From: an uncultured Pirellulaceae bacterium | Lineage (GTDB): Bacteria; Planctomycetota; Planctomycetia; Pirellulales; Pirellulaceae | DNA: 64,000 bases | Direction: 5' to 3' | Assembly: GCA_937928555.1 (NCBI GenBank) | Contig: CALFWR010000004.1 | Coordinates: 15,513 to 79,512, forward strand | In this document: in pieces, positions 1 through 64,000 of the stretch | Layout of the letters: each line of letters opens with the position of its first letter | How positions within the stretch are numbered: position 1 is the first letter of the stretch | Notes under the pieces: model-generated | What the model saw: the letters and a program-made list of their open reading frames with translations, nothing else | The model's database searches: none | What the model was told of the DNA's origin: nothing | Translations under genes and position numbers: made by a program

Positions 1-3000
1 CTTTTTGGCGGCAGCATCGAAACCGGTCGGGCTGAAGTTACTCTTCTCAACCCCACCGCCCCGGACGCCAACGGTATCGGGTTTGACGTTCAATTTGGCT
101 TTGACACAACGATTGAAGACCAATCCTTTCCGGTAACGTCACAGCAGTCCGTGTTCGGATTGGCGATCGATGGTGATCCGGCAGGTACCGCAGATCCGGA
201 TGGGCAAACTTTTCCTTTCGGTCGCGAGGGCGACGAGTTAATTCTGAGTGAATTCACTCGCAACGGCGTTCCCAACGTGAACCTTGATTTCCAGCTAGGC
301 AACATTACAAGGATTCCGATCCCGTTTTACCGCGAACCGGATGTCGTCCGCCAGCCACAGGATATCCTTCGGGACCGTGACGCGACGATTCTTAATGCAT
401 CGGTGACTCAGGAAGGCCGATTCCTTTACGCTGCCCACACCGCCCGCGCGGGTGCTGACAACTTTGGCGCGAACTCCCACATTCGCTGGTACGTTGTCGA
501 TACCGTGTCGGGAACCCTGCACGACTCGGGGATCATCGAAGCTGCCACCGACGATCTGGACTACATCAATCCGTCGATCGACGTCAGCCCCAACGGGACG
601 GTTGCTATTGGTTTCACGGCGACCGGATTGAACGTGAACCCCAGTTCGTTTGTCGCTCTGGGAACGCCTTCTGCGGGCTTGGAATCGCCGCTGGTTTTCA
701 ATGACGCGGTTTCACTTCGAGACGGTGAGAACTTTTTCATTGATCCCGGTAACAATCGACAGAATCACTTTTGGGGGCGTTACACCACCACTGTCGTTGA
801 CCCCTTCGAGCCAAACCGCTTTTGGACGTTCCAGCAGTATGCCACTGCTGACAATGACTGGGCGGTTGAGGTGACCAATGTTGGTCCTTCGGAAATTAAT
901 CCTGTCGTCGATGCCGTTCCAGCGGATCTTGATAACATCATTGTCATTGAACAGGACGGCGACAATATCGAAGTTACGATCGACGGGACTCTGTCCGGCG
1001 TTTTTGATTCCTCTGCTCTGAGCACTCTGACGGTTAACGGCAACGGCGGCTTTGACCAGTTTTTCGTTCGCGTCGATGATCTGTTCGCCCCTGAAATCAG
1101 TGGCTCATTTATTCTCAATGGTGACGGCGACGATACCTTCACTTACGAGGGCTCGACCGACAACCTCTTTCAATTCAACGTTGGTGCCGGTGGCGATGTC
1201 AATGATGTCAACGTGAACAATGGTCGAATCCTCGCCAGTGGATTCGTGCAATTCACCAGCGGCGATGGGAATGACCGTTTCCAGTTCCCGACTGCGAATT
1301 ACGACATTGACGTTTTCGGTGGCGACGGCAATGACACCTTTGTTGCGGATCAGAACATCACCGGCGACCTTGCGATTCGCGGACAAGTCGGCGACGACAC
1401 GTACAACATTGCGGCGACATCACTGCCGGCGGTTGACTTACTGGATAGCATCGGAGGCGGCGAAGTTGACACACTGGTTTCAACGGGCACCGATGGCCAG
1501 GACGTCATCGAAGTCACCGATAACGCGTTGCTGATCAATGGAATCGCGATCCCATTTGATGATGCACTGAACAACTTTGGCATCGAAGACTTTTCGCTCG
1601 ATGCACTCGCTGACGACGATATCTTCAATGTTTCGACAACCACCCGAGGAGTGGCGCTGTTTGGCAATCGTGGCAACGACACGTTCAATGTGGTTGAAAC
1701 AACGGCAACCACCGGCGTTGCCCAGCTCGTTATCGATGCCGGAACTGGTAGCGGCAACGTGCTGAACGTTACCCAGAACGATGCTCTTCCGGCTGGCTTT
1801 AACGTTGTCGGAGAAGACATAATCAGTGGATTCACCAGTTCGGACATTGAGTTCACCGCGACTGGAGGAAGTTTCACCGGTAACGGGATTTCAATTTTCG
1901 GTAGCGATAGTCGCTCAGATCTTATCGAAGTCCAGGGGCTCCTGGCTGCCAACGATCTGATCGTTGATGGACGCGGAGGAGACGATGAGTTAATTCTCAA
2001 TAACGTGATCGACGGTTTTGCGACGTTCGTCGGAGGCGCCGGCAATGATCGGTTTGACACGAACATCAACGCGGTTTTCCAGGCTACCTTCGTTGACACC
2101 GTAGACGCGGAACTGGATGTGCTTGACCTTGAGTTGACCAACGGTGACGACACGATTCTGGTCAATCAGGATGGCACCTATGTCTTTAATGGATTGTCAT
2201 ATCCGTCCGGCAATGCCGGTTTCACCGGAATCGAAGACTTTCAGATTAACGGCGGCGACGGCAATGACACGTTCACGATTTCGAATACGACGACGGTCGC
2301 CAATTTCTTCGGCGGCGATGGTGATGACGTCTTTAATGTGACCGAATCAGGCCTCGCTAGCGGCGTTTCCGAGTTTCTGATTGATGGTGGCAGAGGGGCG
2401 AATCAGCTGTTTGCCGTTCGATCGGAAATCTTTGCTGGGGCAACGGTTGGAACAGAGCTTGTTATTGAGAACAACCGCGTCACAGGAATCACCGCTGCCG
2501 ACATCAACTTCCAGGCCACCGACGGAGTCTTTTCTCTGGTGGAACTTACAGGAAGCAATCTGGACGATGTGTTCCGAATTCAGGGCGTCAATTCCGGGAC
2601 ACTGCTGGAAGTTCTGGGAGGAGCGGGCGATGACACCATCGACGTGGCGAGCGGCGTTCAGGGTAACGTCAATGGATTTGGCCAGGGCGGCAACGACTCA
2701 AACATTATTCGTCTGAATGCTTCGGTTAACCGGGTGGTCAATTTTGAAGACATCATCGGTTCCAACCGCGTCGACGTTTTCTTTGACGATTCGCAACAGG
2801 ACATTGTTGTTGACGACGCGGCGGTCGTTGGCAACAGCATCACCTATCAGCTTGGCGGCAGCGTTGTCAATTACGACCGCACCTTTGACACCGTTGCCCT
2901 GCACGCCCTTGGCGGCAACGATCGCTATCAGGTGATCACCTCTGACGCGGACGACCTGATTCTTGCTGGCGGATTCGGCGACGATGTCTACGACATTGGT

Positions 3001-4974
3001 GACGTTTTTGGTGGCACAACAATCACAATCATCGACACCGTTGACGGTGAAAACGATCGCTTGACGGTGACCGGAACCGATGGCGATGACATCTTTGACA
3101 TCACCGAAGATTCATTCCTTATTAACGGCAGCCCATTCATCGACGGATCCGGCGGTGCGACGAACATTGTCGGAATCGAGTCGCTGGAGGTCCTTGGGCT
3201 CGGCGGTGACGATACCTTCAACGTGACTTCGGCGACACGGGGATTCGGGCTTGATGGGGGCGCGGGCAATGATCGGTTCGTAATCCACGACACGGCCGTG
3301 GACGCCGGTTCGAACAACCTTGAAATCGAAGGCGGTACGGGCGTCAACACGATCGACATTCAGCGGATCGAGGGCACTCCCCGGGCCGCTGTGATCGAAG
3401 AGGGTCGCATTCGCGGAGTGGCCAATGCGGCGATTCTTTACACTGCTACTGGCGGAAGCTTTGAAGACATCACGATCCGAGGCGTTGAACGGGCCGAACC
3501 GGGCTCTGATCCGCTACCGTTCCTAGATGCCTTCCTTGTCTTTGGATTGCTTCCCGAGAACTCACTACGACTCTTGGGTGGACTTGGTAACGACTTCTTC
3601 CGCGTCGCACCGGAAGTTGCTGGTGATGTCTTCTTGGACGGCCAGGACGGTCGGGACCGCTACGTCGGTTTGCTTTCTGAAACACAGACGCGGCGACTGG
3701 ACATTGCTGACTCGGGAACGGATGGTTCGGTTGATCGAATCAATGCATTCCTGACAGAGAACAGCGATGTCGTGACAATTAACGGGAACGAACTTCGGAT
3801 CTTCAACGATGTACTGTCGTTCCAACCAACGATTGAAACGATCCAGATTCTCGCTGGAGAAGGCGACGACCTGATCGAAGTCGTTCAAGCTTTCAACGTG
3901 GCCAACTTGCAGATTCAGGGGCAAAGCGGCGATGACCGACTGATTGCCAATGGTGTTGGCGGAATTGATAATCTGATCCTGATCGGCGACAACGGCAATG
4001 ACACCCTGGAGTTGCTGGAATCGGCGGACTCCGGATTCGTCAGCGTGTTTGGCAACGCGGGCGCGGATACGATTCGCGTCTCTGAAGATTTCTTCCGGGA
4101 CGGTTTTGTTGACGGTGGATTTGGATCGGACCGCTACGAGATTTCCTTTGCCGACCTTGGCGACAGAAGGCTTCAAGTGTTTGACTTTGGTGATGCGGAT
4201 AATGACACTGCCCAGATTCGTCTGACAGACACTGTTTCCAATGTGACTGTACGGGCATCGGGCTTTACTTCGCCTACCCAGTTGATCACAACGTCACGTC
4301 GGCTTGAGTCGATCGAATTGGTCGGAACCTCAGGTCAGGATATCGTCACAATGTTTGCTGCTCCGTCTGCAAACACGTCGATCAATACCGGCACAGGCGC
4401 CGACATCCTGAATCTGTTTAGCAACAACGGTGCCGAGAACCTTGACATTGATTTGGGAGCACAGGGCGACACGGCCAACATTATCAGAACGGCTGTAGGC
4501 ACGAACACGAATATCGTGACCGGTCGCGACAATGACCTTGTCAACATTGGTTCTACTGCGGCAGCGGATAACGGAAACCTGGGCACATTGCAGGGAGCAT
4601 TGGCGATCGACCTTGGACTAGGATCTGACCGACTGTTCGTCAGTGATTCGGCATCCAATGGCGGTTTTGGTTACACCCTGACTGACACTTCCTTCCGTAA
4701 CCGTGACGAAACGTTTGCTCGTCCTGCATTCTTGGGAGTTGACTTCATCAACGCCGAATTCCTTCAGTTCCGGGCTCCTACCCAGAACAACTTTGTTTCG
4801 GTGACCCCAAGCAACACGGTCCGATTCATTGTTGATGGGAACTCGCTTGTCAATCGCCTGTTTATCCCTGGCGGAAATGACGGACGTGAGTTGTTCGAGT
4901 TCGGTGACAACGAAGGCATCTGGTCATTCGATGCTTTCCGGGATATCCAGTTCCGCAACTTCTTCAACATCTAG
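1..4974 (+). CDS. Giant secreted RTX/hemolysin-type Ca-binding repeat protein (5' partial, frame open from base 1)
   Basis: No stop in this frame from base 1 to TAG at 4972-4974. Many GGxGxD nonapeptides (GGDGND, GGAGND, GGFGDD). Acidic and Cys-free. N-terminal part has a WGRYTTTVVDP..FWTFQQY segment. Confidence 0.85.
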   Translation, partial: LFGGSIETGRAEVTLLNPTAPDANGIGFDVQFGFDTTIEDQSFPVTSQQSVFGLAIDGDPAGTADPDGQTFPFGREGDELILSEFTRNGVPNVNLDFQLGNITRIPIPFYREPDVVRQPQDILRDRDATILNASVTQEGRFLYAAHTARAGADNFGANSHIRWYVVDTVSGTLHDSGIIEAATDDLDYINPSIDVSPNGTVAIGFTATGLNVNPSSFVALGTPSAGLESPLVFNDAVSLRDGENFFIDPGNNRQNHFWGRYTTTVVDPFEPNRFWTFQQYATADNDWAVEVTNVGPSEINPVVDAVPADLDNIIVIEQDGDNIEVTIDGTLSGVFDSSALSTLTVNGNGGFDQFFVRVDDLFAPEISGSFILNGDGDDTFTYEGSTDNLFQFNVGAGGDVNDVNVNNGRILASGFVQFTSGDGNDRFQFPTANYDIDVFGGDGNDTFVADQNITGDLAIRGQVGDDTYNIAATSLPAVDLLDSIGGGEVDTLVSTGTDGQDVIEVTDNALLINGIAIPFDDALNNFGIEDFSLDALADDDIFNVSTTTRGVALFGNRGNDTFNVVETTATTGVAQLVIDAGTGSGNVLNVTQNDALPAGFNVVGEDIISGFTSSDIEFTATGGSFTGNGISIFGSDSRSDLIEVQGLLAANDLIVDGRGGDDELILNNVIDGFATFVGGAGNDRFDTNINAVFQATFVDTVDAELDVLDLELTNGDDTILVNQDGTYVFNGLSYPSGNAGFTGIEDFQINGGDGNDTFTISNTTTVANFFGGDGDDVFNVTESGLASGVSEFLIDGGRGANQLFAVRSEIFAGATVGTELVIENNRVTGITAADINFQATDGVFSLVELTGSNLDDVFRIQGVNSGTLLEVLGGAGDDTIDVASGVQGNVNGFGQGGNDSNIIRLNASVNRVVNFEDIIGSNRVDVFFDDSQQDIVVDDAAVVGNSITYQLGGSVVNYDRTFDTVALHALGGNDRYQVITSDADDLILAGGFGDDVYDIGDVFGGTTITIIDTVDGENDRLTVTGTDGDDIFDITEDSFLINGSPFIDGSGGATNIVGIESLEVLGLGGDDTFNVTSATRGFGLDGGAGNDRFVIHDTAVDAGSNNLEIEGGTGVNTIDIQRIEGTPRAAVIEEGRIRGVANAAILYTATGGSFEDITIRGVERAEPGSDPLPFLDAFLVFGLLPENSLRLLGGLGNDFFRVAPEVAGDVFLDGQDGRDRYVGLLSETQTRRLDIADSGTDGSVDRINAFLTENSDVVTINGNELRIFNDVLSFQPTIETIQILAGEGDDLIEVVQAFNVANLQIQGQSGDDRLIANGVGGIDNLILIGDNGNDTLELLESADSGFVSVFGNAGADTIRVSEDFFRDGFVDGGFGSDRYEISFADLGDRRLQVFDFGDADNDTAQIRLTDTVSNVTVRASGFTSPTQLITTSRRLESIELVGTSGQDIVTMFAAPSANTSINTGTGADILNLFSNNGAENLDIDLGAQGDTANIIRTAVGTNTNIVTGRDNDLVNIGSTAAADNGNLGTLQGALAIDLGLGSDRLFVSDSASNGGFGYTLTDTSFRNRDETFARPAFLGVDFINAEFLQFRAPTQNNFVSVTPSNTVRFIVDGNSLVNRLFIPGGNDGRELFEFGDNEGIWSFDAFRDIQFRNFFNI

Positions 4975-5001
4975 AATGCGTTTTGGATAAAAGCCAACCA
5001 C

Positions 5002-5032
5002 GGCGGCAAGCTGCAAAGTTTGCCGCCTTTTT
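5002..5032 (+). terminator. Intrinsic terminator after the RTX gene
   Basis: GGCGGCAA-loop-TTGCCGCC followed by TTTTT. Confidence 0.75.
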
Positions 5033-5097
5033 GTTTGCGTCGTCGCTGGCCGGAAATGTCTGTCGCTGAAAATTGTTTCGTCGACGGTCGTTTTTGC

Positions 5098-7929
5098 CTA
5101 GTGAGCAATCAGCCAGTTTTCGCCGTAGCCGGTTTCCACTTCGATGGGCACTTTCATTGGGATCGCGCCGGTCATCGCGTCGATGATGACGGGAATCACT
5201 GAATCGGTTTCGTCCCGCTTCATGTCAAAAACGATTTCATCGTGGACGGTGAGAAGCATTTTTGTCTCAAAGCCTCCGTCCTCAAGAGCAGCAAAGACGC
5301 GGATCATGGAGAGCTTGAGCAAGTCGGCGGCGGTGCCCTGGATCGGGCTGTTCATCGCCAGTCGCTCGGCCGCACGCTGGAGCGTCTTGTTGCGCGAGTT
5401 GATGTCACGCAGATAGCGGCGGCGCCCGGTGCGGGTCGCGACGTAGCCGTGTTCTTTTCCGAATTCGATCGTCTTGTCAATCCATGCCCGGACTCCGGGA
5501 TGTTTGTCGAAGTAGTTGTCGATCAGTTCGTTGGCTTCCTTGCGGGGAATGTTGAGCCGTTGTTGCAAGCCAAATGCAGAGATACCGTAGAGAATTCCGA
5601 AGTTCACCGTTTTGGCTTTGTCCCGCATTTCCCGAGTCACATCTTCGGGATCGACTTTGTAGACTTTCGATGCGGTTGAGGTGTGAATGTCCGCGCCGGA
5701 GTTGAATGCATCCAGCATGGCGGGGTCTTCGCTGAGGTCAGCCATGATTCGCAGTTCGACTTGGGAGTAGTCTGCAGAAAGAATCTGGTAGTCGTCGGAT
5801 CGCGGCACAAAGGCGGCCCGTATCTCCCGTCCACGCTGTTTCCGAATCGGGATCGTTTGCAGGTTTGGGTTATTGGACTGAATCCGACCGGTTGCAATCC
5901 AGTTCTGGCTGTAGTGCGTGTGCAGTCGGTTGTCTCCATCGATCCAGCCGGGTAGTTGGTCAATGTAAACGGATTTCAGTTTGACGGCGTTTCGGTACTC
6001 AAGAACGTCTGCCACGATTTTGTGTGATGGAGCAAGTCGCTGAAGTTCGGCTTCGCGGGTCGTGTACTGTCCGGTTGCGGTTTTTCGCGGGTTGTCGACG
6101 AGTTTCAGTTCGTCGTACAGAATCGTACCCAGTTGTTTGGGCGAATCGATGTTGAAATCCCGACCGGCGGCGGCATGTATTTCACCGCGCAGCTCTTCAA
6201 TTTCGTCAGAGAGCTTCTCCGAAAAGTCACTAATGGCTTTGGTGTCCAGAGTGATGCCTTCGAATTCCATATCGACCAGAACGGGAATCAGTGGGCATTC
6301 GATTTCGTGGCAGACTTCGCCGACGCCCCGCTTTTGAATATCGGGTTCGATGACTTTGGCTACTTGCAAAGTGATATCGGCATCTTCGCAGGCGTACTCG
6401 ACCAGGTGATCCTGTAGAACATCGCGCAGGTTTTTTTGATCAGGGCCTTTTTCTCCAATCAGATCCGAAATCGGAATCGGCTTGTATGCGAGGTAAAGTT
6501 TGGCAAGGTAATCCAGGCCATGGTTCATCTCTGGCTCCTTCATCGAATGAGCCAGCATCGTGTCCATCAGCCTGCCTTTTACCAAAACCCCGTGCCATCT
6601 GAGCAGCGTCACGTCGTATTTCAGGTTGTGTCCAATTTTGGCGATCGCCGGATTTTCAAACAGCTCACGGAACTCGCCGAGAACGGCTTTGGCTTCGGCG
6701 GGATCGCTGGGGCAGACGACGTAAAACGCCTCGTGGGCTTTGAATGAAAAAGCGATTCCCAGCGGAAGTGCGACGCGTGGATCAAGCCCCGTCGTTTCGG
6801 TGTCAAAACAGAATTCTTTCTGCTGTCCGAGTTTCGCGATCAGAGATGTACGTTGCTCCGGCGTGGTGACCGCGGTGTACTTGTGCTTGACCGAACGAAT
6901 GTTCTTTTCAGCGACGACCGCTTCATCAAACAGCGATGTTTGAATTTCCTTTTCCCGCTTTTCACGAATCACTGCGGCGCGTTTGGGAGCCGAGGTGAAC
7001 GAGCTGCCGAAAAGTTTCTTGCCCAACGAATCGAACTCAAGTTCTTCAAACAGCGCCTTGAGTGCATTGTCGTTGGACTCGCGAATGCGAAAGTCCGAAA
7101 GTTTGAAATCGTGGGGCACATCGGTTTTGATCGTGACCAGTTCTCGCGACAGAATCGCCATCTCGCGATTCTCTTCGACTCGCTCTTTTTGCTTGCCTTT
7201 GAGTTGATCGGTGCTGTCGATCAGTTTTTGAATCGATCCAAACTGATTGATGAGTTTAACCGCCGTTTTGGGGCCGATTCCCGGTATGCCCGGAACGTTG
7301 TCACTTTTGTCTCCCATCAAGCCAAGTACATCGATCACCTGATCAACGCGTTCGACCTCCCATTTTTCAAGTACCGCAGCGACGTCCAGGACGTCAACCG
7401 ATCCGCCTTTGTGGCCGGGTTTGTAGACTTTGATGCGATCGGTGACAAGTTGATGATAATCCTTGTCAGGAGTCACCATGAAAACTTCAACATCCTGTTC
7501 GGCGGCCTCGATTGCGAGGGTACCGATGATGTCGTCTGCTTCAAAACCGGGCGTGCGGATGATCGTGATGTTCATCGCCTGCATCAGACGATCTACCAAA
7601 GGAATCTGGATCGCAATGTCTTCGGGCAGCGAATCGCGTTGGGCTTTGTAGTCCGGAAATGCTTCGTGACGAAAAGTGGGTTCGCTGGTGTCAAATGCGA
7701 TTGCGATATGGGTTGGTTTTTGTTTTCGCAGTAGTTCAAAAACAGTGTTGGCAATGCCAAACACCGCGGATGTTGGCACTTCGCCCGAGGTGAACCTTGG
7801 GCTGCGTATCATGCCGAAGTGGGCACGATAGATGAGGGCCATCCCGTCGAGCAAAAACAGCTTTTGGGGCTCGGTGGCGGTAAACAGATCTGGCCCGGTT
7901 GTAACGGGTGCCGATTTCTTTTTGGCCAT
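5098..7929 (-). CDS. polA: DNA polymerase I
   Basis: 5'-3' exonuclease (LLDGMALIYRA, GFEADDIIG, GDKSDNVPGIPGIGPKTA), 3'-5' exonuclease (FDTETTG, GHNLKYD, YACED), Pol A motifs (DYSQVELR, KTVNFGILYG, VHDE). ATG at 7929 preferred over the track start 7995. Confidence 0.98.
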   Translation of the reverse strand: MAKKKSAPVTTGPDLFTATEPQKLFLLDGMALIYRAHFGMIRSPRFTSGEVPTSAVFGIANTVFELLRKQKPTHIAIAFDTSEPTFRHEAFPDYKAQRDSLPEDIAIQIPLVDRLMQAMNITIIRTPGFEADDIIGTLAIEAAEQDVEVFMVTPDKDYHQLVTDRIKVYKPGHKGGSVDVLDVAAVLEKWEVERVDQVIDVLGLMGDKSDNVPGIPGIGPKTAVKLINQFGSIQKLIDSTDQLKGKQKERVEENREMAILSRELVTIKTDVPHDFKLSDFRIRESNDNALKALFEELEFDSLGKKLFGSSFTSAPKRAAVIREKREKEIQTSLFDEAVVAEKNIRSVKHKYTAVTTPEQRTSLIAKLGQQKEFCFDTETTGLDPRVALPLGIAFSFKAHEAFYVVCPSDPAEAKAVLGEFRELFENPAIAKIGHNLKYDVTLLRWHGVLVKGRLMDTMLAHSMKEPEMNHGLDYLAKLYLAYKPIPISDLIGEKGPDQKNLRDVLQDHLVEYACEDADITLQVAKVIEPDIQKRGVGEVCHEIECPLIPVLVDMEFEGITLDTKAISDFSEKLSDEIEELRGEIHAAAGRDFNIDSPKQLGTILYDELKLVDNPRKTATGQYTTREAELQRLAPSHKIVADVLEYRNAVKLKSVYIDQLPGWIDGDNRLHTHYSQNWIATGRIQSNNPNLQTIPIRKQRGREIRAAFVPRSDDYQILSADYSQVELRIMADLSEDPAMLDAFNSGADIHTSTASKVYKVDPEDVTREMRDKAKTVNFGILYGISAFGLQQRLNIPRKEANELIDNYFDKHPGVRAWIDKTIEFGKEHGYVATRTGRRRYLRDINSRNKTLQRAAERLAMNSPIQGTAADLLKLSMIRVFAALEDGGFETKMLLTVHDEIVFDMKRDETDSVIPVIIDAMTGAIPMKVPIEVETGYGENWLIAH

Positions 7930-8095
7930 GTCAAGAGATAGGATTGTTCCGGAGAAGTGCCTAAAGGTACCAGAAATATCAACGTTTTGTGACAACGTGA
8001 CATCCGCATAGCATTCTTTTTCTTTCGCAGTTAAGATTGGTAGCGGATGAGAACGTGGAGCAGGCTCCCTGATTCCAGCGAATCTGGAAATCTAT

Positions 8096-8731
8096 ATGAC
8101 TGTCATTGGTTTGACTGGCGGAATTGCCAGCGGCAAGAGTTTTGTTGCCCGGTGCCTTGTACAACAGGGTGCGCAGTTAATCGATGCCGACCGGATCGCC
8201 CATGAAGTACTGGGTGACCCCATAGTGATTTCCCGAATTGTCGACCGTTGGGGAGAATCTGTTCTTGATCAATCAGGCTCGATTGACAGAAAGTTGCTTG
8301 GTGAAAAAGTCTTTGCGGATTGTGAACAGTCAGCAGACCAACTTGAGTTACTGGAGTCGATCACACACCCCGAAATTCGTCAGCGAATTCGCACGCGATT
8401 GACTGAGCTGAAAGCTCAGCCTGGCTGTACGCTGGTGGTCCTGGATATCCCTCTTCTTTTCGAAGGCGGATGGGAAAAAGAATGTGACGAAGTGATCTTT
8501 GTTGATACAAGTTTGGAAATTCGAAAGCAGCGAGCTGCCAGTCGCGGCTGGGACGCTGATGAACTTCACAGCAGAGAAACCAAACAGCTTTCTGTTGCCG
8601 ACAAAAAGGCAAAAGCAAGTTGGGTCATTGACAATTCGGGAACGGAAAACGAGACCATTTTGCAACTGAATCGATTCCTTGGGCAAAAAGGAATTTCAGA
8701 TGCTGAAAATATTAAGCACAGACCTGATTGA
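8096..8731 (+). CDS. coaE: Dephospho-CoA kinase
   Basis: IGLTGGIASGKS, IDADRIAH, ITHP, DIPLLFE, IDNSG. Confidence 0.96.
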   Translation: MTVIGLTGGIASGKSFVARCLVQQGAQLIDADRIAHEVLGDPIVISRIVDRWGESVLDQSGSIDRKLLGEKVFADCEQSADQLELLESITHPEIRQRIRTRLTELKAQPGCTLVVLDIPLLFEGGWEKECDEVIFVDTSLEIRKQRAASRGWDADELHSRETKQLSVADKKAKASWVIDNSGTENETILQLNRFLGQKGISDAENIKHRPD

Positions 8732-8777
8732 AACTCTCACCCGAACCGGTTTGTAGCCTCTACCTGAATCCTTCCTC

Positions 8778-10130
8778 ATGACAATTAGCGAAGCAGATAC
8801 CGCTGGGGCCTCTGGCGATGACAACAGAACGATGCGAGAGATCCACGGGGAGACTACTCTGCATTTGGACGATTTGCGCGCACTGTCTCCCGATGCCACC
8901 GACAAACTGTTGGACGACTATGGAATCAGGACGCGATACGACGACCAAAGCGACATCTGGCTTCATGAGTTGCTGGCGCAACACATCGGCAACGGCCAGA
9001 AAGTGATCGGGGCTGGGTCACTTCAGATCCTGCCAGATGGCTTTGGCTTTCTTCGCAGTTCGAGAAGCGATTACTTGAGTGGCCCCGATGATATTTACGT
9101 TTCGCCCAGCCAAATTCGCAAGTTCGATCTGAGAAATGGTGACGTCGTTTCAGGAAACATCAGACCTCCAAAAGACTCTGAGCGATACTTTGCACTGCTG
9201 CGGGTCGAAAATGTCAATGGCTTGCCTCCCGCGGCCAGTCGGGTGGACTTCAATGACTTGGTCCCGTTGGCTCCGTCACAAATGTTGTCACTTTCAGGCG
9301 ACAACCAGAGCACAATCGCAAGGATCATCGATCTGTTTGCACCCATTGGACTGGGACAAAGAGGATTGCTGGTTGGCCCGCCGGGAGCGGGAAAGACCAA
9401 GCTACTACGAGAGATCTCAAAAGCACTCGCAGTGCAGCACCGGGAGATCAAGGTGTTCGTCGTGCTGGTCGATCAACGCCCCGAAGAAGCGGTTCAGTGG
9501 GATCAGGAAACAGAAGGGACAGGCATCGAAGTCATCCAGTCGGACTTTGGAGAATCGTCTTCTAGGCACGTCGATGTGGCATCGATGATCTTTGAAAAAG
9601 CCTGCCGGTTGGTCGAATCCGGAAAGCACAGCTTTGTCATTCTCGATTCGCTTTCCAAGCTCGCACGGATTGAAATGGAAAAACTTCAACCCAAAAAGAC
9701 AACGCCTCACGAAAGCTCCGACATCGAAGACGTCAACCTGGACTCGCTGCCGTGGACTCGGGAGCGATTTTCCCTGGCTCACAGCACCGAAGAGCTCGGA
9801 TCGCTATCCATTTTGGCAACCGTTTCAAAGGAGACCGAACTTGACCGTCAAATCTGCGAACGACTGCTGCCGGTCGCCAATTCGAAAATCGTCCTAGATG
9901 AAGAATTGTTGCAGCGGAGAATTTGGCCCGCGATCAACATTCTCCAGAGCGGGTGTGACTATGAGGACGTTGTTCTTGGCGACGACTTGGTGACGCTGAA
10001 CCAGATGAGAAACCGGCTGGGCACCGTCGGGGCGGCCAAATCGATGGACCAGGTTACCCGTATGCTGAAGCAATTTTCCTCAAACGAGGAATTTCTGGGT
10101 TCCATTTCCTCTCATGACTTCTGGAAATAG
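8778..10130 (+). CDS. rho: Rho transcription-termination-factor homologue with degenerate ATPase motifs
   Basis: GFGFLR...DIYVSPSQIRKFDLRNGD RNA-binding domain; PIGLGQRGLLVGPPGAGKT Walker A. Several catalytic positions are substituted (see findings). Confidence 0.85.
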   Translation: MTISEADTAGASGDDNRTMREIHGETTLHLDDLRALSPDATDKLLDDYGIRTRYDDQSDIWLHELLAQHIGNGQKVIGAGSLQILPDGFGFLRSSRSDYLSGPDDIYVSPSQIRKFDLRNGDVVSGNIRPPKDSERYFALLRVENVNGLPPAASRVDFNDLVPLAPSQMLSLSGDNQSTIARIIDLFAPIGLGQRGLLVGPPGAGKTKLLREISKALAVQHREIKVFVVLVDQRPEEAVQWDQETEGTGIEVIQSDFGESSSRHVDVASMIFEKACRLVESGKHSFVILDSLSKLARIEMEKLQPKKTTPHESSDIEDVNLDSLPWTRERFSLAHSTEELGSLSILATVSKETELDRQICERLLPVANSKIVLDEELLQRRIWPAINILQSGCDYEDVVLGDDLVTLNQMRNRLGTVGAAKSMDQVTRMLKQFSSNEEFLGSISSHDFWK

Positions 10131-10177
10131 CAGCATTGGGTTATCTTCCCGGTAGTCCGACGGCAAGCAGAAAAGTT

Positions 10178-10663
10178 ATGAAAATCGACAGCAACCAACG
10201 AGAGCTGGGAGCCCCCGGCTACATCCCCGGCACGCGAGTGGGAATCGTGGTCTCCAGTTACCACCGCCAGATCACCGGAAAGCTTCTTGACGGAGCCCGC
10301 GAAACTCTAATCGGTGTTGGCCTGTCCGAGAAAGACATCGAAGTCGTCTGGGTTCCCGGCTCCTGGGAAATCCCTGTCGTCGCGCAGCGGATGTTGGAAA
10401 GAAAAAAATTACACGGCGTCATCTGCCTTGGGTGTGTGATTCGCGGCGAAACGACTCACGATCAGCACATCAATGCCTCGATCAGTCAAGCCATTGGCCG
10501 GCTGGCGATTGAGTTCGCCAGCCCGGTGGCGTTCGGCGTGCTCACCTGCAATACGCTGGAACAGGCAGTCGCTCGTAGTGGCGGCGATGTTGGCAACAAG
10601 GGGGTGGAAGCTGCCGAAGCTGTCCTTCATGTTCTCAACGCGTTTGAGCAACTCGAAGACTAA
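10178..10663 (+). CDS. ribH: 6,7-dimethyl-8-ribityllumazine synthase
   Basis: VPGSWEIP, CLGCVIRGETTH, FGVLT, NKGVEAA; upstream of nusB. Confidence 0.96.
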   Translation: MKIDSNQRELGAPGYIPGTRVGIVVSSYHRQITGKLLDGARETLIGVGLSEKDIEVVWVPGSWEIPVVAQRMLERKKLHGVICLGCVIRGETTHDQHINASISQAIGRLAIEFASPVAFGVLTCNTLEQAVARSGGDVGNKGVEAAEAVLHVLNAFEQLED

Positions 10664-10852
10664 ACCGGAATTATTCACGACGACAGGCGTTGAATCAGGC
10701 TGAAGCGAACATCATCCGGGATCAAATCCGTATCGCCTCAGGGGCTTCGATTCGCCTCGCTGACGAAGTTCAAAACAGGGGCTTTTTGGAAACGATGCGG
10801 TGTTCAGTGGTTGAATAGAAGGTCACGCCCACGCCTCGTGAATAATCCGGGC
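10664..10852. mobile_element. 189-bp MITE, subfamily B interior
   Basis: Ends ACCGGAATTATTCACGA...TCGTGAATAATCCGGGC; TAA on both sides (10661-63 is the ribH stop; 10853-55). Confidence 0.85.
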
Positions 10853-10934
10853 TAAAAAGTCGGTGTGACTTTCGCCCATCGTCCAGTTGGTTAAACTGTC
10901 CTCTCAGAGAAGAGCATCACCCCTAAAGTCCAAT

Positions 10935-11363
10935 ATGTCGCGTCGCAGCCGAGCCCGGGAAATCGTTCTTCAAGTGCTCTACCAGAACGAACTCAATCCC
11001 GAACAACCGGACCTTGTTCGCACCCGTTTTGTGCAAGCCCGCCTGCGGCACGACACAAAGCTGGTCGCTTTTGCACAGTCGCTAATCGAAGGCGTTCGCA
11101 GCAACCGTGAACAGCTTGATCAGGCACTCGAAAAGACTGCCAGGAACTGGCGGCTTTCGCGAATGGCAGCGACAGACCGAAATGTATTGCGACTGGGAGC
11201 CTTTGAGTTGCTATTCACCGACACGCCGGGTCGAGTTGTTATCAACGAAGCGATCGATTTGGCCAGACGCTATGGATCGGACAATTCCGCAGCGTTCGTG
11301 AACGGAGTTCTTGATAGGGTTCTGAAAAATTCGCAGGCGTCTTCGACCGAAGCTTCATCGTAA
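10935..11363 (+). CDS. nusB: Transcription antitermination factor NusB
   Basis: RRSRAREIVLQVLYQ, DRNVLRLGAFE, INEAIDLARRYG, FVNGVLD. Confidence 0.96.
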   Translation: MSRRSRAREIVLQVLYQNELNPEQPDLVRTRFVQARLRHDTKLVAFAQSLIEGVRSNREQLDQALEKTARNWRLSRMAATDRNVLRLGAFELLFTDTPGRVVINEAIDLARRYGSDNSAAFVNGVLDRVLKNSQASSTEASS

Positions 11364-11391
11364 CGAGACCTTTTTCCCACCGAGTCCCAAC

Positions 11392-12537
11392 ATGGCAAAA
11401 TGGAATCCGTTTCGACGGAAAGACAAAACCCCGGACGAACCTGCACCGCAAAGTGGCACACCCACGTCGGTAGATCCACCTGCCCCCGTCGCACCACCGG
11501 CTGACGCCGCACCTGCCGCAGAGACGCCTGCACCTGCCGAACCCGCGCCGGCAGAAACAAAGATGCCTGCACGCGAACCGGTGCCGCCCGCTGAAAAGAA
11601 AGGCTTCTTCGGCAAATTCAAATCGGCACTTCAAAAAACGGTCAACGTCCTCAACACCGACCTTCGTGACATCATGAAGGAAGGGCGGCTTGTGGACGAT
11701 GAGTTTCTGGATGAGCTTTTCGCACACCTGATCAAGACGGACATGGGCGCCGGCCCGGCCAATAAAATCCGCGAAGACATCAAAACCGGTTTCCGCGGTC
11801 GCAAGCTGTTCATGAAAGACCTGGTCACGACGGCCCAGGAAACCATTCGCGAGATCATGAAACAGCAGGAGGCTCAGGTGCAGATGGCCGACAGTGGCCC
11901 GACAGTGGTTATGGTCGTCGGTGTCAACGGTGCCGGAAAGACGACGTCGATTGCCAAGCTGGTGCATATGTTCAAGGAACAAGGCAAGTCCGTCATTCTT
12001 GGAGCCGGCGACACGTTCCGGGCAGCGGCGGTTGAACAGCTGACCATTTGGGCACAGCGGATGGGTGCGGAGATCATCACCGGAAAATCGGGAAGCGATC
12101 CCGCCAGCGTCGCCTACAAGGCTACCGAAGCGGCTTACAAGCAGGGCGCTGACGTTGTCATTATCGACACCGCCGGGAGGCTGCAAACGCAATCCAACCT
12201 AATGGATGAACTTGGTCGCATCCATCGGATCATCAACAAAGCCGCCAACAGTTGCTCCGAAGGATCAACCGCGCCGCACGAGGTTCTTCTGGTGTTGGAC
12301 GCGACCGCCGGCCAAAACGCGATCTCTCAGGCACGGGGATTTTCCGAAGCCGCCAATTGTACTGGCATTATTCTGGCCAAACTCGATGGCACCGCGAAGG
12401 GCGGCGTGGCGATTCCGATTCGCCAGGAATTTGGCTTGCCCGTGAAGTTCATTGGGCTTGGTGAAACTCCTGACGCTTTTGCAAAATTCGATGTCGATAC
12501 TTACGTTGATGCCTTGTTCGATGATATCGATCAGTAG
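11392..12537 (+). CDS. ftsY: SRP receptor FtsY with Pro/Ala-rich N-terminus
   Basis: GVNGAGKTTSIAKL, DTFRAAAVEQL, DTAGRLQT, KLDGTAKGG. Confidence 0.97.
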   Translation: MAKWNPFRRKDKTPDEPAPQSGTPTSVDPPAPVAPPADAAPAAETPAPAEPAPAETKMPAREPVPPAEKKGFFGKFKSALQKTVNVLNTDLRDIMKEGRLVDDEFLDELFAHLIKTDMGAGPANKIREDIKTGFRGRKLFMKDLVTTAQETIREIMKQQEAQVQMADSGPTVVMVVGVNGAGKTTSIAKLVHMFKEQGKSVILGAGDTFRAAAVEQLTIWAQRMGAEIITGKSGSDPASVAYKATEAAYKQGADVVIIDTAGRLQTQSNLMDELGRIHRIINKAANSCSEGSTAPHEVLLVLDATAGQNAISQARGFSEAANCTGIILAKLDGTAKGGVAIPIRQEFGLPVKFIGLGETPDAFAKFDVDTYVDALFDDIDQ

Positions 12538-12562
12538 GTTGCCGAGTTTTTCGTGCTGAGTT

Positions 12563-12667
12563 CTCAATACTCAGTACTCAATACTCAATACTCAGTACTC
12601 AGTACTCAGTACTCAGTACTCAGTACTCAGTACTCAGTACTCAGTACTCGGTACTCGGTACTCAGCA
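12563..12667. repeat. Heptamer tandem array (CTCAGTA) x15
   Basis: 15 consecutive units (variants CTCAATA, CTCGGTA, CTCAGCA) between two convergent genes. Confidence 0.95.
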
Positions 12668-12670
12668 GGG

Positions 12671-13480
12671 TCACTCGCTTTGTTGCTGTCGGGAACCGAT
12701 CAAACTGGCCCACTTCGACTGAAGTGCATCATGCAGCGAAAGTGTCAGCCGATCTTTTTTTTTCTCAATACTCTTGTTGAGCTTGTCCACGATTTTCTTT
12801 TCGTACTTCGCCAACCGGGATTCCATCTGACTCCTTGCCGCCCGAGTCAACTGCTGCGCCACCTCACCGCCGGCTTTGCTGACCCGGTCAATACGAAACT
12901 TCCGAATCTCAATGGTCGCTGATTCGGCAGTCGGAATCAGCTTCAAATCCGGTGGAAACTTCGTGGGCACCAACTCAGTCGCCAGACGAATATCGACCGC
13001 CACCGACACATCAGCCTTGCCTTCAACGCTGATACTGTACAGCTGCAAGCCCTTGACCCACTTGGACTGCCGTGCATGAACGTTGACTTTCGCCGCCGCG
13101 CCGACGGTAAAGGAAGTTACTCCATCGTCATGCTCCCGGAAATTGGACACCGACACACGCAGGTTCTTTACCGGATCGATCAGGTCAACGGTGTACTTTT
13201 TCCACGTACCGTGGTTGACTGTTTTCTTGCGTCGCTTGGTCGTCAGACGGCCTTTTGAATTTCGATAAACGCGAATACCATCCCAGCGTTCATCCGTTTT
13301 GCCCCAGTCTTTATCTTCGACGTAAGGCACTGGAAGATTCTTGATCGCCAGTCCTGTCAGCAGTTGATCCAACTTCTTTGCCTGCTCCGACTGGCTTTCA
13401 TCTTCCTGCGCCCACAGGCAATCTGTCGCAGGTGTCAGAATCATGGCCAACGCGAGCAGGCTGTCTCTCATCCAGTTCAT
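12671..13480 (-). CDS. Secreted hypothetical protein (planctomycete-type)
   Basis: Long ORF; signal-peptide-like MNWMRDSLLALAMILTPATDCLWA; beta-rich body. Confidence 0.7.
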   Translation of the reverse strand: MNWMRDSLLALAMILTPATDCLWAQEDESQSEQAKKLDQLLTGLAIKNLPVPYVEDKDWGKTDERWDGIRVYRNSKGRLTTKRRKKTVNHGTWKKYTVDLIDPVKNLRVSVSNFREHDDGVTSFTVGAAAKVNVHARQSKWVKGLQLYSISVEGKADVSVAVDIRLATELVPTKFPPDLKLIPTAESATIEIRKFRIDRVSKAGGEVAQQLTRAARSQMESRLAKYEKKIVDKLNKSIEKKKDRLTLSLHDALQSKWASLIGSRQQQSE

Positions 13481-13504
13481 TGTGCTATTCTGGGTAAAAC
13501 GAAT

Positions 13505-14125
13505 ATGCCACACGGTTCATCAATGAAGACATCCTGTCAGAAATCCACCCTGCCCGCGCTGGTCGCATTCTTGTTCTTTTTGGGCTGCGATGGCAAGGCC
13601 GGAATCGGAGTGGGGAACCGGATCGTTCCCGTTCCCCCCAGTCAAATCGCTCCATTCAGCTATCAGGGGAAAATTGGGCGCATCTGGGGTGGTGACAATT
13701 TCGAAGTCGTCCATGACAACAAAGTTCACTTTGTCTACCTGCGGGGAATTGACTCACCCGCTCCTGGACAGTTTGGGCGGGATCTTGCCGAGGCCAAAAC
13801 CAGCTCCTTGGCGAAAGGAAAAACTGTCACGGTGAACGTCATCGAGCATGACGCGTGGATGTGCGAAGTGTCTGACGTCATGATCCCGGGTGAAAACCCG
13901 GACCAACCAATCGACCTCGGGCAGGCATTGCTGGCTGCGGGGCTGGCATGGTTCGACAACAGCAGCGGGCCCTATTCAGAAAACTACCGTGCCGCCCAAG
14001 CGCAGGCACGTGAAAAAAGAATCGGAATTTGGTCGCAGAAAAATCCCACGCCTCCATGGGAAGCATGGAAGGAATCGCAGCAAGCGATGCAGAAATCGCT
14101 GATCGCCGATAAAGAATCGAAATAA
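13505..14125 (+). CDS. Thermonuclease (SNase-fold) family lipoprotein with degenerate active site
   Basis: LRGIDSP, LLAAGLAW, AREKRIGIWS...PPWE; lipobox FLGC. Confidence 0.8.
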   Translation: MPHGSSMKTSCQKSTLPALVAFLFFLGCDGKAGIGVGNRIVPVPPSQIAPFSYQGKIGRIWGGDNFEVVHDNKVHFVYLRGIDSPAPGQFGRDLAEAKTSSLAKGKTVTVNVIEHDAWMCEVSDVMIPGENPDQPIDLGQALLAAGLAWFDNSSGPYSENYRAAQAQAREKRIGIWSQKNPTPPWEAWKESQQAMQKSLIADKESK

Positions 14126-14129
14126 AAAA

Positions 14130-14158
14130 GGCCTCCGGTCTTCAATGACCGGGAGGCC
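14130..14158 (-). terminator. Hairpin terminator between the SNase gene and the cold-shock gene
   Basis: GGCCTCC-GGTC-TTCAAT-GACC-GGGAGGCC preceded by AAAAAA (a U-tract on the minus strand). Confidence 0.7.
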
Positions 14159-14170
14159 CTTGGTCGTCAA

Positions 14171-14371
14171 CTAGCCTTGAATGACTCTTACGTTCTCGGC
14201 TCGCGGACCCTTCGGTCCGTCACCTTCGGAGTATTCCACTTGTTGGCCTTCGCGAAGTTCTTCAAAAGTAACTCCTTCGAGTGCTGAAAAGTGGAAGAAG
14301 ATATCGCTCTTCTCTCCTTGAATGAATCCAAATCCCTTATCAGCCAGCTTCTTGATCGTACCTTGCGGCAT
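14171..14371 (-). CDS. Cold-shock domain protein
   Basis: KGFGFI (RNP1), DIFFHFS (RNP2), GPKGPRAENV. Confidence 0.95.
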   Translation of the reverse strand: MPQGTIKKLADKGFGFIQGEKSDIFFHFSALEGVTFEELREGQQVEYSEGDGPKGPRAENVRVIQG

Positions 14372-14777
14372 AGAAAATCCCCAAAATCACTCGACGCAAA
14401 ATCAACCGGAACCTGAAGATCGAGCAGCATCATGTTCCGCAACGCATGGGCTGTGAGGAAAAACTTCATCATCGAATTTGGGTTAACCTGAAACGCGATT
14501 TTGCAATTCCTCAACACCGAAACGCGACCAACCTCCGCCGGCCACATTTTCTTGGCATCCCCACAACCCTTTTTCATGATAAGGGTATGGCAGGGGCATC
14601 GCAAACAAACTCTTCGGTCAAAAGAATCATTGAAAACCGACTCAATACGCCTTCGGGGGCTATCGCGGTCTCTGAAACGCCGTAAATTTGCGAGCGATCC
14701 GGACCAGAACGCTCTGCCGGGCAACCGTTTGTACCGATTGGTCAGGTTGAAAAAAGTTGGAATTAGATACCCTAGCC

Positions 14778-15407
14778 ATGAACGAAATCATCGATCTGAT
14801 TGAAAACCAGCAAGTCAGGGGTCTGATCTTTGATTGTGATGGAACGCTCGCCGACACCATGCCATTACATTTTCTCGCCTGGCATGAGTCGCTGCGTCGT
14901 GTCGGGCTTCAGTTCGACGAAGACCTTTTTTACTCATACGCTGGCCAACCGACCGACTATATCATCAGTGAACTCTCCAGAGACCAGGGCGTCGAAGTTG
15001 ATGTCTCTTCCCTGACGATCGAAAAAGAACAAGCTTTCCTTGACCGTCTTGCGGACGTCAAGCCGATCGAGCCAGTCGTCGATTTCGCCAAGAAGTTCAA
15101 GGGTAAACTGCCGATGGGAGTCGGCAGCGGAGGTTTGCGCGATGTCGTCCAACAGATCCTTGGCCACCTCCAAGTCTCTGAACTTTTCAGCGCCGTGGTC
15201 GGTGCCGAAGACACCCAGTTGCACAAACCCGAACCCGATGTCTTCCTCGAAGTCGCTCGCCGTCTGGGGGTCGATCCCGCCGCATGCATTGTCTTTGAAG
15301 ATGCAGATCTGGGCGTCGAAGCGGCCAGACGCGCCGGGATGAGATACTTTGACGTTCGCACAATCCATACACCGCGCCGAATCACCGCTTCCACGCCCCA
15401 GAGATAA
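14778..15407 (+). CDS. HAD-superfamily phosphatase (YqaB/beta-PGM-like)
   Basis: IFDCDGTLADTM, KPEPDVF, VFEDADLGVEAA. Confidence 0.92.
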   Translation: MNEIIDLIENQQVRGLIFDCDGTLADTMPLHFLAWHESLRRVGLQFDEDLFYSYAGQPTDYIISELSRDQGVEVDVSSLTIEKEQAFLDRLADVKPIEPVVDFAKKFKGKLPMGVGSGGLRDVVQQILGHLQVSELFSAVVGAEDTQLHKPEPDVFLEVARRLGVDPAACIVFEDADLGVEAARRAGMRYFDVRTIHTPRRITASTPQR

Positions 15408-15411
15408 TTCA

Positions 15412-17421
15412 TTGCTCACCGTTGAAGACATTCTTGCTGATGGCGGTTCGGTCTCACGCCGACTCGAAGGCTACGAATCCAGACAGCCGCAACTGGACAT
15501 GGCAAACGCAGTCGCCCGGGCCATCGCCGACAAACGGCATCTGGTCGTCGAAGCCGGAACCGGGGTCGGCAAAAGCCTGGGCTACATGGTTCCCGCAATT
15601 CTCAGCCTGGAAGCCAACCAAAGCGCCACCAGCGAAAGCGAAACCAAGCGTCGGATCGTCGTGTCGACCAACACGATCAGCCTGCAAGAGCAGCTCGTCA
15701 ACAAGGACTTGCCCTTGCTCAACAGCGTCATTCCACTGGAGTTCTCTGCAGTGCTTGCCAAAGGTCGCGGTAACTACGTCAGCCTCAGACGGTTGGCCGA
15801 CGCGAGGAAAAACGCCGGGCTGCTGTTTTCCTCCGAAGGCGAAGCAAGCCAACTGGATCCCATCAACGCCTGGTCCGGGGAAACCGCCGACGGCTCCCGC
15901 AGTGACCTTCCTGTTCGCGTCTTGCCACAGGTTTGGGACGAAATCCGCAGCGACACCAGCAATTGTCTTGGCCGCAAATGCCCGCGGCACTCGGACTGCT
16001 TTTACTACAGCGCAAGGCAACGGCTTCAAAACGCCGACATCCTCGTCGTCAACCACGCGTTGTTTTTCACCGACCTGGCGCTGCGCCGTTTGGGCGTGAA
16101 TTTGCTTCCCGACTACCAGTGTGTGATTCTCGACGAAGCCCACACGGTTGCCGACGTGGCCAGCGATCATCTGGGCCTCGGTGTGACGATGGGCCAAATC
16201 GACTTTACGCTCAGCCGGCTTTATAACAATCGCTCCAATAAAGGGCTGCTGGTCGTACACGACCTGGGCGATGCACAAAAACTGGTCGTCAAATGCACCC
16301 TCGCGGCCAACGAATTCTTCGGCGACATCCAGGGCTGGGTGGAAAGAACCGCCGGTAACGCGAATCGAAAAAGCAACACCTATCGTGTCAACAAACCTGG
16401 CATCGTCGCCAACCGATTGAGCAAACTGATGAACCAGTTGGCCGACCGCGTTGCCCTAGCCGCCGAAGATATCAAATCGCCCGCCGCCAAGCAGAATTTG
16501 GTCTCCGCATCGGATCGACTTACCGCGCTGTCGGGATCGATTGAGCAATGGCGAAAGCAGGAGATTGAAGATTGCGTCTACTGGGTCGAAAGTTCCTTCC
16601 GGCGTAGCGGTAAGCAGCACATCGGACTGATGGCCGCGCCGGTGGACGTCGGGCCGCTGATCCGTGAAAACCTTTTCGACAAAGTTGACAGCGTCATCAT
16701 GGCCAGCGCAACAATCGCCGTCGGCGAATCATCGTTTGACTTTTTCCGCAACCGCGTTGGTCTGACCCGGGGTGACAACCTGAAACTTGGCAGCCCCTTC
16801 AACTACCAGGAACAGGCCGAGTTGATCGTTGTTCACGGTATGGCCAACCCTTCGACCAACCGCGACGTTCACGAGCGGCAGTGCATTGATGCCATTCGCC
16901 ATTACGTGGACCGAACCGATGGTAACGCGTTTGTGCTGTTCACCAGCTACGAGTTTCTCAAACGCGCCGAAAGGGACCTGCGCTCGTGGATGATCGAACG
17001 CGATTACGGGATCTTTAGCCAGGCTTCGGGCGTGGCCCGCAGTCAACTGTTGGATCAGTTCAAGGAGTCGCCGCGAAGCGTGCTTTTTGGAACCGCAAGT
17101 TTCTGGCAGGGCGTTGATGTCCAGGGCGATTCGCTGCAAAACGTGATCATCACCAAGCTTCCCTTTAGCGTGCCAGATCAACCGTTGTTGCAAGCGCGAC
17201 TCGATTCGATTCGCGAGTCCGGGGGAAATCCATTCAATGAGTATCAGCTTCCCGAAGCGGTGATCAAGTTCAAGCAGGGTTTCGGGCGTCTGATCCGTAG
17301 CAAGTCCGACAGCGGGATCGTCGTTGTGCTTGATCCAAGGATCCGCACCAAGCCCTACGGCCGGGTGTTTATCAGTTCGTTGCCGAAGTGCAAAGTTGTC
17401 CAAGAGCCATTGCCGTCGTAG
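15412..17421 (+). CDS. DinG/YoaA-family ATP-dependent helicase
   Basis: VEAGTGVGKS, KGRGNYVSL, VVNHALFF, ILDEAH, SATI, VLFTSY, GTASFWQGVD, KLPF, QGFGRLIRS. Confidence 0.93.
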   Translation: MLTVEDILADGGSVSRRLEGYESRQPQLDMANAVARAIADKRHLVVEAGTGVGKSLGYMVPAILSLEANQSATSESETKRRIVVSTNTISLQEQLVNKDLPLLNSVIPLEFSAVLAKGRGNYVSLRRLADARKNAGLLFSSEGEASQLDPINAWSGETADGSRSDLPVRVLPQVWDEIRSDTSNCLGRKCPRHSDCFYYSARQRLQNADILVVNHALFFTDLALRRLGVNLLPDYQCVILDEAHTVADVASDHLGLGVTMGQIDFTLSRLYNNRSNKGLLVVHDLGDAQKLVVKCTLAANEFFGDIQGWVERTAGNANRKSNTYRVNKPGIVANRLSKLMNQLADRVALAAEDIKSPAAKQNLVSASDRLTALSGSIEQWRKQEIEDCVYWVESSFRRSGKQHIGLMAAPVDVGPLIRENLFDKVDSVIMASATIAVGESSFDFFRNRVGLTRGDNLKLGSPFNYQEQAELIVVHGMANPSTNRDVHERQCIDAIRHYVDRTDGNAFVLFTSYEFLKRAERDLRSWMIERDYGIFSQASGVARSQLLDQFKESPRSVLFGTASFWQGVDVQGDSLQNVIITKLPFSVPDQPLLQARLDSIRESGGNPFNEYQLPEAVIKFKQGFGRLIRSKSDSGIVVVLDPRIRTKPYGRVFISSLPKCKVVQEPLPS

Positions 17422-17432
17422 GTGGACTGTCA

Positions 17433-17519
17433 CCCCGGATTATTCACGAGGTGTGGGCGTGGCTTTCAGTTCAACCATTGAATACCGCATCGTTTCGAAA
17501 AAGCCCGTTTTTTGAACTT
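17433..17519. mobile_element. Truncated MITE (subfamily B half)
   Basis: CCCCGGATTATTCACGAGGTGTGGGCGT... matches the reverse complement of the 10664 copy, then breaks off at the next element. Confidence 0.75.
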
Positions 17520-17522
17520 TTA

Positions 17523-17711
17523 TCCCGGATTATTCACGACGACGGGCGTTGACTCTACGTCTGGCCAACAGGAGCAAGGGAAAAACTGAATTTCAACAAG
17601 AAATATGAATCATTCGGCAGGTGAAAGCCACAGCGATCGCTTCATCGCATCAGAGTAACCGATCACTGTCTCAACTGATTCTGACGCCCACGCCTCGTGA
17701 ATAGTCCGGGT
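17523..17711. mobile_element. 189-bp MITE, subfamily A
   Basis: Terminal inverted repeats as in the other copies; TTA on both sides (17520-22, 17712-14). Confidence 0.9.
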
Positions 17712-17721
17712 TTATCTGTGA

Positions 17722-17744
17722 GCCCGGATTATTCACGACGACGG
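17722..17744. mobile_element. Isolated MITE terminal repeat
   Basis: GCCCGGATTATTCACGACGACGG preceded by TGA. Confidence 0.65.
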
Positions 17745-17779
17745 CTGAAAGCCATCGCCACGACTGAGCGTCCCTTCAG

Positions 17780-18466
17780 CTACGACACCTGAACCAACAG
17801 CAAACCCAAACCCTCAATCGACGCCTCCAACCTGTCACCGCGCACCACCGGTCCCACGCCCGCTGGTGTGCCCGACAAAATTACATCGCCGGCGGCCAGC
17901 TCAAAATACATCGACAGAAAAGAAATAATCTCGGGCACTTTCCAGATCATCTGATTCAAATCACCGGTCTGTCGGACCGTTCCGTTGACCAGTAGCTCAA
18001 CCTTGCCTTGCGAAAGATGCCCGATGTTCGCTGCGGCGACCAACGGTCCGATCGGCGCCGAATTTTCCGAAGCCTTGCCAATCTCCCATGGTCGCCCCGC
18101 CTTTTTTGCAATCGCCTGCAGATCACGGCGAGTCATATCAAGCGAAACGGCATAGCCGAAAACGTGCTGTAGCGCGTTGTCGACAGCGATGTCACGGCCA
18201 CCAGAGTGCAACGCAACCGCCAGCTCAATTTCATGATGCACGTTGGAGCTTTGTGGCGGATACGGAAAGACACCCGAGGCGTTCAGATTGTCGGGGTTCT
18301 TTTGAAAGAAGAACGGATGTTCCCGCGTCGGGTCATGCCCCATCTCGACCGCGTGAGCCGCATAGTTCCGCCCGATGCAATACACGCGTCGAACCGGAAA
18401 CAGCGAAGCCTGTCCTTTGATGGGCAAACCGGTCACTGGCGATGGCGGGAAAAGGTAATCAGGCAT
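17780..18466 (-). CDS. Fumarylacetoacetate hydrolase family protein
   Basis: RVYCIGRNYAAHA, FFQKNP, HHEIEL, DMTRRDLQ, PWEIGK, GDVILSGTPAGVG. Confidence 0.93.
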   Translation of the reverse strand: MPDYLFPPSPVTGLPIKGQASLFPVRRVYCIGRNYAAHAVEMGHDPTREHPFFFQKNPDNLNASGVFPYPPQSSNVHHEIELAVALHSGGRDIAVDNALQHVFGYAVSLDMTRRDLQAIAKKAGRPWEIGKASENSAPIGPLVAAANIGHLSQGKVELLVNGTVRQTGDLNQMIWKVPEIISFLSMYFELAAGDVILSGTPAGVGPVVRGDRLEASIEGLGLLLVQVS

Positions 18467-18473
18467 CGAATCG

Positions 18474-20402
18474 CTACACATCAATTTCAATCGCGTCGGC
18501 GTCTTCGGCCCGCTCCATGATAAAGCGATACCGCGCCGAAGCGTCTTTGCCCATCAAATCGCCAATGATCCGGTCGGTCTCCAGCTGATCATCGACTTCA
18601 ACCTGTACCAACCGGCGGGTCTCGGGATTGAGCGTTGTCTCCCAGAGCACCTTGGGCATCATCTCGCCCAGGCCCTTGAACCTTGTGATCTCCGGATTGG
18701 CGCGGCCTGAATGCTGTTCAAGAATTCTTGCTCTCGCTTCTTCGTCGGCGGCCCAATGTGTTTCTTTCCCGATGTTGATGCGAAACAGCGGCGGCACCGC
18801 GATGTACAAGTGCCCATTGGAAATCAGCTGCGGCATGTGGCGATAAAAGAAAGTCAACAACAGGGTGGTGATGTGGTGTCCGTCAGAATCTGCATCGGCA
18901 AGCAAAATGATCTTTTGGTATCGCAGACCGCCAATGTTGAAGCTTGTCCCCAGACCGCAGCCGATTGACGCCACTAGATCCTGAATCTCGCGATTTTCCA
19001 CGATCTTTTTCATCGCCGCGCTTTCAGTGTTGAGCACCTTGCCTCGCAGCGGCAGGATCGCCTGAAAGTTCCGGTCGCGGCCCTGTTTGGCGCTTCCGCC
19101 GGCCGAATCACCTTCGACGATGAACAACTCCGATCGATCGCGGCCGCTGGCCATGCAGTCCGAAAGCTTTCCCGGAAGCATCGATTTCTTGCCGCTGACT
19201 TTGCGTGAAATCGAAGCCGACGCCGCCCGCGACGCCGCCCGAGCTCGAGCCGCAGCGATGATCCGCGCCACGATGCCGTCGGCGACGGAGCGATTCTCGT
19301 TCATCCACTGCTCCAGTGCCGGCCGCAATTCGCCGTCGATCATGCTGGTGACGTGAGGGTTGTTCAACCGGTCCTTGGTCTGGCCCTGAAACTGCGGTTC
19401 CTTGATAAATACGCTGATAATCGCCACGATACCCTCGCGGATGTCGTCGTGTGAAATCTTCACCCCGCGAGGCGTCAGGTTGTGCATGTCGATGTAGTTG
19501 CGAACGGCTTTGACCAGGCCGCTGCGAAAACCGTTTTCGTGAGTTCCGCCGCTGCCGGTCGGGATTCCGTTGACGTAAGAGCGAACGTGTTCGTCAGTGG
19601 AGTCCGTCCAGTGCAGCACCAGTTCGAATCGCTCGTCGTCTTTGGCCGCGGTGTGTGAAAAGGGTGCGTCGTGGATCGACGACGCGGAACGTTCTTTGGA
19701 AACTTTGGTCAGAAAGTCCACGACTCCATTTTCATGATGGAACGATTCCTTGACCCCGTTAACGTCGTCCTGAAAGTTGACTTTCACGCCACGATGCAGA
19801 AAGCTGATGATCTCGATGCGGCTACGGATGGTAGCCGGATTGAAAACCGTTTTGGGAAAGATCGTCGGGTCCGGTGTAAAGGTTATCGTGGTGCCGGTGC
19901 CGCGCACGGCACCTTTGAGTTTTTGCAGTTTTGTTTTGGGCTGGCCTTTGCTGAACTCCATCCGGTACTGCGCCCCGTCGCGTTTGACGACCGCGATCAG
20001 TGATTTGGAGAGCGCATTGACGACCGACGCGCCGACACCGTGAAGCCCACCGGCGGTCTTGTAGTTGTCACCTTCGAATTTGCCGCCCGCATGCAGGACC
20101 GTTAGCACCGTTTCGAGAGCACTCTTTTTCGTTTTGGCATGCTTGTCGACGGGGATGCCGCGGCCGTTGTCCGAAACGCTTACTGTCATCGCAGTTTTGT
20201 GCAAGTGAACATTGATCTCGCTCGCGTGGCCGTTCATGGCTTCGTCGACCGAGTTGTCCATGATCTCCCAGACAAGGTGATGCAGCCCCGCCATGCCGAC
20301 ACCGCCGATGTACATCCCTGGTCGCTTGCGGACCGGTTCCAGGCCTTCCAGAACGGTGATGTTTTCGGATTTGTAAGATTTCTTTTTGGTTGCTGCTGCC
20401 AT
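18474..20402 (-). CDS. Type IIA topoisomerase B subunit (ParE/GyrB-like, no long insert)
   Basis: LEGLEPVRKRPGMYIG, DNSVDE, DNGRGIP, GGLHGVGASVVNALS, VEGDSAGGSAKQGR, PLRGKVLN, DADSDG, RFKGLGEM. Confidence 0.95.
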   Translation of the reverse strand: MAAATKKKSYKSENITVLEGLEPVRKRPGMYIGGVGMAGLHHLVWEIMDNSVDEAMNGHASEINVHLHKTAMTVSVSDNGRGIPVDKHAKTKKSALETVLTVLHAGGKFEGDNYKTAGGLHGVGASVVNALSKSLIAVVKRDGAQYRMEFSKGQPKTKLQKLKGAVRGTGTTITFTPDPTIFPKTVFNPATIRSRIEIISFLHRGVKVNFQDDVNGVKESFHHENGVVDFLTKVSKERSASSIHDAPFSHTAAKDDERFELVLHWTDSTDEHVRSYVNGIPTGSGGTHENGFRSGLVKAVRNYIDMHNLTPRGVKISHDDIREGIVAIISVFIKEPQFQGQTKDRLNNPHVTSMIDGELRPALEQWMNENRSVADGIVARIIAAARARAASRAASASISRKVSGKKSMLPGKLSDCMASGRDRSELFIVEGDSAGGSAKQGRDRNFQAILPLRGKVLNTESAAMKKIVENREIQDLVASIGCGLGTSFNIGGLRYQKIILLADADSDGHHITTLLLTFFYRHMPQLISNGHLYIAVPPLFRINIGKETHWAADEEARARILEQHSGRANPEITRFKGLGEMMPKVLWETTLNPETRRLVQVEVDDQLETDRIIGDLMGKDASARYRFIMERAEDADAIEIDV

Positions 20403-20420
20403 GTTTTTTCCTGGTGTCGT

Positions 20421-20746
20421 CATGAACACCCTCCCTCCGGGCCCTCCGGGGAGGGTCAACGTATCAGCGTCGGGGAGGGCTGGGTTCGGTTCCTGTTGAG
20501 GCTCAAATTTGTCTGGGTGTTGTCTTTGGTTGAACTAAAAATTCCGCGTGTCGAACGCCCCATCATGAACACCCTCACTCCGGGAGGGTCAACGTATCAG
20601 CGTCGGGGAGGGCTGGGTTTGGTTCCTGTTGAGGATCAAATTTGTCTGGGTGTTGTCTTTGGTTGAACTAAAGATTCCGCGTGTCGAACGCCCCATCATG
20701 AACACCCTCACTCCGGGAGGGTCAACGTATCAGCGTCGGGGAGGGC
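20421..20746. repeat. About 133-bp tandem repeat (2 full units plus a third palindrome), each unit carrying a CCCTCCC-family palindrome
   Basis: CATGAACACCCTC starts at 20421, 20564 and 20697; linkers near-identical. Confidence 0.92.
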
Positions 20747-20876
20747 GACGAAACCCTTCCGTTCAATGTGTTTTGTTTTTCGCTTCAACTGGCTCTATGT
20801 CCTGTTGTGGTTTTTCAAGGTCACTCAATTGGAGACTTATCGCAGATATTTACAACTTGTTCCGATGGCAACAAAG

Positions 20877-20924
20877 CCCTCCCCGGCCGCTACCGCGTCC
20901 GACCCTCCCGAAGGGAGGGTGATC
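20877..20924 (+). repeat. 48-bp palindromic repeat, copy downstream of the DUF559 gene
   Basis: CCCTCCCCGGCCGCTACCGCGTCCGACCCTCCCGAAGGGAGGGTGATC, identical to 21446-21493. Confidence 0.95.
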
Positions 20925-20990
20925 AGAAAAAACTCACACATTTCCTTTCTAGTGTGCGATTCGCCGCCGGGGTTCGGTTCCGCTCAAGGT

Positions 20991-21413
20991 TCAAGTCTTT
21001 CCGGGTTTGCTTTTGGATGAACTAAAAATGCCACTCCGCCGAGTCCGATCTCGTTTGGAGTATTCGTAGTCGATATCGAGAAACCGGCAGATGCCTTTGC
21101 CAACAATCTCGATGTCGTCTTCGACTTCTTTGTCGCTGAATCGCAAGATATTCCAATCAAGTTTTCGAAAAACCTGTTCTCTGGTGATGTCATGTTCTGC
21201 GGTCTGATCGTGGTAGTCGCCGTCGATTTCAATAACCAACATCTTTTCGAGGCAGGCATAGTCAGCGTAGAAACCCGCGATGGGATGTTGACGACGGAAC
21301 TTCAAACCTGCGAGTTGTCTGGCGCGAAGAAGCCCCCAAAGTAGCTGCTCTGATTTTGTGGAGCGGCTACGGAGGCTTCGAGCGCGGTCGGTTTTTGAAG
21401 GTGATTGACTCAT
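20991..21413 (-). CDS. DUF559 / Vsr-like (PD-(D/E)XK) endonuclease domain protein
   Basis: RARSLR..T.SE.LLW.LLR.RQL.G.KFRRQHPI..F.ADY.C....LVIEIDG.YH...D..R.......W.ILRF. Confidence 0.9.
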   Translation of the reverse strand: MSQSPSKTDRARSLRSRSTKSEQLLWGLLRARQLAGLKFRRQHPIAGFYADYACLEKMLVIEIDGDYHDQTAEHDITREQVFRKLDWNILRFSDKEVEDDIEIVGKGICRFLDIDYEYSKRDRTRRSGIFSSSKSKPGKT

Positions 21414-21445
21414 GTGGTTCTGTTTTGCTTTGCTACTGTGAACGA

Positions 21446-21493
21446 CCCTCCCCGGCCGCTACCGCGTCCGACCCTCCCGAAGGGAGGGTGATC
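21446..21493 (+). repeat. 48-bp palindromic repeat, copy upstream of the DUF559 gene
   Basis: Identical to 20877-20924. Confidence 0.95.
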
Positions 21494-21539
21494 TTGATAT
21501 TTACAATATCCGAAAGGAGAGTGGTCCCAAATATTCCGC

Positions 21540-24023
21540 CTACTTCAACTCCGCCGGTGACTCGATCGGTGGCTCCACAATCGATGCGATCTTTCCATTT
21601 TTCTGAATCTCGTTGCCTTTCCCGCCGCGACTGGTGGTGCGGTACTTGGCGGTGGAGACCGTTTTCTTTGCGCCGCGGTTGGTCTCTACTGTCAGCAAGT
21701 CACGATCGCCTTTGGACGGTTTGAAGCCAAGCAGTTTGTCGCCTTTTGCCAGTTTGATCAGCATCACGCCCCGACCGGCACCCGAGAGAAAGTTGATCTC
21801 TTCGGAAGGACAGATCATCGCCCGGCAATTCTGTGACACCGCCAGGATGGTTTCCTCGGCGTTGATCGGAAACACGCCAATGATCTGTGCATCCGGCTTG
21901 ACTCGTGAAAATCGTCGACCGCTGCGAGTTGAAACTTCGGCGAACGATTCGAGACTGAACCGCAGCGCATACCCGTCGCTCGACGCAGCGAGCCCGTGAA
22001 TCTCGGGGCAGTATTCGGGTTCCTTGGGGTCTTCCTTGATGTCGCCGATGGCTCGCTTGTCAAACGAAACCACACTGACGATTTTTTCACCGTCCTTGAG
22101 TTTGAAAATCTTTTGAATGGGATCGCCGAAACCGGTCGAAGCTGGAATATCGATCATCCGCGCGGTGTAGCAGAACCCCATGGAGCTGAAAAATCCAACG
22201 GTCGCCCGCGTCGAACCGGCGATCACTGCCAACACGCTGTCGCCGCTGCGGGTGCGGCTTTTGGCCGGATCCTTGATCTCACGCTGACGTTTCACCCAGC
22301 CATCACGCGTGATCAGGATGTGGCAATCTTCGGCTACGATGAAATCTTCCGCGTTGATTTCGATGTCCGCCTGGGCGGCTTCGATGACGGTGCGGCGTCT
22401 GGCTTCTTTGTCCTTGCAGTAATCGCGGAGGATTTCCTGAATCTCATCGCGAACAATTTTCCACCGCCCCGAAGCGTTGGTATCGTTGGTGTCTTCCTTG
22501 AGCAACTGGCGAATCTGCCGGGCCCGTTTTTGTTTGTCCTTGAACTCTTCTTCGATCAGGTTGATTTCCAGTTTGGCCAGGCGGTACAGCTTCAGCTCCA
22601 GAATCGCATCGGTCTGTTCGGCGTCCAAGCCGCCTTTGGCTGCCGGGAATCGCTTCATGATTTTCTGGGCAGCATCGGCTTTCCCGTCGGAGCGACGAAT
22701 GATGCGAATGATTTCGTCCAGGGCATCAAAGACCGTAATGAAACCCTGCAGGATATGGAGCCGCTTCTCCAGTTTGGCCAACTCGTTTTCCAGCCGACGG
22801 GTGACCACATCCAGGCGGAAGTTAAGGAAGTACCAGAGGATCTCCTTGAGCCCCAGTTTGGCAGGCGCGCCGACTTTGGGGTTTTCGGTGGGAACCAGGC
22901 AAGTCATGTTGACGTTGAAGTTGGTTTGCAGCTGGGTATTTTTGTACAGGTACGCGAGGACTTTCTTGGGGTCGGCGTCCTTTTTGAGCAAAATATCGAT
23001 CCGCGTATCGTCGGTCGAAAGGTCGCGGGCCTCGAGCGCCAACGGTAGCTTGCCGCTGAAGATCAACTCGTTCATCGACTCGACAAGGTTGGCTTTGTTG
23101 ACGCCGTAAGGGATGGACGTGATCTGGAGCACTCTCGAACGCGAGCCCTTGCCGGCTTTGACGACTTCGGAGGTGCCGCGAAGCTGCAGACTGCCCTGCC
23201 CTGTGGCGTACATGTCGCGAAGTTCTTTTTTCGTGTTGATGATCTGGCCGCCGGTAGGAAAGTCCGGGCCCTGAATGGCATCGTTGCCGACAAGTTGATA
23301 CGGCTTGATCTCGGGGTCCTTGAGAAGTTTCAGCAGCGCGTTGCAGACTTCCTTGAGATTGTGTGGCGGAATGTTGGTCGCCATCCCAACCGCGATGCCG
23401 GTGGCACCGTTGATCAGCAAGTTGGGAATCCGCGAGGGAAGGACGACCGGTTCTTCTTCGGTGCCGTCGTAGTTTTCCTTGAATGTCACCGTCCGCGTCG
23501 CGAGGTCAGCAAGGATCTCGCCGGCGATCTTTGTCAGGCGACATTCGGTGTATCGCATCGCAGCCGCATTGTCGCCGTCGACCGAACCAAAGTTCCCGCT
23601 ACCATCGACCAGAGGAATCCGAAGCGAAAACGGTTGGGCGATCCGGACCAGAGCGTCGTAAATCGAACTGTCGCCGTGCGGGTGGTACTTACCCATCACG
23701 TCACCGACGACTTTGGCACACTTGCGGTGTTTTGCCGAATGGTAAAGCCGCTCTTCGCCCATCGTGTAGAGGATCCGCCGCTGGACTGGCTTGAGCCCAT
23801 CACGGACATCCGGCAGTGCCCGGCTGGTAATCACCGACAGCGAGTAGTTCAGATATCGCGACTGCGCTGCGAGACGAAGCGGAATCCTCCGCAGCGACCC
23901 GTCTTCGAGGTCATCGAACACCGTTTCCTCTGCATCAGCCTTTCCGTTTTTGGATGACTTTCGTTTGGTGGTGCTCTTTTTGCGGGTGCTGGTTTTCTTC
24001 TTGCTGGATCGGCGTTTCGCCAC
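21540..24023 (-). CDS. Type IIA topoisomerase A subunit (ParC/GyrA-like)
   Basis: [39 protein letters not shown] (catalytic Tyr), [25 protein letters not shown], beta-pinwheel C-terminal repeats. Confidence 0.95.
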
Positions 24024-24060
24024 GGTGATTGCCTTGGGTCTGGGCGTTGATCTTGTTTGA

Positions 24061-24145
24061 GCCGGAATGATTCACGACGACAGGCGACCGAAATGAAGCA
24101 TGCGTCGCCAGACTTTGACGCCCACGCCTCGTGAATAATCCGCGT
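24061..24145. mobile_element. Short (85-bp) MITE variant
   Basis: GCCGGAATGATTCACGACGAC...ACGCCTCGTGAATAATCCGCGT with TGA on both sides (24058-60, 24146-48). Confidence 0.8.
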
Positions 24146-24427
24146 TGAAATCGACCAGCGACGATGCAGCATGTCGCTGGTTCCAGGTTTCCAATTCAGC
24201 CGCGGCGAGCGACCTTTTGCAAGGCCTGGACAGGTTGTGCAGAGTATAGCAATCGCCCCGTTTTTGGCCCAGACGGTTGTTTTGCCCATGCCGATTATGC
24301 GACAGCAGGGCAGCGGTTTTGCCGGCCTTGGGTCATTTGCCGTTTAGCGGTTCCGGCTCGCCGGTCGAAGCTCAGCAAAAGTCGATCCGCCGGAAAGGAT
24401 CGGACCCGTCACAAAGGAATGTAAAAC

Positions 24428-24955
24428 ATGATCCACAAGTTTCTCGCCGCAGTCGTTGCTGCTGCCGCCCTCTCACTGGTTGCAGATTCTGCCATGGCCC
24501 AGATCGGCCAGGGTAATTTGCCGAACAATCTTTTTTCACAGTACACCACCCAGGGTGGCGCTTCACAGGCAACCGCCGGACTGTATCCCGCGCCCCATCC
24601 GGTGCCGCGTCACGTGGGTGCCTCGTGGTACACGTATCAGCCACTGATGCCACACGAGATGATGTATACGCACTCACGCAACTACTACAACTATTACAAC
24701 GACAACGCTTTTTACGGTGGCGGCGGTTCGCTCAACAAGACAACCGTTCGCTGGCAAAACGGCTCAGCCGGTGTGGCTCCACTGCCGTTCTCAGGCTACC
24801 GGATCTCCAAAGCACAATACGCATTGGCGAAGCGCAAGTATTGCATCGGCGGCGACTGTGGCGGTGGCGGCATTGGCGGTGGCCTTCGCGGCCGCCTCGG
24901 TGGCGGCGGACTTCGGGGCAAGCGGGGCGGCGGTTGCTCTACGTGCGGCGAATAA
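24428..24955 (+). CDS. Secreted Gly/Tyr-rich hypothetical protein
   Basis: Signal peptide ending in AMA; YPAPHPVP..VG..YTYQP..PHE core; Gly-rich tail ending CSTCGE. Confidence 0.75.
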   Translation: MIHKFLAAVVAAAALSLVADSAMAQIGQGNLPNNLFSQYTTQGGASQATAGLYPAPHPVPRHVGASWYTYQPLMPHEMMYTHSRNYYNYYNDNAFYGGGGSLNKTTVRWQNGSAGVAPLPFSGYRISKAQYALAKRKYCIGGDCGGGGIGGGLRGRLGGGGLRGKRGGGCSTCGE

Positions 24956-25000
24956 CTCACTCCGGGCCGTCGCTGGCTCGAACTTAACTCAACTACGGGT

Positions 25001-25633
25001 TTGACAATCATGTTACGAACACTTTTGACATTTTCGGTCGCAATGCTGGCGGGCTTGTTGATCACATCGGACGCGTTTGCACAGTGCTCTGACTGCGGAA
25101 GCGGTGGCGGCATCAAGTCCAGGATCGCCGGTCGTTCCGGTGGTCGCATTGGTGGCCTTCTCTCCAACGTGAAGTCCAAACGTGGACGGCATCCCTCTGC
25201 CGGAGCCATCTACGATGCCGATGGGATGACCTCTCCGACTTCCGAGCGGGTCGGCCCTAGGGCCACTCTCAAGTACGCGGCAAGAGACAGCTTCAGTCCA
25301 CACCGGGTTTACTCCTACAGCAACGCCGGACTGACGGCCAGCAATGTCCACGCGTGGAACCAACAGCAGATGGATTCATACGCCTGGCACGGCGGCTACA
25401 AGAACTGGCAGTACGGGACGCCCACCGCACTTGTTGTTCCTCCCACCGCCGGTTACCAGACCAGCTACGCGTGGGGAGTGGGTCAGGTTCGCAGCACCCC
25501 GATTCATCACCAATTCGGCAACGGTGGGGCGGCATCGGTTGGCGGTGGAAACGGCCAGGGTCTGAGGTCGACGCCTTATTGGCCACAAAGCACAGATCAG
25601 TTCGGGATTTATCCTGTGCGAAGTCCCTGGTAA
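25001..25633 (+). CDS. Secreted Gly/Tyr/Trp-rich hypothetical protein
   Basis: Signal peptide ending in AFA followed by QCSDCG; WHGGY..WQYG.P.ALVVPPTA..Q..Y.WGV core. Start may be 25010. Confidence 0.75.
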   Translation: MTIMLRTLLTFSVAMLAGLLITSDAFAQCSDCGSGGGIKSRIAGRSGGRIGGLLSNVKSKRGRHPSAGAIYDADGMTSPTSERVGPRATLKYAARDSFSPHRVYSYSNAGLTASNVHAWNQQQMDSYAWHGGYKNWQYGTPTALVVPPTAGYQTSYAWGVGQVRSTPIHHQFGNGGAASVGGGNGQGLRSTPYWPQSTDQFGIYPVRSPW

Positions 25634-25656
25634 GCCAAACGCGAAACTAATAACCA

Positions 25657-25680
25657 GCCCGGGAACTCCCGGGTTTTTTT
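25657..25680 (+). terminator. Intrinsic terminator
   Basis: GCCCGGG-AACT-CCCGGGT followed by a T-tract. Confidence 0.8.
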
Positions 25681-25777
25681 GTTGCCTGACGCGACTTCAG
25701 TTGTGTGGGGCGGCTTGTCATTTTTCGCGCCCGACGCGATATTCTTGATTCGAAACCTTCGACCCCGGAAAGCCACT

Positions 25778-26755
25778 ATGAAATCGCCCGTAAGAGTCAC
25801 CGTCACCGGCGCTGCAGGAAATATCAGCTACGCCCTTCTGTTTCGCATCGCAGCCGGCAATATGCTTGGCCCCGACCAGCCTGTGATTTTGCAATGCCTG
25901 GAAATCCCACCGGCGATGAACGCACTTCAAGGCGTCGTCATGGAGCTGAACGACTGTGCTTTTCCGTTGCTGCAGGACATCGTCGCCACGGACGATGCCA
26001 ACGTCGGGTTCAAGGGTACCGATTTTGCTTTACTCGTCGGTGCCATGCCGCGCAAGGACGGTATGCTCCGCAAAGACCTGCTGCAAGCCAACTCGAAGAT
26101 CTTCAGCGCTCAGGGAAAAGCCATCAACGAAAACGCCAATCCCGAGTGCCGCGTCTTGGTGGTCGGCAACCCGGCCAACACCAACGCCCTGATCACGATG
26201 GCCAATGCACCGAACATCAAACACGGCAACATTACCGCGATGACTCGCCTAGATCACAACCGTGCGATCAGTCAGTTGGCTGCAAAAACAAACTCGGCAT
26301 CGACGGAAATCAACAAGATGACCATTTGGGGTAACCACTCGGCCACCCAGTATCCGGATATCAGCCAGGCCACGATCGCCGGTTCTGCCGCGAAGGAACA
26401 GGTCGACACATCTTGGTATCGTGACGAGTTCATCCCCACGGTCCAGAAGCGCGGCGCCGCGATCATCAAGGCCCGTGGCGCATCAAGTGCAGCATCCGCT
26501 GCCAGCGCCGCGATCGACCACATGCACGACTGGGCGTTGGGCACACCCGATGGCGACTGGGTCAGCATGGCGATTCCCAGCGACGGCAGCTACGGCATCA
26601 CCGAAGGCCTGATCTACAGTTTCCCTGTGACTTGCAGCGGCGGCGAGTACTCGATCGTTCAGGATTTGCCAATCGATGAGTTCAGTCGCGAGCGGATGGA
26701 CGCGACGATGAATGAGCTTGGCGAAGAACGTGACGCAGTCAGCGATCTGCTTTAG
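25778..26755 (+). CDS. mdh: Malate dehydrogenase (MDH2 type)
   Basis: [57 protein letters not shown]. Confidence 0.96.
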
Positions 26756-27041
26756 GAGCTTTGTGACTTGCAGATATAAACCGGGTTGAGTTCCAGGCGA
26801 CCTCGGTCGCTTTCTTCAAGCAAGTGTTTGCCGAGCGCTGCCCGTTGGCACAGATGGCACAGATGTTAACCTTGGTAAGCCACCCAGACTCTGCGGGCGT
26901 TGCTTATTTTCGCTAGCCTTTGAATTCCAAGGCGAAACGGTATTGGTGCGTTTTCTGTTGGCAGCTCCCGTTGACCGGTGGCTGAGTGTCTCTTAAAAAT
27001 CGCCCCACTTGGCGACCTGCCAGACCTACCACGAGGACACA

Positions 27042-27779
27042 ATGAACCGGATTAAGCTTGGCCCCCTTGCAATGTTGCGACTGGAAGACGAGATGTCTTC
27101 GATGGATGAAGGCTTTCAGGCGGCAAGCGCTCTTTCACCGATCGACAACTGGACCACAGGCGAATTTTCCTGGTTTGTCCCGATGCACTACGAGCCCGGC
27201 TACGCCTACCCGCTGATCGTCTGGCTTCACGGTGACGGCGCCGATTGCAATCAGCTACAGCGGTACATTCCTGATGTAAGCATGCGAAACTACGTCGCAG
27301 TGGCTCCCCAGTCTGGCTTTTCGCCCGGCAGTCCCGTCTCGTGGCCCAACTGCGAAGAGTCCATCGATGCCGCCTACGAAAGCGTCATGGCCGCCATCGA
27401 TGGCGCTTCTCTCAAGTACAATATCGATTTCAATCGGATCTTCATCGTCGGAGTCGGCACCGGCGGATCAATGGCCCTGCGATTGGCTTTCGAAAGACCC
27501 GACGTCTTCTCCGGAGTCGTTTCACTTGACGGACCGATTCAAACCAACGACGTTCCGCTTGGTCAGTGGGAGCAGTGCCGCAATGTCCCGGTTCTGCTAA
27601 GCGCTTTTCGACGTTCCGACTTTTCAGAAGCCGACCTCTGCGAGAACCTTCGTCTGCTTCATGTCGGCGGATTCAACACCACCGTCCGCCAGTATCCGGG
27701 GTCGCTGAACCTGTCCGAAAAAGTGCTCTCTGACATGAACCGTTGGATCATGGAACAGATCGATTCCTCCATTCTGTAG
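27042..27779 (+). CDS. Alpha/beta-hydrolase-fold (phospholipase/carboxylesterase-like) protein lacking the catalytic Ser
   Basis: YPLIVWLHG, APQ, RIFIVGVGTGG in place of GxSxGG. Confidence 0.75.
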   Translation: MNRIKLGPLAMLRLEDEMSSMDEGFQAASALSPIDNWTTGEFSWFVPMHYEPGYAYPLIVWLHGDGADCNQLQRYIPDVSMRNYVAVAPQSGFSPGSPVSWPNCEESIDAAYESVMAAIDGASLKYNIDFNRIFIVGVGTGGSMALRLAFERPDVFSGVVSLDGPIQTNDVPLGQWEQCRNVPVLLSAFRRSDFSEADLCENLRLLHVGGFNTTVRQYPGSLNLSEKVLSDMNRWIMEQIDSSIL

Positions 27780-27803
27780 CTGCCTGTTTCGCTCAGCGCG
27801 GGC

Positions 27804-28619
27804 TTAACCCTCGCGGCGATATTTGGCGCGGTACGCACTCGGCGGGATGCCGGCAATCTGGCGAAACTTTTTCGTGAAGTGGCTTTGATCGTAAAAGCCA
27901 ACTGTCAGGCCAATTTTGCCAACCGGGTCATTCGTTTCGGCAAGCAGCTTTCGGGCAAGCTGAATTCTTCGTGAGAGTACGAATTCTGTCGGAGACATTC
28001 GCAGGATCTTGCGGAAACGCTGATTGAAATGGGTTGACGAAAGGCCCGCCATCGAAGCCATCTTTGCCATCGATATCTGTTCAGTAAAGTGGCTGTCGAT
28101 AAAGTGGATCACCGGAGAGAGTTCCTGAAAGTAGCCTGCTTTTTCCTCAGGCGTACTGATCGGATACATCACGCCGACGATGCCCACCACTTCCTTTTCC
28201 GCGAACAGCGGCGCTTTGGAGGAAACGAACCACTGCGGCGTGCCGCGAACATGCGGCACCAGCCAAACCTGATTCGGGATCGACTGGCGGCGATCCATCA
28301 CCCGACGGTCCTCCGCATGGTAGGCAACCGCCAGAGCCGGAGGCTGAAAATCCGCATCGGTGCGACCAAGAAGATCCGCTGGATCAACCAAACCAAACAC
28401 GTTCTCAAGCGTCGCCTGATTGATGCCGATGTAACGGTGCTCCGCGTCCTTAGCGTAGAAGTAGATCGATGGCAGAAAATCGAATAACCGAATTACCGAC
28501 TGGATCGACCGCGCCGACGGATTTCGTTCGAAGAACTGATTCTGAAATGTAAAACCAGTCACTTCTGAGGGTCGATATTGTGGTTTTGTCGTCAAAACGT
28601 ACAAACATCCCGTTCGCAA
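27804..28619 (-). CDS. AraC-family regulator with PAS-like N-terminus (start uncertain)
   Basis: FYAKD, D..V.....I; C-terminal LA.MAGLSSTHFNQRF...P.EF....RI..A..LL...GFYDQSHFTK.F....GIPP..YR. Confidence 0.9.
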   Translation of the reverse strand: MRTGCLYVLTTKPQYRPSEVTGFTFQNQFFERNPSARSIQSVIRLFDFLPSIYFYAKDAEHRYIGINQATLENVFGLVDPADLLGRTDADFQPPALAVAYHAEDRRVMDRRQSIPNQVWLVPHVRGTPQWFVSSKAPLFAEKEVVGIVGVMYPISTPEEKAGYFQELSPVIHFIDSHFTEQISMAKMASMAGLSSTHFNQRFRKILRMSPTEFVLSRRIQLARKLLAETNDPVGKIGLTVGFYDQSHFTKKFRQIAGIPPSAYRAKYRREG

Positions 28620-28700
28620 CTACAAGACGGAGCTTATTCCTACAGCTATGTTTATATCGTTAACTGCGATTCCGCCAAACCTGATTGGTCAAATCATACC

Positions 28701-31700
28701 ATGCGAACCCGGCATTTTCCAATTTTCCTGTTCGCCCTGCTGACGCCTGCGACCGCGTTGGGACAGGAAATCTCGTTCAACCGCGATGTCCGTCCGATTA
28801 TTTCGGACAAGTGTTTTCATTGCCACGGTCCTGACGCCGACAACCAGCAATCGGACTTTCGTCTTGATACCCGCGAGCACGCTTTGGAGGCCATCACCGA
28901 AGGCAGTCTTGATGACAGTGAAGTCCATCATCGCATCCGCTCCGAAGATGGCGACGTGATGCCGCCTGCCGACGCGCCCAGGAAACTCACTGAAGCGGAA
29001 AAGGACATCATCGACCGGTGGATCAAAGCCGGCGCTCCGTTTGAAAAGCATTGGTCTTTCGAGCCTGTTCCCGACGCCACACCCGTTCCGAAAGTCCAAT
29101 CGGACTGGCCGGTAAACAACATCGACAGGTTCATCTACAAACGCATTGCCGACGCAAACAAAGTTCCCAACACCCCGGCCTCGAAAGAAAAATGGTTGCG
29201 GAAGGTCACCTTCGACATCACGGGCTTGCCGCCGGGGATCGATCAGATCGAAGCCTACCTGGCGGATGAGTCTGGCGATGCCGAAGAAAAAATCGTGGAT
29301 CAGCTTTTGGATTCCGACCCGTGCGCCGAACGGCTTGCCAGCGAATGGCTGGACGTCGCTCGCTACTCGGACTCGTACGGTTTTCAACGCGACGACGAAC
29401 GATACGTTTGGCCCTGGCGCGACTGGGTCATCAAGGCCTTTCGCAACAACATGCCGTACGATCAGTTCGTCACCTGGCAACTGGCCGGCGACCTGATGGA
29501 GAATCCATCGCGTGACCAGATCGTCGCCACCGTCTTCAATCGGCTTCACTCGCACAAAAAAGAGGGTGGCGTGGCGATCGAAGAGTTCCGCGTCGAAAAC
29601 GTTTCTGATCGCACCCATACATTCGCCGGCGCGTTCATGGGCCTGACGCTGGAGTGCGCCCGCTGCCACGACCACAAGTACGACCCGACCAAAACCAAAG
29701 AGTACTACGAGCTAAGCTCGTTCTTTGCCAACGTGGACGAAAACGGACTGATCTCCTACTTCACCGACGCGGTCCCCACGCCGTCGGCTTCGCTTCCGAC
29801 CGCCGAGCAGCAGAAAACACTCGACCTACAGCGAAGGGCAATCGATGCCGCGGCAGAAAAACTGGAGCAGGTCACCAACGAAAACTTGAGTGAGTTCTAC
29901 CAGTGGCATGCTTCCAAGCCCGGCGCCAACATTCCGGGTCTGGTCGCGCATTTGACCTTTGACTCGTTTAGCCCGATGCCCAAACCCGAGAAAGACAAAC
30001 CCTACAAAAATGAGCACGGCAACAAGAACATTTCTTACAAAAAACTTTCTCAAATCGAAAACCATGCCGATTCTAGCGATGCCTGGACGCTTTCCACCAA
30101 CAAGCTGGTCGATGGCAAGTTCGGCAAAGCCGTCGCTCTGACCGGCGACGATGCCGTCGTCCTTCCAGGCGTTGGTCATTACGGACGGCATCAGCCGTTT
30201 TCCATTTCGATTTGGATCAAGCCGGGTGAAGTCGAAGAGCGGGCAGTGATTTTTCGTCGCTCGCGTGGCTGGGATGACGCTGGCAGTGTCGGCTACGAAC
30301 TAACCAAAGTCGGTGCCACGCTGAGTGCAAAAATGGTTCACTTCTGGCCCGGCGAAGCGATCTGCGTTGAAACCGATGACGTCCTCAAGGCCGACCAGTG
30401 GCATCACCTTGTGCTGACTTACGATGGCTCCAGTAAAGCCGCCGGTATGAAACTGTACGTCGACGGCCAAGCCACCGGGCACATTGTTAAGGATCACCTT
30501 ACCAGACAGGTCACCACTTGGAACGCGGGCTATCAGGATCTTGCGATCGGCTCGCGCTACCGCGACCGTGGTTTCAAGGACGGTCAGGTTGACGAGTTTA
30601 AAGTCTTTGATCGCGAGTTGGCATGGCCTGAAGCCCTCCAGTTGTTCGATGGCAAGACGTTAATCGACTTGCTGGCCGACAAGGAGTTGACAGGAAACCA
30701 GATTGTCACCCGCAGACGTAGGGGCCTTGCGGACGTATTCGCACTGGGCCACAGCGAGCCAATTCAAGCCGCACGCAAGGAGTTGGAATCCGCTCGCCTG
30801 GCATGGAATAAAACCATGGACAGCGTTCCCGCGATCACCGTGATGCGGGAAACCGAAACGCCACGCGACGCGTTTATTCTCAAACGCGGTGCCTACGATG
30901 ACCGCGGCGAACAGGTCACCGCCAACGTTCCCGGATTCCTCTCCGCCTGGCCCGAAGGGGCGCCACGGAACCGCTTGGGGCTGGCCAGGTGGATCACGTC
31001 GCCGGACCACCCGCTGCTGGCCCGCGTGACGGTCAACCGTTATTGGCAATTGATGTTCGCTCAAGGCCTCGTCCGCACCCCGGAAGATTTTGGCTTGCAA
31101 GGCGAAGTGCCGACGCACCCGGAACTGCTGGACTGGCTTGCGAGAGATTTTATCGCAAACGGCTGGAACGTTCGTCGCTTGCTCAAGCAGATGGCTTTGT
31201 CGGCAACCTATCGCCAAAGTGCCATCGTCCCGCTGAGCGTCCGCCAGGAAGACCCCGAGAACAGGCTGCTGGCTCGCGGACCCGGCAACCGCATCTCCGC
31301 TGAAATGCTACGGGACAGTGTTTTGTTCGTCAGCGGACAGTTAAAACAAAAGGTCGGCGGGCCGCCGACCAAGCCCTACGATGTCGCCCTGGCCTACAAC
31401 CCGCTTGAAGTCGACGCCGGCGATGGGCTCTATCGTCGCAGTCTGTACACATTCTGGAAACGCTCCTCGCCCGCTCCGGTAATGATGACGATGGACGCCA
31501 GTAAACGTGATGTCTGCCGCGTCAAACGCGAAGTCACCGCTTCGCCTCTTCAGGCTCTGGTACTTCTTAACGGGACGCAGTTCGTCGAAGCCTCCCGAAT
31601 TCTCGCGGAGAAACTTCATCGTCAGTTCGATGGCGAGGCGGCAAAAATTGTCGACGAATCCTTCCAGCGATTGACCAGTCGCAAGCCGACCAAGGCGGAA

Positions 31701-31889
31701 GCCGATATTCTGCGTGCTCTTTATCAGGAGCAGTTGGAGCTATTCGAATCACAACCCCAAGCGGCCGCCGATGTCCTGCAAACGGGTTCGGCCAAAGCTG
31801 ACAAGTCGATCCCCGCGACCCAGCTTGCGGCAGCCACGATTACCGTAAACGCAATTTTGAATCTGGACGAAAGCGTGAGGCAACGATGA
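28701..31889 (+). CDS. Planctomycete cytochrome-c / DUF1549 / LamG / DUF1553 (PSD1) protein
   Basis: FNRDVRPIISDKCFHCHG, MPP, HWSF, ERLASEWLDVARYSDS, CARCHDHKYDP, NRLGLARWI, P.HPELLDWLA, QALVLLNG. Confidence 0.92.
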   Translation: MRTRHFPIFLFALLTPATALGQEISFNRDVRPIISDKCFHCHGPDADNQQSDFRLDTREHALEAITEGSLDDSEVHHRIRSEDGDVMPPADAPRKLTEAEKDIIDRWIKAGAPFEKHWSFEPVPDATPVPKVQSDWPVNNIDRFIYKRIADANKVPNTPASKEKWLRKVTFDITGLPPGIDQIEAYLADESGDAEEKIVDQLLDSDPCAERLASEWLDVARYSDSYGFQRDDERYVWPWRDWVIKAFRNNMPYDQFVTWQLAGDLMENPSRDQIVATVFNRLHSHKKEGGVAIEEFRVENVSDRTHTFAGAFMGLTLECARCHDHKYDPTKTKEYYELSSFFANVDENGLISYFTDAVPTPSASLPTAEQQKTLDLQRRAIDAAAEKLEQVTNENLSEFYQWHASKPGANIPGLVAHLTFDSFSPMPKPEKDKPYKNEHGNKNISYKKLSQIENHADSSDAWTLSTNKLVDGKFGKAVALTGDDAVVLPGVGHYGRHQPFSISIWIKPGEVEERAVIFRRSRGWDDAGSVGYELTKVGATLSAKMVHFWPGEAICVETDDVLKADQWHHLVLTYDGSSKAAGMKLYVDGQATGHIVKDHLTRQVTTWNAGYQDLAIGSRYRDRGFKDGQVDEFKVFDRELAWPEALQLFDGKTLIDLLADKELTGNQIVTRRRRGLADVFALGHSEPIQAARKELESARLAWNKTMDSVPAITVMRETETPRDAFILKRGAYDDRGEQVTANVPGFLSAWPEGAPRNRLGLARWITSPDHPLLARVTVNRYWQLMFAQGLVRTPEDFGLQGEVPTHPELLDWLARDFIANGWNVRRLLKQMALSATYRQSAIVPLSVRQEDPENRLLARGPGNRISAEMLRDSVLFVSGQLKQKVGGPPTKPYDVALAYNPLEVDAGDGLYRRSLYTFWKRSSPAPVMMTMDASKRDVCRVKREVTASPLQALVLLNGTQFVEASRILAEKLHRQFDGEAAKIVDESFQRLTSRKPTKAEADILRALYQEQLELFESQPQAAADVLQTGSAKADKSIPATQLAAATITVNAILNLDESVRQR

Positions 31890-33322
31890 GCAGGAAACTT
31901 TGCACTGGCTTCGACAATCAATTCTTTTCCCGCCGCGACGTTCTGCAAAAGTTCGGACACGGGCTGGGATCGATTGCCCTCGCGTCGCTTCTCTCAGGAG
32001 ACAAGGCGCTTGGTTCGGACGAGATCACGTTTCCAAATAAAACGCCAAAGGCCAAACGGGTAATCTTCCTGTTCCAGTCGGGAGCTCCGTCGCAGATGGA
32101 CCTTTTCGACTACAAGCCGCGGCTGAACAGGGATCACGGCAAGGAACTTCCTCCCGAAGTACGGAAGGGCCAGCGGCTGACCGGCATGAGCGGGCACCAG
32201 GCAAGCCTTCCGCTGGTGGGTTCGCCGTTCAAGTTCAAGCAGCATGGCGAATCCGGGCAGTGGATGAGTGACGTGCTCAAACATACTGCAGAGATTGCTG
32301 ACGATATGTGCATTATCAAATCGCTCAACACCGAAGCGATCAATCACGGTCCAGGTGTAACAATGATGCAAACCGGATCGCAGTTCCCCGGCCGTCCCAG
32401 CATGGGGGCGTGGCTGACGTACGGATTGGGAAGTGAAAGCGAAAACCTGCCTGGATTTGTGGTGATGGTCAGCAAAAACCGCGGCGGTCAGCCACTGTTT
32501 TCACGCCTCTGGGGAAGCGGCTTTCTTCCCGGCAAGTATGACGGCGTGCGTCTTCGACCCAGTAAAGACGCCGTCCTGTACCTCAACAGCCCCAAGGGCA
32601 TCAGTACCGCCAGTCGCCGCAAAGCTCTGGACAAAATCCAAGAGTTGAATCAGTTGCAGTTGGAACAGACCAGCGATCCGGCCCTCGAAACACGAATTGC
32701 CCAGTACGAGATGGCGTTTCGGATGCAGGGCTCGATTCCGGAAGTCACCGACATTTCCGACGAACCGCAGCACATTTTGGACATGTACGGTAAAGACGTG
32801 ACCGAGCCGGGGACTTTTGCGGCGAACTGCCTGCGCGCTCGTCGATTGGCGGAACGCGGGGTGCGATTTATTCAGCTTTACCATCCCGGCTGGGACCATC
32901 ACAGTGGATTGCCCAACGGACTGCGACACAAATGCAAACAGACCGACCAGCCCACCGCCGCGCTGATCAAGGATCTCAAGGCCCGCGGGATGTTGGATGA
33001 CACGCTCGTCATCTGGGGCGGCGAGTTCGGTCGCACCAGCTACTGTCAGGGCAAGATCGAGGGGACGAAATTTGGCCGCGATCATCATCCTCGTTGCTTT
33101 TCGATGTGGATGGCCGGAGGCGGAGTGAATGCGGGAACTTCGTATGGGGAAACCGATGAGTACAGTTACAACGTGGTCGAGAACGGCGTTCACATTCACG
33201 ACTTTCACGCCACGATCCTTCACCTGCTAGGCATTGATCATGAAAGGCTAACCTACAAATACCAAGGCCGACACTTCCGCCTCACCGACGTCCACGGCCA
33301 TGTCGTCAAACCCCTGGTTTGA
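31886..33322 (+). CDS. DUF1501 domain protein (usual partner of DUF1553)
   Basis: SRRDVL twin-Arg-like start, KRVIFLFQSGAPSQMDLFDYKP, PSMGAWLTYGLG, RLAERGVRF, WDHH, WGGEFGRT, GRDHH, RLTDVHG. Confidence 0.92.
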   Translation: MSRKLCTGFDNQFFSRRDVLQKFGHGLGSIALASLLSGDKALGSDEITFPNKTPKAKRVIFLFQSGAPSQMDLFDYKPRLNRDHGKELPPEVRKGQRLTGMSGHQASLPLVGSPFKFKQHGESGQWMSDVLKHTAEIADDMCIIKSLNTEAINHGPGVTMMQTGSQFPGRPSMGAWLTYGLGSESENLPGFVVMVSKNRGGQPLFSRLWGSGFLPGKYDGVRLRPSKDAVLYLNSPKGISTASRRKALDKIQELNQLQLEQTSDPALETRIAQYEMAFRMQGSIPEVTDISDEPQHILDMYGKDVTEPGTFAANCLRARRLAERGVRFIQLYHPGWDHHSGLPNGLRHKCKQTDQPTAALIKDLKARGMLDDTLVIWGGEFGRTSYCQGKIEGTKFGRDHHPRCFSMWMAGGGVNAGTSYGETDEYSYNVVENGVHIHDFHATILHLLGIDHERLTYKYQGRHFRLTDVHGHVVKPLV

Positions 33323-33428
33323 GTACTGTGTACTGGGTACTGGGTACTGGGTACTGGGTGCCTTGAAACACGGAATTCCGCACCAAACACTGGTTGCTCC
33401 ATTCCCCATTCCCACTTCCTCATTCCCC
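33321..33428. repeat. Upstream heptamer arrays: (GTACTGG) x5, then about 4 degenerate CCCATTC units
   Basis: Seen at 33323-33357 and about 33397-33428. Confidence 0.85.
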
Positions 33429-33493
33429 AGCGTGACTTTCCCCGGCCTCACAGCTACAATCCGCCGATCCCTTCTCCAACCTCCGAGGAACCC

Positions 33494-34120
33494 ATGGCCG
33501 GCGTTCGCAACTTCACTGACCTGAAGTTCTGGCAACGCTCTCGCCAATGGTCCAAGTCTATCTTCCAGTTCACCAAGAACGCCCCCTTCAGGTCCGACAA
33601 ACGTCTTGTCATCCAGATCAACGATTCCTCATCATCGGTCGTCGCCAACATCGCCGAGGGCTTCGGCCGCGGAACCCAGGGCGAGTTCGTCCAATTCATT
33701 GGCTACGCCATCGGTAGCTTGAACGAAACCCAAGCCCACCTGTGCGTTGCTTACGACCGCGAGTACCTCACGCGTGACCAATTCGGTCCATTGTTTCTCG
33801 AAGGCACAGAGATCCGGAAGATGACGATTGCTTTTCTGAAATCCATGACCAAACAGGGCTCCGGTGTCAAACACATCAAGAAGTTAAAGAGTTGGACCGA
33901 CGAAGTCTGGGAGAGCTGGGAGAAAGCCACCGGTAAGGAACGTCCCGACTGGATCAAACAGGGCCTCCCCTACCCCAACTTCCTCAAGGACCAGGAAAAG
34001 CGCGAGAAGGAACACCAGAGGCGCGAAAAAGAGAAAAACACGTCCGATGGAGAGGAAAACAAGTCCGATGGAGAGGAAAAGAAACGCGACGTAGAGCGAG
34101 ACAATCCAGACTGCGACTGA
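33494..34120 (+). CDS. Four helix bundle protein (23S rRNA IVP / TIGR02436-like) with C-terminal extension
   Basis: F.DL..WQ.S, L..QI..SS.SV.ANIAEG.GR....EF..F...A.GSL.ET...L..A.D..Y. Confidence 0.9.
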   Translation: MAGVRNFTDLKFWQRSRQWSKSIFQFTKNAPFRSDKRLVIQINDSSSSVVANIAEGFGRGTQGEFVQFIGYAIGSLNETQAHLCVAYDREYLTRDQFGPLFLEGTEIRKMTIAFLKSMTKQGSGVKHIKKLKSWTDEVWESWEKATGKERPDWIKQGLPYPNFLKDQEKREKEHQRREKEKNTSDGEENKSDGEEKKRDVERDNPDCD

Positions 34121-34140
34121 AAACCAAATTGCACCGTATT

Positions 34141-34270
34141 GAGTACCGAGTACCGAGTACTGAGTACTTACTCCCCACTCCCCACTCCCCACTCCCCACT
34201 CCCCATTCCCCATTCCCCATTCCCCATTCCCCATTCCCCATTCCGCACTCCCCATTCCCCATTCCCCATT
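34141..34270. repeat. Downstream heptamer arrays: (GAGTACY) x4, then (CCCCAYT) x14
   Basis: 34141-34168 and 34173-34270. Confidence 0.95.
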
Positions 34271-34319
34271 CCAACCCTCAACCCCAAGCCAAACCCTGTC
34301 CTCTTCCACACCCGAACTC

Positions 34320-36779
34320 ATGTCCCCCGCCGGTGGCTGGCAGCAACTCCATGCCGCCATCGAAGCCGGCGCTGATGCCGTCTACTTCGGTCTGAGCCAC
34401 TTCTCTGCTCGCGCAAAAGTCGGCTTCCACATCGGCGAACTGCCCAAAGTCCTCCAAACGCTCCACCGCCGCAGCGTCAAAGGCTTCGTCACCTTCAACA
34501 CCCTCGTCTTCGACCACGAAATCGAAACCGCCAAACAAGCCATCGAAGCGATCGCCGCTGCCAACACCGACGCGATCATCGTCCAGGACATCGGCATCGC
34601 AAAACTCGCCCGCGAAATCGCCCCGCAGCTCGCCATCCACGGCAGCACGCAAATGTCGATCACCAGCGCCCAAGGCGCCGAACTCGCCGCCGGCCTTGGC
34701 TGCTCCCGCGTCGTCCTTGGCCGTGAACTGAGCATCGCCGACATTCGTAAAATCGCATCGCAAACCGATGTCGAACTTGAATGCTTCGTCCATGGAGCCC
34801 TCTGCGTCTCCTACTCCGGCCAATGTTTCAGCAGCGAAGCGTGGGGAGGGCGAAGCGCCAACCGTGGCAAATGCGCCCAAGCCTGCCGCCTGTCCTACGA
34901 CCTGATCGTCGACGGCAAAGCTCGCGACCTCGGCCCCCACCGCTACCTTCTTTCCCCTGGAGACCTTTACGCGATTGAGCAAATTCCCGAACTAGTCGAC
35001 ATCGGCATCTCCTGTTTGAAAATCGAAGGCCGCTACAAGGACGCTTCTTACGTCGCGGCCACCACACGCGCCTACCGCGAAGCCATCGACCTCGCCCTGC
35101 TTGGTGTTGCGAACGAAACGACGGCCGAAAAAGCCCAACTTGAACAAATCTACTCCCGCGGCCTTGGCCCCCATTTCATGTCCGGCGTCAACCACCAGAA
35201 CGTCGTCATCGGCCGCGCCCCGCGTCACCGCGGCGTCAATGTCGGCACCGTTATCGCGATCAGCCAGTTCGGAATCGACGTCGAACTGGAACACGAAATC
35301 TCCCCCGGCGACGGGCTGGTCTTCGACGCCGCCGACTGGCGCAGCCCCGACGAGCCCGAAGAAGGCGGCAATGTTTACACTGTCAAACCACTTGCCGACG
35401 ACCTCGCCCGCCTGGCTTTCGAGCACGGCAAGCTGAACCTTGACCGCATCCGTCCCGGAGACCTCGTCTGGCGAACCAACCAACCCTCCCTGGTCCGCTC
35501 GCTCAAGTCAATTACGAAATCCTCCAAGCCCGTTTTCACCCGTCCGTTGGACTTCGAAGTCACCGCTTCGGTCGGCAAACCATTGGTCGTCACCGCGATC
35601 CACGAATCGGGGCTCAAGGCCCAATACACCTCTGAAGAGCCGCTGCAAGCTGCGCAAAAGCGAGCCCTCGACGATGAAACGCTCAGTGAGAAACTGGGTC
35701 GCCTCGGCGGCACCCCCTTTCACCTTGGCGAGATCATCCGAACCGAAACCGAAGCGGTCTTCGTCCCCACAAGCATCCTCAACGAAGCCCGCCGGGTGCT
35801 CGTCGAAGCCCTCCTAGACGCCGTAGCGACACGCAAGCCCGGCGGCAAGTCACCGGCGCCGATGCCCATTGCTTTCGCAAAATCCACCGCGCCCATCATG
35901 CCGCCCCCCGGTCCGCAACTGCACCTGCTGGTCCGCACTGCCGAGCAACTTGATGCCGCCCTCGCCGCCGCGCCCGCCTCGATCACGCTCGACTACCTCG
36001 AACTCTACGGCCTCCGACCGAGCGTCGAAAAGATCACCGCCTCCGGCATCACTGCTCGTGTCGCCAGCCCAAGGATCCTTAAACCGACCGAGCAGAACAT
36101 TTTTCGTTTCCTGTTGTCGTTGGATTGTGAAATCCTCGTTCGCAGCGGAGGGCTGCTGGTTGACCTGCTCAAATCCGACATCGATCCGACAAAGCTCATC
36201 GGTGACTTCAGCCTGAACGTTGCCAACGGCGAAACCGTCCGGACCTTCCGCGACATGGGCCTGCAGCGACTGACGCCAACCTACGACCTGAACGCCAAAC
36301 AGATCAGCGACCTTGCCGCGTCGAGTCCCGACCTGGAAGTCATCGCCTACAGCCACCTTCCGGTCTTTCACACCGAACATTGTGTCTTCTGCCGTTTCCT
36401 TTCCGAAGGCACCGACAACACCAACTGCGGCCACCCCTGCGAGACGCATCGAATCGCCGTTCGCGATCACGAAGGCCGCGAGCATCCGGTGATGGCGGAC
36501 GTGGGCTGCCGCAATACAGTCTTCGGTGCCCAAGCCCAGACGGATCCGTCATCGGTTCGCGATTGGCTTGATGCCGGCGTCAAAAACTTTCGACTTGAGT
36601 TCGTCTATCAGACCGGCGACGAAATCCATGCCATCGCGTCGGCTTTTCAAAGTCACCTAGTTGGAAAGTCCTCTGCCGGCGCGTTGGCCGAAACGCTTCG
36701 TTCCCACTCGGCTCAATCGACCACCCATGGCAGCCTGTACGTCCCCGAAGGATTCGGCAAACTGGTCCAGCTGAAGTAG
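34320..36779 (+). CDS. Large U32-family protein (RlhA/TrhP-like Fe-S RNA hydroxylase type) with DUF3656-like region
   Basis: AGADAVYFG, H.STQM, R.VL.REL, FVHGALCVSYSGQC.......RSANRG.CAQ.CR, LKIEGR.K. Confidence 0.88.
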   Translation: MSPAGGWQQLHAAIEAGADAVYFGLSHFSARAKVGFHIGELPKVLQTLHRRSVKGFVTFNTLVFDHEIETAKQAIEAIAAANTDAIIVQDIGIAKLAREIAPQLAIHGSTQMSITSAQGAELAAGLGCSRVVLGRELSIADIRKIASQTDVELECFVHGALCVSYSGQCFSSEAWGGRSANRGKCAQACRLSYDLIVDGKARDLGPHRYLLSPGDLYAIEQIPELVDIGISCLKIEGRYKDASYVAATTRAYREAIDLALLGVANETTAEKAQLEQIYSRGLGPHFMSGVNHQNVVIGRAPRHRGVNVGTVIAISQFGIDVELEHEISPGDGLVFDAADWRSPDEPEEGGNVYTVKPLADDLARLAFEHGKLNLDRIRPGDLVWRTNQPSLVRSLKSITKSSKPVFTRPLDFEVTASVGKPLVVTAIHESGLKAQYTSEEPLQAAQKRALDDETLSEKLGRLGGTPFHLGEIIRTETEAVFVPTSILNEARRVLVEALLDAVATRKPGGKSPAPMPIAFAKSTAPIMPPPGPQLHLLVRTAEQLDAALAAAPASITLDYLELYGLRPSVEKITASGITARVASPRILKPTEQNIFRFLLSLDCEILVRSGGLLVDLLKSDIDPTKLIGDFSLNVANGETVRTFRDMGLQRLTPTYDLNAKQISDLAASSPDLEVIAYSHLPVFHTEHCVFCRFLSEGTDNTNCGHPCETHRIAVRDHEGREHPVMADVGCRNTVFGAQAQTDPSSVRDWLDAGVKNFRLEFVYQTGDEIHAIASAFQSHLVGKSSAGALAETLRSHSAQSTTHGSLYVPEGFGKLVQLK

Positions 36780-36833
36780 GGCGCAGCGGCGACGGCTTTC
36801 ACGATCGACGCGCTATAGCGACGGGTCACGCGG

Positions 36834-38912
36834 CTAACTTGCGGCCCCCAGGCCACTGTGCCGCAGCAGCGCTTCGACGGTCGGCTTGCGCCCGCGGAAC
36901 TCCTCATAAATCTCCATCGGATGCCGGCTTCCGCCTTGGGCCAAAACCGTGTCGCGAAACTTCCTCCCGGTCGCGGCAACCGCTTCTGAATTATCCAGCC
37001 CCACATCTTCAAACGCAGCAAACGCATCGGCACTCAATACCTCCGCCCACTTGTAGCTGTAATACCCCGCCGCATAGCCACCGGCAAAAATATGCGAGAA
37101 CGCACAAAGGAACTTGTTCTCCGGCAACGGAGGTAACGCAGAAGTCTGCTTCGCAATCCGCTCATGCACCTCAAACGCCGACTCCGAACCCGACGGATCG
37201 AAATTGGAATGTAGCTCAATGTCGGTCATCCCAAACTGAAGCTGACGCAGCATCTGGCTGGCCGCGCGATACGTCCGCGCTTTGCAAATCTTTTCAAACA
37301 GCTCATCGGGCAACGTCTCACCGCTCTGATAATGCTTCGCCATCCCCAACAGCGTCTCCCGGTGATAACACCAATTTTCCATAAACTGACTGGGCAGTTC
37401 CACCGCGTCCCATTCGACCCCTGAAATCCCGGCAACATCGCGCAGATCAACCGTCGTCAGCATGTGCTGCAAACCATGCCCAAACTCATGGAACAACGTT
37501 TCGACTTCGCGGAACGTCATCAACGAAGGGATCTCGCCGTCCTGGTTCTTTGTCGGCGGCGTGCTGTTGCAAACCAGATGACAAACAGGCAACCGCGACT
37601 CCGAAGAAGTAAACGAGCGACCGACGCAATCTGCCATCCATGCCCCTGGCCGTTTGTTCTCCGGTCGGGAATAGGGGTCAAGGTAAAACGATGCGATCTG
37701 CGCGTTGTCCTCGTTAAGCACATGAAAGAACCGAACGTCCTGGTTCCAAACCGGAGCTTCACCATCGGCCGCCTTGAACGTGACTCCAAACAGCTTTGTG
37801 CAAAGATCAAACAGGCCATCAAGCACCGGTTCGAGCGAAAAGTACGGCCGCAGTTCCTCTTCGGTATACGCGTACTTGTGCTCGCGTAATCGCTCTGCCC
37901 AAAATCCAACGTCCCAGTGGGCCAGCTCTCCTTCGTGTCCGTTATCGTTGGCAAACCGGGTGACTTCTTCCAGTTCGCGTTTTCCCGATTCCAGGCTCGC
38001 ACCAAGGAGTTGGTCGAACATCTGCTGAATTTCACCAGTGTCAGCAGCCATCTTGTTGGCAAGGCTGTTTTCGGCAAAGTTCTCGTAGCCCAACAGTTGG
38101 CTTTGCTCTTTCCGCAATTTCAAAATTTCATCAATCAGCGTCGTGTTGTCGTGCTCACCACCGGACGCACGCGTGACGTAAGCCCGATACGCCTGTTCAC
38201 GCAAAGCGCGATTGCGACAGTGCTGAATGAAAGGCGTAAAGCTCGGCCCGTCCAGCTTGACCCGCCACGGACCTTTCTCCGGATCCGGCTCGGTCGCTTC
38301 TTCCTGAGCTGCGGCAAAATTTCCTGCTGCCACCCGGCGATACGTGTCAGGGAAACCTTCCGCGTCTGCCGGATCGGTGATGTCCAAATGCCACGCATTG
38401 GTCGCGTCAAGCACATTGTTGGAAAACTCGGTGCCGACCTGCGAAAGCTGTTCCGCGATTTCGTTGAACCGCTCAAGGTCATCGCCCTCGAGCCCGATGC
38501 CTGACTGCTGCGCCGAAAGGATCGCCTTTTCGACGATTCGCTTTTTCGCAGAAGGCATCCCGGCCCAGTCGTCGGAATCGCGGAACGCACAGTAGCGTTC
38601 GTAAAGTGGCTTACTTTGTCCCAGCTGCAAAACCATTCCAATGATCTGGGGAATCGCTGCCTCATGAGCGTCCCGCAGTTCATCGCTATTGGCCACGCCC
38701 AGCAAGTGTCCAATCGGCGACCAGCCGTATTCGAACAGCAAATCGAGCTTGCCCATCGGTTTCTTGAGGCTTTCCCAGTCCGTCGACTCTTCAGCTTGCT
38801 TGAGAAGCGTTTCGAACTCCTTCGTGATCGATTCAACCGCAGGCCCAACGTGCTCGGGAGTGATCTTGTCGTAAGCGGGTAGGCCGTCGGTTTGAAGAAG
38901 TGGATTGCTCAT
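36834..38912 (-). CDS. prlC: Oligopeptidase A (M3A family)
   Basis: FHEFGHGLQHMLT, WDAVELPSQFMENW, FSHIFAGGYAAGYYSYKWAEVLSADAF, F.GR.P...ALL.H.GL. ATG at 38912. Confidence 0.94.
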   Translation of the reverse strand: MSNPLLQTDGLPAYDKITPEHVGPAVESITKEFETLLKQAEESTDWESLKKPMGKLDLLFEYGWSPIGHLLGVANSDELRDAHEAAIPQIIGMVLQLGQSKPLYERYCAFRDSDDWAGMPSAKKRIVEKAILSAQQSGIGLEGDDLERFNEIAEQLSQVGTEFSNNVLDATNAWHLDITDPADAEGFPDTYRRVAAGNFAAAQEEATEPDPEKGPWRVKLDGPSFTPFIQHCRNRALREQAYRAYVTRASGGEHDNTTLIDEILKLRKEQSQLLGYENFAENSLANKMAADTGEIQQMFDQLLGASLESGKRELEEVTRFANDNGHEGELAHWDVGFWAERLREHKYAYTEEELRPYFSLEPVLDGLFDLCTKLFGVTFKAADGEAPVWNQDVRFFHVLNEDNAQIASFYLDPYSRPENKRPGAWMADCVGRSFTSSESRLPVCHLVCNSTPPTKNQDGEIPSLMTFREVETLFHEFGHGLQHMLTTVDLRDVAGISGVEWDAVELPSQFMENWCYHRETLLGMAKHYQSGETLPDELFEKICKARTYRAASQMLRQLQFGMTDIELHSNFDPSGSESAFEVHERIAKQTSALPPLPENKFLCAFSHIFAGGYAAGYYSYKWAEVLSADAFAAFEDVGLDNSEAVAATGRKFRDTVLAQGGSRHPMEIYEEFRGRKPTVEALLRHSGLGAAS

Positions 38913-39124
38913 AGGTCTCAGGGCTGCTTTCTGGATTCCGGAAAAGTCGCCGATATCGTAGCCAAAATAAGGTTTCTTTGCAGCGGCACTCTGTCCCCCC
39001 GGGCCGCACATTACACAACAACTTCATCGGCTATCGGCTCAGATGCTATAGTTTAAGTGAGCCATCGGTTTTTGCGGCAAGCCAGCGAAACCGATTCAAC
39101 TTTCTCGAATCAGAATCGACGGGA

Positions 39125-41053
39125 ATGAGACAAACACAGCAACCACCGTTTCGCCAGCGAACACGTTCCCGTACAGCAACCGCGACGCAATCTCGAATTG
39201 GCTGGCTTGCGATTCTGATATTGGCGCTGTGGGCCAGCCGAGCCGCTGCTCAATCGGCGCAACCAGATTGGCGTGTCGAACGATTGCAGCTCAATCGCGG
39301 CCTTCAGGAAAAGCTTCAGGAGTTGGTCCTCTGGTGTCGCGGCAACGGGGTCCAGCAGCAGGAGAAAGCCACGTGGAGCATCTATCGCCGCTGCGGGCTG
39401 GATCGGCATTACCTTTTCCTGCCCACCGAAAAGACCATGCCCACCGCCGACATCGACGGCAAGCTGGGCGAGTGGTTTCAAAAGCTAACCCAAATCCGCC
39501 GTGATCACGCGACGAGCCTGTTTGACCTAGCCGAACGTGCCGCCAAAGCCGACGAAGGCGCCGTTGCGTTCCGGCTTCTGCACGAAGTCCTCTACTTCGA
39601 CCGCGACCACGCGCGGGCCCGCGAGATGCTGGGCCATCGCAAAATCAAAGACGGCTGGAAACTGTTCCCCGAAAGGATCACCGTCAAACCCGCCCGCAAA
39701 CCGCAGCGCGAATTTGGCTGGCCGGCAAAGACCTACTTTACCGCCACCACGCCGCACTTTTACATTTACTCAAACGCCACCGAAGAACAAACCCGGGCAC
39801 TCGCAGAGAACCTCGAGACGTGGCATTACATCTGGCGTCAACTGTTTTTTGAATTCTGGAAAAAGCCATCGACGGTAAAGACTTGGTTCGAAGGCAAAGG
39901 CCAGCTTCACATCCCCAAAGGTGCCAGCCGTCGCTTCAAAGTCGCCTTCTTTCGCGACCACCCCGAATACGTCAGGCAAATGTTGAATCTGGGCGTTCGC
40001 GGCGCGGAAGTTTCCAGCGGCTACTACCACGGCGACCAGGAAATCTCTTGTTTTCCCGCAGTTGGAGCCACTGGCGAACCGGCCGATTCTACCTGGCGGC
40101 ACGAATTGGCTCACCAACTGTTTCGCGAATCCATCCGCACCCGCCCGTCTCCGTTTGCCGCCAATTTTCTCTGGCTCGACGAGGGCGTTGCGATGTACTT
40201 TGAATCTGTCGAACTGTTTGACGGCTACGCGACAGTGGGAGGATTCGATTCCACCCGGCTTCAGTTTGCCCGCATGCGCAAAATCCGCGAAGGCTTTCAC
40301 GTGCCGATTGCAGAACTTTCGCGCATGAACATGCCGGCCTTTCAGACACGCCCCGACATTGCGCGGATCTATTCGCAATCCGCCGGCATCGCCCACATGC
40401 TCATGGACAGCAAAAACAACACACGCTCGAAACTGGTTGATTTTCTCAAAACCATGCACAAGCAAAAAGTCGATCCACAAAAGAGGCTGTTCGAGAAAAC
40501 CATCGGGCGCACTTTCGAACAACTCGAATCCGATTACGACCAGTTCCTCAAAGTCAAAAATTGGAGCGTCGAAAACCGCATCGAAAAACCGGCAACCCGC
40601 GAAGTCATGGCCATTCCGGAAGCCGACCTAGGTGACGGTGCCTTTGACGAACTGGCGAAGTGCAAACAACTGCGGTGGCTGGATCTGTCCGGGAACAAAC
40701 TTTACAAGCACAACGCGAAAAAGCTTGGCAAGCTCGATTCGCTCGAACAACTGTTCCTCCTCGCCAGCCCGATCGAGCCGGGTGCCCTGGAATCACTCAA
40801 CCAACTGGCCAGCCTGCGAGAACTGGACCTGCGTTACTCTTCGATCATGGACAAAGAAATCGTTGAACTGACAAAGCTTCCCGCTTTGGAAGTCCTGATG
40901 GTTTCCAAGCCCCAACTTACCGACGCCGCCGTTGACTCACTGGCGAAAATCGCCACCCTGAAGACCCTGATTCTGACCAAGGATGCTCTTTCGCCTGCGG
41001 CACTGGAGCAGTTCAAACGGCTTCGCCCGGATGTCGATGTTCAGGAAAGGTGA
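39125..41053 (+). CDS. Secreted DUF1570-like HExxH protein with C-terminal leucine-rich repeats
   Basis: Signal-like segment; GYY..., RHELAHQLF, WLDEGVAMYFES; LRR pattern L..L..L..L.L.. Confidence 0.75.
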   Translation: MRQTQQPPFRQRTRSRTATATQSRIGWLAILILALWASRAAAQSAQPDWRVERLQLNRGLQEKLQELVLWCRGNGVQQQEKATWSIYRRCGLDRHYLFLPTEKTMPTADIDGKLGEWFQKLTQIRRDHATSLFDLAERAAKADEGAVAFRLLHEVLYFDRDHARAREMLGHRKIKDGWKLFPERITVKPARKPQREFGWPAKTYFTATTPHFYIYSNATEEQTRALAENLETWHYIWRQLFFEFWKKPSTVKTWFEGKGQLHIPKGASRRFKVAFFRDHPEYVRQMLNLGVRGAEVSSGYYHGDQEISCFPAVGATGEPADSTWRHELAHQLFRESIRTRPSPFAANFLWLDEGVAMYFESVELFDGYATVGGFDSTRLQFARMRKIREGFHVPIAELSRMNMPAFQTRPDIARIYSQSAGIAHMLMDSKNNTRSKLVDFLKTMHKQKVDPQKRLFEKTIGRTFEQLESDYDQFLKVKNWSVENRIEKPATREVMAIPEADLGDGAFDELAKCKQLRWLDLSGNKLYKHNAKKLGKLDSLEQLFLLASPIEPGALESLNQLASLRELDLRYSSIMDKEIVELTKLPALEVLMVSKPQLTDAAVDSLAKIATLKTLILTKDALSPAALEQFKRLRPDVDVQER

Positions 41054-41083
41054 TTCTCGTCGGGCATCGCTGCAATGCCATCA

Positions 41084-41272
41084 ACCCGGATTATTCACGA
41101 GGCGTGGGCGTCAGAATCAGTTGAGACAGTGATCCGCGACTCTGATGCAATGAAGCGATCGCTGTGGTTTTCATCTACCAGACGATTTACATTTCTTGTT
41201 GAAATTCAGCTTTTCCCTTGCTCCCGCTGGCCAGACGTAGAATTAACGCCCGTCGTCGTGAATAATCCGGGA
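41084..41272. mobile_element. 189-bp MITE, subfamily A
   Basis: TCA on both sides (41081-83, 41273-75). Confidence 0.9.
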
Positions 41273-41519
41273 TCAAATGCATTTTGCACTTTTCCCAACA
41301 ACGCTTCGAAATCACCGCAGCTATCGGACTCGCAAGCCTCCATCGCCCCGGCCAGCTTTGACGCTTCCATCGCGCCGAGCAGAATCTTTCCTCGCACGTT
41401 CGTTCCTCCTGAAACCAAGGCTATGCGTCGCGGTGCCGGAATACAAAGCACTTCGGTCACACGTACCCCGATGGAACGCTAAAATGGCGACGGAACTTCA
41501 CTATCGAGCCCGATGACCG

Positions 41520-42299
41520 ATGACGCCCTGGAACCTATCCCAAGCCACCTACGCGACAGTTAAGCAGCACTCGTATGATGTCGCGGTGCTGCCGTTGGGT
41601 GCAACCGAACCACACAACCTGCACCTTCCCTACGGCACGGACCTGTTTGAGGGAACCATTGTGGGTGAGAAGATCTGTGAGCACGCGTGGAGTTTGGGCG
41701 GCAAAGTCGTCCTCTTGCCGACGATTCCCTACGGCACCGAAACGAATATGCGGGAACTTCCGCTGGCGATCAACGTGAACCCATCGACGCTCAATCGTAT
41801 CATTGAAGACATTGTGGAGTCGCTTGTGGGCAGCGGGATTCGCAAAGTCATGTTGCTCAACAGCCACGGCGGCAACGGGCTCAAACCATTTTTGCGTGAA
41901 ATGTCCGGGCGCAGTGACGCCCATCTGTTTTTGTGCAACTGGTACCAGTCATTGAACGACGTTTACTTCGATATTTTTGAAAACGGTGAAGACCATGCCG
42001 GTGAAATGGAAACTTCTTTCGGGCTTGCCTTTTTTCCCGAGTACGTCAACGTGCGCGATGACGGCACTCTGGCAGCGGATGAAGGCAGCGTCCGTCCAAC
42101 ACGATTCGAAGCTCTCAACAAAGGCTGGGTCTCGATTTCCAGGCCGTGGCATCTGCTCACGACCAACTCGGGCTCAGGGAATCCGCATGCCGCGAGTGCC
42201 GAAAAAGGCCACCGCATGATGGAAGTGCTCGTCGAGCGACTCGGCGGCTTCTTGGCCGACCTTGCCCAATCACCCCTCGACGACACGTTTCCGTTTTGA
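41520..42299 (+). CDS. Creatininase family amidohydrolase
   Basis: LPLGATEPHNLHLPYGTD, LNSHGGN, DHAGEMETS, G.P..A.AEKG. Confidence 0.93.
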   Translation: MTPWNLSQATYATVKQHSYDVAVLPLGATEPHNLHLPYGTDLFEGTIVGEKICEHAWSLGGKVVLLPTIPYGTETNMRELPLAINVNPSTLNRIIEDIVESLVGSGIRKVMLLNSHGGNGLKPFLREMSGRSDAHLFLCNWYQSLNDVYFDIFENGEDHAGEMETSFGLAFFPEYVNVRDDGTLAADEGSVRPTRFEALNKGWVSISRPWHLLTTNSGSGNPHAASAEKGHRMMEVLVERLGGFLADLAQSPLDDTFPF

Positions 42300-42306
42300 T
42301 GTTTCC

Positions 42307-42486
42307 GTAGGGCCGGTTCCCACCAGCCGTCAAGTAGTTAAGTAGGGCCGGTTCCCACCGGCCGCGCTTCAAACTTAAGTAGGGCCGGTTCCCACCGGCC
42401 GCGCTTCAAACTTAGGTAGGGCCGGTTCCCACCGGCCGCGCTTCAAACTTAGGTAGGGCCGGTTCCCACCGGCCGCGCTTCGAACC
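42307..42486 (+). repeat. Tandem array of five GTAG-type REP palindromes (37-bp period)
   Basis: GTAG-GGCCGGT-TCCC-ACCGGCC at 42307, 42342, 42379, 42416 and 42453 (first copy has one mismatch). Confidence 0.92.
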
Positions 42487-42586
42487 TCGTTTCGAACTGC
42501 ATTTCCCGGGCCTTCACCATTGCCCTGAATCGTCAACGTCTCGCCCAGCTTCCCCCGCTTAATCACAGCCCGAAGCACCACCTCCA

Positions 42587-43579
42587 TCAATCCAAAAACT
42601 TCCGCGTCCCAATCACCGCCGTCCGCCAGGGCGCGGGGTATCCTTCGGCCGTCTTCGAACCATCTTCCGGATCCAAAAACTCAGCCAAGCTATGATACGT
42701 CATATGCTCGGTGGACCGCTGCTCCTCTGTCGTCACGCACACGTGTGAAACCACTTCGACATCCTTGAACCCTGCTCGCCGCGCCCAGTTCACCAGACAA
42801 TCCTTGGTTGGAACAAAGTAAACATTTCTTGCTTTGGCGTAGCGGTCTTCGGGAAACAGCGCCATCGATCCCTCGCCAGGAATGCTCTGCGATTCAATTA
42901 AAGCTTTTCCACCAACGACCAAGCTGTTACGCAAGTCACGCAGGATCTGAACCGGATTCCGCTGGTGATACAAAATGCCCATACACAGCGCCAGATCAAA
43001 ACACTGATCGAAAACCGTCAAATGCTCAGCACCCAAACGCTCGAACTGCATGTTGGGAATCTGCAAAAACCGCTGCACCGTTTCGAACCACAGATAAAAT
43101 GGAATCGACGGATCGAGCCCCAGCACCAGCGCGGGATCGTCCGCCATCATGCGAAACATGTAATACGCATTGCCGCAGCCAACGTCCATGATCTTTTTGC
43201 CAGCAAGCTCACCCAGGGCCGGGCGAATCCGATCCCACTTCAGATTCGAACGCCACTCCGCATCCACATCCTGACCAAAGACCTTCCAAGGCCCTTTTCG
43301 CCACGGATGAAATTGCTTGATCGTCGCGGCCAGCACTTCCGCCTGGTCCGCCTCCAAATCCCCGGACTGTCCAATCGAGACAACGTCAGCCCCAAAGTCT
43401 CTCGCGACCGGATTGCCCACGTCGCCCGCGACCGGAAGCTGCTCAATCAGTGCCTTCAGATCCCTTCCGCGGGGCAAATCCAGATCCTCGATCCGGAAAT
43501 TTCTGATCCTCCGGACTTCATTCATGTCCACCTTTGGTGATAATTGCTCCAACAAATCGGGGCGCTCCCAAAACAGCAT
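42587..43579 (-). CDS. cmoB: tRNA U34 carboxymethyltransferase
   Basis: PWRKGPW...G..VDAEWRS..KW, DVGCGN.YYMFRM, GLDPS, MGILYHQR.P, DRYAKARNVYFVP, EGYPAP.R. Confidence 0.93.
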   Translation of the reverse strand: MLFWERPDLLEQLSPKVDMNEVRRIRNFRIEDLDLPRGRDLKALIEQLPVAGDVGNPVARDFGADVVSIGQSGDLEADQAEVLAATIKQFHPWRKGPWKVFGQDVDAEWRSNLKWDRIRPALGELAGKKIMDVGCGNAYYMFRMMADDPALVLGLDPSIPFYLWFETVQRFLQIPNMQFERLGAEHLTVFDQCFDLALCMGILYHQRNPVQILRDLRNSLVVGGKALIESQSIPGEGSMALFPEDRYAKARNVYFVPTKDCLVNWARRAGFKDVEVVSHVCVTTEEQRSTEHMTYHSLAEFLDPEDGSKTAEGYPAPWRTAVIGTRKFLD

Positions 43580-43599
43580 CAAATTCCTGCGGCAAAACT

Positions 43600-44328
43600 G
43601 TGGCTCAAATCGACCGACTCTTCAGCAAAATCGATCCCGACTCGGGGACGTTTGCATTCGATCAAAACGTCGCCAAAGTCTTCGATGATATGATCTCGCG
43701 CAGCGTGCCGCTATACGCCGACGTCCAGCGCAGCGTCCCGGTCCTGACCGGATTGTTGGATCACGACCCGATTCGCGTCTTTGATCTGGGCTGTTCCACC
43801 GGGACTTCGCTGATTCATCTTTCGGCATCGCTGCCAAAGCGCAACCTGGAACTTTATGGCGCCGACAATTCCCAGGCGATGCTCGACCAGTGCGAGGACA
43901 AGTTAAGTACCCTTGAACTGGCTCACACGATTCAGACCACCTGCGTTGCGGTGCAGGATTTCGAGATCCACGACGCATCAGTCGTGCTAATGAACTATAC
44001 CTTGCAGTTCATTCCCGAATCCGATCGCCCTGCCCTGCTGGAGCGGATTTGCAAGTCACTGCGTCCCGGTGGCTTTCTGTTGATCAGCGAAAAAGTCGCC
44101 CACGAGCGAGCGGCGATGCATGACGCGTTGACCGATTTGTACTTTGAATACAAGAAAGGCCGCGGCTACAGCGAGCTTGAGATTTCGCGCAAGCGTGATG
44201 CCCTGGAAAACGTGTTGGTGCCACTGACGATGGATCGTAACGAACAGATGTTCCTTGCCGCTGGCTTTTCGAAAGCCGAAGTTCTTTTGAAATGGTTCAA
44301 TTTCGCGACCTTTCTCTGCCGTGTCTGA
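43600..44328 (+). CDS. cmoA: Carboxy-S-adenosyl-L-methionine synthase
   Basis: F.FDQNVA.VFDDMISRSVP.Y, DLGCSTG, DNS..M, NYTLQF, LISEK, GYSELEIS.KR.ALENV, WFNF. Confidence 0.94.
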   Translation: MAQIDRLFSKIDPDSGTFAFDQNVAKVFDDMISRSVPLYADVQRSVPVLTGLLDHDPIRVFDLGCSTGTSLIHLSASLPKRNLELYGADNSQAMLDQCEDKLSTLELAHTIQTTCVAVQDFEIHDASVVLMNYTLQFIPESDRPALLERICKSLRPGGFLLISEKVAHERAAMHDALTDLYFEYKKGRGYSELEISRKRDALENVLVPLTMDRNEQMFLAAGFSKAEVLLKWFNFATFLCRV

Positions 44329-44818
44329 GCTTCAGGAAATTCCACGCGACCCGATTCTTGGACGGCGACAATTCGGCATCGGAACGTTGCTTTGGCTGAC
44401 AACCATCGCGGCGGCAACGATTGCACTGTTGAAGTTTTTTGGTTTCGGAATCCTGCTGCTGGCGATCCCGATTCTGGCCTTGGCCGTGGTCTTCAAGTGC
44501 GGCTTTCTGGCAGTCTACAATGAAAAAGGCACGCAATTCTCCCACGCCATTCTTTCGGCACTCATCTTCTTCCTGATCGCATGCTATACAGTTGACGTCT
44601 CCTTGTCCTGGTTCGAAGATTCAGAAATCGTCGTTGTTTCGATTCTCTTGGGGATCGGCTGGCTGCTGGTCTGCTCCGCCATGGTTCGCGGCCATCGGGC
44701 AACAAAAGTCCTTGCTGGTTTTATCGCATTGCCCTACTTCTACGTAATTCTTGCAATCCTAGCCGGCACCAACTGGTCCAGCGTATCCCGCTACTGGCTT
44801 GGGCGGCTTGGGCCCTGA
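44321..44818 (+). CDS. Small integral membrane protein
   Basis: RQFGIGTLLWLTT..A (planctomycete-type N-terminus) and about 5 hydrophobic segments. Confidence 0.7.
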   Translation: MSELQEIPRDPILGRRQFGIGTLLWLTTIAAATIALLKFFGFGILLLAIPILALAVVFKCGFLAVYNEKGTQFSHAILSALIFFLIACYTVDVSLSWFEDSEIVVVSILLGIGWLLVCSAMVRGHRATKVLAGFIALPYFYVILAILAGTNWSSVSRYWLGRLGP

Positions 44819-44948
44819 CAGCGTCAGCGTCAAATTTTTCCGACTATGCCGGTCAGGATCGTTCATTTCCGCACCGCCCCGGCCGCACCAAAGTAATCCG
44901 TTGACCATGGTGAACCCCAGGATTACAATTCGCGTCCGAAATCTAAAT

Positions 44949-45023
44949 GGTGGCTGTAGCTCAATTGGTTAGAGTACTGGATTGTGATTCCAGGGGTTGG
45001 GGGTTCAAGTCCCCTCAGCCACC
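44949..45023 (+). tRNA. tRNA-His(GUG), G-1 encoded, CCA not encoded
   Basis: Acceptor stem GTGGCTG/CAGCCAC; anticodon arm CTGGA-TTGTGAT-TCCAG; T-loop TTCAAGT; G-1:C73. Confidence 0.95.
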
Positions 45024-45072
45024 CTTCTTTCTTCCCGGCATTGCCGGGCAATCTACGTCTCCGCTGTCCAAA

Positions 45073-45267
45073 ACTAGAATTGTTCACGGCGTCGGGCGTT
45101 GATTTGCGTTGAACCACGCCGACGCAAAGGTCAAAGCTGGATTGTCGCCCAGATTTCGGTTCACCTCGTTGATGAAGTCCAGGGCAAAGACTCTTTTCCA
45201 ACCGGTGCGCTGTTCATCGGCTAGGCTAGACTGAACGTTAGGCCCACGCCGCGTGAATAATCCGGTC
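45073..45267. mobile_element. Diverged 195-bp MITE (third interior type)
   Basis: TTGTTCACGGCGTCGGGCGTTGA...GGCCCACGCCGCGTGAATAATCCGG; AAA on both sides. Confidence 0.7.
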
Positions 45268-45470
45268 AAAAACGGAGGCAAATCTCGTCCCCGCTGCGGC
45301 GGCACCAAAGGCTTGAGTGAGCCGACTGGCTGCAGAAAGGCCACCGGTGCGAACGGCTGTATTGGGTTGCCTTCAATTCTACCGCCGGTGCCTGCCAATC
45401 CGGGATCTCACGGCCAATCTCCTGCCTTTGCTATACTGGCCCGATCGAAGTTCATCCATTGAGGCCAGAC

Positions 45471-46754
45471 ATGTTCCGATACGCCGTATTTGTTGCCGTA
45501 CTTCTCCTGCCGACGTTGTGCAACGCTCAAACTGTAATTCACGCCGGCAAGATGATCGACGTGGCCGCGGGCACCGTAAAAAATAAAGTTACCATCGTCG
45601 TCGAAGACAACACGATCAAATCCATCGAGGACGGCTACACCCGCGCCGATTCCAAAAAACTGATCGACCTCAAAGACCACACCGTCATGCCTGGCCTGAT
45701 GGACATGCACACGCATCTGATGATGCAGCACCACAAAAAAGTCTACTCCGATCGCTTCTTCCTCAGCGAAGCCGACTTTGCGCTCCGCAGCACCACCTAC
45801 GCAAAGAAAACCCTGATGGCGGGCTTCACCACCGTCCGTGACTTGGGTGACAACGGTGTCAACTCGGTCTCGCTTCGTAAAGCCATCAACGAAAAATGGA
45901 TCCTTGGCCCGCGCATCTACACCGCTGGAAAATCGATCGCGACCACCGGCGGACACGCCGATCCCACCAACGGCACCAAGGGAGAATTCAAACGCGAAGG
46001 AACGCCGCTCGATGGCGTCATCAACGGAACCGACGATGCCCGCAAAGCCGTCCGCCAGCGATACAAAGACGGCGCGGACCTGATCAAACTAACCGCCACC
46101 GGAGGCGTACTGAGCCTCGCGACTAACGGACAGAATCCCCAGTTCACCGACGACGAACTGGAAGCCATCGTGCAAATCGCCAAAGACTACGGCATGGCCG
46201 TCGCTGTTCACGCTCACGGCAGCGAAGGCATGAAGCGTGCGGTCCTCGCGGGTGTCGATTCGATCGAACACGGAACGTTTATGACTACCGAGATCATGGA
46301 ACTGATGAAAGAACGCGGCACCTATCTGGTCCCGACACTGATGGCTGGCGAATGGGTCGCGGAAAAAGCCAAACTGGACGACTACTTTCCGGCCGTCGTT
46401 CGCCCCAAAGCCGCCTCCATCGGCCCGATCATTCTGAGCACGTTTGCCAAAGCTCACAAAGCCGGCGTCAAGATCGCTTTCGGCACCGATTCCGGAGTTT
46501 CGCCGCACGGAGACAACGCCAGAGAGTTCGAACTGATGGTCGCCGGTGGCATGACTCCCATGCAAGCGATCCAGTCCGCCACCATCGAAGCCGCTAAGCT
46601 GCTCCGTGTCCAGGACAAACTGGGCACCATCGAAGCCGGCAAACTCGCTGACCTGGTCGCCGTCAAGGGCGACCCCACCGAAGAAATATCGCACATGAAG
46701 CAGGTCGTGTTCGTCATGAAAGACGGCCGCGTCTATCGCAAGGCAAAAAAGTAA
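45471..46754 (+). CDS. Secreted metal-dependent amidohydrolase (Xaa-Pro dipeptidase-like)
   Basis: Signal peptide; [60 protein letters not shown]. Confidence 0.92.
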
Positions 46755-46915
46755 CACCGCAGCACACGTCTCCCGAATCGACATCAGCAGTCGCGGGCGC
46801 ACGAAAAAAGCGGTGACATTGGCCACCGCTTTCTTGTTCCCAATTCACGCCAGCGGCCAGTTTCGGCATCACTTTGCAGTTAGCCGGTTGGCACTGGCAA
46901 CGGTGGGACCGTCGA

Positions 46916-48589
46916 TTACTTCACGTGCCGGTCAAGGAATCGCTTTGCCGCGTCGCGGCCACCCCACCCAAAGGCAATCGCAAGAGCAACACCCAGGCCG
47001 CCGAGCAGCGACATGAACGCGGTGTTGACGATCGTTTGCGAAACGCCGATTTGCTGAAGAGCAAACCCGCCGGCGAAGAAAAGAATCGCGCCACGGGCTA
47101 CCATCGCTAGGGTCGATGCGTTCTCAATGCCTGAACCCTTGATCTGTTTCGCCGCGATTGTCGATAGGAACATTCCCAGTGCGAGGATCACCAATCCAAT
47201 CACAAGACGAACCGCGAACGCAGAAAATGCATTCACGTGTTCGGCCAGGGGGCCCAACTCCATCATCGGCAATGCCTGTGACAAAGCCATCAGGATGATG
47301 CCGCCCAGAACCAGTTTGCCACCAATTTTCGATGGCGTCTGATCCGGATTGTCGTTGGACAACGGCAGTCCAATCTTCTCGGGCATTTGGTCGAATCCAA
47401 CTCCTGCAAGGAACTCCACGGCGATTTTGGCGATGATCCGTCCAATGAAAACCGCGACAGCAATCGTGATCGCGGCACCCAGGAAACCCGGCACCAGCGA
47501 CGACACACGGTTGATAATCTGATTCGCCGGTCCAGAGATCGTTTCGATGTCCAGCTTTTTGAGAGCTTCAACAGAAATCGGCAGCAGGATCGTGACAAAA
47601 GAAAGCAAACCCAGCAAATCCGAAATCCGCGTTCCGCCGTCTTCCGCCAAACCAATTTTGCTGGCCAGCTTGTTGACGCCAAATGACGCGGTCAAGTTGC
47701 TGACGATTTGACGGACAAGTCGTGCGATAAAGAAACCCACCACACCAATAACCAGGGCCGCAAAAATGTTTGGCAGGAAGTCCAAAGCTTTGGTGAACAT
47801 CTTTTCGATCGGCTCTTTCAAGCCCGGAATCTGCAGCACTCCAATGATGCCCGGCAGAAACAACGCAAACACCAACCAGTAAACCGCTTCGGAAATCGAA
47901 GTGCTCAGTCCTGGAGAATCACTGGTCGCAGCGGCACTTGGCGAGCCACCGCCACCGCCAAAGTCAAAACCGTCGTCGTCGCCATCAAAAGAATCTTCGG
48001 CCATCGAAGTCTTCAGCGGGTCGTCTTCGCCGGCAACGCGATCAAGCGCACTGCCTGCCGCGTCGGACATCATCTTCACATCCTGCCCAACGTTCGCCAC
48101 GCGGTTGTCCAGATCCAACGCGTCGAGCCCCGACTTGGTGCCCTGCTTGAGCACGCGAGCCAACACGTAGGCAACCACGCCCAGACCCAACGCACTAAGC
48201 AAGCGGGGAGCGTACTCGAACACCTGGTCCAGGAACCCATTGAGTGGTTGGGAGACCATCGGCAGGTCGAGTACCTGGAAAAAGGTAATCAACACGAACA
48301 GCATCAACAGATAGAAGATGATCTTTGAAATCACCTTCGACGCATTGACCTTTCCGTCGGGAGAGATCAACCGGCTGAGCTTCTGGCCAAATCCGGACTT
48401 GCCAAGCCCTTTGCCGACCAGTGACGAAATGATTTTGGCCACAATCCAGCCAATCACCAGCACCGCCAACGCCGAAAGTATGCTTGGCAGGTACTTGCCA
48501 ACCTCGCCTGAAACACTGTTCAGCATCGAACTCATGGCATTGTCCTGGGCCAAAAGACCAGGAGCTTTTATAGAGAATAATTCCAGCAT
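46916..48589 (-). CDS. Multi-TM mechanosensitive-channel/CmpX-like TM-helix repeat protein
   Basis: Three repeats of (Y/F)(L/A)P.I..A...L..GW/FIA, and C-terminal ALAIAFGWGGRD.A...L. Confidence 0.75.
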   Translation of the reverse strand: MLELFSIKAPGLLAQDNAMSSMLNSVSGEVGKYLPSILSALAVLVIGWIVAKIISSLVGKGLGKSGFGQKLSRLISPDGKVNASKVISKIIFYLLMLFVLITFFQVLDLPMVSQPLNGFLDQVFEYAPRLLSALGLGVVAYVLARVLKQGTKSGLDALDLDNRVANVGQDVKMMSDAAGSALDRVAGEDDPLKTSMAEDSFDGDDDGFDFGGGGGSPSAAATSDSPGLSTSISEAVYWLVFALFLPGIIGVLQIPGLKEPIEKMFTKALDFLPNIFAALVIGVVGFFIARLVRQIVSNLTASFGVNKLASKIGLAEDGGTRISDLLGLLSFVTILLPISVEALKKLDIETISGPANQIINRVSSLVPGFLGAAITIAVAVFIGRIIAKIAVEFLAGVGFDQMPEKIGLPLSNDNPDQTPSKIGGKLVLGGIILMALSQALPMMELGPLAEHVNAFSAFAVRLVIGLVILALGMFLSTIAAKQIKGSGIENASTLAMVARGAILFFAGGFALQQIGVSQTIVNTAFMSLLGGLGVALAIAFGWGGRDAAKRFLDRHVK

Positions 48590-48675
48590 GGGATTCCTCA
48601 CGGAAGTTGGGGAGTAAAGAGAAAAGATGCCCGACAATGAAAACCGCCGGGGCGTGCCTCACGCATGGTGTGCGT

Positions 48676-49782
48676 TTACTGTTCGCGCAGATATTGCTGA
48701 TCCGATGCGCTGAACATCGTGATCGGCAATCGGTAAAGGCGTTTGTCAGCGAAACTGCGGACAACGACTTTGTCACCTTCCCAGCGAACAAACGCCAGCT
48801 TGGCGACTTTGCCTTTGTCAGAGATGAAGTCCCGATAGACCAATTCCTGCAGTGAAGAGCGTGGAGTGACCTTGAATTCGCCGTTGGCTTTTTCGGGTGC
48901 TGCCACCGCGTTGGCCGCAGCCAGTTTCAGGCGATTCAGTTCGGCGTCTTTGAGCGTGATTTGATTGTTGGCATCGGCCAGCTGCGTGTTCAAGCCGTCG
49001 AGTTGCTGCTGTAGCTTGGTGAGCTTTGTCATGTCGCTGCCGGCGCTGCCGGCATTTTCCTGAGCCTTTTGGGCAACCTGTTTGAGGTTCGCATTCTCTT
49101 CAGAGTACTGCTTGATTTCCTGCTCAAGTTTTTTGATCTGCTCATCAAGCATCTGTTTGCTTTCTGTCGCAGCGGTCATCTGTTGGTTCAGGGTTTGATT
49201 GTCGCGGCGGGCATCGGCCAGCTCCGATTCAAGCCGTTGCACATCTTGATTCATCGGCGCGACCTGGGGCGGTTTTTCCTGGGCGGCCTGCTCAAGCTTC
49301 ATTCGCGCATCGGCGACCTGGCCTTCGAGTTTCCGGATCGTTTGATCGGACTGCCCCCTGCTCTCACGCAACTGCCTCAGCTCGGATTGCAGTTGGCTGA
49401 CTTCGGCTCGAAGAGAAGCACCCTGCGTTGTCTGCGATTGAAATTTTGCATTCAATTCGTCGAACTTTTTCTGTGCCGCCTCCAAAGCTCTCGCGGCAAC
49501 GCTTGTGGTATCATCAGCGGCACGATCGGCGACAGACATCGGGTCACCGGCCATCGCACCCTCAGAGTTCTTGCTCTGGCTGCCGGAAACATCGATTGCA
49601 GAAGGTGATTCTGCCGTCGTCGAATCGCCAGCGACCAACGAGGTCTCTGTTACGCCAGCGCCGTCCGTGGTTAGCCTGGCCGGGAAGAATGTCAGGTAAA
49701 GGTGACCCAGCAACCAGGCGGGAAGCAGAAAGGCCACGATAAGAAAGACCAACGTGTCCAGTAATTCACCGCGACGTTTCAT
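48676..49782 (-). CDS. Membrane-anchored coiled-coil protein with C-terminal SHD1-like domain
   Basis: N-terminal TM, long heptad region, C-terminus R.F....GK......F......KV........Y.LP...FS..DQQYL. Confidence 0.75.
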   Translation of the reverse strand: MKRRGELLDTLVFLIVAFLLPAWLLGHLYLTFFPARLTTDGAGVTETSLVAGDSTTAESPSAIDVSGSQSKNSEGAMAGDPMSVADRAADDTTSVAARALEAAQKKFDELNAKFQSQTTQGASLRAEVSQLQSELRQLRESRGQSDQTIRKLEGQVADARMKLEQAAQEKPPQVAPMNQDVQRLESELADARRDNQTLNQQMTAATESKQMLDEQIKKLEQEIKQYSEENANLKQVAQKAQENAGSAGSDMTKLTKLQQQLDGLNTQLADANNQITLKDAELNRLKLAAANAVAAPEKANGEFKVTPRSSLQELVYRDFISDKGKVAKLAFVRWEGDKVVVRSFADKRLYRLPITMFSASDQQYLREQ

Positions 49783-49941
49783 GGCACAAATGGGGGAGAG
49801 GGGAGACTGGTGAGGCAGGGGTTTGGATTATTGAACCTCAGTGTTTTGATATCAATCGCAAAGCAATAGATGTAAAAATAGGCAATTCAAGCCACCCACT
49901 AAATTCAACGGCATCCGACCAGAGACATCCCAAACAAATTC

Positions 49942-50988
49942 ATGTCAACGCAACCGGACACTCCGGAAATTGCCCAAGAGTCCAGCAGAAACCATCGATT
50001 CGGTGGACTTTCGCGTACCGGCGTCGTGCTGGCGATGTTGATCGTTTTGCCGCTTTGGATTCTGGTGGCCATTCCCGGTGAAGAAGTGGGTAGAGGCAGC
50101 TTTGAGTCCTGCACGATCCGTCATCACGGCTGGCCATTTACTCATCAGCGGACCGTAAAGTTCCTTTTCACTGAAAGCCAATTGGCGGTTCTGCAAAACA
50201 AATCTCTGGCGTGGAACATTGACAACGCTGCTCGCGAGCAGCTCTGCAAAAGCAAGCAGCAGCGACCTAGCTGGTTCGATTCTGCGGGCGAACTTTACTT
50301 GATCCAGGTTAGAGCGAACGAGCACGACAGCAGCTTTGGCGGCAACTATGCCTCTCATTTTTGGTCGGACGAACGCAACTGGCCCATTGCCGAATCAGCC
50401 AGCGGATTCGAAGCCCAAATCTCCTGGTTAGGCCTGATTGGCAATCTGGCGACCTTGCTCGTCATCGTTGGATTGATCGCAAAACTCATTGATTTTCGTC
50501 GTCGGAGACGTTGGCTTTCGATCTCCCTTTTCGAGCTGGCCATCGTTCTGCCGATCATCGGCGTCGCGATCGCAATCGTCGTAAGTGAACACCGCCGCGC
50601 GGCAAAGGAACAGGAACTCGTGAAAACGCTGTTTCGCAGCGGTGGAGGACCCGTTGAGCGACGTTCGCCGGCCATCCCTCGCGTCCTGTTCAACCTGTTC
50701 GACCATCGAGTCAGCCTGCCCGGTTCTTCGGTTTCGCTGTTCGCTCCAGTGGAATCACTCACGTGTTCCTCCTGGGAATTCAAACCGCACGACTTTCCAA
50801 ATCTCAAAAAACTGACCGTTCAACTTGGCAATCTCGAACCGCAGGGTGCTCAACTAGAACGAATCGCCCAAATAAATTGCTTTCCAAAGCTGGAACTTCT
50901 GGTCCTGCACCAAGTAAATTCCTCAGGTCGTTTGTGGCTGGATGAGAACTCAGGGCGACTGCCCAAAAAAGTTCACGAAAACCCGTAG
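49942..50988 (+). CDS. Hypothetical membrane protein
   Basis: Three hydrophobic segments; HGWPF and RRW..ISL.EL motifs; short LRR-like tail. Confidence 0.65.
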   Translation: MSTQPDTPEIAQESSRNHRFGGLSRTGVVLAMLIVLPLWILVAIPGEEVGRGSFESCTIRHHGWPFTHQRTVKFLFTESQLAVLQNKSLAWNIDNAAREQLCKSKQQRPSWFDSAGELYLIQVRANEHDSSFGGNYASHFWSDERNWPIAESASGFEAQISWLGLIGNLATLLVIVGLIAKLIDFRRRRRWLSISLFELAIVLPIIGVAIAIVVSEHRRAAKEQELVKTLFRSGGGPVERRSPAIPRVLFNLFDHRVSLPGSSVSLFAPVESLTCSSWEFKPHDFPNLKKLTVQLGNLEPQGAQLERIAQINCFPKLELLVLHQVNSSGRLWLDENSGRLPKKVHENP

Positions 50989-51054
50989 GCACAACAAAAG
51001 ATTCAGCTCCCCCAACTGCTTGGATAGGCCCCCCAACACCGCTATCATCATGCC

Positions 51055-52533
51055 ATGGCAAAAAGCGACACCAAAAACGAAACGTCCTCCGAAGACTCCG
51101 GGTCATCCTCCAAAGCCATGCGTGTGCTGCTGGTGGACAACGACAAGGACCACGCCCGTGCGATGACCGAATCGCTCGACCGCATTGGCCTGCAAACCAC
51201 CACCGCCACCTCGGGCCCTGACGGCAAGAAAGCCCTCACTGAAAACATCTTCGACATCGTTGTCACCGACCTGATGATGAACGACGTCGACGGCATGGAA
51301 GTCCTTCGCACTGCCAGGGAAACCCAACCGCAATGCGAAGTCGTCATGGTTACCGGCCATGCGTCGGTTCCTTTGGCCGTCGAAGCCATGAAAGAAGGCG
51401 CGTTCAACTTTCTTGAAAAACCCATCACCCCCAAGCGGCTCCAGGCGATCGTCGTCAGAGCCACCGAATCGGTCAAGCTTCGTAACCAGAACCGGCAACT
51501 GCAAAGTCGCCTGGACGAAAAATTCGGATTTGAAAACCTGATCTACGCCAGCGAAAGCATGAAGGGCGTCGTACACCGGCTTCAGCGGATCGCACCCACC
51601 GATGCCGGCGTCCTGATCACCGGCGAAACCGGATCCGGCAAAGACGTCATCGCCCAGGCAATCCACCAGAACAGTCCCCGCAAGAAAAAACCCTTCGTCG
51701 CCATCAACACCGCCGCGGTGGCAGAGCATCTTGTCGAAAGCGAACTGTTCGGACACGTCAAAGGTGCCTTCACCGACGCCATCTCCGACCGCGAAGGCAA
51801 ATTCGAATACGCCAACGGTGGTACGCTGTTCTTGGACGAAGTCGGCGACATGCCGATGCCCACCCAGATTAAACTTCTTCGCGTCCTCGAAGAACGCGAG
51901 ATCACACGCGTCGGTGACAACAAATCGATTCCCGTCAACGTCCGTGTCCTCGCTGCCACCAACAAGGACCTCGAAAAAGAAATCGACGAAGGCCGGTTTC
52001 GCAGCGACTTGTACTTTCGCCTCAAAGTCGTCACCGTGCATCTTGATCCGCTCTCGCAGCGGCGCGAAGACATTCTTCCCCTGGCCGATTACTTTCGCAA
52101 ACAGGCCAACAAGAAAAACAGCCGCGCCGTCAAAGGCTTCTCGCCGGAAGTGCGAAAATGGCTGTTGGCTGAAAACTGGAAAGGCAACGTTCGCCAACTC
52201 AAGAACGTCGTCGAAAGCCTCGTCGTGATGGACATTGATGACTTCCTGGGCATGGACGACCTTTCGCCCGACTTGGTTGACTCCAAAACCAATCCGATCC
52301 CGGTCACAGCAACCACCGCCCCGATCACCGACACTGCCGCCGACATTCTCCAAGTGGGCTCCGGCGATCCGACCTCATCCTCGCTCGTCGGCAAGTCCCT
52401 CAAGGACATCGAGCGTTGGGCGATCGAACACACGCTCACCCTTGCCAACCACAACCGCGAAGAAACCGCCAGGATCCTTGGCATCAGCGAACGCAATCTT
52501 TACCGCAAGCTAAACGAATACGGACTGCGTTAG
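51055..52533 (+). CDS. Sigma-54-dependent response regulator (NtrC family)
   Basis: Receiver domain (VVTDLMM); GETGSGKD, ESELFGHVKGAFTDA, TLFLDEVG, Q.KLLRVL, RSDLYFRL, W.GNVRQL; Fis-type HTH. Confidence 0.95.
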   Translation: MAKSDTKNETSSEDSGSSSKAMRVLLVDNDKDHARAMTESLDRIGLQTTTATSGPDGKKALTENIFDIVVTDLMMNDVDGMEVLRTARETQPQCEVVMVTGHASVPLAVEAMKEGAFNFLEKPITPKRLQAIVVRATESVKLRNQNRQLQSRLDEKFGFENLIYASESMKGVVHRLQRIAPTDAGVLITGETGSGKDVIAQAIHQNSPRKKKPFVAINTAAVAEHLVESELFGHVKGAFTDAISDREGKFEYANGGTLFLDEVGDMPMPTQIKLLRVLEEREITRVGDNKSIPVNVRVLAATNKDLEKEIDEGRFRSDLYFRLKVVTVHLDPLSQRREDILPLADYFRKQANKKNSRAVKGFSPEVRKWLLAENWKGNVRQLKNVVESLVVMDIDDFLGMDDLSPDLVDSKTNPIPVTATTAPITDTAADILQVGSGDPTSSSLVGKSLKDIERWAIEHTLTLANHNREETARILGISERNLYRKLNEYGLR

Positions 52534-52601
52534 TTAATGTGGCACAGGCCTTGAGCCTGCGGTCAAACGCAACTTCACACTGCAAACTTCAAACTTTCAC
52601 C

Positions 52602-54518
52602 ATGCCCATCCGCCGACTATCCGAAAGCGTCATCAACAAGATCGCGGCTGGCGAAGTCATCGAGCGACCGGCCAGCGTGGTCAAAGAGTTGCTTGAGAAC
52701 TCGGTCGACGCCGGTTCCACGCAAATCGAAGTCACCATCGAACAGGGCGGCATCGAGATGATCCGCATCACCGACAACGGTTGCGGCATCGCCAAAGAAG
52801 ACCTTCCTCTGGCCATTACCACCCACGCCACGTCGAAAATTGTTGACGCCGACGACCTGTTCCGCGTCCATACCTTTGGCTTTCGCGGCGAAGCCCTCGC
52901 GTCGATCACCGAAGTCTCCCAGTGCATGATTCGCTCGCGCACCGCCGACAGCGACTGCGGCTACGAACTGCTGATCAATGGCGGGCACGCAGAACCGATC
53001 GAACCCTGTGGCTGCCCGGTGGGAACCAAAATCGAAGTCCGCCAACTATTTTACAACACGCCGGTGCGTCAAAAATTTCTTCGCACGCCCCAAACTGAAA
53101 AAGCTCACATCGTCGAAGCCTTCGCCCGTGTCGCCCTAGCAAACCCCGGGGTGCAGATGACCCTGGTCAACAACACTTCGACCGTTCACAACTTGCCTGC
53201 GACCGAATCGTGGAAGCAACGTATCGGTGCCTTTTATGGTCCCGAAATCGAAGAGAACTTGATCCCCATCACGAGCACCGAAGGCGACATCTCGCTCAGC
53301 GGTTACGTTGTCGATCCGACTGTCAGTCGATCCAACAAACGGATGCAGTATCTGTTCCTCAATCGCCGCTACATCCGCGATCACGCCTTGCAGCATGCTC
53401 TCACCGAAGCCTACCGCGGCCTGGTCATGGTGGGTCGCTACCCGCTGTGCTTTCTGCGTCTGGACATGCCGCCACAGATGGTCGACGTGAACGTGCATCC
53501 GGCAAAGCTCGAAGTTCGCTTTCAAAACGGCGGTCAGATCTACAAGCAGCTTCTGGCAACGGTTCGCAACAAATTCCTGACCACCGACCTGACTGCCAAA
53601 GGCCACCTTTCACGCCGCGACGGCGGACACTCCGCTACAAACGCGAACCCATCCCCGACCCCCGCAAGCTCCACAGGCTTCGCCGCGGCACCGGGTTCAC
53701 CTCTTCAAACGACTCAGGACCAGATCGCTTTTGCTCGCCCGCAAAGCAACGTCGACTGGACGTCCGCCCCCCGCGAATCGGTAGCCGCCACGCTCGCACC
53801 TGCGGCCAGCGCGATGCCGCAGGCTTTAGCCATCCCGGGAGCCTCAGCGCCGTTTCAACCATTCCCGGAACTTCGCGCCGCGGACCACGGTGTGGCCTCC
53901 GGCGCTGCACCGACTGCCCCCGAACCGCCACTCGCCCAGGCCTCTTCGTCCCGCACGGCCCTGCAGGTTTACGACACCTACCTGATTTCCGAAACCGAAC
54001 AAGGGATGGTCATCATCGACCAGCACGCGTTGCACGAGCGGATCATTTACGAGCAACTGCGAGACAAAGTCGTCGGTGGCAAACTCGAATCGCAGCGACT
54101 GCTGGTTCCCGAACCCGTCAGCCTGCCGCCGGCCGAATGCGCCGCGGTGCTCGAACAGGCCGAACTGCTCCAGCAAATCGGGATCACGGTGGAACCTTTT
54201 GGCGGCGACACCGTGGTGGTGTCTTCCTACCCCGCCATGCTGGCCAATCACAATCCCGGCGAGATGCTCAAAAGTGTCGTCGATAAACTGCTCGGCGAAG
54301 CAAAGAACCTCGAACGCCGGGACGTTCTGGACGAACTTCTGCACATGATTTCTTGCAAAGCGGCAGTGAAAGCCGGCGATCGACTGGCCCCCGAAGAAAT
54401 CACTGCACTACTTGAGCATCGCGAGCTATGTCAGGATTCCCATCATTGCCCGCATGGCCGACCCACTGCTTTGACTTTTTCTCGTGAAGAGTTGGACAAA
54501 AAGTTCAAACGCATTTGA
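52602..54518 (+). CDS. mutL: DNA mismatch repair protein MutL (endonuclease-motif type)
   Basis: NKIAAGEVIERPASVVKELLENS, DNG.GI, HATSKI, GFRGEALASI, DVNVHPAK; DQHALHER, SCK, CPHGRP. Confidence 0.97.
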   Translation: MPIRRLSESVINKIAAGEVIERPASVVKELLENSVDAGSTQIEVTIEQGGIEMIRITDNGCGIAKEDLPLAITTHATSKIVDADDLFRVHTFGFRGEALASITEVSQCMIRSRTADSDCGYELLINGGHAEPIEPCGCPVGTKIEVRQLFYNTPVRQKFLRTPQTEKAHIVEAFARVALANPGVQMTLVNNTSTVHNLPATESWKQRIGAFYGPEIEENLIPITSTEGDISLSGYVVDPTVSRSNKRMQYLFLNRRYIRDHALQHALTEAYRGLVMVGRYPLCFLRLDMPPQMVDVNVHPAKLEVRFQNGGQIYKQLLATVRNKFLTTDLTAKGHLSRRDGGHSATNANPSPTPASSTGFAAAPGSPLQTTQDQIAFARPQSNVDWTSAPRESVAATLAPAASAMPQALAIPGASAPFQPFPELRAADHGVASGAAPTAPEPPLAQASSSRTALQVYDTYLISETEQGMVIIDQHALHERIIYEQLRDKVVGGKLESQRLLVPEPVSLPPAECAAVLEQAELLQQIGITVEPFGGDTVVVSSYPAMLANHNPGEMLKSVVDKLLGEAKNLERRDVLDELLHMISCKAAVKAGDRLAPEEITALLEHRELCQDSHHCPHGRPTALTFSREELDKKFKRI

Positions 54519-54659
54519 AAAAGCCCGATTCCGACTCAAAATGGGCATCAGGCCAAAAAACGCCACCGCTTCGCTCTGTTCGCTTCAGCAACGCACTTCC
54601 AAAGCATCCCGCTCTAAAGTTCAACTTCGTACCCAAAACCCGTTCCCGAAAGCCCACTT

Positions 54660-56150
54660 ATGATTTGCGTCAGCGTTGGACGAGGCCGTCACAAGATGAT
54701 GATGGCGGAACACAAGCACCTCGCCGAAAACGGTGCCCAACTGGTGGAACTTCGGCTTGACTATATCCGCCGACCCGTCAACCTCAAGCGACTCCTTGCT
54801 GATACCCCCTGCCCCGTGGTGGCTACCTGCCGACGACCTGCCGACGGGGGCAAGTGGATGCGCAGTGAGCAGGATCGCATCATGGTGCTCCGCACCGCCA
54901 TCGCCGATGGCGCTGATTATGTCGATCTGGAAATGGACATCGCCGACCAGGTGCCGCGCTACAAAGACACCCAGCGGATCGTCAGCTACCACAACTTTGA
55001 GGAAACGCCATCGAACCTCGAAGAAATTCATCACAGGATGACCGCGCTGGATCCGGACATCATCAAAATCGCGACCACCGCCAATAACCCGATGGACAAT
55101 GTGACCGCATTGCGGCTTTGTCGTGATTCGGAAATTCCCACGATCGCATTTTGCATGGGAGAAATGGGAGTCACCTCACGGATCCTTTGTGGCAAATTTG
55201 GTGCCCCGTTCACCTACGCCACATTCAGCAGTGAAAGAAAACTGGCACCCGGACAACTGACCTTTGAGGAAATGCGTGACGATTTTCTCTACGACACAAT
55301 CGGCCCGGAAACAAAACTGCTGGGTGTCATTGCCGACCCCGTCGCCCATAGCCTTAGCCCGGTCGTCCATAACGCCTGCATCCGCAAAAACAAACTTGAT
55401 TACCTCTACCTGCCCTTCCGTGTGCCCCGCGAGTACCTTGAGCAATTTATCGGTGTCTGCCACGAGTTGGGCATTGCGGGTTTGAGCGTGACGATTCCGC
55501 ACAAAGAGAACTGCATCAAGTGCATCAATGCGCTCGACGACAACGTGGCCGGTATTCGCGCCGCCAACACGCTGGTCTTCAAACAGCCCAACGTCTACGG
55601 CTACAACACGGACTGTTCGGCCGCGGTGGACAGCATGCGAAAGGTCTTTCTGGATCTTTTCCCCGAGGAGAATGATCCCCTCGAAGGCAAGCGGGCTCTG
55701 CTAATGGGTGCCGGCGGCGTGGCCCGGGCAATTGCCTTTGGGCTCAAACGATCCAAAGCCAATGTCACGATCTGTGCTCGTGACTTTCGCAAAGCCGACG
55801 CCCTTGCGACGAGTTTGGACTGTGACGCTATCGACTGGGCCAACCGTGCGAACTTTGAGTGCGACGTGTTGGTCAACTGCACGCCCGTTGGGATGTTCCC
55901 GGAGATGGATCACACGCCATTTGAAAAAGAATGGTTCGACAAGAAATGTGTCGTCTTCGATACCGTTTACAACCCCGAGCAAACGCTTTTTATAAAGCAG
56001 GCTCGCGAAGCCGAATGCACCACCATCACCGGTGTCGACATGTTTGTCCGTCAGGCCGCTCGCCAGTTCAAGCTCTTCACCGGCACCGATCCGGATGTCA
56101 AACTGATTCGTTACGAAGTCAAACGGGCTATCAGCGCCGCGAAGTATTGA
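54660..56150 (+). CDS. aroDE: Bifunctional type I 3-dehydroquinate dehydratase / shikimate dehydrogenase
   Basis: ELRLD, VSYHNF, DIIKIA, FCMG..G..SR, APGQ; HSLSP..HN, SVTIPHKE, AANTL, NTD, GAGG.ARA, N.TP.GM, DTVYNP, G..MFV.QA..QF. Confidence 0.92.
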   Translation: MICVSVGRGRHKMMMAEHKHLAENGAQLVELRLDYIRRPVNLKRLLADTPCPVVATCRRPADGGKWMRSEQDRIMVLRTAIADGADYVDLEMDIADQVPRYKDTQRIVSYHNFEETPSNLEEIHHRMTALDPDIIKIATTANNPMDNVTALRLCRDSEIPTIAFCMGEMGVTSRILCGKFGAPFTYATFSSERKLAPGQLTFEEMRDDFLYDTIGPETKLLGVIADPVAHSLSPVVHNACIRKNKLDYLYLPFRVPREYLEQFIGVCHELGIAGLSVTIPHKENCIKCINALDDNVAGIRAANTLVFKQPNVYGYNTDCSAAVDSMRKVFLDLFPEENDPLEGKRALLMGAGGVARAIAFGLKRSKANVTICARDFRKADALATSLDCDAIDWANRANFECDVLVNCTPVGMFPEMDHTPFEKEWFDKKCVVFDTVYNPEQTLFIKQAREAECTTITGVDMFVRQAARQFKLFTGTDPDVKLIRYEVKRAISAAKY

Positions 56151-56170
56151 CCGGTCGATTCGACCTTTCA

Positions 56171-56359
56171 AACCGGATTAATCACGAGGCGTGGGCGTCA
56201 GAATCAGTTCCGACAGTGATCGGTTACTCTAATACGATGAAACGATCGCTGTGGCTTTCAACTACCGAATGATTCACATTTCTTGTTGAAATTCAGTTTT
56301 CCCCTTGCTCCTGTTGGCCAAACGTAGAATCAACGCCCGTCGTCGTGAATAATCCGGGG
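56171..56359. mobile_element. 189-bp MITE, subfamily A
   Basis: TCA on both sides (56168-70, 56360-62). Confidence 0.9.
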
Positions 56360-56362
56360 TCA

Positions 56363-56505
56363 GTGAACACCGTATCAGTCCGAAAAAAGTCCTGTTTTGA
56401 AACTCATCAGCGAGGTGAACCGAATTTCCGGAGCCGATCCAGTTTTCGGGTAAGCATAGCGAGATTTCACCGCAATCAACGCCCGTCGTCGTGAATAATT
56501 TCGGC
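56363..56505. mobile_element. Partial MITE (subfamily B, lacking one end)
   Basis: Similar to the reverse complement of the 10664 copy (TGAACACCG.ATC...AAAAAG.CC.GTTTTGA...TCAGCGAGG); ends GTCGTCGTGAATAATTTCGGC, followed by TCA. Confidence 0.7.
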
Positions 56506-56847
56506 TCAATCCTGGGCTCGCTTCACTTCGACCTTGCGTCTTGTTTTCAATTGGTCGCTTTTCAAATCATTCAACTTGTCGATCCATGAGACGGATTGCG
56601 GCCAGCCTGATTTCAAGTCCATCCTGCCTTCGATCAACGAATCCGCAAGCACAGTAACCTTGGCAAAACTGGTTCGCGGTTTGTGGTCCGGATTGAATTC
56701 CCCAACCATTGCGTCGATTGCTTGTTGAAACTTTGTGCCTGTTTCCTGGCCTTCAATGCGACGCTGGAATTGAACCACTGCAAAATCATTTTCCATTTCC
56801 ACAACCCGATAAGTCTCAGTGGCCGGCAAGGCAGAAGCAGGTCTCAT
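56506..56847 (-). pseudogene. 3' fragment of a hypothetical protein gene, 5' end apparently lost at the IS66 relic
   Basis: Protein-like 113-aa ORF with no convincing start; abuts the transposase fragment. Its stop codon is the MITE-flanking trinucleotide. Confidence 0.45.
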
Positions 56848-57596
56848 GTCGACTTCGGTGTGGTCAATTTTTGGTTTGCGGACGAGGCGAATTCGGAATC
56901 GAAATCATGATCGCGCTGGCTTACCAGGTGTACATCATCGGGCTCTCGATCGACAAAGCCTGCCAACTGCTGAACTTTTTCGAACAACTGAAACTCCGCA
57001 AATCTCAGGCCGATGCGTTGCTCAACCAGCTTGCCCGAGCTTGGGAAAGCGAATTTGAAACGCTTTGTCAGTTACTGGCCAGCTCGGCGGTGGTGCACTG
57101 CGATGAGACTTCCTGGAGCATCAACAGCGTCTGGGCTTTTCTTAATGAAAACCTGACGGTGATGTTCTACGGCGTGCATAAAGACGGTGATACGCTGGCC
57201 GCAGTTCTCGACAAGCAGTCGTTTACTGGAACGCTTGTCAGCGACAATGCAGCGGTCTACGCAGGCTTTACCAGCTCGCAAAAGTGCTGGGCTCATCTGA
57301 TTCGCAAGGCAATCAAATTGACTTTGCAGGATCCGACGAACGCAAGTTACCGGGCTCTGGCCGATGAGTTGCTTTCCATTTACCGCGATGCGAAAAAACT
57401 GACTCAGGACAAGCGTTTGTTCTGCGGCGATGGCTCGTCGGACCGGTCGCACCAGCAAGACGCCATCGGGGGAGAAGCGGCAGAGCGTGCTCAGTAGTGT
57501 TCTCGAAAGTATCGGCAAGCAGTTGAAGCAATTCAATCTTGCGGGGGTGATCGACGAGGTGAAGCGTTGGACGGCGGTCGGCCAGAGTTTCTTTGA
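56840..57596 (+). pseudogene. IS66-family transposase relic (5' truncated, internal deletion/frameshift)
   Basis: V.HCDETSW, G.LVSD.AAVY, QKCWAHLIRKA; after about 57420 a different frame gives ARRTGRTSKT.SG.KR.S.L.SVLES, resembling an IS66 TnpC C-terminus. Confidence 0.8.
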
Positions 57597-57785
57597 GCCC
57601 GGATTATTCACGACGACGGGCGTTGATTCTACGTCTGGCCAACTGGAGCAAGGGAAAAACTGAATTTCAACAAGAAATGTGAATCATCCGGCAGATGAAA
57701 ACCACAGCGATCGTTTCATCGCATCAGAGTCGCGGATCACTGTCTCAACTGATTCTGACGCCCACGCCTCGTGAATAGTCCGGGT
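57597..57785. mobile_element. 189-bp MITE, subfamily A
   Basis: TGA on both sides (57594-96, 57786-88). Confidence 0.9.
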
Positions 57786-58261
57786 TGAGGAGCAGTTGAA
57801 TTCGATTCCGGTCCAAAAAAACAAAACGCAATCCACCAAGGGAGTTCTCGATAAGCTGATTCTAAATGCCGATAAATAAGAGAGCAGGCTCAGCTCCGCG
57901 AGCTTTTGCTATGCGCAGAGCTTGGGCAGCCACATCTAACGGTGGCATCGTTTGCGTTGCTGCAGCTATGGAGGATTTAGCGTTGTGGTTTTTCACGCAA
58001 GCCGCCTTCGCGAGTTTGTTTGACGATATCGAACGACAGATTGGGCGGTGCCGTTGAGCCGAAATTTCAACGAGTTCAACCGTTTTGATCAATTGTTTCG
58101 TCGAGAGCGTTTAGGAGAAATGGAACATTTGTAATGAACTGGAAACCAACCAGTGAAAATTCATGCTACAATTGGCAAGGTCTGGAGAGTATTAGTCTGC
58201 TCGAGAGTCGCATTACCCCTGCTAATTGTAACGACGTAACCACATCCTTGGGAGCTACTAC

Positions 58262-59062
58262 ATGATTCGACAGCTATTGACAGCCGCAGTCGTCGCTTTT
58301 GCGATCGGCCTTCCAAATCTTGCCTCGGCGGGCTTGATAACCGCTACTCTCCTTGATGCTGACTTCACTCAGCCGACCTATACAGACGGAATAGCAAACA
58401 CCCAGCCTGGATTTAACGGCAACCTGACGCAGACCAATTTTGTCATTTCAGATTCTGCTGGCACCGGTCTGCTTTCGAACGATGGCTTCTTCACTAGAGC
58501 CCAGTTTGGTCCCGGTAGCGGAGGCCAAGCAGTTGTAGCTGGGGACATGATTTTAGTTGAGTCTTTCGGCTTCACTGCCACCGGCACCAACGATTCTCGT
58601 GCAGTGCTTGGTCTGTCAGACGGCGGCACCGGTGGCACGGCTGGTCTCGCCATTGGAACTCAGCTTTCGGTTGACGGCACGGGCAATGTTTTTGTTGAGA
58701 ACAGTGCTTTTGGAGTTGATAATGCTGGCCGAGTAGACACTGGATTTGATGTCGGGACTGCATTCGATTGGGGCGTAAGGTTTACCGCCGAGGCTGCTGG
58801 CAGCATTGAAGCGGTGACCTACACTGTCGAGCACTTGATCAATGGTGCGACGGTCCTGACTGAAACAGGCCAAGGCATTGCCCCGCAAGATCCAGTAGCT
58901 GCTAACTTTCTATCTGGTTTCATACAAGACCAAGGCAATGGAGCGACTATTTCGACTTCTCGCTTGCGTCTTTCGACCATTGGTGTGGCTGTACCGGAAC
59001 CCGGTACGCTAGGCTTGTTGGCGGTAGGCGGTGCTTTTGCCTTGGTTCGCCGCCGACGCTAA
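58262..59062 (+). CDS. PEP-CTERM sorting domain protein
   Basis: Signal peptide ending ASA; C-terminus VPEPGTLGLLAVGGAFALVRRRR. Confidence 0.92.
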   Translation: MIRQLLTAAVVAFAIGLPNLASAGLITATLLDADFTQPTYTDGIANTQPGFNGNLTQTNFVISDSAGTGLLSNDGFFTRAQFGPGSGGQAVVAGDMILVESFGFTATGTNDSRAVLGLSDGGTGGTAGLAIGTQLSVDGTGNVFVENSAFGVDNAGRVDTGFDVGTAFDWGVRFTAEAAGSIEAVTYTVEHLINGATVLTETGQGIAPQDPVAANFLSGFIQDQGNGATISTSRLRLSTIGVAVPEPGTLGLLAVGGAFALVRRRR

Positions 59063-59091
59063 AGGTCGGTGAAGAGTAATTGAATTGCACG

Positions 59092-59126
59092 AAAACTGCA
59101 GTGGCACTAGTGCAGCTGCAGTTTTT
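59092..59126. terminator. Bidirectional-type hairpin terminator
   Basis: AAAACTGCAG...CTGCAGTTTTT. Confidence 0.7.
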
Positions 59127-59133
59127 CTCTTTA

Positions 59134-59322
59134 ACCGAGATTATTCACGAGGCGTGGGCGTCAGAGTCAGGTCCGACAGTCATCAACGACTCTGATGCGA
59201 TGGAACGATCACTGTGGTTTTCATCTACCGGATGATTCGCAATTCGCGATGAAATCCAGCCTTTCCCTTGCTCTCGTTGGCCAGTCGTAGAATCAACGCC
59301 CGTCGTCGTGAACAATCCGGGT
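59134..59322. mobile_element. 189-bp MITE, subfamily A
   Basis: TTA on both sides (59131-33, 59323-25). Confidence 0.88.
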
Positions 59323-59337
59323 TTAACAGTGTCAGAC

Positions 59338-61986
59338 ATGAAACTAACACGCTTAATCGGCAGGCACAGGTTGCCGAACTTTCGTGGGCGTATCGCGAAC
59401 CTTGTTACACTTACCCTTCTTTCGATATTGCTGGTTGGTTGCAACGAGAATCAAGATACCGCATCGAATCAGACGAAGCCTGTTCCCTTAACGCCTCTGA
59501 CGGATGAGACCAAGCCTTCAAAGCCATCAGTTGAAGAATCTATCAAGCAACTGGTCATCGCTGAGGATTTGGTCCTCGATCTCACCTTTCAGTTAAAGTC
59601 AATCGGCCGCTGGTGGGAAACCCATAGCGGCTCGGTAGAGCCGGCTTCTATCAACAAAGATTTCCTTCCATGGGAACTGAAGTCTTTGCGGCGGGGACAA
59701 GGTCTGAGTGTGATCGAGGATCTTGTCGAATTCTCACAACCTGCAAAATTCGGCGGAGTAGTTTCAACGTTCGAGTGGCCCATTCAGAAATCAGCCGTAA
59801 AAGTTGAGGGTTTTGATCCGCTTGCGCCCCTGATGCGTATTCTCAAAACAGTCCGCAATATCAAATTTGGTGTTCTCAGTGGCCAGTTCGATTCGCAGCC
59901 CAATCGTTTTGTTATGGAGATACAAGTTTCCGGTCAGGGCGCGCATGCCGACAATGAAGTATCGTTTGACGGTCAACATCGACTGTTGTGGACCAAACAA
60001 GTCGCGAGCTGGCGACTTACCCAGTGGAGTGTTAGAGGATTAAACATCACTCAGTCCCCTCAACATCTCTTTGAGGACGTTTTGCAAACGGCAATCCCTG
60101 ACCACCGCACGCATGCGCGACTTCGCCAGTCGTACCACCAAGACCTGATCGAAGCGACCATCAATACGGGTCAAACACCCGTTTTTGATCCTCGCTACAA
60201 ACCCTTTGTTGATGCCGCATCGCCACATGCATTGCCTTCGGCAAGCGTTGTTGATTTCGACGGCGACGGCTGGGACGACGTGTTCGTTACTGCTCGCTGG
60301 GGGCCGACTCAGTTGCTCAAGAACAACGGGGACGGAACGTTTCGCGATGTAACTGAGAAAACCGGATTATCGTTTCCGGGATTGGTCAATTGTGGGATAT
60401 TTGTTGACATCGACAACGACGGTGACAAGGACGCGCTGATCGGTCGAGCCCTCGAGCCAGTGGTCTACCTTCAGAATGATAACGGGAAATTCACTGCGGT
60501 CACTGGCTCACTGAGCAACCTGAGTGATCAGTATATGGTGTCGGCGATCTCAGCGGCTGATATTAACCGGGACGGCCTGATCGATTTTTACATGAGCACC
60601 TACGGCCCCTTTGGCCAGAACACGCCCGGCAAATTTAAAGACAGCGCTGACTGGAGAGATCGTTTTTTATCTCCACCCCAAAAACGAAAACTGGCGGCCC
60701 TTCATGCAGCGGAGAACACCTTTGTTGACCATGCTGGGCCACCCAACTTGATCGTAATGAACCGAGGTGGCGGGAAGCTTGAGCGTGTTGATGGTGGTGA
60801 CCTGGTCTCTCAATGGCACCACTCTTATCAAGCGGCATGGGCAGATGCGGATGGCGATGGAGACGATGATTTGTACGTGACAAACGATTTTGCCCAAGAC
60901 GCTTTCCTGATCAACGAGACACCGCAGGGAGCCAGTGAGCCAGTTTTTGTCGATGGTTTGGCGAGTGCTTTTCCCGACGGTGGCATCGGTTTCGGTATGG
61001 GGGCTAGTTGGGGTGATTTTGACAACGACTCAGATCTTGACCTCTATGTTTCCAATATGTACTCCAAGGCTGGCAAGCGTGTTCTGCATGCCATTGACGA
61101 AGGTGACCCGCGGTTTGAAATTGCGACACGCGGTAACTTCCTTTACGAGAACCGCGATGGAAGGTTCTATAACATAACTGGCACCGACGCCGATCAACAA
61201 AACGTGGGTAAGGTCGGATGGTCGTACGGCGGCCAATTCGCGGATTTCGACAACAACGGGCACATCGATCTGTACGTTCCAAGTGGATACTACACTGCGA
61301 GCGAAATAGCCGATACCAAGGTCGACATATGAAGTTGCTGGTGGCGCACGGTCGTGCGTTCAGACAAAACGCGGGGCACGCGATTTGCTAATTCGAAAGT
61401 CTGGCAGGACCAGAAGTATGCCGACAAACTATTCCACCGATTGCCTGATGGGCCGCCTTACTACGCTAACAATTCGTTCAGCGGCCATGAAGCAAACCGG
61501 TTGTTTCTCAACAACGGAACATCTTTCATGGACATGACTGGAATATCTGGGGCCGATCATCAAGGCGACGGACGAGGTTTTTCGGTTCTCGATTTTGACC
61601 AGGATGGCTGGCAGGACATCGTGCTCTATTCAACCAACTACCCACGTATCAAGTTGTTAAAGAATCAAATGGGCCACCACTTGCCGAACCGCTCACGAAT
61701 TCAAGTTAAACTAGAAGGTTCCAACCGAAGTGGGGTGGCCTCGAATTCTGAATCAGCCAGAGATTGCATTGGAAGTGTTGTCGCGGCGACCTATCAATCC
61801 GGGCGAAGGCAACTGCGCCGTCTATCGGCAGGCGAGGGAAACGTGGCTCAGAACAGTTCTCTTTTATGGTTTGGGCAAACAGAACAGGACCCCGTCGTCA
61901 GGCTAGACGCGAAATGGCCGACTGGCAAGTCGCTCACGATCGAGCAACCGAATTCAGAGGGGCCGATCCTAATGGTTGAACCTTAG
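59338..61986 (+). CDS. FG-GAP/VCBS-repeat + ASPIC/UnbV (CRTAC1-like) lipoprotein; probable selenoprotein with in-frame TGA at 61330-61332
   Basis: Lipobox LLVGC; D.DGDG..D repeats; second ORF (61354-61986) is in the same frame and continues with FSGHE.N.LF.N, DGRG.SVLDFDQDGWQD and ASPIC-type G.V......R...AGEG..AQNS..L.FG. Only one stop separates the two ORFs. Confidence 0.75.
61338..61363 (+). promoter_or_regulatory. Candidate bacterial SECIS element
   Basis: GCGCAC-GGTC-GTGCGT hairpin begins after an 11-nt spacer from the TGA; lower stem CTGG/TCAG with a UG bulge on the 5' side. Confidence 0.65.
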
Positions 61987-62246
61987 CTTAGCTTAGCTCA
62001 GGACAGGAAAGATGTCTGCATCGTAACTCTGCGGCCAAAAACGCCCAAGACGTTGGCTCGTCATCGGCTTATGTTTCAGCGTGTTAAATGTGCGAACAAA
62101 AGCGTGTCCGCCGCAGGAGTCGCCAGTTCGGGCGCGGCATGCTGGGTGGGTCGGTCCTTTCTGCCTAGACAAACTTCGACCGGACACCGTTACGCTTTCC
62201 TGATTCTCAACGATTCGATCACCCTTGTCGTTGTCCAGACCACCCA

Positions 62247-62435
62247 TCCCGGATTATTCACGACGACGGGCGTTGATTCTGCATCTGGCCAACAGGAGCA
62301 AGAGTAAAGCTGAATTTCAACGAGAAATGCGAATCATTCGGTAGATGAAAACCACAGCGATCGTTTCATCGCATCAGAGTCGCGGATCACTGTCGGAACT
62401 GATTCTGACGCCCACGCCTCGTGAATAGTCCGGGC
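62247..62435. mobile_element. 189-bp MITE, subfamily A
   Basis: Full terminal repeats; flanks CCA/CCT (imperfect duplication). Confidence 0.88.
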
Positions 62436-62559
62436 CCTTCTCAGGATCGGCTGGTAGCAGGTGCCCTCGCAAGTTGGTTGATCCGCTCGCGGCGGTAACC
62501 CGTTACGTTCGTCATTGCGTTGCGGGATACCCTGAGTTCAGCACTTCAAAGGCAGATTT

Positions 62560-63264
62560 ATGAGTTCAAAAAACTTTGTCATCGTAGGTGGCAGCAAGGG
62601 TATTGGCCTGGAAATCACTAAAAGGCTCTCTGGCCTGGGGCACAACGTGCTGGTGCTCAGTCGTACCGCCGAGCAGCTTGCTGGCATCGAACGTGCGGCG
62701 CACCAGACTTTCGACGCAACGGTTGACGAAATCGACCGATCGGCCCTGCCTGAATCGATTGACGGGCTCGCCTACTGCCCGGGAAGTATCAACTTGCGTT
62801 CCTTTCGTTCACTTAAACCCGAACTGTTCCGCGAAGATTTTGAGCTTAACGTGGTGGGTGCGATCAAGTGCATCCAGGCGTCTTTGCCGGCGCTCAAGAA
62901 GTCGCCGGGATCCTCAATCGTTCTGTTCAGCACCGTAGCTGTCGCATTGGGAATGCATGCCCACGCATCGATCGCCGCCAGCAAGGGGGCCGTCGAAGGC
63001 CTGGCCCGCACGCTCGCGGCAGAGCTTGCTCCCCACACGCGTGTCAACTGCATCGCACCGGCCCTGACAGACACGCCGCTCACGGAGCGATTTTTCTCCG
63101 ATCCCGAAAAAGCCAAATCGCTTGGCGAGATGTATCCGCTGCAGCGAACGGGAACGCCTCAGGATCTTGCTGCGATTGCAGAATTTCTGCTAGCCGGTGA
63201 AAGCACCTGGATAACAGGTCAGGTTTTGGGCGTTGACGGGGGCATGTCGGGTGTGAAAAAGTAG
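62560..63264 (+). CDS. Short-chain dehydrogenase/reductase
   Basis: IVGGSKGIG, SIVLFSTVA, IAASKGAVEGL, RVNCIAPALT.TPL, WITGQVLGVDGG. Catalytic YxxxK reads IAASK. Confidence 0.9.
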   Translation: MSSKNFVIVGGSKGIGLEITKRLSGLGHNVLVLSRTAEQLAGIERAAHQTFDATVDEIDRSALPESIDGLAYCPGSINLRSFRSLKPELFREDFELNVVGAIKCIQASLPALKKSPGSSIVLFSTVAVALGMHAHASIAASKGAVEGLARTLAAELAPHTRVNCIAPALTDTPLTERFFSDPEKAKSLGEMYPLQRTGTPQDLAAIAEFLLAGESTWITGQVLGVDGGMSGVKK

Positions 63265-63497
63265 ACTACTTGCCAGTCGAAGCAGGCCATGAAACCCTCT
63301 GGCAGGCCGTCAGACTGGCGTCACCGCCGAAAAGTTACATGAATTTTTGAAAGATCGCCGCATTTTCCGGAAATTTACATTTTCAGGGAACAAAACGAGT
63401 GACACTTCGTAACACGCAGCAACATTGCGACGATGCATCTCGTAAAACATAATGGTACCCGCATCTGCGGATCTGACTCCACCTCAGTTACTTCTGA

Positions 63498-64000
63498 ATG
63501 GAAAGCTCTGAACACAACCTGGCGACCCTCCCGGGTCGAAATCTCTCCGGACAAAAAGTCGGAGACTACTACCTCCTACGCCGTCTTGGCTCCGGGGGAA
63601 TGGCGGATGTCTACCTTGCCGTCCAGGAATCGCTCAAAAGAAACGTGGCGATCAAGATCCTCAAGCCACACCTTGCTGAAAACGTAGACTACGTCGAACG
63701 CTTTCAGCGAGAAGCCCAGGCAGCGGCGGCGCTGGTCCATGCCAACATTGTGCAGATCTTTGAAGTCGGACAATCTGGTGGCTGGCACTTCATCGCCCAA
63801 GAATACGTTCGCGGACGAAACCTCAAGCAGTACCTCGCCCGCTATGGGGCGGTACCTCCGGACATGGCGCTCAGTGTCCTGCGGCAATGCGCGATGGCCC
63901 TGCAAAAGGGAACCGAACACGATGTCGTTCACCGTGACATCAAACCGGACAACATCATGCTTACCGCCAACGGTGAAATCAAAGTCACCGACTTTGGTCT
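63498..64000 (+). CDS. Hanks-type Ser/Thr protein kinase (3' partial)
   Basis: Manual translation: LGSGGMADVY, VAIK, RFQREAQAAAALVHANIVQIF, VHRDIKPDNIML, KVTDFG. Absent from the track because it runs off the window. Confidence 0.93.
   Translation, partial: MESSEHNLATLPGRNLSGQKVGDYYLLRRLGSGGMADVYLAVQESLKRNVAIKILKPHLAENVDYVERFQREAQAAAALVHANIVQIFEVGQSGGWHFIAQEYVRGRNLKQYLARYGAVPPDMALSVLRQCAMALQKGTEHDVVHRDIKPDNIMLTANGEIKVTDFG

What the first reader, a model, noticed from the sequence alone, without database searches (positions are those of the whole stretch)
20877..21493. DUF559 nuclease gene bracketed by perfect 48-bp palindromic direct repeats: a possible RAYT/REP-like selfish unit using a Vsr-type nuclease
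Seen: identical 48-mers at 20877 and 21446 enclose an intact DUF559 gene. Each contains the hairpin ACCCTCCC-GAA-GGGAGGGT preceded by CCCTCCCC. Three variants of the same motif lie in opposite orientation at 20427-20746. The cluster sits between the A and B subunit genes of a topoisomerase pair. Established: RAYT transposase genes are flanked by their REP palindromes. Inference: DUF559 may be the maintaining or dispersing enzyme for this palindrome family, or may be carried by it. I know of no characterised mechanism.
Basis: partly seen in the sequence, partly recalled or inferred. Interest (0 to 1): 0.72.

Follow-up and report, generated by a model that had tools for sequence, protein, structure and literature searches.

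The report
Nuclease gene bracketed by triplex repeats
A small Vsr-like (DUF559) nuclease gene sits between copies of a long-known but unexplained bacterial repeat (the BoxC / intrastrand-triplex motif). The same gene-plus-repeat unit recurs in many phyla and is gained or lost as one piece, which makes the nuclease a candidate for the repeat's missing partner enzyme.

Summary
Identical 48-mers at 20877 and 21446 bracket an intact DUF559 gene that lies between a gyrA/parC-like and a gyrB/parE-like gene. Three decayed copies in the opposite orientation lie at 20428-20745.

The perfect direct repeat is a local rearrangement. In relatives at the same locus the gene is flanked by the same motif as inverted arms: hairpin, small spacer hairpin, then a third G or C block.

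The closest relatives by GyrA (82-87% identity) are a mix of occupied sites, clean empty sites and one solo-hairpin scar. The arms and the gene therefore come and go together.

Across 63 short DUF559 genes from many phyla, 35 carry such a three-block motif next to them, against 6 of 242 control genes (p about 1e-22). Searched from the motif side, most copies are solitary or form gene-less doublets with the same geometry.

The motif is a variant of the published BoxC / PIT / TM_ECO intrastrand-triplex repeat, whose authors found no associated mobility function. E. coli's own DUF559 gene, ycjD, also has a BoxC next to it.

Best reading: this is the gene-bearing form of that repeat family, REP/RAYT-like in logic but with a Vsr-fold nuclease. 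The mechanism is inferred, not shown.

The parts
21540..24023 (-). Type IIA topoisomerase subunit A gene (gyrA/parC-like). It lies upstream of the cassette on the gene-sense strand.
   Evidence: Pfam DNA_topoisoIV E=3e-143. The nearest named relative is Mariniblastus fucicola at 80% identity.
21446..21493 (-). Upstream arm of the cassette (48-mer copy 1). Read on the gene-sense strand it is hairpin ACCCTCCC-TTC-GGGAGGGT, spacer hairpin CGGaCGC-GGTA-GCGgCCG, then a free GGGGAGGG block.
   Evidence: DNA fold -15.6 kcal/mol, z = -3.9. It has the same position and orientation as the upstream arm in relatives L001, L005 and L008.
20991..21413 (-). DUF559 / Vsr-fold nuclease gene, 140 aa. The domain spans aa 7-112, with E62, D64 and H68 invariant and D69 nearly invariant.
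   Evidence: Pfam PF04480 E=4.6e-30. Alignment invariants. AF2 model with pLDDT 82; Foldseek gives 3hrl at TMt 0.88 and I-Bth0305I (3r3p) at TMt 0.76.
20970..21032 (-). The last 14 codons and the first 21 nt after the stop codon of the DUF559 gene. This stretch is homologous (76-85%) to part of each 133-nt repeat unit.
   Evidence: families D2 and D4.
20877..20924 (-). 48-mer copy 2. It is a perfect direct duplicate of the upstream arm, placed 66 nt downstream of the gene. Its orientation is non-canonical.
   Evidence: A unitig junction at single-copy depth supports it.
20747..20876 (.). 130-nt linker between 48-mer copy 2 and the first gyrB-side arm. No similarity was found to the gene, to relatives' cassettes or to the 133-nt unit. 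It holds the 11-mer GATATTTACAA at 20845-20855.
20449..20714 (.). Tandem repeat of a 133-nt unit: two full units at 98% identity, with partial units on both sides. Each unit is a DUF559 3'-end-like segment plus one downstream-type arm.
   Evidence: D1-D6. Depth of about 540-580 against about 125 for single-copy DNA suggests more copies than were assembled.
20704..20745 (-). Downstream-type arm, copy a. On the sense strand it reads CCCTCCCC, spacer, then hairpin ACCCTCCC-GGA-GTGAGGGT with one mismatch.
   Evidence: weak fold, z about -0.7 to -1.
20571..20612 (-). Downstream-type arm, copy b. It is identical to copy a.
20428..20479 (-). Downstream-type arm, copy c, with a 10-nt insertion in the hairpin. 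It ends 26 nt upstream of the gyrB start codon. The downstream arm in L005 and L008 likewise lies just upstream of gyrB.
21496..21506 (.). Second copy of the 11-mer GATATTTACAA. With 20845-20855 it brackets the block 48-mer, gene, 48-mer.
   Evidence: Its significance is unknown and it is not present in relatives.
18474..20402 (-). Type IIA topoisomerase subunit B gene (gyrB/parE-like), downstream of the cassette.
   Evidence: Pfam DNA_gyraseB, Toprim and HATPase_c.

Best explanation
What it is. The locus holds the gene-bearing form of the BoxC / PIT / intrastrand-triplex repeat family. It is a cassette of about 0.55 kb: a DUF559 (Vsr-fold, E-D-x-H-D type) nuclease gene between two three-block arms.

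The arms. Each arm has a pyrimidine block, a loop and a purine block, which together form a hairpin. A small hairpin of variable sequence follows, then a third purine or pyrimidine block that could lie in the hairpin's groove as a triplex.

History, shown by comparison. The cassette entered the short gyrA-gyrB spacer of a Mariniblastus-like planctomycete lineage. It has since been lost several times, once leaving a solo hairpin. In this genome it was rearranged. The upstream arm was copied perfectly to the downstream side, giving the two 48-mers. The downstream arm, together with the gene's 3' end, was amplified into 133-nt tandem units.

Mechanism, inferred and not shown. The nuclease recognises and nicks the folded or distorted arms. 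Recombinational repair from another copy then homogenises, duplicates or spreads arms and cassette, and gene-less doublets are its non-autonomous products. The logic is that of RAYT and REP, with a different enzyme class and a different kind of repeat.
For: Unit behaviour at this locus:
- Relatives L001, L005 and L008 carry DUF559 at the same site, flanked by the same motif as 46-53-nt inverted arms.
- L227, the window's sister lineage (bootstrap 99.5%), and L230, L231 and L228 have 14-90-nt gyrA-gyrB spacers with no gene and no motif.
- L232 keeps a single hairpin joined to the sequence that follows the downstream arm in L005. This is a deletion scar.

Generality:
- 39 of 67 DUF559 genes from many phyla have a flanking inverted repeat of this type.
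- Motif density is 3.4 per kb in DUF559 flanks against 0.115 per kb in the rest of the same loci.
- 18 of 63 have the motif on both sides and 35 of 63 on at least one side. Control genes give 1 of 242 and 6 of 242; Fisher p = 8.6e-13 and 1.3e-22.
- The neighbours are ordinary, unrelated genes.

From the motif side:
- Of 136 strict instances in 120 metagenome contigs, 12 lie within 300 nt of a DUF559 gene.
- There are 17 gene-less doublets of the form hairpin-spacer-G block, 20-60 nt, C block-spacer-hairpin. Their geometry matches the cassette and their ends are short terminal inverted repeats.
- In 4 of 5 motif-seeded pairs spaced 380-500 nt apart, the pair encloses a DUF559 gene.

Selection on a folded form:
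- 92 of 147 distinct spacers form at least 7 uninterrupted Watson-Crick pairs, against 0.24% of shuffles. The stem sequences are unrelated, the loops are mostly GNA triloops, and there are almost no G.T pairs.

Protein:
- The model has pLDDT 82. The best structural matches are 3hrl and the homing endonuclease I-Bth0305I.
- E62, D64 and H68 are invariant and D69 is nearly invariant.

Independent case:
- E. coli ycjD (DUF559) has TM_ECO number 9 about 170 nt downstream. It also has a decayed pyrimidine arm at its stop codon and a duplicated copy of its 3' end. The last feature parallels the window's 133-nt units.
- Published work links TM_ECO loci to local rearrangement, including deletions that leave a single stem-loop, with the mechanism unknown.

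Movement between loci:
- The DUF559 of L010 is 71% identical to that of L001 but sits in a different locus.
Against: - No experiment or computation here shows that the protein binds or cuts the arms.
- At this locus the DUF559 tree is congruent with the host tree. The data fit an old, mostly vertically inherited insertion with losses and show no recent movement.
- No target-site duplication was found beyond one unexplained 11-mer.
- No other motif copy lies in the 64-kb window.
- 28 of 63 DUF559 genes show no motif.
- Arms occur in two geometries, with the third block either proximal or distal to the gene.
- E. coli strains without ycjD still carry BoxC copies, so the repeats persist without the gene, at least in the short term.
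- The one DUF559 protein with functional data, Caulobacter VsrA, is interpreted as a mismatch-repair nuclease tied to a cytosine methyltransferase.
Confidence: 0.5

Rival explanations
1. The arms are cis-acting parts of the gene, not a mobile or enzyme-substrate pair. They would be structured 5' and 3' flanks (hairpin, triplex or long-range stem) that insulate, terminate or throttle expression of a potentially toxic nuclease, and they travel with the gene for that reason. Solitary copies elsewhere would then be remnants or serve unrelated structural roles.
For: - Arms sit at fixed short distances from the start and stop codons.
- In L001, L005, L012, L022, L059 and L142 the two arms are complementary over 43-53 nt and could close a long stem around the ORF.
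- The blocks contain GGAGG/CCTCC, which are Shine-Dalgarno and anti-Shine-Dalgarno-like strings.
- Caulobacter vsrA expression is tightly regulated and SOS-induced.
Against: - Two different geometries relative to the gene exist.
- Most motif copies lie within 300 nt of no DUF559 gene, and gene-less doublets are common.
- Spacer stems are perfect Watson-Crick with GNA triloops and almost no G.T pairs. That looks like DNA rather than RNA selection.
- There are no T-tracts and no terminator or promoter-like sites.
- No Rfam family matches.
- PIT elements were reported to have no promoter or terminator activity.
Confidence: 0.2
2. The association is passive. BoxC-like arms are fragile, recombinogenic DNA. 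Small horizontally moving genes such as DUF559, which may be an ordinary very-short-patch-type repair nuclease, are preferentially captured or retained at such hot spots. There is no enzyme-repeat relationship.
For: - TM_ECO loci are rearrangement hot spots in E. coli.
- L001 has about 5 kb of extra genes (a BlaI-like repressor and AbiEii) inserted beside the cassette.
- The fabI-sapF site in E. coli holds either ycjD with BoxC or eefRABCD.
- Caulobacter VsrA behaves as a methylation-linked repair nuclease.
Against: - The cargo is specific. Arms at ORF-size spacing enclose DUF559 in 4 of 5 unbiased cases, and no other gene family was seen inside.
- The arms are symmetric, at fixed distances, and are absent from clean empty sites, so the hot spot did not exist before the gene arrived.
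- The same architecture recurs in several phyla with lineage-specific block sequences.
Confidence: 0.15
3. The two perfect direct 48-mers are the recombination ends of a unit that excises as a circle, or is copied, by action of the enclosed nuclease at the hairpins.
For: - The 48 of 48 identity, set in otherwise diverged intergenic DNA, implies recent copying or conversion.
- Direct repeats would allow excision.
- The 48-mer region has about 9 times the organism's depth in the source metagenome, and it is abundant in samples that lack the gene.
Against: - Direct orientation is the exception. Relatives at the same locus have inverted arms, and the window fails the inverted-repeat test only because of this duplication.
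- No read or contig joint corresponding to a deletion between the 48-mers or to a circle junction was seen (contigs only).
- The canonical downstream arms are still present further on.
Confidence: 0.1

Closest known systems
BoxC repeats, also called PIT (potential intrastrand triplex) elements or TM_ECO motifs (Bachellier et al.; Hoyne et al. 2000; Holder et al. 2015, PMC4666352)
   Same: - Three consecutive blocks: a pyrimidine arm, a complementary purine arm and a second purine block. The other strand reads C-C-G.
- They are intergenic and occur singly or as tandem inverted doublets.
- They are found in many phyla.
- Their loci are prone to indels, including deletions that leave one stem-loop.
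- The window's blocks (CCCTCCC / GGGAGGG / GGGAGGG) are mirror-symmetric homopurine/homopyrimidine blocks, as required for a triplex.
   Different: - Here the link between blocks 2 and 3 is a 16-17-nt hairpin of variable sequence rather than a 2-3-nt loop. Finders that allow loops of 1-6 nt would miss it.
- The block sequence is GGGAGGG, not GGGAGAGGG/GGGGTGAGGG.
- The published work reports no associated mobility function and does not mention DUF559 or ycjD (no occurrence of 'endonuclease' or 'DUF').
REP sequences / REPINs and their RAYT transposases (Nunvar et al. 2010; Bertels and Rainey 2011; from my own knowledge)
   Same: - A single-copy enzyme gene is flanked by inverted copies of the palindromic repeat family that is also scattered through the genome.
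- Gene-less doublets resemble REPINs.
- The gene is often vertically inherited and repeatedly lost.
- Hairpins are probably recognised as single-stranded DNA.
   Different: - The enzyme is a 125-140-aa PD-(D/E)XK Vsr-fold nuclease, not an HUH tyrosine transposase.
- The repeat is a three-block purine/pyrimidine motif, not a GTAG-headed imperfect palindrome.
- Copy number in this genome appears low.
- No mobilisation chemistry is known for such a nuclease.
I-Bth0305I and the EDxHD homing endonucleases (PDB 3r3p)
   Same: - It is the second-best structural and profile match.
- The catalytic E, D, H and D residues are conserved.
- The window's gene shows presence/absence polymorphism at one precise site between conserved essential genes, as free-standing homing genes do.
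   Different: - I-Bth0305I is intron-encoded and multidomain and footprints about 60 bp. The window's protein is essentially the catalytic domain plus two N-terminal helices.
- Homing endonuclease genes are not known to carry structured terminal arms or to leave gene-less doublets.
- No cleavage target is known here.
Vsr and Caulobacter VsrA (very-short-patch mismatch endonucleases; PMC12907096)
   Same: - They share the fold superfamily.
- VsrA contains a DUF559 domain and damages DNA when its cognate methylation is missing.
- They recognise distorted DNA (a T:G mismatch) and nick it.
   Different: - No cytosine methyltransferase is linked here.
- The association with flanking triplex-type arms has no counterpart in the Vsr literature that I could search.
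E. coli ycjD (b1289)
   Same: - It is a DUF559 protein of 117 aa in a short intergenic slot (fabI-sapF).
- It has a BoxC about 170 nt downstream, a decayed arm at its stop codon and a duplicated 3' end.
- It is present in 3375 of 5426 genomes, with an alternative gene set at the same site in the rest.
   Different: - Only one intact arm is present.
- The block sequence is the enterobacterial type.
- The alternative allele is a 5-kb efflux operon rather than an empty spacer.

Membership tests
DUF559 (PF04480), Vsr-like PD-(D/E)XK nucleases | The sequence matches the family HMM above the curated cut-off. | tested here: met
   104.1 bits against a cut-off of 20.6, E=4.6e-30, covering profile positions 3-108 of 109.
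DUF559 (PF04480), Vsr-like PD-(D/E)XK nucleases | Restriction-endonuclease-like fold with conserved acidic and histidine catalytic residues. | tested here: met
   AF2 model with pLDDT 82. Foldseek gives 3hrl at TMt 0.88 and 3r3p at TMt 0.76. E62, D64 and H68 are invariant and D69 is at least 90% conserved in 39 sequences.
DUF559 (PF04480), Vsr-like PD-(D/E)XK nucleases | Nuclease activity. | not testable with these tools
   This needs purified protein.
BoxC / PIT / TM intrastrand-triplex motif | Three consecutive blocks, with blocks 1 and 2 Watson-Crick complementary (pyrimidine/purine) and block 3 a purine or pyrimidine copy able to act as a third strand. | tested here: met
   The blocks are CCCTCCC(C) / ACCCTCCC / GGGAGGGT, and GGGAGGG is mirror-symmetric. 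The DNA fold leaves the third block unpaired next to the hairpin.
BoxC / PIT / TM intrastrand-triplex motif | Short connecting loops: 1-6 nt in the ITxF definition and 2-3 nt in E. coli. | tested here: not met
   The first loop is 3 nt. The second connector is 16-17 nt and folds into its own hairpin. In 147 distinct spacers from other contigs the connector is 11-30 nt.
BoxC / PIT / TM intrastrand-triplex motif | Intergenic and multi-copy within a genome. | tested here: inconclusive
   All copies are intergenic. None lies elsewhere in the 64-kb window. The rest of this genome was not available.
BoxC / PIT / TM intrastrand-triplex motif | Triplex formation in vitro or in vivo. | not testable with these tools
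   This has been shown only for the E. coli sequence, by others.
REP / RAYT system | The enzyme is an HUH Y1 (IS200/IS605-type) transposase. | tested here: not met
   The only Pfam hits are DUF559 and, below its cut-off, MTES_1575.
REP / RAYT system | The enzyme gene is flanked by its repeats in inverted orientation. | tested here: met
   This holds in relatives and in 39 of 67 DUF559 genes. In the window itself the proximal pair is direct, and inverted copies lie further downstream.
REP / RAYT system | Hundreds of extragenic repeat copies per genome. | not testable with these tools
   Whole genomes could not be fetched. The window shows no further copies.
Free-standing homing endonuclease gene (EDxHD family) | Homology to a characterised homing endonuclease catalytic domain. 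| tested here: met
   3r3p by profile, E=8e-4, and by fold, E=3e-4.
Free-standing homing endonuclease gene (EDxHD family) | Presence/absence polymorphism at one precise site among close relatives. | tested here: met
   Occupied sites: window, L001, L005 and L008. Empty sites: L227, L230, L231 and L228. Scar: L232. Occupied and empty sites are interleaved on the GyrA and GyrB trees.
Free-standing homing endonuclease gene (EDxHD family) | The enzyme cleaves the empty allele, and gene phylogeny is incongruent with host phylogeny. | tested here: not met
   Cleavage is not testable. The DUF559 tree at this locus is congruent with the host tree.
MITE / TIR transposon | Terminal inverted repeats, and gene-less derivatives with the same ends. 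| tested here: met
MITE / TIR transposon | Target-site duplication and a recognised transposase. | tested here: not met
   There is no transposase domain. There is no consistent duplication, only one 11-mer pair in the window.
Integron gene cassette / attC | Diverse cargo genes separated by attC sites, with an integrase nearby. | tested here: not met
   The only cargo seen is DUF559, the neighbours are ordinary genes, and there are no R'/R'' core sites in the 48-mer.

The most novel reading that the evidence does not exclude
DUF559 nucleases are the long-missing cognate enzymes of the BoxC / PIT / intrastrand-triplex repeats found across bacteria. The gene-plus-arms cassette would be the autonomous form of a new class of selfish or semi-domesticated element. 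That element would spread or maintain itself by structure-specific nicking of hairpin or triplex DNA and templated repair. The hypervariable but always self-complementary spacer hairpins would be a by-product of that repair.
Probability: 0.35. Interest if true: 0.92.

Novelty: new variant of a known kind. Interest (0 to 1): 0.8.

Why it matters
BoxC / PIT / TM repeats have been catalogued since the 1990s. They have been shown to fold into triplex or G-quadruplex forms in vitro and have been linked to local genome instability. No function, no origin and no partner protein are known, and the main survey states that no mobility-related activity was ever found near them.

DUF559 is one of the commonest bacterial domains of unknown function. 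A statistically strong association of the two, across several phyla and with a consistent architecture, gives each a concrete and testable hypothesis. Does the nuclease bind or nick the folded repeat? Does its presence drive conversion, duplication or loss at repeat loci?

E. coli ycjD and its neighbouring BoxC make this testable in a standard laboratory strain. If the hypothesis is confirmed, it would parallel the discovery that RAYTs explain REPs, with a different enzyme fold and a non-B-DNA substrate.

Tried and rejected
- **Known RNA family.** The Rfam E-value scan of 20300-21650 and the gathering-score scan of 14 DUF559 loci found nothing at the arms. The only real hit, Acido-Lenti-1 in L069, is an unrelated sequence.
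- **Defence system.** There was no PADLOC hit.
- **Shine-Dalgarno mimic or translational switch.** This was rejected. The G block is 30-45 nt from the start codon in the syntenic loci, and the arms occur in two geometries and without genes.
- **Integron-like cassette.** This was rejected. The cargo is specific and there is no integrase.
- **The 130-nt linker (20747-20876) as a remnant of a deleted gene or of the upstream region.** No similarity exceeded shuffles.
- **Exact look-up of the window's DUF559 protein and of Mariniblastus fucicola GyrA.** Neither is on record.
- **E. coli as a clean empty-site test.** Strains without ycjD carry a 5-kb efflux operon at that site, not an empty spacer. 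This gave only presence/absence numbers.
- **Excision or inversion junctions in the source metagenome.** Only assembler contigs were available, and no deletion or circle joint between the 48-mers was seen. One unexplained joint, 20614 to 20853, was seen at full depth.
- **Recent paralogous copies.** No pair of cassettes above 85% identity at different loci was present in the sampled loci.
- **Literature.** No paper in the searchable library links BoxC, PIT or triplex motifs with ycjD or DUF559. One paper lists DUF559 genes as enriched among predicted programmed-inversion targets. That fits the flanking inverted repeats, but the paper does not discuss it.
Full report
**1.

Two identical 48-mers (CCCTCCCCGGCCGCTACCGCGTCCGACCCTCCCGAAGGGAGGGTGATC) lie at 20877-20924 and 21446-21493 on the + strand. 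Between them, on the minus strand, is a 140-aa ORF at 20991-21413. It matches Pfam DUF559 at E=4.6e-30.

Three further copies of the motif lie in the opposite orientation at 20428-20479, 20571-20612 and 20704-20745. They sit inside a 133-nt tandem repeat.

The whole cluster lies between a type IIA topoisomerase A-subunit gene (21540-24023, minus) and its B-subunit gene (18474-20402, minus). All three genes are on the same strand.

No shuffle of the window gave any match to the motif patterns, and the motif occurs nowhere else in the 64 kb. In the source marine metagenome, a unitig at the organism's single-copy depth (about 125) carries the gene-proximal junctions of both 48-mers. The direct orientation is therefore not an obvious assembly error.

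As single-stranded DNA, the 48-mer folds into two adjacent hairpins: the 8-bp ACCCTCCC/GGGAGGGT stem and a smaller CGGaCGC-GGTA-GCGgCCG stem. The third block (CCCTCCCC or GGGGAGGG) is left free.

**2. The same locus in relatives shows the canonical form**

The nearest DUF559 homologues have 59-67% amino-acid identity. Those whose contexts could be fetched (L001-L008) all lie between the same topoisomerase genes. GyrA is 82-83% and GyrB 87-88% identical to the window's proteins over ungapped columns (local tblastn alignments give slightly higher figures).

There the gene is flanked by the same motif, but as inverted arms. Upstream is hairpin, spacer, GGGGAGGG. Downstream is CCCTCCCC, spacer, hairpin. 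The arms are complementary over 46-53 nt.

Read on the gene-sense strand, the parts of the window's locus compare as follows:
- The 48-mer at 21446-21493 is the canonical upstream arm.
- The three decayed copies next to gyrB are canonical downstream arms. The last one lies just before the gyrB start codon, as in L005 and L008.
- The 48-mer at 20877-20924 is an extra, perfect, direct duplicate of the upstream arm.

The 133-nt units each consist of one downstream arm plus a segment that is 76-85% similar to the last 14 codons and 3' flank of the DUF559 gene (families D2 and D4).

**3. Gene and arms come and go together**

I fetched the gyrA-gyrB site from six further relatives chosen by GyrA identity:
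- L227 (86.6% GyrA identity), L230, L231 and L228 have spacers of 48, 67, 14 and 90 nt, with neither gene nor motif.
- L229 (99-nt spacer) also lacks the gene. It has only a short GGGGAGGGTCGAGA fragment.
- L232 has a 41-nt spacer consisting of a single hairpin (CCCTCCC-tct-GGGAGtGAGGGT). It is joined to the sequence that follows the downstream arm in L005. This is what a deletion between the two hairpins would leave.

On GyrA and GyrB trees, occupied and empty sites are interleaved. The window groups with empty L227 (bootstrap 99.5% on GyrA and 87.5% on GyrB). L001, L005 and L008 group with L232, L230 and L231.

DUF559 identities are 83% for L001-L005, 71% for L001-L008, and 59-62% for the window against the others. 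These follow the host tree.

The simplest history is one old insertion into a short operon spacer, followed by at least three or four losses, one of which left a scar. Repeated site-specific gain cannot be excluded. Either way, the arms are absent wherever the gene never was or was cleanly removed, so the unit is gene plus arms.

The nearest named organism is Mariniblastus fucicola (Pirellulaceae), at 80% GyrA identity.

**4. The architecture is general for DUF559 genes**

A scan of one genome per species returned 80 loci with DUF559 relatives from Planctomycetota, Proteobacteria, Bacteroidota, Chloroflexota and other phyla.
- *Inverted repeats.* Aligning 220 nt upstream against the reverse complement of 260 nt downstream gave a clear inverted repeat of 24-156 nt for 39 of 67 short DUF559 genes. 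Regions displaced by 500 nt gave no such repeat in all but one locus.
- *Repeat type.* The repeat is always of one kind: a pyrimidine arm, a loop and a purine arm, plus a further G-rich or C-rich block. One example is CCCTCTCCC-nnn-GGGAGAGGG-nn-GGGGTGAGGG.
- *Density.* A generic three-block detector finds 3.40 motifs per kb in DUF559 flanks against 0.115 per kb in the rest of the same loci.
- *Per gene.* 18 of 63 DUF559 genes have the motif on both sides and 35 of 63 on at least one side. Among other genes in the same loci the figures are 1 of 242 and 6 of 242. Fisher p is 8.6e-13 and 1.3e-22.
- *Neighbours.* These are ordinary and unrelated: sulfatases, lactate permease, RNase R and GcvT, HemN, dehydroquinate synthase.
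- *Geometry.* Two geometries occur, with the third block either proximal or distal to the gene.
- *Read-through tails.* Some database proteins have C-terminal tails that are simply translations of the arm. P0077 ends in PSPAATASDPP..., the same spacer as the window's 48-mer.

**5. Seen from the motif side**

The strict pattern CCCTCCCC-N12-24-ACCCTCCC-N3-5-GGGAGGGT gave 17 loci in viral contigs.
- Of 136 instances in the metagenome loci, 12 lie within 300 nt of a DUF559 gene. All but two of the rest have no DUF559 homologue in the fetched locus.
- The commonest pair is a gene-less doublet: hairpin-spacer-G block, 20-60 nt, C block-spacer-hairpin. It has short terminal inverted repeats just outside the hairpins. 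There are 17 such cases. This is the cassette's geometry without the gene.
- Where two arms in motif-seeded loci are 380-500 nt apart, they enclose a DUF559 gene in 4 of 5 cases.
- In the source metagenome the 48-mer region has about 9 times the organism's depth. It is also abundant in two sister samples that lack the gene itself, so similar arms exist in other contexts there.

**6. The spacer hairpin is under selection for pairing, probably as DNA**

Among 147 distinct spacers, 107 form at least 5 and 92 form at least 7 uninterrupted Watson-Crick pairs. In shuffles the figures are 3% and 0.24%.

The stem sequences differ freely. The loops are mostly GNA triloops (GAA 22, GCA 12). Internal G.T pairs are almost absent.

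From my own knowledge, C-GNA-G triloops such as d(GCGAAGC) are exceptionally stable DNA mini-hairpins, whereas RNA structures usually tolerate G.U pairs. In L167, two doublets share a 55-nt linker with only two differences, yet their spacer hairpins are entirely different.

A hairpin connector brings the third block back beside the main hairpin. It can therefore replace the 2-3-nt loop of the enterobacterial motif without changing the geometry. That last point is inference.

**7. The repeat is a variant of a known family**

A full-text search for the block sequences found Holder et al. 2015 (PMC4666352). It describes the BoxC / PIT / TM_ECO intrastrand-triplex motif:
- There are 23 copies in E. 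coli MG1655. They are always intergenic, and five sites are tandem inverted doublets.
- The motif is present in more than 260 genomes.
- It forms a triplex in vitro.
- Its loci are unusually variable between strains, including deletions that leave one stem-loop.
- The authors found no mobility-related activity near the motifs. The text contains neither 'endonuclease' nor 'DUF'.

A second paper describes the same sequences as a G-quadruplex/hairpin switch.

In MG1655, TM_ECO number 9 (1351204-1351239) lies about 170 nt downstream of ycjD, the genome's annotated DUF559 gene (1351407-1351760). ycjD ends in a decayed pyrimidine arm and is followed by a duplicated copy of its own last 45 nt or so. 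This echoes the window's 133-nt units.

The ycjD interval is present in 3375 of 5426 complete E. coli genomes. The others carry the eefRABCD operon at that site.

I found no paper linking BoxC, PIT or triplex motifs with ycjD or DUF559. One survey lists DUF559 genes as enriched (odds ratio 14) among predicted programmed-inversion targets. That is what flanking inverted repeats would produce.

**8. The protein**

The AlphaFold model (pLDDT 82) is a compact alpha/beta nuclease domain preceded by two helices. The best structural matches are the Neisseria endonuclease-like protein 3hrl (TMt 0.88) and the catalytic domain of the homing endonuclease I-Bth0305I (TMt 0.76, E=3e-4). The profile search agrees.

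E62, D64 and H68 are invariant and D69 nearly so in 39 homologues. From my own knowledge, this corresponds to the E-D-x-H-D signature named for that homing family.

The only DUF559 protein with functional data in the library is Caulobacter VsrA. It is SOS-induced, and it causes DNA damage when a cytosine methyltransferase is deleted.

**9. How it most likely works**

*Shown:*
- The gene and the arms form one heritable unit.
- The unit is gained or lost at a precise site.
- The architecture is shared across phyla.
- Gene-less copies with the same geometry exist.
- The arms are selected for intrastrand pairing.

*Inferred:*
- The nuclease recognises the folded or distorted arm and nicks it.
- Repair from another copy then produces the effects seen here: conversion (two arms 48 of 48 identical in diverged DNA), partial duplications of the gene's 3' end plus an arm, hairpin-by-hairpin deletions, and the spread of doublets.

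I give this model a confidence of 0.5. The rivals are:
- The arms are purely cis-regulatory or insulating parts of a toxic gene (0.2).
- The gene is passively captured at fragile DNA (0.15).

The main weaknesses are these:
- There is no evidence that the enzyme acts on the arms.
- The DUF559 and host trees are congruent at this locus.
- There is no target duplication.
- 28 of 63 DUF559 genes have no detected motif.
- BoxC copies persist in E. coli strains that lack ycjD.

**10. Verdict**

The orientation is normally inverted. The repeat family is already known. And the locus history looks old rather than recent.

As far as the searchable literature shows, the new element is the link between DUF559 nucleases and BoxC/triplex repeats. 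I rate it a new variant of a known kind: a repeat family with an embedded cognate enzyme gene, with a different enzyme and a different repeat chemistry.

Noticed in passing
window 20449-20714 (with partial units 20420-20448 and 20715-20746): The 133-nt tandem repeat is made of a downstream arm plus a copy of the DUF559 gene's last codons and 3' flank. Its read depth (about 540-580 against 125) suggests about 4-5 units, more than were assembled. E. coli ycjD shows a similar duplicated 3' end beside its BoxC.
   Followed up: partly
window 20845-20855 and 21496-21506: An 11-mer direct repeat, GATATTTACAA, brackets the whole block of 48-mer, gene and 48-mer. It is absent from relatives, and its meaning (target duplication, or trace of a larger duplication) is unknown.
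   Followed up: partly
window 20614 to 20853 (run X1): A contig at full single-copy depth (123.5) joins 20614 to 20853, skipping 238 nt. The contig that supports the assembled arrangement has depth 92.5. The repeat region may hold an extra unit or a second haplotype.
   Followed up: no
L232 7515-7555: There is a solo hairpin (CCCTCCC-tct-GGGAGtGAGGGT) in an otherwise empty gyrA-gyrB spacer. It is followed by the sequence that lies after the downstream arm in L005. This is a deletion scar of the cassette, and its GAGTGAGGGT variant matches the window's gyrB-side arms.
   Followed up: yes
L001 6600-11700: About 5 kb of extra genes lies between the cassette's downstream arm and gyrB. They include a BlaI-type repressor (Penicillinase_R), a large Thioredoxin_7 protein and an AbiEii toxin-like gene, with a run of N. 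The site has taken up further cargo.
   Followed up: no
L167 4482-4649 and 5040-5204: Two gene-less doublets 560 nt apart share a 55-nt linker with only two differences, yet their spacer hairpins have completely different sequences. The spacers look hypervariable while staying self-complementary.
   Followed up: partly
L226 (E. coli K-12, 1349500-1353000) and L233 (O157:H7): The fabI-sapF slot holds either ycjD plus a BoxC (3375 of 5426 genomes) or the eefRABCD efflux operon. A 2026 paper infers that eef was lost at least twice, and ycjD is found in its place in both lineages.
   Followed up: partly
proteins P0077, P0079, P0099 and P0016: The C-terminal tails of several database DUF559 proteins are read-through translations of the downstream arm (for example PSPAATASDPPASGRVS). 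These gene calls run into the repeat.
   Followed up: partly
L069 2050-2094: An Acido-Lenti-1 RNA (RF01687) match above the gathering score lies in a Pirellulales MAG. To my knowledge that is outside the phyla for which the motif was described. It is unrelated to the DUF559 arms.
   Followed up: no
Foldseek ranks 5-14: Several mitoribosomal large-subunit proteins of Tetrahymena and Toxoplasma resemble the DUF559 fold (probability 0.8-1.0, TMq 0.5-0.6).
   Followed up: no

What the first reader, a model, noticed from the sequence alone, without database searches (positions are those of the whole stretch)
33321..34270. Four-helix-bundle gene enclosed by matching two-part heptamer arrays
Seen: both flanks have the same ordered structure, a GTAC-core heptamer run and then a CCCCAYT run. 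Upstream: (GTACTGG)5 then about 4 CCCATTC units. Downstream: (GAGTACY)4 then (CCCCAYT)14. The upstream array starts at the DUF1501 stop codon and the downstream one ends about 50 bp before the U32 gene, so the unit looks inserted between unrelated genes. The protein has an ~85-aa extension (Trp-rich, then charged). Established: this fold includes the 23S rRNA IVP proteins and the nucleic-acid-binding DGR accessory protein Avd; CCCCA(A/G)T heptamers resemble cyanobacterial STRR repeats. Inference: a minimal mobile or regulatory module in which the protein recognises, or travels with, 7-mer arrays.
Basis: partly seen in the sequence, partly recalled or inferred. Interest (0 to 1): 0.7.

Follow-up and report, generated by a model that had tools for sequence, protein, structure and literature searches.

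The report
Four-helix-bundle gene cassette bounded by heptamer arrays
A small, highly conserved gene of unknown function sits between two runs of 7-base repeats, and the same pairing of this gene family with 7-base repeats turns up in four bacterial phyla, tying a long-unexplained class of bacterial repeats to one protein family.

Summary
A PF05635/TIGR02436 four-helix-bundle (FHB) gene (33494-34120) is flanked by (GTACTGG)5 and weak CCATTCC units upstream, and by (GAGTACY)4 and (CCCCAYT)14 downstream. Period 7 is the only tandem period enriched in the window.

The GTAC part is not chance. Across 76 planctomycete orthologue loci, runs of GTAC spaced every 7 nt occur at 2.25/kb within 400 bp of the gene and 0.014/kb elsewhere. 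Genomic context differs between lineages.

The link is general. Bacteroidota-type FHB genes are enclosed by inverted heptad arrays (60/75 loci). So are 12/14 cyanobacterial ones, where the units are STRR-like. Published data add Coxiella's 23S rRNA IVS and Xanthomonas XCC0516.

In the window the two GTAC arms are predicted to pair (-58 kcal/mol) and enclose the ORF, as in rRNA intervening sequences that RNase III cuts. The CCCCAYT array is a separate, lineage-specific repeat of the known GGGGANT class.

Best reading: an IVS-type FHB cassette lying outside rRNA. The co-inheritance of gene and arrays is shown. Stem processing and protein binding to the heptads are inferred.

I found no paper making the general FHB-heptamer link. 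Interest is high.

The parts
33321..33359 (+). Upstream arm: GAGTACT, GTGTACT, then (GGGTACT)x4, i.e. the (GTACTGG)5.3 array. It starts inside the DUF1501 stop codon.
   Evidence: TRF. Sequence. Pairs with the downstream arm in the minimum-free-energy and centroid folds. Arm-arm duplex -58.3 kcal/mol against -23.9 +/- 4.2 for shuffled partners.
33399..33429 (+). Degenerate C-rich heptamers (CCATTCC x4.4). A direct, weak copy of the downstream C-rich array.
   Evidence: TRF (75% matches, score 41). Direct-repeat families D1 and D2. Not conserved in orthologue loci.
33432..33460 (+). Sigma-70-like promoter match (GTGACT, 17 nt, TACAAT), 34 nt before the start codon. A candidate only.
   Evidence: Consensus scan, (9 of 12 matches). 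If real, the upstream arm would not be part of the gene's own mRNA.
33494..34120 (+). Four-helix-bundle protein gene, 208 aa. Bundle at residues 12-118, conserved GSGVKH motif, conserved Trp-rich helix at 134-146, and a window-specific charged tail at about 165-208.
   Evidence: PF05635 at 5e-28. TIGR02436 at 94 bits. 866 homologues, 65-75% identical across Planctomycetota. Alignment. AlphaFold model with pLDDT 83. Foldseek hits to 2RLD, 2GSC and Avd 4DWL, TM 0.85-0.89.
34030..34096 (+). 21-bp in-frame tandem repeat (about 3 copies) that builds the acidic/basic tail. Absent from all orthologues.
   Evidence: TRF. Alignment.
34136..34168 (+). Downstream arm: (GAGTACC)2 (GAGTACT)2, starting 16 nt after the stop codon.
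   Evidence: TRF. Pairs 6 of every 7 positions with the upstream arm. 83% direct identity to the upstream arm, because the core is palindromic (family D3).
34172..34272 (+). (CCCCAYT)14.4 array. On the minus strand it reads GGGGAGT/GGGGAAT, a G4-type motif. Predicted unstructured as plus-strand RNA.
   Evidence: TRF. Fold energy 0.0 kcal/mol. Left single-stranded. Same unit class as Nostoc FHB arms and as the GGGGA(C/T)T repeats of Rehm et al. 2015.
12559..12665 (.). Solo (AGTACTC)15 array of the same GTAC family, lying between the ftsY stop codon and a convergent ORF. No FHB gene is nearby.
   Evidence: TRF. tblastn finds one FHB gene in the whole window. Self-folds at -35.2 kcal/mol. Comparable solo arrays follow unrelated genes in other planctomycete loci.

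Best explanation
The region 33321-34168 is a free-standing, IVS-type four-helix-bundle cassette: one Avd-like FHB gene enclosed by two arms built of 7-nt units with a GTAC (AGTACT) core.

Shown: gene and arms are inherited together across the phylum, whatever the neighbouring genes. The same gene-between-heptad-arms layout holds for other FHB subfamilies in other phyla.

Inferred mechanism:
- The cassette is transcribed with, or through, its arms.
- The arms pair into a long stem with a mismatch every seventh base, closing the ORF into a loop. This is the arrangement of FHB-encoding intervening sequences of 23S rRNA.
- RNase III cuts this stem. That releases the FHB message and separates it from the neighbouring genes' transcripts.
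- The pentameric, Avd-like protein probably binds the heptad stem, about one unit per subunit, to control its own expression.

The (CCCCAYT)14 array and its weak upstream echo are not part of the conserved cassette. They are a second heptamer repeat of the GGGGANT/STRR class that expanded beside it.
For: Co-inheritance in Planctomycetota:
- Runs of at least 3 GTAC at exact 7-nt spacing number 130 within 400 bp of the orthologue (57.8 kb) and 13 in the remaining 925 kb, a roughly 160-fold difference. No other palindromic 4-mer and no other period gives any such run.
- TRF-based counts agree: 103 near the gene, 9 far from it.
- Neighbours differ between lineages. The cassette lies after DUF1501 in the closest relatives, between a PSCyt gene and its DUF1501 partner in 9 loci, and elsewhere in the rest.
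- In degenerate arrays GTAC is kept while the 3-nt spacer varies.

Pairing of the arms:
- The minimum-free-energy and centroid folds of 33315-34280 pair the two GTAC arms around the whole ORF.
- The arm-arm duplex is -58.3 kcal/mol, against -19.4 and -13.1 for each arm folded alone and -23.9 for shuffled partners.
- In L003 the downstream array ends with the exact complement of the upstream one.

Generality:
- 60 of 75 Bacteroidota-type FHB loci have an inverted repeat between the flanks that beats all 20 shuffles. Only 8 of 75 have a direct repeat that does so.
- The lag-7 autocorrelation is 0.43-0.45 in the flanks against 0.26 in controls.
- The upstream heptad consensus equals the reverse complement of the downstream one in 29 of 36 loci. 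Between loci the units diverge faster than the protein does, so the two arms evolve in concert.
- 12 of 14 cyanobacterial FHB genes have heptad flanks.

Precedent:
- The Coxiella IVS carries the same protein family inside a 28-bp inverted-repeat stem. RNase III cuts this stem in vitro at the first of 2-3 tandem GACAGAT heptamers (PMC4990558).
- Avd binds RNA stem-loops and duplexes transcribed from its own locus (bioRxiv 10.1101/2023.10.23.563531).
- Heptads per arm have a median of 4-6, and solved family members show 5 chains per entry.
Against: - There are no transcript data. No RNA run holds this locus, and the one run tried on a relative was uninformative.
- A sigma-70-like promoter match lies between the upstream arm and the gene. 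If it is used, the upstream arm is not in the gene's own mRNA.
- In planctomycete loci the 7th base shows no preference for complementarity between arms: 10 inverted, 6 direct, 19 neither.
- The spacer-order test in Bacteroidota loci found no in-register complementarity (mean z 0.35, low power).
- Long-range pairing in whole-transcript folds is only moderately above control ORFs for the planctomycete set: median 19 against 6 pairs, with 33% of controls also reaching 15 or more.
- An RNA stem alone does not explain why the unit length is always 7.
- Mariniblastus fucicola keeps the gene with almost no array.
Confidence: 0.5

Rival explanations
1. DNA-level operator or centromere-like arrays. 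The FHB oligomer binds the heptads on double-stranded DNA, one unit per subunit or dimer, in the way the omega repressor of pSM19035 binds 7-bp heptads in either orientation. It would coat both flanks to autoregulate or insulate its gene. Any RNA pairing would be incidental.
For: The core is a palindrome (AGTACT), and it is strand-symmetric in use: TCA and TGA spacers are about equally frequent on both sides. GTAC is conserved while spacers drift, which fits repeated binding sites better than a plain stem. The fixed 7-nt period across lineages with different cores suggests a protein ruler. Non-palindromic cores stand in inverted orientation on the two flanks, as for symmetric DNA sites. A promoter-like site lies downstream of the upstream arm.
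Against: No FHB family member is known to bind double-stranded DNA in a sequence-specific way. To my knowledge Avd binds nucleic acids non-specifically, and it binds RNA in the DGR particle. Proteins 80-85% identical have different heptad cores, CAAGC against CACGC against TAAAGC, which is hard to reconcile with tight sequence recognition. Arrays range from 2 to 65 units.
Confidence: 0.2
2. A gene-repeat partnership or mobile cassette, similar in logic to RAYT/REPIN. The FHB gene is the single-copy 'master', flanked by its own repeat family, and solo arrays or array hairpins of that family are dispersed through the genome. Either the protein helps the arrays to spread or persist, or the cassette relocates by recombination between arrays.
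For: No genome contributed two orthologue loci, yet context changes between lineages, including placement inside PSCyt-DUF1501 pairs and inside cas, nrd and conjugation operons in cyanobacteria. Solo GTAC arrays follow unrelated genes at about 1 per 100 kb, including window 12559-12665. Planctomycete loci hold many heptad-array hairpins that look like empty cassettes. In X. campestris, 186 GGGAATC repeats are dispersed and one sits at the start of the FHB gene XCC0516. Ralph and McClelland proposed IVS mobility with the ORF as a mobility factor (cited).
Against: No nuclease, recombinase or reverse transcriptase is encoded in the cassette, and the protein is a 4-helix bundle without known catalytic residues. 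No empty or filled site pair was recovered. The nearest relatives are syntenic with the gene present. High sequence conservation fits vertical descent. I could not match dispersed heptad families to FHB paralogues genome-wide.
Confidence: 0.15
3. A contingency (phase-variation) locus. The heptamer arrays are slippage-prone repeats whose copy number tunes transcription, mRNA structure or RNase III targeting of the FHB gene or its neighbours, producing heritable expression variants.
For: Copy number varies widely between species, from 2 to 65, and between Coxiella strains, 2 against 3 units. A published Haemophilus case links intergenic heptamer repeats, 5'-UTR structure and RNase III (PMC12721329, title and abstract only, listed).
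Against: This does not explain arrays on both sides, their inverted symmetry in other phyla, or the conserved core. No within-population length variation was examined.
Confidence: 0.1
4. Coincidence or neutral by-product. Heptamer microsatellites and terminator hairpins are common in these genomes and merely happen to lie beside this small gene.
For: Non-GTAC heptamer arrays are fairly common in planctomycete intergenic DNA, at 0.07/kb. Within the single window, two of three arrays being adjacent has a chance probability of only about 0.1, by my own estimate.
Against: The roughly 160-fold local enrichment is specific to GTAC and to period 7. It recurs in three phyla, with matched inverted arms.
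Confidence: 0.05

Closest known systems
ORF-containing intervening sequences (IVS) of 23S rRNA (Leptospira, Coxiella burnetii; 'S23p' ORF)
   Same: Same protein family (PF05635). The ORF is enclosed by terminal inverted repeats that form a stem. Tandem heptamers lie just upstream of the ORF in Coxiella (GACAGAT x2-3), with strain-variable copy number. RNase III cuts within the stem at the first repeat (PMC4990558).
   Different: The window's cassette lies between protein-coding genes, not in an rRNA helix. Its arms are longer arrays with a palindromic GTAC core. The protein is a distinct subfamily with a conserved Trp-rich extension, and it is strongly conserved across a phylum, whereas the Coxiella ORF is decaying. 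RNase III processing is not shown here.
Avd, accessory protein of diversity-generating retroelements
   Same: Same fold: TM 0.87 to 4DWL, with hits to DGR particles 8UB7/8UB8. Pentameric, positively charged barrel. Binds RNA stem-loops and works beside an RNA duplex formed by sequences flanking the template, all transcribed from its own locus.
   Different: The gene's neighbours are DUF1501 and U32, not a reverse transcriptase, and I did not search for template/variable repeats. The NCBIfam Avd equivalog is not matched by the window protein.
Heptameric simple sequence repeats: cyanobacterial STRR; GGGAATC of Xanthomonas and GGGGA(C/T)T of Nostoc (Rehm et al. 2015)
   Same: Period-7 tandem arrays, intergenic, close to the 3' end of the upstream ORF, single or as inverted pairs, variable in length, function unknown. 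The window's 34172-34272 array reads GGGGAGT/GGGGAAT on the minus strand. One Xanthomonas array abuts the FHB gene XCC0516.
   Different: Those studies treat the repeats as genome-wide SSRs or G-quadruplex motifs and do not connect them to FHB genes. The GTAC-core arrays here are not G-rich and cannot form G4 structures.
REP/REPIN elements and their RAYT genes
   Same: In logic only: a single-copy, vertically inherited gene flanked on both sides by its own short repeat, with copies of that repeat dispersed at gene ends elsewhere.
   Different: RAYTs are IS200/IS605-type tyrosine transposases, while FHB has no catalytic fold. REPs are imperfect palindromes of about 20-40 nt, not tandem heptamers. 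Dispersal by FHB is pure conjecture.
Omega repressor / heptad operators of plasmid pSM19035 (from my own knowledge)
   Same: Arrays of 7-10 contiguous 7-bp units, functional in direct or inverted orientation, bound cooperatively by a small protein encoded nearby.
   Different: Omega is a ribbon-helix-helix dimer and its heptads sit in promoters. No DNA binding is known for FHB proteins.

Membership tests
PF05635 / TIGR02436 four-helix-bundle ('23S rRNA IVP', Avd-like) proteins | Profile match above the curated cut-off | tested here: met
   Pfam 97.9 bits against a cut-off of 33.8. TIGR02436 94.2 bits against 24.
PF05635 / TIGR02436 four-helix-bundle ('23S rRNA IVP', Avd-like) proteins | Up-down four-helix bundle superposable on solved members | tested here: met
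   AlphaFold model with pLDDT 83 and helices at 12-27, 36-56, 62-88 and 94-118. Foldseek hits to 2RLD, 2GSC and 4DWL with TM(target) 0.85-0.89.
PF05635 / TIGR02436 four-helix-bundle ('23S rRNA IVP', Avd-like) proteins | Homopentameric barrel | not tested
   2RLD and 2GSC each have 5 chains, and XCC0516 is described as a homopentamer. No multimer model was made for this protein.
23S rRNA intervening sequence (IVS) element | Inserted in helix 9, 25 or 45 of a 23S rRNA gene | tested here: not met
   It lies between DUF1501 and U32 peptidase genes. No Rfam match in 32800-34800.
23S rRNA intervening sequence (IVS) element | ORF enclosed by complementary termini that form a stem | tested here: met
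   Predicted only: the arms pair in the minimum-free-energy and centroid folds, with a duplex of -58.3 kcal/mol.
23S rRNA intervening sequence (IVS) element | Excision from the precursor by RNase III | not testable with these tools
   No RNA data for this or related loci.
DGR accessory protein Avd | Adjacent reverse transcriptase with template/variable repeat pair | tested here: not met
   The immediate neighbours are DUF1501, U32 and M3 peptidase. The NCBIfam DivGenRetAVD model is not matched by the window protein. The rest of the window was not screened for a reverse transcriptase.
G-rich heptameric SSR (GGGGANT / STRR class) | Tandem 7-nt units of type GGGGANT, intergenic, near an ORF's 3' end | tested here: met
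   34172-34272, 14.4 units, reading GGGGAGT/GGGGAAT on the minus strand, 52 nt after the FHB stop. Class defined in PMC4692102. This applies to this array only, not to the GTAC arms.
G-rich heptameric SSR (GGGGANT / STRR class) | G-quadruplex formation | not tested
   The sequence fits G4-N3 repeats. Related oligonucleotides fold into G4 in vitro according to PMC4692102.
REPIN-RAYT system | Gene encodes an IS200/IS605-type (Y1) transposase | tested here: not met
   The only Pfam family matched is PF05635.
REPIN-RAYT system | Single-copy gene flanked by its own repeat, which is also dispersed in the genome | tested here: inconclusive
   Flanking is met. Solo GTAC arrays exist at about 0.01/kb. 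No whole genome could be censused.

The most novel reading that the evidence does not exclude
PF05635 four-helix-bundle proteins are the dedicated partners of bacterial heptameric tandem repeats. These include the cyanobacterial STRRs, the GGGAATC repeats of Xanthomonas, and the GTAC and other heptads of Planctomycetota and Bacteroidota. Each FHB lineage would bind, and help to maintain or spread, its own 7-nt repeat family, with the unit length set by the pentamer's subunit spacing. The rRNA intervening sequences would then be cassettes of this kind that landed in rRNA genes. This would give a function both to a large orphan protein family and to repeats left unexplained since 1990.
Probability: 0.3. 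Interest if true: 0.9.

Novelty: new variant of a known kind. Interest (0 to 1): 0.8.

Why it matters
FHB ('S23p', TIGR02436) genes number in the thousands in Bacteroidota, Cyanobacteriota and Planctomycetota and have no known role outside DGRs. Heptamer repeats (STRRs and G-rich heptamers) are likewise unexplained, although they are used for strain typing.

A consistent physical link between the two, seen here in three phyla by computation and in two further lineages from published data, makes both questions testable. The tests are binding assays with defined heptad RNA or DNA, RNase III mapping, and array deletions in culturable carriers.

The link also explains why FHB genes sit harmlessly inside operons (cas, nrd, PSCyt-DUF1501). 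It may explain their scoring as 'CRISPR-linked'. It also places the rRNA intervening sequences as a special case of a wider class of element.

Tried and rejected
- Exact-protein look-up of the window's FHB: not on record.
- RNA evidence: the only runs holding the window are marine metagenome DNA. One low-depth run for Stieleria gave two short contigs and no usable ends.
- Rfam: no family in 32800-34800.
- Intrinsic terminators: none found.
- PADLOC: no defence-system match.
- A four-sequence cross-subfamily alignment was too diverse for the locus scan.
- RNAduplex on 250-nt flanks gave meaningless, very long duplexes. Its only use was to reveal short degenerate GTAC runs that TRF had missed.
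- Test for in-register complementarity of variable spacers: no signal, low power.
- Whole-transcript folds give only moderate separation from control ORFs.
- The idea that the C-rich arrays form part of the closing stem was rejected. They are direct repeats of each other and fold to 0 kcal/mol.
- The idea that the DUF1501/U32 context defines the element was rejected. Context is conserved only in the closest relatives.
- Literature searches for a described FHB-heptamer link found none. Only the isolated Coxiella and Xanthomonas observations turned up.
Full report
**1. What is in the window**

The plus strand carries four genes in a row:
- a PSCyt1/PSCyt2/PSD1 gene at 28578-31889;
- its DUF1501 partner at 31886-33322, overlapping it by 4 nt;
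- a 208-aa ORF at 33494-34120;
- a U32 peptidase gene at 34320-36779.

The 208-aa ORF is a clear PF05635/TIGR02436 four-helix-bundle (FHB) protein.

Tandem Repeats Finder reports four arrays around it:
- (GTACTGG)5.3 at 33323-33359, beginning inside the DUF1501 stop codon;
- a weak (CCATTCC)4.4 at 33399-33429;
- (GAGTACY) of about 4 units at 34136-34168;
- (TCCCCAT)14.4 at 34172-34272, ending 47 nt before the U32 start codon.

A scan of periods 4-12 found strong tandem runs only at period 7 and only at three places in the 64 kb. These are the two flanks of this gene and a solo (AGTACTC)15 at 12559-12665, after ftsY. The window holds only one FHB gene.

**2. The protein**

The search returned 866 homologues. 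The best 120 are 63-87% identical over the first ~155 residues and come from Pirellulaceae, Planctomycetaceae, Thermoguttaceae and Gemmataceae.

The alignment shows an invariant NIAEGFGRGTQ loop, a GSGVK motif and a Trp-rich segment (W134, W139, E143, T146, G147). The charged tail is unique to this protein and comes partly from a 21-bp in-frame repeat.

The AlphaFold model (pLDDT 83) is a four-helix bundle followed by a Trp-rich helix and a long charged helix. Its best structural matches are BT_0352 (2RLD), XCC0516 (2GSC), Avd (4DWL) and DGR particles. Sequence search of the PDB finds the same two uncharacterised proteins, each with five chains per entry. There is no PADLOC match.

**3. The GTAC arrays travel with the gene**

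The nearest relatives keep the order PSCyt, DUF1501, FHB, U32. These are Mariniblastus fucicola (L001) and three Pirellulaceae MAGs (L002/L003, L004, L005).
- L002 has (AGTACCC)9 upstream and about 30 GTAC-type units downstream. The last of these are the exact complement of the upstream unit.
- M. fucicola has only two units.

A scan of one genome per species returned 79 loci. Among the 76 planctomycete orthologue loci analysed (75 from that scan plus the window itself):
- Runs of at least 3 GTAC at exact 7-nt spacing number 130 within 400 bp of the gene (2.25/kb) and 13 in the other 925 kb (0.014/kb). Four of those 13 in fact lie close to the gene.
- No other palindromic tetramer and no other spacing from 5 to 12 gives a single run near the gene.
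- 74 of 76 loci have an array on at least one side (TRF-based counts).

Units are mostly GTACTCA or GTACTGA, that is the palindrome AGTACT plus C or G, in either orientation on either side. Where arrays are degenerate, GTAC and the spacing persist while the 3-nt spacer drifts. Arms hold a median of 6 units upstream and 4 downstream. The downstream arm typically starts within about 20 nt of the stop codon.

Context is not conserved. Only L003-L005 share the window's neighbours. Nine loci have the cassette between a PSCyt gene and its DUF1501 partner, a pair that overlaps by 4 nt in the window. The rest lie elsewhere. No genome contributed two loci.

Solo GTAC arrays occur at roughly one per 100 kb, directly after the stop codons of unrelated genes such as a fucosidase, a UDP-glucose dehydrogenase and ftsY.

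**4. The pattern holds for the whole protein family**

*First indications.* Two Chitinophagaceae FHB genes caught by the same scan (L077, L080) and a second FHB paralogue in L023 are each enclosed by inverted repeats built of 7-nt units with other cores.

*Bacteroidota-type subfamily.* I searched a Chitinophagaceae-type subfamily and analysed the 80 metagenome loci returned.
- 60 of 75 loci have an inverted repeat between the flanks that beats 20 of 20 shuffles. Only 8 of 75 have a direct repeat that does so.
- Arms have a median length of 26 nt, end about 28 nt before the start codon and begin about 6 nt after the stop codon.
- They are heptads with lineage-specific cores: CAAGCnn, CACGCTn, AATAGTG, TTAGAnn, AAAGAnn, TTTGGCn, and even TCGTACn.
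- Autocorrelation at lag 7 is 0.43-0.45 in both flanks of both subfamilies, against 0.25-0.27 at other lags and in control DNA.
- The upstream consensus heptad equals the reverse complement of the downstream one in 29 of 36 loci. Between loci, heptads diverge faster than the proteins do: 100% share the same unit at 90% protein identity or above, 10% at 60-70%, and 2% at 40-50%. The two arms therefore evolve in concert.

*Cyanobacteria.* Cyanobacterial plasmid FHB genes were found by tblastn (loci L162-L175). 12 of 14 have heptad flanks, mostly inverted and STRR-like:
- (GGGGAGT/TAGGGAG)n ... (TCCCTAC)5 in Nostoc edaphicum;
- (GGGAACA)4 ... (TGTTCCC)7;
- (AGGTGAC)n ... (GTCACCT)4;
- (TCAGGAG)n ... 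CTCCTGA.

These genes sit inside operons: cas6|FHB|cas4 twice, cas10|FHB|cmr3, nrdB|FHB|nrdA in antisense orientation, and conjugation genes.

*Published data.* Two further lineages come from the literature.
- The Coxiella 23S rRNA IVS, which encodes this protein family, has 2-3 tandem GACAGAT units just upstream of the ORF within its 28-bp inverted-repeat stem. RNase III cuts at the first unit (PMC4990558).
- In X. campestris, one of the 186 GGGAATC arrays listed by Rehm et al. (repeat no. 15) lies at the start of XCC0516, the FHB of PDB 2GSC (PMC4692102, supplementary file 2).

Neither paper draws a general link. Ten literature searches found no paper that does.

**5. What the arms could do in this window**

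Folding 33315-34280 as RNA pairs the upstream GTAC arm with the downstream one, in both the minimum-free-energy and the centroid structures. The helices are 6 bp long and separated by single mismatches. The whole ORF lies in the loop and the (CCCCAYT)14 tail is left unpaired.

The arm-arm duplex is -58.3 kcal/mol. Each arm alone folds at -19.4 and -13.1 kcal/mol, and shuffled partners give -23.9 +/- 4.2.

This is the architecture of the ORF-containing rRNA intervening sequences, for which RNase III cleavage is experimentally shown. Avd, the one family member with a known role, binds RNA stem-loops transcribed from its own locus.

I therefore favour a cassette whose arms form an RNase III-sensitive stem in read-through or own transcripts. 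This would release the FHB message and let the cassette sit inside operons without harm. The pentameric protein probably binds the heptad stem.

What is shown is the co-inheritance, the inverted symmetry, the period of 7 and the concerted evolution of the arms. What is inferred is transcription of both arms, cleavage, and protein binding.

**6. Weak points and rivals**

- There are no transcript data.
- A sigma-70-like promoter match lies between the upstream arm and the gene.
- In planctomycete loci the 7th base shows no bias towards complementarity between arms: 10 inverted, 6 direct, 19 neither.
- Spacer order in Bacteroidota arms is not detectably complementary in register.
- Whole-transcript folds separate FHB genes from control ORFs only moderately. 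Median flank-to-flank pairs are 19 (planctomycete) and 43 (Bacteroidota-type), against 6 for controls.
- A stem alone does not explain the universal 7-nt unit. That points to a protein ruler acting on RNA or on DNA, as in omega-type heptad operators.
- Dispersed solo arrays and 'empty' heptad hairpins, changing contexts and the Xanthomonas case fit a RAYT/REPIN-like partnership or a mobile cassette. However, no catalytic function is encoded and no empty site was recovered.
- Phase variation through copy-number change is possible.
- Chance is excluded.

**7. The C-rich arrays**

The 34172-34272 array and its weak upstream echo are direct repeats of each other and unstructured as RNA. Comparable arrays occur in only a few orthologue loci, for example (CCCCAAA)7 after (GTACCCA)17 in Stieleria.

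On the minus strand the unit is GGGGAGT/GGGGAAT. That places it in the GGGGANT class, which is enriched in Nostoc and shown to fold into G-quadruplexes in vitro. It is also identical to a Nostoc FHB arm unit.

I read it as a second heptamer family that expanded next to the cassette. It is not part of the conserved design, so the 'matching two-part' structure is specific to this locus.

**8. Verdict**

The finding is real, and its central idea holds well beyond this window: an FHB gene forms a unit with 7-mer arrays. It is best filed as a new, free-standing variant of the IVS-type FHB element. The mechanism remains unproven. The general FHB-heptamer link appears undescribed and is directly testable.

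Noticed in passing
window 12559-12665: Solo (AGTACTC)15 array between the ftsY stop codon and a convergent 280-aa ORF with no Pfam match. It belongs to the same GTAC heptad family as the FHB arms and self-folds at -35 kcal/mol.
   Followed up: partly
window 20444-20746: 133-bp unit repeated 2.3 times at 97% identity (TRF score 576). Nature unknown.
   Followed up: no
window 42307-42485: 37-bp unit repeated 4.9 times. Each unit carries a GGCCGGT...ACCGGCC hairpin. The units are tandem, with no spacers between them.
   Followed up: no
window 52571-52596: (AACTTCA)3.7 heptamers in an intergenic leader. The same unit stands upstream of the Nostoc PCC 7120 plasmid FHB genes (L169).
   Followed up: no
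L055 10100-11030: Three short runs of GTAC heptads lie inside a reading frame that looks like a DNA methyltransferase. They may be in-frame insertions of array units into a coding sequence. This is a nanopore MAG, so frameshift errors are likely.
   Followed up: no
L020 8715-8801; L033 13727-13798; L034 11429-11539; L037 70-148; L042 6816-6892; L052 918-994; L055 1953-2019; L061 5969-6055; L069 5087-5169; L073 5443-5523: Planctomycete intergenic DNA holds many non-GTAC heptamer arrays arranged as adjacent inverted pairs, forming hairpins with 6-60 nt loops. Units include AATGACN/TTGGTCA, which to my recollection is one of the cyanobacterial STRR units. They look like FHB cassettes without the gene.
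   Followed up: partly
L163 1501-1860; L172 1483-1851; L175 1492-1848; L162 1489-1857: In cyanobacterial plasmids the FHB gene sits inside operons: cas6|FHB|cas4 twice, cas10|FHB|cmr3, and antisense between nrdB and nrdA. This may explain why '23S rRNA IVP' was scored as CRISPR-linked in PMC10910872.
   Followed up: no
L023 1239-1760: A second, different FHB paralogue in a planctomycete MAG is enclosed by a purine-rich arm (GGGGAGA-like units) and its pyrimidine-rich complement.
   Followed up: partly
L001 6559-9617: In Mariniblastus fucicola a BlaR-like M56 peptidase gene and a BlaI-like repressor gene, both on the minus strand, are inserted between the FHB gene and U32. The FHB gene there has almost no array (2 units).
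   Followed up: no

What the first reader, a model, noticed from the sequence alone, without database searches (positions are those of the whole stretch)
59338..61986. Probable selenoprotein: FG-GAP/ASPIC-UnbV lipoprotein with in-frame UGA, a U-S-C motif and an fdhF-like SECIS
Seen: the two track ORFs (59308-61332 and 61354-61986) are in the same frame and separated only by TGA 61330-32. The junction reads ...DTKVDI-*-SCWWRTVVRSD..., and the FG-GAP propeller repeats continue past the stop into the ASPIC/UnbV domain. After an 11-nt spacer comes GCGCAC-GGTC-GTGCGT, extendable by CTGG/TCAG with a 5' UG bulge. Established: the E. coli fdhF SECIS has a GGUC-containing apical loop, a bulged U and an 11-nt distance from the UGA. 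Inference: one exported selenoprotein of about 880 aa with Sec two residues from a Cys (UxC). That would be a redox or metal-binding site in a domain family not classically regarded as redox-active.
Basis: partly seen in the sequence, partly recalled or inferred. Interest (0 to 1): 0.9.

Follow-up and report, generated by a model that had tools for sequence, protein, structure and literature searches.

The report
Selenocysteine lipoprotein with FG-GAP propeller
The two adjacent reading frames are almost certainly one gene for an exported ~880-residue beta-propeller lipoprotein in which a conserved UGA, followed by a conserved RNA hairpin, is read as selenocysteine. It belongs to a large, unannotated and uncharacterised selenoprotein family of marine Planctomycetes and Verrucomicrobia.

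Summary
ORFs 59338-61329 and 61333-61986 share a frame and are separated only by TGA 61330-61332. An 11-nt spacer is followed by the hairpin GCGCAC-GGUC-GUGCGU.

In 76 related genomic loci, and 113 family genes counting tandem copies, the same column is always TGA, never TAA or TAG. It is followed by S-C-x-W-R in 107 of 113. The Ser codon switches between AGY and TCN, so the sequence just after the UGA is translated.

Synonymous sites are frozen only inside the hairpin: NCG 63/63 and GUC 59/59, against a background of about 33%. The stem shows compensatory changes.

A Glu-type sister clade (D-L-E-S-N) keeps the stem but has a CAUG loop. Its one UGA-bearing member has switched to GGUC.

No sel genes lie in the window. 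A tRNA-Sec lies 2 kb from a family gene in one Pirellulaceae contig. A near-identical tRNA-Sec occurs in the source metagenome at the window's depth (121 vs 117).

No Cys-form was found.

The family was listed as candidates in a 2016 supplementary table (PMC4807772) but never characterised. What the U-S-C site does, redox or metal binding, is unresolved.

The parts
59338..61986 (+). Single selenoprotein gene: 882 codons including UGA-665, stop TAG 61984-61986. Prelipoprotein with N-terminal domain, FG-GAP beta-propeller and UnbV/ASPIC domain.
   Evidence: Full-length architecture conserved in 68 complete homologues of 770-910 aa.
59338..59442 (+). Signal peptide with lipobox L-V-G-C35 (Cys codon 59440-59442).
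   Evidence: Read directly from the translation. The lipobox Cys is conserved in 67/68 homologues. No signal-peptide predictor was available.
60223..61707 (+). FG-GAP/VCBS beta-propeller region with DxDxDG calcium-type loops. It spans the UGA.
   Evidence: Pfam FG-GAP_3 6.7e-32 and FG-GAP 7.1e-19. The blade after the UGA aligns to CRTAC1 9etn. A model of homologue P0018 hits 9etn_A at E 2e-21.
61330..61332 (+). In-frame UGA, read as selenocysteine U665.
   Evidence: TGA in 77/77 aligned genes and 113/113 family genes. TGA is an ordinary stop in 7 of 21 other validated genes of the window.
61324..61338 (+). Motif D663-I-U665-S666-C667.
   Evidence: D, U and S are invariant and C is present in 66/68. 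The +2 residue is C in 107 of 113, otherwise D, N, M or S. Ser is encoded by both AGY and TCN.
61344..61359 (+). SECIS hairpin: 6-bp stem GCGCAC/GUGCGU with GGUC tetraloop 61350-61353, 11 nt after the UGA.
   Evidence: 87.6% of cells paired; compensatory CG>UA (8), CG>AU (3), AU>GC (2); loop GGTC in 83/113; synonymous freezing confined to codons +5 to +9.
61768..61953 (+). UnbV_ASPIC C-terminal domain.
   Evidence: Pfam PF07593, 28.3 bits against a cut-off of 23.4, residues 811-872.

Best explanation
This is one gene for a selenoprotein.

How the UGA is read (inferred from sequence, not shown biochemically). When the ribosome reaches UGA 61330-61332, SelB carrying Sec-tRNA(Sec) is recruited by the hairpin that starts 11 nt downstream: a 6-bp stem with a GGUC tetraloop, 17 nt from the UGA to the loop. 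Selenocysteine is inserted as residue 665 and translation continues to TAG 61986.

The product. It is an ~882-residue prelipoprotein (lipobox Cys35), exported and lipid-anchored outside the cytoplasm. It has an N-terminal domain of unknown fold, an FG-GAP beta-propeller of the CRTAC1 type, and a C-terminal UnbV/ASPIC domain.

Where the Sec sits. It lies in the motif D-x-U-S-C, at the start of a short helix, in a variable ~75-residue insert between the last propeller blades.

What the site does (inferred, unresolved). I judge a reactive selenol centre most likely. My preferred reading is a U665-C667 selenenylsulfide redox couple acting on an extracytoplasmic substrate. A thiophilic metal site, D663/U665/C667, is a close second.
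For: - One reading frame, with homology continuing across the stop.
- All 76 loci fetched from Pirellulaceae, Mariniblastus, Verrucomicrobiales and one 'Binatia' MAG have a stop at the same column followed by S-C-x-W-R. It is TGA in 77/77 and 113/113 genes.
- About 95 of the top 120 database homologues are gene-caller fragments ending exactly at ...VD[LIT].
- The codons just after the UGA are under protein-level selection with free synonymous change: Ser AGY 53 / TCN 24; Cys TGC/TGT; Leu with 6 codons.
- RNA-level constraint is confined to codons +5 to +9. NCG is 63/63 across Thr, Ser and Ala; Val GTC is 59/59; CGC is 59/74. Background use in the same genes is 24-34%. All 8 GTA at codon +8 pair with CGT at codon +5.
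- Pair counts: 87.6% paired, 15 doubly changed cells, 0/500 shuffles reach this.
- Natural control: 44 Glu-type homologues keep the stem but have an NAUG loop with a free Thr third position. The one UGA-bearing member of that clade, L121, is 58-82% identical to Glu-type proteins and has switched to GGUC.
- The UGA-to-loop distance of 17 nt falls in the 16-37 nt range reported for bacterial SECIS (PMC10778597).
- A tRNA-Sec (Rfam 68.2 bits) lies 2 kb from a family gene on L041.
- In the source metagenome, a tRNA-Sec with 1 mismatch in 98 nt has depth 121, against 117 for the window contig.
- Planctomycetes carrying ASPIC/UnbV/FG-GAP candidates have complete selA/B/C/D (PMC4807772).
- TGA is a normal stop elsewhere in the window.
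Against: - No selA, selB, selD or tRNA-Sec lies in the 64-kb window. The link to Sec machinery is indirect.
- No Cys-containing homologue was found, which is unusual for selenoprotein families.
- The stem is partly a by-product of the conserved W-R-T-x-V-R peptide, since it also exists in non-Sec homologues.
- No Rfam SECIS model matches.
- About a quarter of members have a U-U mismatch in the stem, and a subclass has a different, shifted hairpin.
- There is no biochemical evidence of selenium.
- The function of the U-S-C site rests on analogy only. The structural model is low-confidence at the motif (pLDDT 32-61).
Confidence: 0.88

Rival explanations
1. The Sec is real, but it is a ligand in a thiophilic metal or metalloid site (D663-x-U665-x-C667), not a redox couple. 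The Glu-type sister clade would then use D-x-E-x-N for a hard cation such as calcium.
For: The class-specific swap is U to E and C to N, with Asp at -2 invariant in both clades. The +2 variants among Sec members (D, N, M, S) can all act as ligands. No Cys-form was found. From general knowledge: the Mo ligand in DMSO-reductase-family enzymes varies among Sec, Cys, Ser and Asp.
Against: No metal-related neighbour genes were found. Most bacterial selenoproteins are redox enzymes.
Confidence: 0.35
2. The TGA is a true stop. Two proteins are made: an N-terminal propeller lipoprotein and a separately initiated C-terminal protein starting at GTG 61354.
For: Gene callers annotate it this way in every database. 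A GTG lies 24 nt downstream of the TGA.
Against: The seven codons between the TGA and the GTG are the best-conserved peptide of the region and show synonymous variation. The stop is never TAA or TAG in 113 genes. The GTG is the Val codon of the hairpin's 3' arm, and in 22 of 77 members that codon is GTT, GTA or GCG rather than GTG. Homologues are single polypeptides, and the propeller and UnbV domain would be split. An N-terminally truncated C-terminal piece would have no signal peptide.
Confidence: 0.05
3. The UGA is read through by another route: near-cognate Trp or Cys insertion stimulated by the hairpin, or a local code change. Selenium would not be involved.
For: Sec machinery was not shown in the same genome. 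Downstream hairpins can stimulate read-through in some systems.
Against: TGA terminates 7 of 21 validated genes in the window. The hairpin matches the SelB-type geometry and GGUC loop. tRNA-Sec is present in family-bearing contigs and in the source sample at matching depth. If Trp or Cys were intended, TGG or TGC would be expected in at least some of the 113 genes.
Confidence: 0.05
4. The TGA reflects a pseudogene, a nonsense mutation or an assembly error.
For: None beyond the presence of a stop.
Against: The stop is conserved in 113 genes from dozens of MAGs, with intact ORFs on both sides. The source-run contig shows no variant at the site at depth 117.
Confidence: 0.01

Closest known systems
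ASPIC/UnbV-FG-GAP selenoprotein candidates of planctomycetes P1 and P2 (Kim et al. 2016, PLoS One, PMC4807772, Table S9)
   Same: The domain description is the same (ASPIC/UnbV domain plus FG-GAP repeat). They are annotated as two adjacent genes split at an opal codon. bSECISearch found a SECIS in 3 of 4. The closest read-through homologue has a non-Cys residue at the Sec column. The host genomes have selA/B/C/D.
   Different: They appear only as table rows, with no alignment, motif, SECIS consensus, distribution or function. I could not compare sequences directly, so identity of the family and of the Sec position is inferred from the description.
E. coli fdhF SECIS (minimal 17-nt upper stem-loop)
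   Same: Both have an 11-nt gap between the UGA and the stem and a GGUC apical tetraloop on a short G+C-rich stem. For fdhF these features come from my own knowledge of the literature. The general 16-37 nt UGA-to-loop range is from PMC10778597.
   Different: There is no conserved bulged U. The window's UG bulge and lower stem are not conserved. Some members have a U-U mismatch, a GGCC loop, or a shifted CGAAGC-(A/G)GUUC-GCUUCG hairpin. SelB binding was not tested.
CRTAC1 / ASPIC (cartilage acidic protein 1; PDB 9etn) and bacterial 'VCBS repeat-containing' or ASPIC/UnbV proteins
   Same: FG-GAP propeller plus UnbV_ASPIC domain. There is sequence similarity to 9etn_A (E 7e-6). Fold similarity of the homologue model: Foldseek E 2e-21, TM 0.53.
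   Different: CRTAC1 is not a selenoprotein. This protein is a bacterial lipoprotein with an extra ~250-residue N-terminal domain, and a ~75-residue insert carrying D-x-U-S-C. Sequence identity is only about 16%.
Thioredoxin-fold selenoproteins with UxxC/CxxU motifs (Prx-like, DsbA-like, SelW-like)
   Same: Sec lies close to a Cys at the N-terminal end of a helix. An extracytoplasmic location also occurs in some of these families. A TlpA-like thioredoxin domain is fused to sister-clade members, including the Sec-bearing L121 with WCPSC.
   Different: This is not a thioredoxin fold. The spacing is U-x-C, no Cys homologues were found, and the Sec column is Glu in the sister clade.

Membership tests
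Bacterial selenoprotein gene (UGA recoded to Sec) | In-frame UGA inside a continuous, conserved coding region | tested here: met
   Conservation and synonymous variation immediately on both sides.
Bacterial selenoprotein gene (UGA recoded to Sec) | The codon is conserved as UGA, not UAA or UAG, among homologues | tested here: met
   TGA in 77/77 and 113/113 genes.
Bacterial selenoprotein gene (UGA recoded to Sec) | SECIS hairpin directly downstream, 16-37 nt from UGA to apical loop, with G in the loop | tested here: met
   17 nt to the loop. GGUC in 83/113 and GGCC in 7. Range taken from PMC10778597.
Bacterial selenoprotein gene (UGA recoded to Sec) | The hairpin is under RNA-level selection (covariation, synonymous constraint) | tested here: met
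   Caveat: the stem is also present in non-Sec homologues.
Bacterial selenoprotein gene (UGA recoded to Sec) | Cys-containing homologues align with the Sec | tested here: not met
   Read-through homologues have E, T or (per the literature) G. A junction profile with Cys found no spanning protein among 5.8 billion. The sensitivity of that short query is limited.
Bacterial selenoprotein gene (UGA recoded to Sec) | selA, selB, selC and selD in the same genome | tested here: inconclusive
   None in the window. tRNA-Sec lies on the family-bearing contig L041. tRNA-Sec occurs at matching depth in the source metagenome. Literature support exists for P1 and P2.
Bacterial selenoprotein gene (UGA recoded to Sec) | Selenium shown in the protein (75Se or mass spectrometry) | not testable with these tools
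   Requires an experiment.
fdhF-type SECIS | 11-nt spacing and GGUC apical loop | tested here: met
fdhF-type SECIS | Bulged U in the upper stem | tested here: not met
The 6-bp stem has no bulge.
CRTAC1 / ASPIC-UnbV family | FG-GAP repeats plus a C-terminal UnbV_ASPIC domain | tested here: met
   Pfam hits above their cut-offs.
CRTAC1 / ASPIC-UnbV family | CRTAC1-like fold | tested here: met
   Tested on the homologue P0018, not the window protein itself: Foldseek 9etn_A E 2e-21, TM 0.53.
Bacterial lipoprotein | Signal peptide ending in a lipobox [LVI][ASTVI][GAS]C | tested here: met
   L-V-G-C35. The Cys is conserved in 67/68. No dedicated predictor was run.
Thioredoxin-fold UxxC/CxxU oxidoreductases | Thioredoxin fold carrying the motif | tested here: not met
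   The motif lies in an insert of a beta-propeller. The spacing is UxC.

The most novel reading that the evidence does not exclude
This would be a large, Sec-obligate family (no Cys-forms found) of surface or periplasmic beta-propeller lipoproteins. Sec and Glu have been exchanged at least twice within it. In marine Pirellulaceae and Mariniblastus it has expanded to several copies per genome, with tandem arrays of up to three genes in the held loci, so it may make up a sizeable share of their selenoproteomes. The D-x-U-x-C site would be a new kind of extracytoplasmic selenium centre, for example a soft-metal site replacing a D-x-E-x-N hard-cation site, in a fold not known to carry catalysis.
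Probability: 0.3. Interest if true: 0.8.

Novelty: new member of a known kind. Interest (0 to 1): 0.62.

Why it matters
Gene callers in every database I looked at split these genes in two. Hundreds of entries are therefore mis-annotated as 'VCBS repeat-containing protein, partial', and the selenoproteomes of marine Planctomycetes and Verrucomicrobia are underestimated.

The family is unusual among selenoproteins in four ways:
- It is exported and lipid-anchored.
- It is built on a CRTAC1-type propeller with no known enzymatic role.
- I found no Cys-forms.
- The Sec column alternates with Glu.

It also offers a clean natural experiment on SECIS evolution. The stem pre-exists in the peptide-coding sequence, and only the loop (CAUG versus GGUC) tracks the UGA. 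A defined motif, D-x-U-S-C, gives a direct handle for finding the function of the bacterial ASPIC/UnbV family.

Tried and rejected
- **Rfam.** Nothing at gathering thresholds, and nothing relevant at E <= 10 around the junction.
- **NCBIfam.** No model matches the read-through protein.
- **Hairpin stability alone.** The fold z-score is not significant, so I did not use it as evidence.
- **First related-loci scan.** It failed on too diverse an alignment and was redone with a trimmed one.
- **Gene-neighbourhood clustering over 77 loci.** It found only tandem paralogues and lineage-specific synteny (sulfatase, SDR, Gfo/Idh/MocA and others). No thioredoxin, Dsb, cytochrome or metal partner appeared.
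- **CxxC in the fused Trx-like domain versus Sec.** There is no correlation: CxxC is intact in about 9 of 30 Glu-type proteins.
- **Genes next to the L041 tRNA-Sec.** They are citrate synthase and a WYL regulator, not sel genes.
- **Pfam survey of 35 window ORFs (30 plus the gene and its immediate neighbours).** No sel genes.
- **Scan for other UGA + GGUC-hairpin genes in 1.2 Mb of held loci.** It found only further family members and a few short spurious ORFs.
- **RNA-seq.** No RNA runs hold the sequence.
- **Structure model.** It gives no coordinates, so the 3D neighbours of the motif could not be determined.
Full report
**1. The observation**

ORF 59308-61332, with its likely ATG at 59338, and ORF 61354-61986 share a frame. 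They are separated only by TGA 61330-61332. Reading through gives 882 codons...ADTKVDI-U-SCWWRTVVRSD..., ending at TAG 61984-61986.

After an 11-nt spacer (61333-61343) comes GCGCAC (61344-61349), GGTC (61350-61353) and GTGCGT (61354-61359). This hairpin folds at about -8 kcal/mol on its own. The 76-nt region is no more stable than shuffled sequence (z = -0.19), so the hairpin alone proves nothing.

Pfam finds five FG-GAP_3 stretches, FG-GAP, and UnbV_ASPIC at residues 811-872, which lies downstream of the stop. A further FG-GAP blade at residues ~719-778, also after the stop, aligns with the CRTAC1 crystal-structure sequence 9etn. The N-terminus carries a basic n-region, a hydrophobic core and the lipobox L-V-G-C35.

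**2. Comparative evidence that the UGA is decoded**

A protein search with a junction-spanning query returned 600 relatives. Of the best 120:
- About 95 are fragments that end exactly at ...VD[L/I/T].
- About a dozen are fragments that begin just after the junction.
- Only about a dozen, at 35-40% identity, read through.

A scan of one genome per species found 354 relatives. The 76 loci kept come from Pirellulaceae, Mariniblastus, other Planctomycetota, Verrucomicrobiales (Rubritalea, Roseibacillus) and one 'Binatia' MAG.
- All 76 have a stop at the same column, followed by S-C-[LFWIHN]-W-R in 74 of them.
- The stop is TGA in 77 of 77.
- Counting tandem copies, 113 family genes are present in the held loci. 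All have TGA. The +2 residue is Cys in 107, otherwise D, N, M or S.

The complete genes are 770-910 aa (one of 1190). The lipobox Cys is conserved in 67 of 68, and about 225 residues follow the Sec.

The codon after the UGA encodes Ser by both AGY (53) and TCN (24). The following Cys and Leu codons vary freely at synonymous sites. The sequence immediately 3' of the UGA is therefore translated in this frame.

TGA is an ordinary terminator for 7 of 21 other Pfam-validated genes in the window. A changed genetic code is therefore excluded.

**3. The hairpin**

The 60-nt alignment around the UGA is gapless (A4).
- The 6-bp stem is paired in 87.6% of cells.
- Compensatory changes are C-G to U-A (8), C-G to A-U (3) and A-U to G-C (2).
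- None of 500 column shuffles reaches the observed values.

Synonymous-site use is more telling. In the 300 codons upstream of the UGA in the same genes, ACG is 34% of Thr codons, GTC 33% and GTG 24% of Val codons, and CGC 24% of Arg codons. At the hairpin the picture is very different:
- Codon +6 is NCG in 63 of 63, across Thr, Ser and Ala. The third position is more constrained than the first.
- Codon +7 is GTC in 59 of 59 Val.
- Codon +5 is CGC in 59 of 74 Arg.
- Codon +8 is GTG in 55 of 75. All 8 GTA co-occur with CGT at codon +5.
- Flanking codons (+2, +3, +11, +12) show no such freezing.

In the source metagenome, two unrelated low-depth contigs match only the 41 nt from 61321 to 61361 at >=95% and diverge on both sides. 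This UGA-plus-hairpin stretch is the best-conserved DNA of the gene.

The UGA-to-loop distance is 17 nt, within the 16-37 nt reported for bacterial SECIS (PMC10778597).

**4. A control that changes the argument**

I fetched 44 read-through relatives from metagenomes. Their junction peptide is D-L-E-S-N-L-W-R-T-M-V-R.
- They also carry GCGCAC/GTGCGC at the same place, with 6 bp in 21 of 44. The stem is therefore partly a consequence of the conserved W-R-T-x-V-R peptide and is not specific to Sec.
- Their loop is NAUG, with a free Thr third position: ACC 29, ACT 6, ACG 5, ACA 4.
- One member of this clade, L121, is 58-82% identical to Glu-type proteins but only 44-50% to the U-S-C type. It has TGA instead of GAA, and at the same time ACG-GTC instead of ACC-ATG, which gives a GGUC loop.

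The GGUC loop thus tracks the UGA in two separate clades. I regard this as the strongest single argument that the hairpin is a SECIS.

A subclass with the peptide W-R-E-A-V-R-F has a different, shifted hairpin, CGAAGC-(A/G)GUUC-GCUUCG, again with frozen synonymous sites.

**5. Sec machinery**

The window has no tRNA-Sec and no sel genes. A Pfam survey of 35 ORFs shows ordinary planctomycete chromosomal content: PSCyt/PSD1/DUF1501, gyrA/B, polA, rho, mutL and others.

The indirect evidence is as follows:
- A tRNA-Sec (ARAGORN; Rfam RF01852, 68.2 bits) lies 2 kb downstream of a family gene on the Pirellulaceae contig L041.
- The window comes from a marine metagenome run, X1. In that run the window's contig has word depth 117. 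An 811-nt contig carrying a tRNA-Sec that differs from the L041 gene at 1 of 98 positions has depth 121.
- Kim et al. 2016 report complete selA/B/C/D in the two planctomycetes in which they list ASPIC/UnbV/FG-GAP candidates (PMC4807772).

**6. What the protein is and does**

By sequence and fold it belongs with CRTAC1 and the bacterial ASPIC/UnbV proteins.
- An AlphaFold model of the Glu-type homologue P0018 has pLDDT 80 and pTM 0.84. Its best PDB match is murine CRTAC1, 9etn_A (Foldseek E 2e-21, TM 0.53).
- In that model the E-S-N motif sits just before a short helix (residues 318-326). It lies inside an ~80-residue, low-confidence insert between propeller strands.

Residues that differ consistently between the Sec and Glu clades include U665/E, C667/N, position 515 (C/A) and Q633/C. 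Asp663 and Ser666 are invariant in both clades.

No Cys-form was found. The read-through homologues have E, T or (per Kim et al.) G at the Sec column. A junction profile carrying Cys found no spanning protein among 5.8 billion sequences, though that short query has limited sensitivity.

Some sister-clade proteins, including the Sec-bearing L121 (WCPSC), carry a C-terminal TlpA-like thioredoxin domain. Its CxxC is intact in only about a third of them and does not correlate with Sec.

Gene neighbourhoods are uninformative apart from frequent tandem arrays of two or three family genes.

I therefore commit to Sec insertion with high confidence. I favour a U-x-C selenenylsulfide redox centre only weakly over a D/U/C soft-metal site.

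**7. Novelty**

Full-text searches linking selenocysteine with FG-GAP, ASPIC, UnbV, CRTAC1 or VCBS found nothing relevant.

One supplementary table does list the family. Kim et al. [quoted passage not shown] The idea is therefore not new.

As far as I could find, these points are not described:
- the family's size and distribution;
- the motif and the SECIS consensus;
- the Sec/Glu exchange;
- the apparent lack of Cys-forms.

NCBIfam has no model for the family, and databases annotate the genes as two fragments.

**Verdict.** It is a new member of a known kind, of above-average interest.

Noticed in passing
L121:1-1440 (metagenome contig Ga0105090_10152585), UGA at 127-129: A member of the Glu-type sister clade carries UGA instead of GAA (peptide ...ELDL-U-SNLWRTVVRSD). 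Its hairpin loop has switched from CAUG to GGUC. It also has a C-terminal TlpA-like thioredoxin domain with WCPSC. This suggests a Sec/Glu exchange independent of the U-S-C clade.
   Followed up: partly
L013, L015, L016, L022, L026, L027, L035 (UGAs near 4960, 7567, 10181) and many two-copy loci: Family genes occur as tandem arrays of two or three same-strand paralogues about 2.6 kb apart, each with its own UGA and hairpin. Several MAGs also carry four or five dispersed copies.
   Followed up: partly
L041:6098-6197: A tRNA-Sec gene (anticodon TCA; Rfam 68.2 bits) lies 2 kb downstream of a family gene in a Pirellulaceae MAG contig, separated from it by a citrate synthase gene.
   Followed up: yes
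window 61321-61361, in run X1: Two low-depth contigs of the source metagenome match only these 41 nt (UGA plus hairpin) at >=95% and diverge on both sides. A tRNA-Sec contig in the same run has depth 121, against 117 for the window contig.
   Followed up: partly
L013, L016, L024, L027, L039 and similar, UGA to +30: Where the Ser after the UGA is TCG, GAUCGUGC (UGA-Ser-Cys) is complementary to GCACGGUC (5' arm plus loop). This gives an alternative 8-bp helix that would compete with the SECIS hairpin.
   Followed up: no
L006, L008, L010, L017-L019, L021, L023, L025, L029, L057: A subclass with the peptide U-S-C-L-W-R-E-A-V-R-F has a different, shifted hairpin, CGAAGC-(A/G)GUUC-GCUUCG. Its GAA, GTT and TTC codons are frozen.
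   Followed up: partly
L036 (U-S-D), L052 (U-S-M), L073 minus strand 7861 (U-S-D), L076 minus strand 8290 (U-S-S): A few Sec-bearing members lack the Cys at +2. L036 comes from a 'Candidatus Binatia' MAG and has 488 residues after the Sec instead of about 225.
   Followed up: no
window 56709-57497 and 58262-59062: An IS66-family transposase fragment and a PEP-CTERM-anchored protein lie just upstream of the selenoprotein gene.
   Followed up: no
window 151-4974, 38978-41053, 49942-50988: Long ORFs of 1607, 691 and 348 aa have no Pfam match.
   Followed up: no
window 33494-34120: An ORF matches the '23S rRNA-intervening sequence protein' family (PF05635). It lies next to the DUF1501/PSCyt gene pair.
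   Followed up: no
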